The notes under the pieces are model-generated. The model did not search any database. It saw only the letters and a list, made by a program, of their open reading frames with translations, and was not told the DNA's origin. Source: Escherichia coli (GTDB lineage Bacteria > Pseudomonadota > Gammaproteobacteria > Enterobacterales > Enterobacteriaceae). Taken from it: DNA of 6,464 nt. The stretch lies in assembly GCF_003334255.1 (NCBI RefSeq), contig NZ_QOWU01000101.1; one strand, written 5' to 3'. How positions within the stretch are numbered: the stretch's first letter is position 1; each line of letters opens with the position of its first letter. Shown here in pieces: positions 1 through 6,464 of this stretch. Position numbers and translations under genes: made by a program.

Positions 1-48
1 TGTTCCGCGTGCGCATAGCCGCATTCACCGCATCACAAAATTCACTTT

Positions 49-106
49 AAAAAGGGTGGCAGAGCAGTCACGGAGTAAAACTGATACCGCCAAACGTCAC
101 CAGAAA
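49..106 (-). ncRNA. dicF: DicF small RNA (ftsZ-targeting sRNA of Qin-type prophages), mature 53 nt at 54-106 plus U-tract at 49-53
   Basis: The reverse complement of 54-106 reads TTTCTGGTGACGTTTGGCGGTATCAGTTTTACTCCGTGACTGCTCTGCCACCC, followed by TTTTT (plus-strand A5 at 49-53). This matches the E. coli DicF sequence as I recall it, with about one mismatch; the match is from memory, not from a search. It lies in the expected orientation, co-directional with the repressor-proximal leftward operon. Confidence 0.8.
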
Positions 107-440
107 ATTGATAACAGAGGGCGTTGCAGCGGGGTTGTCACTTAAGCGTATGGTCAACCTGACAACCCGGTGTCCTCAACGGGGAAGGAATAACCCCGCC
201 ATACTTACCGCCGCGCCATTTCGCGGAGTGCCACAACCGGAAGCGCGCGGTCGACGAAAATTTAATGACGACCTATACAGAGAGACTAACTTCGCCGGGC
301 GCTTTCGTGTTATGCCCTGACTTTTCAGGGATATATCCTTTTCAGTAAACTGTCAGTGCCGGATGCTCACCCGTGTCCGGCGCACGCACTCCACCTGACC
401 CGTGGAGAACTCCTTAATTACCAACCCTCAGGAGGGTGAA

Positions 441-524
441 ATGGATAAAAAGCAAATTGAGGCCCTGCAATCTATTATTGAAAAACAAGATGAAGCTATC
501 AGGATTCTTTTCATATCGCACTGA
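441..524 (+). CDS. Candidate 27-aa small protein (MDKKQIEALQSIIEKQDEAIRILFISH), antisense to the leftward early operon; may be the 5' part of a frameshifted gene continuing in another frame to 720
   Basis: One of the strongest translation-initiation contexts in the window: GGAGG at 431-435, 5-nt spacer, ATG at 441. The ORF ends at TGA 522-524. A second protein-like frame starts at ATG 526 and runs to TAG 718-720 (65 aa). Confidence 0.3.
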   Translation: MDKKQIEALQSIIEKQDEAIRILFISH

Positions 525-679
525 TATGATACTAAATATGCTTTCTGCATTAACGGCTGCGCTTGGTGGTACAAATACAAACGTATACCGCGAAGTTGTT
601 ATTCAACAGATAGATAAATTTGAAAAAACCATAGCAGGTATTAATGCTCATCTTGCAGAACAAGAGAAAGACCATGCTC

Positions 680-1093
680 TTATGGCAATTTCTTCAGTAG
701 CTCTCCCGAAAGTTGAGTAGTTTTAATTGTTGTTTTGAAATAATCACTGCTTTCACATTTGAGTGATTTCATGGCAATCCAAATGCGGGCCTCTGTGCCT
801 GCATTTGGTTCCAGTTGCTGTAGACGTTTTGCGTCTTCCAAAAGTAAGGCGATAATGTGTTTCAGCTTCTCATCATTTGCTTGATTCTTGTTTTCAGTCG
901 AATTCTGTCCGCCGAATAGGCGCTTCTCTTCATACAGACCTATAAAGGCACGACGCACGTTACCGGATATAGTATCGATGGTTTCCTTTTCTACAGTACT
1001 CAGGTCAAGAGTCGCCAGTTGAGAGCGAACCACATTAGATGCCATTTCCTGGAATGGTACTGGTAAATCTTTAAATTCCATCGTCAACCTCAT
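680..1093 (-). CDS. Hypothetical 137-aa protein, second gene of the repressor-proximal leftward operon; no family recognised
   Basis: Minus-strand ORF whose ATG (1093-1091) overlaps the TGA of the upstream YdfA-like gene (TGATG), suggesting translational coupling. Alternative start at ATG 1081. The predicted protein is helical and charged. Confidence 0.6.
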   Translation of the reverse strand: MRLTMEFKDLPVPFQEMASNVVRSQLATLDLSTVEKETIDTISGNVRRAFIGLYEEKRLFGGQNSTENKNQANDEKLKHIIALLLEDAKRLQQLEPNAGTEARIWIAMKSLKCESSDYFKTTIKTTQLSGELLKKLP

Positions 1094-1245
1094 CAGTCGG
1101 AGTTTCTTGCTAACCAGCGATGCGCGCCAGCTTCGGTTTTAAACGTTTTACTTTTGGTATACGTCATCGCGGTAAACGTGCCGTCCTGGTTGGGAAACAC
1201 GCCGCATACCAGAGATTCGCTGTTGCCAAGATCGATAGTATCCAT
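1093..1245 (-). CDS. ydfA: YdfA-like small protein (DUF1391 family), 50 aa
   Basis: The internal ATG at 1245 is preceded by GAGGT with a 5-nt spacer. The product MDTIDLGNSESLVCGVFPNQDGTFTAMTYTKSKTFKTEAGAHRWLARNSD matches my recollection of E. coli YdfA, the first gene after dicA in Qin. The 114-aa upstream extension in the ORF track has no SD and starts inside a hairpin. Confidence 0.6.
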   Translation of the reverse strand: MDTIDLGNSESLVCGVFPNQDGTFTAMTYTKSKTFKTEAGAHRWLARNSD

Positions 1246-1430
1246 GTTGACCTCATTTCCCCTTAACGCCGGGGGAGCGGAACAAAAACCTGCTGCGCTG
1301 TTATACAAAGTGTTCCCGCCGTCATGTTCATACGCCTCGGGCTGGCTACTTAACCCCTGACCACTGCCGGGTAACTCGAAGTATTGCCCTGCATTCTGTG
1401 GGGCGGGGTGGGTTGGTATGAAAAGAAGGA

Positions 1431-1467
1431 TACCCATAGGTATTTAAAAAGTAAATACCTATGGGTA
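1431..1467. promoter_or_regulatory. Perfect inverted repeat (15-bp arms, 7-bp spacer) downstream of the repressor gene; candidate OL-type operator overlapping an early-left promoter, possibly also a terminator for the repressor transcript
   Basis: TACCCATAGGTATTT (1431-1445) and AAATACCTATGGGTA (1453-1467) are exact reverse complements. On the minus strand, TTTACC-17 bp-TAAATA fits -35/-10 spacing within and around the repeat. The half-site CCATAGGTA recurs at 1926-1934 at the repressor start. Confidence 0.45.
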
Positions 1468-1509
1468 AATTTTTGCGGTGTCTTAACTGGTGACTAGTTG
1501 TTTGGTGAG

Positions 1510-1929
1510 CTATGATGCGTTTTGTGCTTTCTTTTTACGGATTTCTTCGTAGATCATATTGTAATACTGTTTTTTCTCTTCAAGAGTTTTTAATAATTTA
1601 TCCGCTTCACTTTCTGGCAGTTCGTCTAAGAGATCTAAAAAAATACGTTGTCGTGGCGTTAGAACCCTTGTTTCATAACTGGAGGCTGTGTTCGTTGATG
1701 ATGAAACGATACCATCCATCCATCCCCGGGGTAACCCAAAGGACTCTTCGATAATCTCCACCATATCATCAGCGATCCGTTTTTTTCCCTTTTTCCCCTC
1801 TGGGTACAACATTCTTGATACATAAGAAGGCTCGCGCCCGATCTTTCTGGCCACGTTAACCGCTTTACCATCGCATTTCTCATCACGAATTTTGATGAGT
1901 TGCTGTCGTCTAAATTCATATTTGTCCAT
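1510..1929 (-). CDS. Prophage repressor, 139 aa: CI-type HTH N-terminal domain with a DicA-like C-terminal region
   Basis: Complete ORF, divergent from the Cro-like gene. HTH segment AVNVARKIGREPSYVSRMLYPEG. The C-terminal LTPRQRIFLDLLDELPESEADKLL resembles the DicA C-terminus (LSPKELELLELFNALPESEQ as recalled). The ATG at 1929 sits 6 nt after a TATTAT -10 candidate, consistent with a leaderless mRNA. Confidence 0.85.
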   Translation of the reverse strand: MDKYEFRRQQLIKIRDEKCDGKAVNVARKIGREPSYVSRMLYPEGKKGKKRIADDMVEIIEESFGLPRGWMDGIVSSSTNTASSYETRVLTPRQRIFLDLLDELPESEADKLLKTLEEKKQYYNMIYEEIRKKKAQNAS

Positions 1930-2029
1930 AGGTAAATAATAGATGCGATTACCGCAAGGTAAACAACCTGTGGGTATTGACTTTTGTTTACCTGCGGGTA
2001 TTCTTTGCTGTGTTTACTAAGGAGTAGCT
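1930..2029. promoter_or_regulatory. Divergent promoter/operator region between the repressor and Cro-like genes
   Basis: CCGCAAGGTAAACAA (1952-1966) and the reverse complement of 1985-1999 (CCCGCAGGTAAACAA) form an inverted pair. A rightward TTGACT (1977-1982), 16-bp spacer and TATTCT precede the SD TAAGGAG (2018-2024) and ATG 2030. A leftward TATTAT sits immediately upstream of the repressor ATG. Confidence 0.55.
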
Positions 2030-2311
2030 ATGGAAGAATTAAGAATATTTCTCAATTCTCTTTCGTCAGATGAACAGCGTATGTTTGCATGCGAGTGTGA
2101 TACCAGCATCGGTTATCTAAGAAAAGCATTGAGTAAAGGTCAAGTGTTAGGGGCATCGTTATGTGTCCTTATTGAGCGAGCCAGTAATGGTGAAGTTACA
2201 CGTCAGCAACTAAGGCCTTTTGATTGGATGAATATTTGGCCCGAGCTGGAAGATACCAAAACGTTAACACAACCACTTTCTAGGAGCTTGATTCATGAAA
2301 ATCAAGCATGA
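2030..2311 (+). CDS. Cro-like transcriptional regulator, YdaS family, 93 aa
   Basis: SD TAAGGAG 5 nt upstream of the ATG. Divergent from the repressor. The segment ASLCVLIERASNGEVTRQQLRPFDW resembles Rac YdaS as recalled (CPAIERATRGEVLCEELRPDIDW). Confidence 0.8.
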   Translation: MEELRIFLNSLSSDEQRMFACECDTSIGYLRKALSKGQVLGASLCVLIERASNGEVTRQQLRPFDWMNIWPELEDTKTLTQPLSRSLIHENQA

Positions 2312-2720
2312 ACACATCCGCATGGCGATGAATGTCTGGGCGCATCCGGACGGCGAAAAAGTACCGGCTGCGAAAATTACCAAAGCGTATTTCGAGCTGG
2401 GAATGACGTTCCCGGAACTGTACGACGACAGCCATCCGGAAGCCCTGGCTCGTAATACCCAGAAAATTTTCCGTTGGCTGGATAAAGACACCCCTGATGC
2501 TGTTGAAAAAATTCAGGCTCTGTTACCGGCGATCGAAAAGGCAATGCCGCCTCTGCTGGTGGCCCGTATGCGCAGTCACAGCTCTGAATATTACCGTGAG
2601 ATCGTCGAACGGAGGGATCGGCTGGTGAAAGATGTGGATGATTTTGTCGCAGCGGCGATCGCCTGGGGCACCCTGACTAACAGTGGTGGTCAGCCTGGTA
2701 ATGCTGTTGTCGTGCATTGA
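2295..2720 (+). CDS. ydaT: YdaT-family protein (CII-like regulator, also annotated as toxin YdaT), 141 aa
   Basis: Starts MKIKHEHI and ends VVH, with an internal KIQALLPAIEKA motif, as in Rac YdaT from memory. GGAG lies 8 nt upstream. The start overlaps the end of the Cro-like gene by 17 bp. Confidence 0.8.
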   Translation: MKIKHEHIRMAMNVWAHPDGEKVPAAKITKAYFELGMTFPELYDDSHPEALARNTQKIFRWLDKDTPDAVEKIQALLPAIEKAMPPLLVARMRSHSSEYYREIVERRDRLVKDVDDFVAAAIAWGTLTNSGGQPGNAVVVH

Positions 2721-2788
2721 CCAACAATATTCATGCCGGATTTCTTCCGGATGTTCGAGGGTAAAGTTCGGTATCAGATGAGGTGAGT

Positions 2789-3826
2789 ATGGCTAATGCC
2801 TGGCTCAGATTGTGGCATGACATGCCAAATGATCCCAAATGGCGAACCATTGCCAGGGTCTCAGGACAGCCAATCGCAACAGTGATGGCGGTGTATATCC
2901 ACCTTCTGGTGAGTGCGTCACGAAATGTCACGACATGTCACGGCGTGTCACTACGTGGTCACATTGATGTCACGACGGAAGATTTAGCAAGTGCGCTTGA
3001 TGTGACGGAAGACGTAATTGATTCAATTTTGCATGCAATGCAGGGGCGGGTTCTGGATGGTGACCTTATTTCCGGATGGGAAAAACGTCAGGTGCTGAAA
3101 GAGGACAATGGTAACGTTTCGCAAACGGCAAAATCCCCGGCAGAGCGCAAGAGAGCGCAGCGGGAGCGCGAAAAGCTGCGGAAATATGATGCTGATTGTC
3201 ACGATGAGTCACGACGTGTCACGCATCTGTCACGACAAGTCACGACAGATAAAGATACAGATACAGAATTAAACCCCACACATAACGCGCGCATGCGCGA
3301 GAGTGCTCCAACCGGTGAGTCGCATGGTGCGCCGTTGCAGACAGCCGAACCTGAATACCTGGACGGCCTGAGCGAACCGATCGGGAAATTTTCGATGACT
3401 ACTGTCTGGCAGCCGTCGTCGGATTTTCGACAACGGGCAGCAGTGTGGGGTATGGCTCTGCCTGAGCCGGAATTTACACCTGCTGAGCTTGCCGCATTCC
3501 GGGATTACTGGATGGCGGAGGGGAAGGTTTTCACACAGGTTCAGTGGGAGCAGAAATTTGCCCGCCACGTGCAGCACGTCAGGACACAGGTAAAACCAGT
3601 CAGCAAGGGGGTAAGCCATGCAGCATCAGGTGGCACGGCATCACGGGCAGTTCAGGAAATCCGGGCAGCACGCGAACAGTGGGAACGAGACAACGGATTT
3701 ATCAGCAACGGAAATGGCCTGGAAGCTGTGGGAGCTTATGGGGGAGGTGTATTCGAACCGCTGGACTCAGAAGAACGGGGCCGCACCTTCGAAGCTCTGG
3801 ATTGCCCAGATTGGCACGATGACTGA
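2789..3826 (+). CDS. Phage replication initiator (lambda O-like, iteron-binding replisome organiser)
   Basis: Long ORF immediately upstream of the P-like gene. Two arrays of GTCACG iterons are embedded in its coding sequence, as in lambda O/ori. ATG 2789 is preceded by GAGG; the GTG at 2783 is an alternative start. Confidence 0.8.
   Translation: MANAWLRLWHDMPNDPKWRTIARVSGQPIATVMAVYIHLLVSASRNVTTCHGVSLRGHIDVTTEDLASALDVTEDVIDSILHAMQGRVLDGDLISGWEKRQVLKEDNGNVSQTAKSPAERKRAQREREKLRKYDADCHDESRRVTHLSRQVTTDKDTDTELNPTHNARMRESAPTGESHGAPLQTAEPEYLDGLSEPIGKFSMTTVWQPSSDFRQRAAVWGMALPEPEFTPAELAAFRDYWMAEGKVFTQVQWEQKFARHVQHVRTQVKPVSKGVSHAASGGTASRAVQEIRAAREQWERDNGFISNGNGLEAVGAYGGGVFEPLDSEERGRTFEALDCPDWHDD
2915..2978. 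repeat. Iteron array 1: six direct repeats of (t)GTCACGAc at 10-11 bp spacing
   Basis: GTCAC begins at 2917, 2927, 2937, 2947, 2958 and 2969, i.e. one helical turn apart. Confidence 0.7.
3196..3248. repeat. Iteron array 2: five direct repeats of (t)GTCACGAC at 10-11 bp spacing, followed by an AT-rich segment
   Basis: GTCAC begins at 3198, 3208, 3218, 3229 and 3239. The AT-rich stretch AGATAAAGATACAGATACAGAATTAAA (3247-3273) and the 12-bp palindrome CGCGCATGCGCG (3288-3299) follow. Confidence 0.7.
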
Positions 3827-4280
3827 ACAGCAAATCCGGCTGGTCTGCCGTCAGTGCATGGACCGCTGCCGGGCGGGTGAAACGTGGCCCCCAGACCTGG
3901 CTGAGTTTGTTGCACTGATTTCGGAGAGTGGGGCAAATCCATTTGGTCTTACGGTGGATGCAGTGATGGAAGAGTACCGGCGCTGGCGCAATGAATCCTG
4001 GCGATACGACGGGAGTGATAAATACCCGTGGCCACAGCCTGTGCTGTACCACATCTGCCTCGAAATGCGTACCAGAGGGATTGAGCGCCAGATGACGCAG
4101 GGTGAGTTAAAACGACTTGCGGAACGGCAACTGACGAAATGGGCAAAGCATGTTGGTAACGGGATGAGTGTTCCGCCAGTGCGACGACAACTGGAAGGGG
4201 CGAAACACCCGCAAGGGCCAACGCCAATTGAACGGCTGAAACAGGAATACGAACGCCGGAAGGCAGCTGGTTTTATTTGA
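3714..4280 (+). CDS. Replication protein P-like (DnaB helicase loader); start ambiguous
   Basis: The C-terminal two thirds resemble lambda P as recalled (YPW motif; PPDLAEFVAL versus PSPGQFVAW; TMTEQQ versus TTMEQV). The P-like frame is open back to 3618. Candidate starts: ATG 3618 (SD AAGGGGG, giving 220 aa), ATG 3714, ATG 3738, and ATG 3819 (ATGACTGA overlap with the O stop). The stop is at 4278-4280. Confidence 0.75.
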   Translation: MAWKLWELMGEVYSNRWTQKNGAAPSKLWIAQIGTMTEQQIRLVCRQCMDRCRAGETWPPDLAEFVALISESGANPFGLTVDAVMEEYRRWRNESWRYDGSDKYPWPQPVLYHICLEMRTRGIERQMTQGELKRLAERQLTKWAKHVGNGMSVPPVRRQLEGAKHPQGPTPIERLKQEYERRKAAGFI

Positions 4281-4313
4281 GTCTGAGAAACGATTTTGTC
4301 GGAGGAAATTTTA

Positions 4314-5030
4314 ATGGAAACCGTATTTGACGCACTGAAAGCACTGAAAAGAGCCTCTTCACAGGTAGTGGCGGCCCGCCTTGGAATCAGCCGTGAAGAT
4401 GCGGTCAACGAACTGTGGAAACTGAAGCGCCGCGGTGAAGCGGATAACAAGGGTTCGATGTGGTGGCTGATTCAGGCTGGTGAAAGTGAACCGGTGTCAC
4501 CGGTACCGAAAGTGACAGCGCAAATGCTGACTGAGGCGATTGAACAACATGGCCCACAAACGGCGGATGAGCTGGCACTGATGTTCGGGATTACCTCCCG
4601 CCGGGCGAATTCATCGCTGGCCATGGCAATCAGCAAAGGGCGTCTGATTCGCGTGAATCAGGGTGGTAAATTTCGTTACTGCATACCGGGCGCTGATTTA
4701 CCGGCAGAGCCGGAAGCTGCATCCGTAGCGGAAACCGATGGTAAAGCCTTTCCTCAGCCAGCAGGTGTTGCGTTACCAGTACAGGAAATGATGGCACAGG
4801 AAGAAATGAAAACAGAAATCGTGGAAGACATTGTGAGGTTACAGCCATCGATCACCGAAATGAAAGCAGATGACCTGATTCTACCATCGCTGCATGTGGC
4901 TAACCGCGAGCTGCGCCGGGCGAAAAGTGATGTCCAGAAGTGGGAGCGAGTCTGTGCTGCGCTGCGGGAACTGAACAAACACAGGGATATTCTCCGGGAT
5001 ATTACCGCCACCAGAGAGCAGCAGCGGTGA
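4314..5030 (+). CDS. Phage protein with two predicted winged-helix domains and a C-terminal coiled coil, 238 aa; function unknown
   Basis: GGAGGA at 4301-4306 with ATG at 4314; the track's 4296 start is a TTG. Two HTH-like segments ([18 protein letters not shown] and [24 protein letters not shown]). Its stop overlaps the next gene's GTG (GTGA). Confidence 0.7.
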
Positions 5031-5344
5031 GTGGCTGGAAGAAGTGGCGCTGGGCTGAAATCCTGATACTCCGGCAGTGTGCGGGAACGATGAGAGTCGA
5101 AAGCATCGGTTATCTGATTGGTCGTAGTGAGTCAGCCGTCAGGACGAAAGCGCGGGAACTGGGTATCAGCATGATTTTACGGGGTGATTTTCACCCGTCG
5201 GCAAAATATTCACAGCGTGATATTGAGCTGGCGCGGCAACTGCATCAGCGTGGCGTACCCCGACGGGAAATTGCCGAAAAGTTTGGGATGAAGTTGGGCG
5301 CAGTGAATAACTACGTTTATTTCGACAGGAGGGTTCAGGAGTGA
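5027..5344 (+). CDS. Small protein with two HTH-like segments, about 105 aa; function unknown
   Basis: GTG 5027 overlaps the upstream TGA (5028-5030). ATG 5090 is an alternative start giving 84 aa. HTH-like segments [21 protein letters not shown] and [19 protein letters not shown]. Confidence 0.6.
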
Positions 5345-5643
5345 GGGTGAGGATTTATATCGCCGGTCCGATGACGGGATATGAAAATTTCAACCGCGAG
5401 GCGTTTCACAGGGCGGAAGATGCGCTGAAACGGGAAGGGCATACCGTTTTAAACCCGGCAGTACTTCCGGACGGGCTGACTCAACCACACTACATGGATA
5501 TTTGCATGGCAATGCTCCGTTGCGTGGATGCGGTTTACATGCTGAAAGGCTGGCAGCAGTCGGCAGGTGCAAGGGCTGAGCTGGCACTGGCGGAGAAACT
5601 GGGCCATGCGGTGATTTTTCAGGAGGTGGGCAGTGAATATTGA
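5341..5643 (+). CDS. DUF4406 protein, nucleoside 2-deoxyribosyltransferase-like fold, 100 aa
   Basis: N-terminal RIYIAGPMTGY and the later SAGARAELALA glutamate motif are typical of the NDT/Rcl-like fold. AGGAGGG at 5327-5333 precedes GTG 5341, which overlaps the upstream TGA. GTG 5347 is an alternative start. Confidence 0.75.
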   Translation: MRVRIYIAGPMTGYENFNREAFHRAEDALKREGHTVLNPAVLPDGLTQPHYMDICMAMLRCVDAVYMLKGWQQSAGARAELALAEKLGHAVIFQEVGSEY

Positions 5644-5872
5644 CCCGGCGATAACGATTGATATGGCCCTGAACACCGGCCTGGCACTTCTTGGTTATTT
5701 CTACATCATGTTCTGCAGCGGACGATGGCTGTCACTGTTGTTCATGAAAAAATGGAATAAACGCCGTAAGCAGGAGCAACGCCAGAAGGCAATGGATGCA
5801 TTTTCGAAGCCTTCGGAATTGACGGCATGGAACCAGGGGATCCAGCTCGCGCAATCAGCAGAGGGGGTGTAG
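5633..5872 (+). CDS. Small predicted membrane protein (one TM helix followed by a basic stretch), 69-79 aa
   Basis: Hydrophobic segment ALNTGLALLGYFYIMF followed by KKWNKRRKQEQRQK. GTG 5633 overlaps the DUF4406 stop by 11 bp; ATG 5663 is an alternative start. Confidence 0.45.
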   Translation: MNIDPAITIDMALNTGLALLGYFYIMFCSGRWLSLLFMKKWNKRRKQEQRQKAMDAFSKPSELTAWNQGIQLAQSAEGV

Positions 5873-5902
5873 TAATCCTTGTATATCGGAGTGAAGAGAA
5901 AA

Positions 5903-6217
5903 ATGACGATCACAAAACAACGAGTAGAAAAAATCATATATCGCCATGAAATGGGACTGAACAGCGATGTCACTGCCGAAGAGGTTTATGACCTGGCTGT
6001 ACTGGCGCTGAATTTATCAAATATCGCAAACCTGAAGCGATACGAGCTTGATATGGATGGTTGCGACTCGTGCGGTCAGGATTGTGGCGCAGATATGACT
6101 GAAGATCCTGATGGTGATTATGTCCTGTTTGATGACGTGGTTAAGTTGTTTGAATTTGATACAACCACTCAAAAGTTAGAAATCCCGGCAAAGGAGGCAG
6201 CCAGTGAGCAAGATTGA
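5903..6217 (+). CDS. Hypothetical acidic protein with a CDSCGQDC cysteine cluster, 104 aa
   Basis: ATG 5903 lies downstream of GGAG at 5888-5891; the track's 5879 start is a TTG. The C-terminal half is strongly acidic (DMDGCDSCGQDCGADMTEDPDGDYVLFDD). The stop overlaps the next gene's start region. Confidence 0.6.
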   Translation: MTITKQRVEKIIYRHEMGLNSDVTAEEVYDLAVLALNLSNIANLKRYELDMDGCDSCGQDCGADMTEDPDGDYVLFDDVVKLFEFDTTTQKLEIPAKEAASEQD

Positions 6218-6464
6218 CTATCAGGCACTGCGTGAAAAGGCAGAGAAAGCAACTAAAGGAAGCTACATCGTAGGGCATACATCTGTTAACCAGCACGGCA
6301 ATTTAACAGGAGTTTTTGTTTGCCAAAAATGGAAAGGAGAACCCGGTGGCGTGATTGCGGAATGTCATATTAACTGCCTGATTGAAACAGATGCTCAGGC
6401 TTATGCAAACGCTGAATTCATAGCAGAGGCTAACCCGGCTACCGTGCTGGCACTGCTGGATGAA
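6204..6464 (+). CDS. Ead/Ea22-like family protein, 5' partial (runs off the window end)
   Basis: SD AAGGAGG at 6191-6197 with GTG at 6204. The frame is open to the window end, and the translation ends ...ANAEFIAEANPATVLALLDE, the motif I associate with Ead/Ea22-like proteins. Confidence 0.7.
   Translation, partial: MSKIDYQALREKAEKATKGSYIVGHTSVNQHGNLTGVFVCQKWKGEPGGVIAECHINCLIETDAQAYANAEFIAEANPATVLALLDE

Follow-up and report, generated by a model that had tools for sequence, protein, structure and literature searches.

A DUF4406 gene in a Rac-like Escherichia coli prophage encodes a predicted minimal member of the NDT/DNPH1/MilB superfamily

The DUF4406 gene and its prophage setting

The window (the whole 6,464-nt stretch of DNA that was analyzed) matched E. 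coli JE86-ST05 (NZ_AP022815.1) at 100% identity; in that record the gene under study is annotated as WP_001545907.1, "DUF4406 domain-containing protein". Its coding sequence occupies positions 5341–5643 on the + strand, which also carries all of the features described below, and runs from a GTG start to a TGA stop to give a 100-aa protein. The earlier note had located its ORFs correctly, and the 100-aa frame with its SAGARAELALA motif was confirmed in the ORF list. An AGGAGG Shine-Dalgarno-like hexamer was read from the sequence at 5327–5332, 8 nt 5′ of the start codon, and the TGA of the upstream gene (5342–5344) overlaps that start as GTGA. An HMM search matched the protein to Pfam DUF4406 (PF14359; E=2.6e-36, model positions 2–91 of 91), and a match to PHROG 355, "nucleoside 2-deoxyribosyltransferase", was obtained at E=4.7e-48; both match strengths were far above chance. 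The ORF is a genuine, uninterrupted gene on which purifying selection acts, with dN/dS values mostly of 0.1–0.2 against ~60 relatives. NCBIfam held no model for the DUF4406 protein or its neighbors, and PADLOC-DB returned nothing for it or for intact DUF4752 at E values up to 1. The gene is unremarkable and had been catalogued before; its family is known but uncharacterized, comprises 12,366 clusters at 50% identity and occurs in 625 of 50,697 phage genomes. In a full-text literature search, DUF4406 appeared in three papers, none of which, judged by title and abstract, dealt with its function, and no DUF4406 assay was found; the terms DUF4752, PF14359 and PF15944 appeared in no paper.

The DUF4406 gene belongs to the early-right operon of a lambdoid, Rac-like E. 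coli prophage. It comes after the O-like, P, DUF1627 and HTH genes in a series whose stop and start codons overlap; according to the PGAP annotation, such overlap of neighboring genes was the rule throughout the operon. A promoter or terminator belonging to the DUF4406–DUF4752 pair itself gave no signal above shuffled expectation. The annotated neighborhood in this prophage contained no dNTP pyrophosphohydrolase partner and no defense or anti-defense partner genes. Nothing unusual marks the locus: the gene is of the accessory kind typical for a Rac-like prophage in decay.

Immediately downstream, positions 5633–5949 contain a frameshifted DUF4752 pseudogene (Pfam E=9.9e-24), labeled "DUF4752 family protein, frameshifted" by PGAP. 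The small membrane protein described at this place in the earlier note corresponded to a 79-aa ORF (5633–5872) that does exist on the + strand, with a hydrophobic segment at residues 11–29 (mean Kyte-Doolittle 1.41) followed by 8 K/R within residues 38–52, but it is the 5′ part of the frameshifted DUF4752 rather than an intact gene. It aligned to positions 1–63 of the 84-position Pfam model, its last 22 residues were out of frame, and the original frame resumed in an ORF at 5827–5949. DNA alignments mapped a 1-nt deletion to the T4 run at 5801–5804, which is T5 in four relatives. The intact DUF4752 protein is 94–105 aa long, as exemplified by a 105-aa copy in O157:H7 FRIK944. At two further loci (L006 and L007), near-identical DUF4406 genes were found beside a DUF4752 gene broken by a different, independent lesion. 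Programmed frameshifting at the T run was rejected because relatives encode DUF4752 in one frame with T5 and because the lesion differs in L006 and L007. A 169-aa DUF4406–DUF4752 "fusion" (P0003) proved to be the frameshifted read-through of the sequence and hence a gene-call artefact.

Fold and superfamily placement

The AF2 model of the DUF4406 protein (pLDDT 94.2, pTM 0.86) bore out the NDT-like fold that the earlier note had proposed: the top Foldseek PDB matches were all NDTs, DNPH1, MilB and BcmB, targets of 135–165 aa of which DUF4406 covered about half. In the model, the protein folds into three alpha/beta layers, and the predicted nucleophile Glu sits in the helix that follows strand 3, as is characteristic of the superfamily; the protein is predicted to be a minimal form of the NDT/DNPH1/MilB fold with four strands and three helices. 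At the level of sequence, a PDB search with the single DUF4406 protein gave 1t1j alone (E=1.4), and the NDTs were reached only with the family profile, whose best profile-to-sequence match was T. brucei NDT 2a0k (E=9.9e-05) with the Glu aligned. Alignment by hhalign to single sequences of DNPH1 (E 0.035) and LlNDT (E 0.12) was statistically weak on its own. The closest solved structure, PA1492 (1t1j, Pfam DUF1937), belongs to a different Pfam family and is 19% identical to the DUF4406 protein; it was deposited merely as "hypothetical protein", so that the match adds no function, and the literature search yielded nothing functional on DUF1937 or PA1492.

Similarity to the DNPH1/Rcl and MilB/BcmB/BlsM enzymes extends from the Rossmann-like fold to the Glu nucleophile in helix 3 (E80 vs E104), the Tyr after strand 1 (Y6 vs Y24) with a glycine-rich loop there facing the phosphate, and the Ser at −6 (S74 vs S98 of DNPH1 and S97 of MilB) followed by Gly (G76 vs rat G89). 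In contrast to this group, DUF4406 is ~100 rather than ~145–175 aa long, has four instead of five strands, lacks the partner-subunit helical extension, the second phosphate ligand and an E55/H56-type helical element, carries Cys for the triad Asp, and is similar in sequence to a degree detectable by profiles alone. The NDTs (L. leichmannii 1f8x, T. brucei 2a0k, C. thermalis 8pqt) share with DUF4406 the fold, the Tyr and the Glu nucleophile. They differ in having the 5′-OH-binding Asp at −6 where DUF4406 has Ser, Asp or Asn at the triad position occupied by Cys in DUF4406, and a C-terminal region, absent from DUF4406, that completes the site in trans.

DmtZ, represented by gp53 of Gordonia phage Ghobes and by the N-terminal domain of the Arthrobacter phage Wayne protein, was considered as a DUF4406 member and rejected, as Ghobes gp53 scored 1.1 bits against the family profile and had no PHROG match. 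As Pfam offered no HMM for DmtZ, its authors built one themselves (PMC12884076). Experiments have shown this phage enzyme to hydrolyze dAMP and to transfer deoxyribose-5-phosphate, and a dNTP pyrophosphatase is found fused to it or next to it (PMC12884076), a linkage that DUF4406 shares in some actinophages. Like DUF4406, DmtZ is a phage-encoded NDT-superfamily protein, with its Tyr6 and Glu nucleophile essential (PMC12884076); its 5′ pocket is without an Asp, its triad residue is Asn77 rather than Asp, and it is dNMP-specific. Unlike DUF4406, it is 161 aa long, uses a trans-acting Trp124, and works in the synthesis of 2-aminoadenine genomes, a process absent from lambdoid phages.

Predicted active-site residues

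Alignments combined with helix periodicity outlined a putative active site. Codons 6–13 (YIAGPMTG, 5356–5379) encode Tyr6, the candidate equivalent of the triad Tyr, and the G9-P-M-T-G13 loop, the candidate equivalent of the DNPH1 phosphate loop, which aligned with 2a0k, DNPH1 (G27–G31 loop) and LlNDT. In rat DNPH1, phosphate is bound by the backbone of Ile18-Arg19-Gly20 (PMC3834327, PMC10603095). Glu80 (codon GAG, 5578–5580) of the SAGARAELALA motif is the predicted nucleophile; it is 99% conserved and aligned with the Glu of 2a0k, DNPH1 E104, LlNDT E98 and DmtZ E103. Both assignments agree with the earlier note, which had placed the catalytic Glu in SAGARAELALA and singled out IYIAGPMTG, whose Tyr indeed aligned with the catalytic Tyr of NDT/DNPH1-type enzymes, including DNPH1 Y24. 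Six residues before Glu80, the 100% conserved Ser74 (codon TCG, 5560–5562) aligned with the Ser that binds the 5′-phosphate in DNPH1 (S98) and MilB (S97) (PMC10603095), and Gly76 aligned with the equivalent of rat DNPH1 Gly89. Across the family, position 6 is Y in 85% and F in 13% of the members, and G9, G13 and G76 are conserved at 100%, 96% and 97%, respectively. The DNPH1 residues matched here act as nucleophile, in phosphate binding and in the triad (PMC10603095, PMC3834327).

The −6 position is Asp in the nucleoside-specific NDTs (LlNDT D92 and the Asp in 2a0k); the phosphate-specific enzymes DNPH1, MilB and DmtZ have Ser or Thr there. The DUF4406 protein carries the DNPH1/MilB-type arrangement of Ser at −6 plus loop backbone amides for the 5′-phosphate, represented by S74, G76, G9 and G13, and this match of Ser74, Gly76 and the GPMTG loop to the DNPH1 phosphate binders points to a deoxynucleoside 5′-monophosphate, rather than a nucleoside, as the probable substrate. 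The F17Y substitution in MilB moves its preference towards deoxyribose (PMC10603095), and the DUF4406 protein has Tyr at the F17 position. The signatures of Tyr6 and Ser74 thus favor a 2′-deoxynucleoside 5′-monophosphate over a signaling nucleotide as the predicted substrate.

The catalytic motif, which had been described as apparently intact, departs from a complete site at two places. The third triad position, Asp or Asn in the characterized enzymes, is Cys55 (codon TGC, 5503–5505), so that the Tyr-Asp(or Asn)-Glu triad is represented by Tyr6 and Glu80 with Cys as the third residue. Cys55 aligned with DNPH1 D80 and DmtZ N77 and lay at or adjoining LlNDT D72; among its close relatives in the DUF4406 family this position is C in 69% and D in 15%, and it is Asp in the actinophage members. 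The N77D substitution in DmtZ lowered kcat/Km ~100-fold (PMC12884076). Second, the protein stops at residue 100, where strand 4 has just been completed in the AF2 model, and is therefore devoid of the trans-acting elements represented by DNPH1 S128′, the LlNDT C-terminal region and DmtZ W124′, and the active-site segment normally provided by the partner subunit is absent. Likewise missing is a second ligand for the phosphate, the role filled by Ser128′ in trans in DNPH1 or by Arg23 in MilB: there is no C-terminal extension, and the position of DNPH1 Arg30/MilB Arg23 aligned with Thr12. The residue map suggests a specific hypothesis, in which the putative phosphate-binding Ser/Gly and deoxyribose-selecting Tyr are present and Cys takes the place of the triad Asp in the enterobacterial members. 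DUF4406 is very large and includes no assayed member, so that establishing its biochemistry would change the annotation of thousands of phage genes.

Proposed function and competing explanations

We tentatively propose, with a confidence slightly short of even, that the DUF4406 protein is a minimal NDT/DNPH1/MilB-superfamily enzyme that cleaves the N-glycosidic bond of a dNMP and, acting alone, trims the nucleotide pool for phage replication. The fold, the conserved residues and their DNPH1 counterparts, the precedent of DmtZ, the pyrophosphohydrolase links of some DUF4406 relatives, purifying selection and the operon position speak for this reading; Cys55, the missing trans-acting elements, the weak single-sequence alignments and the lack of a pyrophosphohydrolase partner in this prophage speak against it. 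Induction or infection would lead to synthesis of the protein from the early-right operon alongside the replication proteins of the phage. The 5′-phosphate would be held by the G9-P-M-T-G13 loop together with Ser74 and Gly76, and Tyr6 would orient Glu80 and disfavor a 2′-OH. Glu80 would then attack C1′, releasing the base and leaving a covalent deoxyribose-5-phosphate enzyme intermediate, to be resolved by water or possibly by another base. While phage DNA is being replicated, the nucleotide pool would be trimmed or sanitized without any part played by the DUF4752 remnant.

The replacement of the triad Asp/Asn by Cys and the missing trans-acting elements are also compatible with a non-catalytic nucleotide-binding protein, for instance a sensor or sponge, that uses its pocket solely for binding. 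The superfamily includes inactive binding versions (PMC9503650), and the bare "hypothetical protein" label of PA1492 (1t1j) accords with such a role. We consider this explanation unlikely, given that Glu80 and Tyr6 are near-invariant across thousands of clusters, which is more typical of catalysis, and that catalytic pyrophosphohydrolase domains occur fused to DUF4406 in relatives. A true DUF4406 fusion to a MazG-like PRA-PH domain was found in phage Yeet (gp156), DUF4406 of phage Ariel neighbors genes annotated as MazG-like and DUF5664, and BFVD matches named dATP/dGTP diphosphohydrolase contain the DUF4406 fold. The actinophage relatives that are fused or adjacent to dNTP pyrophosphohydrolases keep Asp55 and are distant from the protein studied here. 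Phage Ariel gp162 (126 aa) and Kuleana gp54 (123 aa), examined as dCMP deaminase/MazG fusions, turned out to be single-domain DUF4406 proteins with drifted names. Phage DUF4406 genes as a whole carry conflicting names: NDT, hydrolase, MazG-like and dCMP deaminase.

A true nucleoside 2′-deoxyribosyltransferase, swapping bases between deoxynucleosides for salvage, is the function implied by the name of PHROG 355 and by many phage annotations, and it agrees with the NDTs being the best sequence and Foldseek matches and with the conserved Glu80 and Tyr6. The PHROG name, however, is an annotation and not an assay, and the protein scored below the family threshold against Pfam Nuc_deoxyrib_tr (PF05014; E=0.055, 14.1 bits). 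The residues expected of EC 2.4.2.6 were also lacking, as the 5′-OH-binding Asp (LlNDT Asp92) is replaced by the invariant Ser74, as in the phosphate-specific enzymes, the triad Asp by Cys55, and the C-terminal residues contributed by the neighboring subunit are absent. These differences make base exchange between nucleosides improbable.

Equally doubtful is TIR-like cleavage of NAD+, NMN or an immune signal built on ribose (e.g., cADPR isomers), with the protein serving as a phage counter-defense or a prophage defense effector. No PADLOC model matched, the neighborhood is devoid of defense or anti-defense partners, the equivalent of Tyr6 has been tied to exclusion of 2′-OH sugars in MilB (PMC10603095) and DmtZ (PMC12884076), and the NAD-linked viral members of the superfamily are solely ARC-type (PMC9503650).

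A more specific variant of nucleotide cleavage, to which we assign a low probability, would make the enterobacterial Cys55 branch a distinct, stripped-down nucleotide N-glycosidase acting on a modified or danger-signal deoxynucleotide, and lambdoid phages would employ it against nucleotide-sensing host immunity, which it would blunt, rather than in bulk pool metabolism. The Cys55 branch co-varies at P43, G45 and M58 and is without the trans-acting C-terminus. A methylated or damaged dNMP from host DNA breakdown is an example of a substrate under such a reading.

The earlier note had further coupled the DUF4406 protein to the downstream single-pass membrane protein as a two-gene functional unit. 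The two ORFs overlap by 11 nt, the pair recurs in two diverged backgrounds (97% and 83.5% DNA identity), and it is adjacent in 428 of 5426 E. coli genomes, but the sampled adjacency rows came mostly from one O157:H7 lineage, gene overlap is common to the whole operon, and DUF4752 is frameshifted here and broken by another lesion in L006 and L007. Among 80 related viral loci from IMG/VR, DUF4752 adjoined DUF4406 in 8, an ead/Ea22-like gene was found downstream in 33, and 12 other downstream families completed the 14 observed. The pairing is accordingly one mosaic arrangement among at least 14, which does not support coupling. A functional unit of the two genes is thus extremely improbable and already largely refuted for this locus. 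Adjacency was not kept across diverged relatives, DUF4752 adjoining DUF4406 in none of those at 67% identity, and the two genes also occur apart: VT2-Sakai carries DUF4752 without DUF4406, and in phage D6 DUF4752 lies 1.7 kb from DUF4406.

The DUF4406 gene and its prophage operon

The 100-aa protein described in the earlier note is encoded as stated there, by ORF 5341−5643 (plus strand), and matches Pfam DUF4406 (PF14359) from end to end (E=2.6e-36) and the NDT (nucleoside 2-deoxyribosyltransferase) family PF05014 with just E=0.055. RefSeq already names it (WP_001545907.1, DUF4406 domain-containing protein). Comparison with ~60 distinct relatives gave dN/dS values mostly of 0.1−0.2, indicating purifying selection on the protein. 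DUF4406 is a very large family, comprising 12,366 clusters at 50% identity (E≤0.001), and tblastn gave matches in 625 of the 50,697 phage records, ranging from actinophages to vibriophages; no characterised DUF4406 protein was found in the literature, and PADLOC returned no match for DUF4406.

Four complete E. coli chromosomes match the whole 6464-base window at 100% identity; in one of them, JE86-ST05 (NZ_AP022815.1, 1193953−1200416), it sits in a Rac-like lambdoid prophage inserted beside yccA and ordered integrase, exonuclease, dicB, the window, more accessory genes, hokD, DUF968, rusA, Q and lysis genes. The window codes for YdaS/YdaT-type regulators, an O-like replication protein, P, DUF1627, a small HTH protein, DUF4406, DUF4752 and an ead/Ea22-like gene, and PHROG matches to a CII-like activator, a replication initiator and a P-like helicase loader were consistent with this layout. 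Neighbouring genes of the rightward operon abut or overlap throughout, and no promoter- or terminator-like signal beyond shuffled expectation was detected between them. The GTG start of DUF4406 and the TGA of the upstream gene share the bases GTGA, with AGGAGG ahead of the start at 5327−5332.

A match to the full length of Rfam RF00039 (70.1 bits) placed the DicF antisense sRNA at 54−105 on the minus strand, just upstream of dicB; in the source genome, dicB is the gene immediately to the left of the window. The DUF1627 protein (4296−5030), whose gene directly follows P in the position of lambda ren, matches its own PHROG 630 and, weakly, Ren-like exclusion protein families (phrog_142, E=3.1e-05). 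The ead/Ea22-like gene starting at the right end of the window (6204−6464) is truncated according to PGAP, and further downstream (18204−20174 of comparison locus L001) lie a hypothetical gene with a frameshift and a DUF551 gene that is split; pseudogenes are accumulating in this prophage. Within this decaying prophage, DUF4406 is a typical member of a catalogued family and is already annotated, making the locus of modest interest; the useful outputs are a residue-level hypothesis for DUF4406 and the correction of its neighbour to a pseudogene.

Fold and active-site residues

An AlphaFold2 model based on 68 aligned, diverse members of the family (mean pLDDT 94.2, pTM 0.86) showed the layout strand1-helix1-strand2-helix2-strand3-helix3-strand4. 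The top Foldseek matches in the PDB consisted only of NDTs (T. brucei, C. thermalis, L. mexicana and B. psychrosaccharolyticus) and the nucleotide N-glycosidases human and rat DNPH1, MilB and BcmB, all with probability 1.0 and a TM-score of ~0.75 normalised to the query, only ~0.5 normalised to the target. The family profile also matched T. brucei NDT by sequence (E=9.9e-05). Together, these matches confirmed the NDT-like fold proposed previously, in a protein that is a truncated core covering about half of the characterised enzymes.

To compare active sites, DNPH1 and L. leichmannii NDT (LlNDT) sequences, checked against PDB chains, were aligned to the family profile. The two single-sequence alignments are statistically weak (E of 0.035 and 0.12, respectively) and agree with each other, with the alignment of the T. 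brucei NDT structure 2a0k and with a local alignment of the phage NDT-superfamily enzyme DmtZ. In DNPH1, the triad consists of Y24, D80 and E104, the last carrying the covalent intermediate (PMC10603095). Tyr6 (Y in 85% of the family, F in 13%) aligned with DNPH1 Y24 and DmtZ Y6, and Glu80 (99% conserved) with DNPH1 E104, LlNDT E98 and DmtZ E103. The catalytic motif, described earlier as apparently intact, retains these two residues, but its third position is occupied by Cys55 (codon 5503−5505; C 69%, D 15%), which aligned with DNPH1 D80 and DmtZ N77, adjacent to LlNDT D72. The N77D substitution in DmtZ lowered kcat/Km ~100-fold (PMC12884076). Position 55 is Asp in DUF4406 of the actinophages Ariel, Yeet and Aminay and Cys in enterobacterial members including the window protein, where it co-varies with P43, G45 and M58, which suggests two putative functional subfamilies inside PF14359. 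The window protein has nothing past strand 4 and, unlike the characterised enzymes, has no counterpart of the partner-subunit residues DNPH1 S128′ and DmtZ W124′ or of the LlNDT C-terminal region. Alongside the conserved Tyr6 and Glu80, a role as a nucleotide binder devoid of catalysis appears unlikely.

Several of the residues that contact phosphate in the relatives have aligned counterparts. DNPH1 holds the phosphate by S98 and the partner-subunit S128′, and MilB keeps S97 and uses R23 (PMC10603095); rat DNPH1 binds it through Ser87, the Ile18-Arg19-Gly20 backbone and Gly89 (PMC3834327). Ser74 (100% conserved) is the counterpart of DNPH1 S98 and MilB S97, Gly76 (97%) that of rat DNPH1 Gly89, and the G9-P-M-T-G13 loop (G9 100%, G13 96%) that of the DNPH1 loop whose backbone amides bind phosphate. 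Nucleoside-specific NDTs carry Asp six residues ahead of the Glu (LlNDT D92; also Asp in 2a0k), where phosphate-specific enzymes have Ser or Thr; a true NDT is quite improbable here. Having Tyr instead of Phe as the first triad residue has been linked to deoxyribose preference in MilB (PMC10603095) and DmtZ (PMC12884076). Taken together, these sequence features point to a 2′-deoxynucleoside 5′-monophosphate as the predicted ligand. Hydrolysis of NAD+ or a signal nucleotide is, like a true NDT activity, quite improbable.

Predicted activity and phage relatives

The best-supported reading, which we favour tentatively, is a minimal DNPH1/MilB-like N-glycosidase: the enzyme would act on a deoxynucleoside 5′-monophosphate and, expressed alongside the replication genes, may shape the nucleotide pool. 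Of the characterised phage enzymes, DmtZ comes closest: it hydrolyses dAMP, transfers deoxyribose-5-phosphate, and occurs either fused to the dNTP pyrophosphatase DutZ or next to it (PMC12884076). Equating DmtZ with Ghobes gp53 through published residue numbers, we excluded it as a DUF4406 member by sequence comparison. A parallel architecture nevertheless exists for DUF4406. Mycobacterium phage Yeet gp156 (1180−1926 of L090) fuses DUF4406 to a MazG-like PRA-PH pyrophosphohydrolase domain, and phage Ariel gp162−gp164 (1474−2332 of L086) carry the same two parts as separate neighbouring genes, gp162 being DUF4406 (E=1.3e-24) and gp164 matching the C-terminal half of the fusion family phrog_12019, beside a gene annotated as DUF5664, a dATP/dGTP pyrophosphohydrolase (PMC12884076). 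BFVD structures that bear the name 'dATP/dGTP diphosphohydrolase N-terminal domain-containing protein' contain the fold as well. For at least the Asp55 branch, these observations support a logic that runs from dNTP through dNMP to base plus sugar-phosphate.

Deposited names for DUF4406 proteins are inconsistent ('deoxycytidylate deaminase', 'MazG-like pyrophosphatase', 'hydrolase'), as in Arthrobacter phage Kuleana gp54 (1477−1848 of L087), Ariel gp162 (1474−1854) and Aminay gp56 (709−1503 of L091). The misnamed proteins are single-domain or N-terminally extended; in Aminay gp56, the N-terminal 160 aa had no Pfam match. The first two names on single-domain actinophage proteins were rejected as evidence of fusions and attributed to name drift.

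The downstream DUF4752 pseudogene

The ORF at 5633−5872, previously read as a small membrane protein, does encode a polybasic stretch after a hydrophobic segment, but it represents the 5′ portion of a DUF4752 gene and not an intact one. In an alignment with intact copies from VT2-Sakai, O157:H7 FRIK944 and three viral contigs, the window showed a 1-base deletion in a T run (T4 at 5801−5804, T5 in all compared copies). The intact protein is 94−105 aa long, and its conserved C-terminal part (...FFEAFGIDGMEPGDPARAISRGGVVILVYRSEEKN...) is out of frame in the window; PGAP labels 5633−5949 as frameshifted. The IMG/VR loci L006 (3280−3625) and L007, with DUF4406 genes 99% and 98% identical to that of the window, carry another lesion in DUF4752, a 4-bp ATGA deletion before an A run (compared with the window 5740−5750 region). 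Independent decay of DUF4752 has therefore occurred at least twice next to a DUF4406 gene that stayed intact and constrained.

The evidence also went against the proposed coupling of the two genes. In complete E. coli genomes they were adjacent in 428 of 1171 matching records, the sampled rows being largely one O157:H7-type lineage plus one diverged pair at 83.5% identity. DUF4752 lay immediately downstream in only 8 of the 80 closest IMG/VR loci, and an ead/Ea22-like gene (33 loci) and a 63-aa protein (14 loci) were found there among 14 downstream families; no relative at ~67% identity had an adjacent DUF4752. VT2-Sakai carries DUF4752 without DUF4406, and in the P1-like phage D6 DUF4752 is a gene of its own, 1.7 kb downstream of DUF4406 in the same operon. 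A two-gene unit of DUF4406 and a membrane protein is scarcely credible, and the ORF overlap is the usual packing of this operon, not the mark of a dedicated pair. An apparent DUF4406-DUF4752 fusion in a Logan assembly (P0003, 169 aa) was rejected as an artefact of reading through frameshifts located where the two genes meet and within the A run. The DUF4406 gene of Escherichia phage D6, orf89 (2486−3097 of L088), encodes 203 aa comprising an N-terminal DUF4406 and an uncharacterised C-terminal extension (PHROG 5781).

Follow-up and report, generated by a model that had tools for sequence, protein, structure and literature searches.

What does a short, acidic protein with a cluster of three cysteines do in the early accessory region of a lambdoid prophage, and is it related to anything characterised? 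This question is raised by a gene at positions 5903..6217 (+) of the window, i.e. the whole stretch of 6,464 nucleotides of Escherichia coli DNA that was analysed. Its product, WP_001300189.1, is annotated as 'hypothetical protein', has 104 residues (translation MTITKQRVEKIIYRHEMGLNSDVTAEEVYDLAVLALNLSNIANLKRYELDMDGCDSCGQDCGADMTEDPDGDYVLFDDVVKLFEFDTTTQKLEIPAKEAASEQD) and is a member of PHROG 3126, which it matches over the full length (E 3.7e-64, 214 bits, residues 1-104 against positions 1-105 of the 105 in the profile). It shows no difference from that family, which carries no annotated function.

The reading frame begins with the ATG at 5903 and ends with the TGA at 6215-6217. The purine-rich stretch GGAGTGAAGAGAAAA, just 5' of this ATG (5888..5902, +), is likely the ribosome-binding region by sequence reading. 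Upstream lies a DUF4752 homologue (5633..5949, +); in intact DUF4752 genes, a 15-residue tail beyond the Pfam domain overlaps the first 47 nt of the focal gene. The frame of this tail is open in almost all loci, including those of virulent phages with no annotated DUF4752 gene at that place. In the window the homologue is a pseudogene, frameshifted near 5805 by a 1-nt deletion relative to Escherichia phage PhiR49_2. An alternative start at the ATG of 5951, just past the DUF4752 stop, was rejected: no Shine-Dalgarno-like sequence precedes it, and the MTITKQ N-terminus encoded from 5903 is kept in virulent phages, where it follows a different annotated upstream gene ('Eae' in swi2) with a 4-nt ATGA overlap. 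Because the MTITKQ start is conserved behind that different gene, the start was placed at 5903 and not at 5951.

Downstream, as the first-pass annotation had proposed, the focal gene is directly followed by an Ead/Ea22-like gene (6204..6464, +), which matches Pfam Ead_Ea22 with an E-value of 1.3e-20 and runs past the end of the window. Its GTG start at 6204 stands six nucleotides after an AGGAGG Shine-Dalgarno sequence (6192-6197) and gives a 14-nt overlap with the focal stop. RefSeq treats this gene as a pseudogene, truncated so that the C-terminus is missing. Both neighbours of the focal gene have thus decayed, whereas its own frame is intact.

A lambdoid prophage adjoining yccA in E. coli JE86-ST05 and in three further complete genomes matches the window at 100% identity. 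The gene order of the window starts with the DicF sRNA, a repressor, a Cro/YdaS-like regulator and a CII/YdaT-like protein, continues with O-like and P-like replication proteins, DUF1627, a small basic protein and DUF4406, and ends with the frameshifted DUF4752 gene, the focal gene and the truncated Ead/Ea22-like gene. Phage PhiR49_2 carries a CDS for a protein 100% identical to the focal one, in the early-left operon between cI and int, flanked by DUF4752 and Ea22. The focal gene thus lies in an accessory early-gene neighbourhood, in agreement with the accessory-gene setting suggested earlier. At the left end, the DicF sRNA is complete (54-105, -; Rfam RF00039, 70.1 bits against a gathering score of 48), and in the source genome dicB lies just left of the window. 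Between 2030 and 2720 (+), the genes at the Cro and CII positions are named 'transcriptional regulator' and 'toxin YdaT family protein' in RefSeq, and the one at the CII position is a CII-like activator according to PHROGs, in conflict with the RefSeq YdaT annotation.

The focal gene was found in 533 of 5426 complete E. coli genomes (about 10%), where its flanks are nearly always DUF4752 and Ead/Ea22-like genes. By tblastn, 63 phage records carry a homologue; they comprise temperate lambdoid phages and siphophages such as Vi II-E1, Bas80 and swi2, which were taken as virulent from their taxonomy and gene content.

An exhaustive HMM/profile search of 1.84 billion cluster representatives yielded 113 relatives (representatives at 50% identity). 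These match residues 1-40 alone, residues ~40-88 alone, or both, many of them in a single part only: the focal protein is made of two portable modules, A and B, that are swapped between phage proteins. Module A (residues 1-43; 5903..6031, +) is predicted to be a helical hairpin of the type ERIEEII.RIEMYGHGAGYTADEV..LA.IALA., and other mosaic phage proteins carry it at their N-terminus without module B. Module B (residues 44-88; 6032..6166, +) is an acidic Cys-loop mini-domain with the pattern [KR]R[YF]-D-L-D-M-x-x-C-D-S-[CF]-G-Q-D-C-G-A-[DE]-M-x-E-[DE]-x-D-G-[DE]-Y-V-L-x-x-[DE]-V; it contains the cluster C54-D-S-C57-G-Q-D-C61 (6062..6085, +). The C-terminal tail (residues 89-104; 6167..6214, +) is variable, and its last codons overlap the start of the next gene. 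In 55 longer proteins module B is located near the N-terminus or at the extreme C-terminus, and the Pfam domains accompanying it in the 31 proteins scanned were DUF551 (6), Ead_Ea22 (3) and dATP/dGTP pyrophosphohydrolase (1). It is also present in Aeromonas phage AeroV_348 and on a contig with 61% GC. Module B is a portable acidic Cys-loop domain that is described in no domain database and is new here.

Two further matches were considered. The 2824-aa Ig-repeat protein P0164, with profile matches in 12 stretches, was set aside as a relative, being most likely a compositional (Asp-rich) false positive. The BFVD entry A0A1B1PEG8 of Pectobacterium phage PP90 (61 aa), annotated as 'putative single-stranded DNA binding protein', gave a Foldseek match to module B with 35% identity over 46 columns, a probability of 0.99 and an E-value of 0.16. 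This entry may represent a remote module B that stands by itself in a different group of phages; it was not retrieved when the two most divergent members were used as tblastn queries.

No relation to any characterised family was detected for the focal protein. The Pfam-A scan returned no significant match (best zf-FCS, E 0.16, and DUF6990, E 0.48), and zf-FCS was also sub-threshold against module B (E 0.022). The NCBIfam scan and PDB sequence searches, the latter with both the protein and the module alignment, gave no significant match, and no PADLOC-DB defence HMM matched the focal protein or any of three fusion relatives at E ≤ 0.1. All 244 relatives in a collection of 5.8 billion proteins are unnamed or 'hypothetical'. 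Literature searches with PHROG 3126, the RefSeq identifier, DUF4752 and the Vi II-E1 locus tag found nothing, and no experimental data on the family.

The structure was predicted with AlphaFold2. A shallow alignment gave an unusable model (pLDDT 56.5); after remote relatives that carry the modules had been added to the alignment, the model reached a mean pLDDT of 76.5, with helices at residues 5-16, 25-42 and 76-82 and strands at 47-50 and 64-67. Module B is accordingly predicted as strand 47-50, the Cys loop, strand 64-67, a PDG turn and helix 76-82. The blocks covering residues 1-80 have pLDDT values of 84-92, except the Cys-loop block 51-60 at 71; confidence drops over residues 81-88, and the tail 89-104, with pLDDT below 50, is predicted to be disordered. 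Superposition of the focal model with AFDB models of close relatives in the family was poor (TM 0.31-0.56), so that the relative arrangement of modules A and B is uncertain. Foldseek against AFDB50 returned uncharacterised family members only, with no annotated match, and against BFVD nothing at E ≤ 0.001. Neither a DNA-mimic fold nor any other characterised fold was recognised in the focal model.

The first-pass annotation had described a small, highly acidic protein whose C-terminal half is dominated by Asp and Glu around a C-x2-C-x3-C cluster. Calculation agrees with this on each count. The protein has a pI of 4.12 and a charge of −15.4 at pH 7, with 24 D+E against 9 K+R; residues 53-104 contain 15 D/E against 3 K/R, and the only cysteines are C54, C57 and C61 (CDSCGQDC). 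Module B bears a net charge of −11 over its 45 residues. The net charge per residue is −0.144 for the whole protein and −0.244 for module B, the latter equal to that of T7 Ocr (−0.239).

From such features the protein had been proposed to be a DNA mimic or anti-restriction factor. Under that proposal, the acidic surface of module B, possibly in an oligomeric form, would imitate the phosphate backbone and act as a decoy for a host DNA-binding defence or nucleoid protein, e.g. a type I restriction-modification system, BREX or H-NS. Besides the charge density shared with Ocr, the acidic residues are conserved, most loops having 7-8 D/E within ~21 residues and the most distant members 3-5; the gene is an early accessory one in temperate as well as virulent siphophages; and in both prophage/phage regions examined, no other annotated CDS has a product with a more negative charge per residue. 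The pI is likewise similar to that of the Ocr/ArdA type (4.12 compared with 4.05), and an early accessory location is common to both. Nevertheless, no homology or fold match to these proteins was found: the Pfam profiles, which include the Ocr and ArdA families, gave no match, hhalign gave probabilities of 0.5% against T7 Ocr and 0.85% against lambda Ral, and Foldseek gave no annotated match in AFDB50 or BFVD. Moreover, the acidic residues are clustered in a loop-rich module of 45 residues and not along an extended rigid surface; this module is frequently embedded in mosaic proteins of 140-365 aa, unlike the known mimics, which stand alone; and the gene is nearly absent from plasmids, with 7 occurrences among 72,556, none of them mobilizable. 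Charge by itself would still allow the DNA-mimic proposal; it gained no support from the other results, and we consider it unlikely. In its most specific form, module B would be a metal-stapled acidic decoy domain that sequesters a host DNA-binding defence or nucleoid protein, which is equally doubtful; such a decoy may be used free-standing or fused to Ead/Ea22, DUF551 or nucleotide-pyrophosphatase domains in enterobacterial and Aeromonas phages.

The cysteine cluster had also been suggested to bind metal. In an alignment of 20 divergent modules, R46, C54, C61 and G71 are invariant, and D55, A63, M65 and V79 nearly so. The middle cysteine is less constant: the loop motif occurs as CDSCGQDCG (104), CDSFGQDCG (59) and CDPFSPNCC (12), C57 being replaced by Phe in 59 of 179 motif instances (about one third). 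Among 185 loops, 123 have at least three Cys, with spacings that include C-x2-C-x3-C, C-x6-CC, C-x-C-x3-C and C-x3-C-x2-C; 13 have two Cys and one His, mostly members of a GGH-C subfamily with the His adjacent to C54; 48, of a form frequent in E. coli, have two Cys without His; and the last has only one Cys. At least two loop cysteines are hence kept in 184 of 185 members. The Cys pair is essential, and a third ligand is usual but dispensable.

Considering that 48 of 185 members carry two Cys without His, a monomeric three-Cys site is not required. Four conserved Cys/His ligands, as in a zinc finger or ribbon, were not found, only C54 and C61 being invariant. The segment C54-D-S-C57-G58 resembles a single CxxCG zinc knuckle placed between two beta-strands, but the protein has no second knuckle, its middle Cys is Phe in about one third of instances, and its matches to Pfam zinc-finger families are sub-threshold. 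Judged from the sequences, the pattern fits a metal site in which a carboxylate or another subunit supplies the rest of the coordination, and a canonical four-ligand zinc finger less well. Domains of such small size commonly need a metal for folding. A structural disulfide is unlikely, since the sequence shows no sign of a signal peptide or a membrane-spanning segment. The suggested metal binding is thus plausible, in a form weakened by the variability of the ligands.

The same two cysteines could instead form a thiol switch, in which C54 and C61 would be joined by a reversible disulfide under oxidative stress, altering the interactions of the protein and making prophage induction, or the early decisions of the phage, responsive to peroxide stress. 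That C54 and C61 are invariant and six residues apart in most members, with a dispensable third Cys, is compatible with such a pair. Module B is often fused to DUF551, and responses to H2O2 are reported to be affected by the exo-xis/Ea22 region (PMC10834534) and by the DUF551-containing protein YfdS (PMC4699033). Conservation of the family is, however, just as strong in virulent siphophages, where no decision on lysogeny is taken, and the variable Cys spacing and usual third Cys of distant members fit metal ligation better. A redox switch is accordingly very improbable.

The selective constraint was estimated by the Nei-Gojobori method, comparing the window with three virulent-siphophage homologues. 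The dN/dS ratio was 0.21-0.34 at dS values of 0.45-1.0, and 0.10-0.18 for module B alone (residues 46-84); among the virulent-phage homologues themselves, at low dS, module B gave 0.23-0.57. The codons of module B were also compared between four contexts, i.e. the window, an Ead fusion (L088), the contig with 61% GC (L087) and the Aeromonas phage (L086). Most synonymous sites have changed from one context to another, but the peptide C-D-S-[CF]-G-Q-D-C-G-A-[DE]-M is retained; the constraint is therefore on the protein and not on a DNA element. For the same reason, we rejected the idea that the extreme conservation of CDSCGQDCGADM reflects a recombination linker or an element acting at the DNA level, its synonymous sites being scrambled between contexts. 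The reading frame is intact in 80 of 80 IMG/VR viral loci, which came from a search with a narrower alignment and represent close relatives only. The focal ORF is a genuine, widespread and conserved gene under purifying selection. That it might be a spurious or decaying ORF, kept only through its overlaps (first 47 nt with the DUF4752 frame, last 14 nt with the Ead/Ea22 start) or as a recombination linker, as two pseudogene neighbours in the window and first 17 codons almost identical to those of Vi II-E1, a pattern of recent mosaic exchange, might suggest, is effectively refuted by the codon-level analysis, considering the central 250 nt free of any overlap, the low dN/dS at dS up to 1.0, the intact frames, the N-terminus conserved in virulent phages with a different annotated upstream gene, and the retention of module B amino acids across unrelated gene settings and hosts with 43-63% GC.

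The link to Ead/Ea22 proteins was then considered. An Ead-type ORF (MSKIDYQALRE...) begins 14 nt before the focal stop in 66 of the 80 viral loci, and in most of the remaining ones the same Ead sequence is read from an upstream start or as an in-frame fusion. In-frame fusions of the focal and Ead/Ea22 sequences, with differing junctions, are present in L045 (3884-4912), P0121 and P0134; these may be real gene fusions or sequencing frameshifts. In four other proteins (P0145, P0155, P0163 and P0167), an Ead-type N-domain detected by phmmer and a coiled coil are directly followed by module B, and P0153 has by eye the same coiled coil and module B behind an N-terminal part without phmmer match. 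Module B takes there the position of the Ea22 C-terminal domain. Ea22 proteins are described as mosaics, with a common N-terminal and coiled-coil part and unrelated C-terminal domains; the latter are reported to be acidic and portable, to vary in sequence, and to form dimers in the few instances examined as purified protein (PMC10834534). In its behaviour module B resembles a further interchangeable Ea22 C-terminal domain, made here as a separate protein.

The focal protein and the Ead/Ea22 family (PF13935; lambda Ea22) thus share a neighbourhood and an operon, the two genes being translationally coupled and sometimes fused, but the Ead_Ea22 domain is absent from the focal protein and present in the product of the next gene; hhalign of the focal protein against lambda Ea22 gave a probability of 0.8%. 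Ea22 has a pro-lysogenic role. Lambda Ea8.5 is, like the focal protein, a small early accessory protein of lambdoid phages, with a helical N-terminal part and a Cys-based C-terminal part; hhalign against it gave a probability of 0.15%. In the virulent siphophages, no Ead/Ea22 gene follows the homologue, so that the partnership with Ead/Ea22 is not obligatory. In Vi II-E1, Bas80 and swi2 (L083-L085), the homologue is followed by an ORF of ~35-40 aa with a predicted transmembrane segment (RRRYTTGAKIFLAVYVLALVAAIAGVVHYV).

Taken together, we tentatively favour, with a probability of about 0.4, the reading of module B as a non-catalytic, probably metal-stabilised, acidic protein-interaction or oligomerisation module of the Ead/Ea22-DUF551 mosaic network. 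Metal binding, oligomerisation, the partner and the biological role are features that we only infer. The gene product would be a cytoplasmic, early-expressed accessory protein assembled from two portable modules, with module A as an N-terminal helical hairpin and module B as a very acidic mini-domain of ~45 residues, formed by a Cys-loop beta-hairpin and a short helix. The fold of module B would be held by a bound metal ion, most likely zinc, whose putative ligands are the two invariant Cys together with either one more group (Cys, His or carboxylate) or the equivalent two Cys of a partner subunit. Module B would have no catalytic activity and would serve protein-protein interaction or oligomerisation. 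The free-standing A+B protein may act with Ead/Ea22-type early proteins, or in the manner of their C-terminal domain, and would in this way modulate early phage development or host takeover via a protein partner.

The early accessory regions of lambdoid and Stx prophages contain many small mosaic genes, and some of these act on lysogeny, induction and host defence. A gene with the strongly constrained, portable, acidic Cys-loop domain described here is found in roughly 10% of complete E. coli genomes, and module B offers experimenters a defined unit of 45 residues that is tied to the Ead/Ea22 network. If it were neither a decoy nor an adaptor, it would be an ordinary conserved hypothetical. 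If the decoy reading were true, it would represent a new structural class of DNA-mimic-like anti-defence module, and should a host protein turn out to be the target of module B as decoy or adaptor, this would account for a building block that recurs in many prophage proteins.
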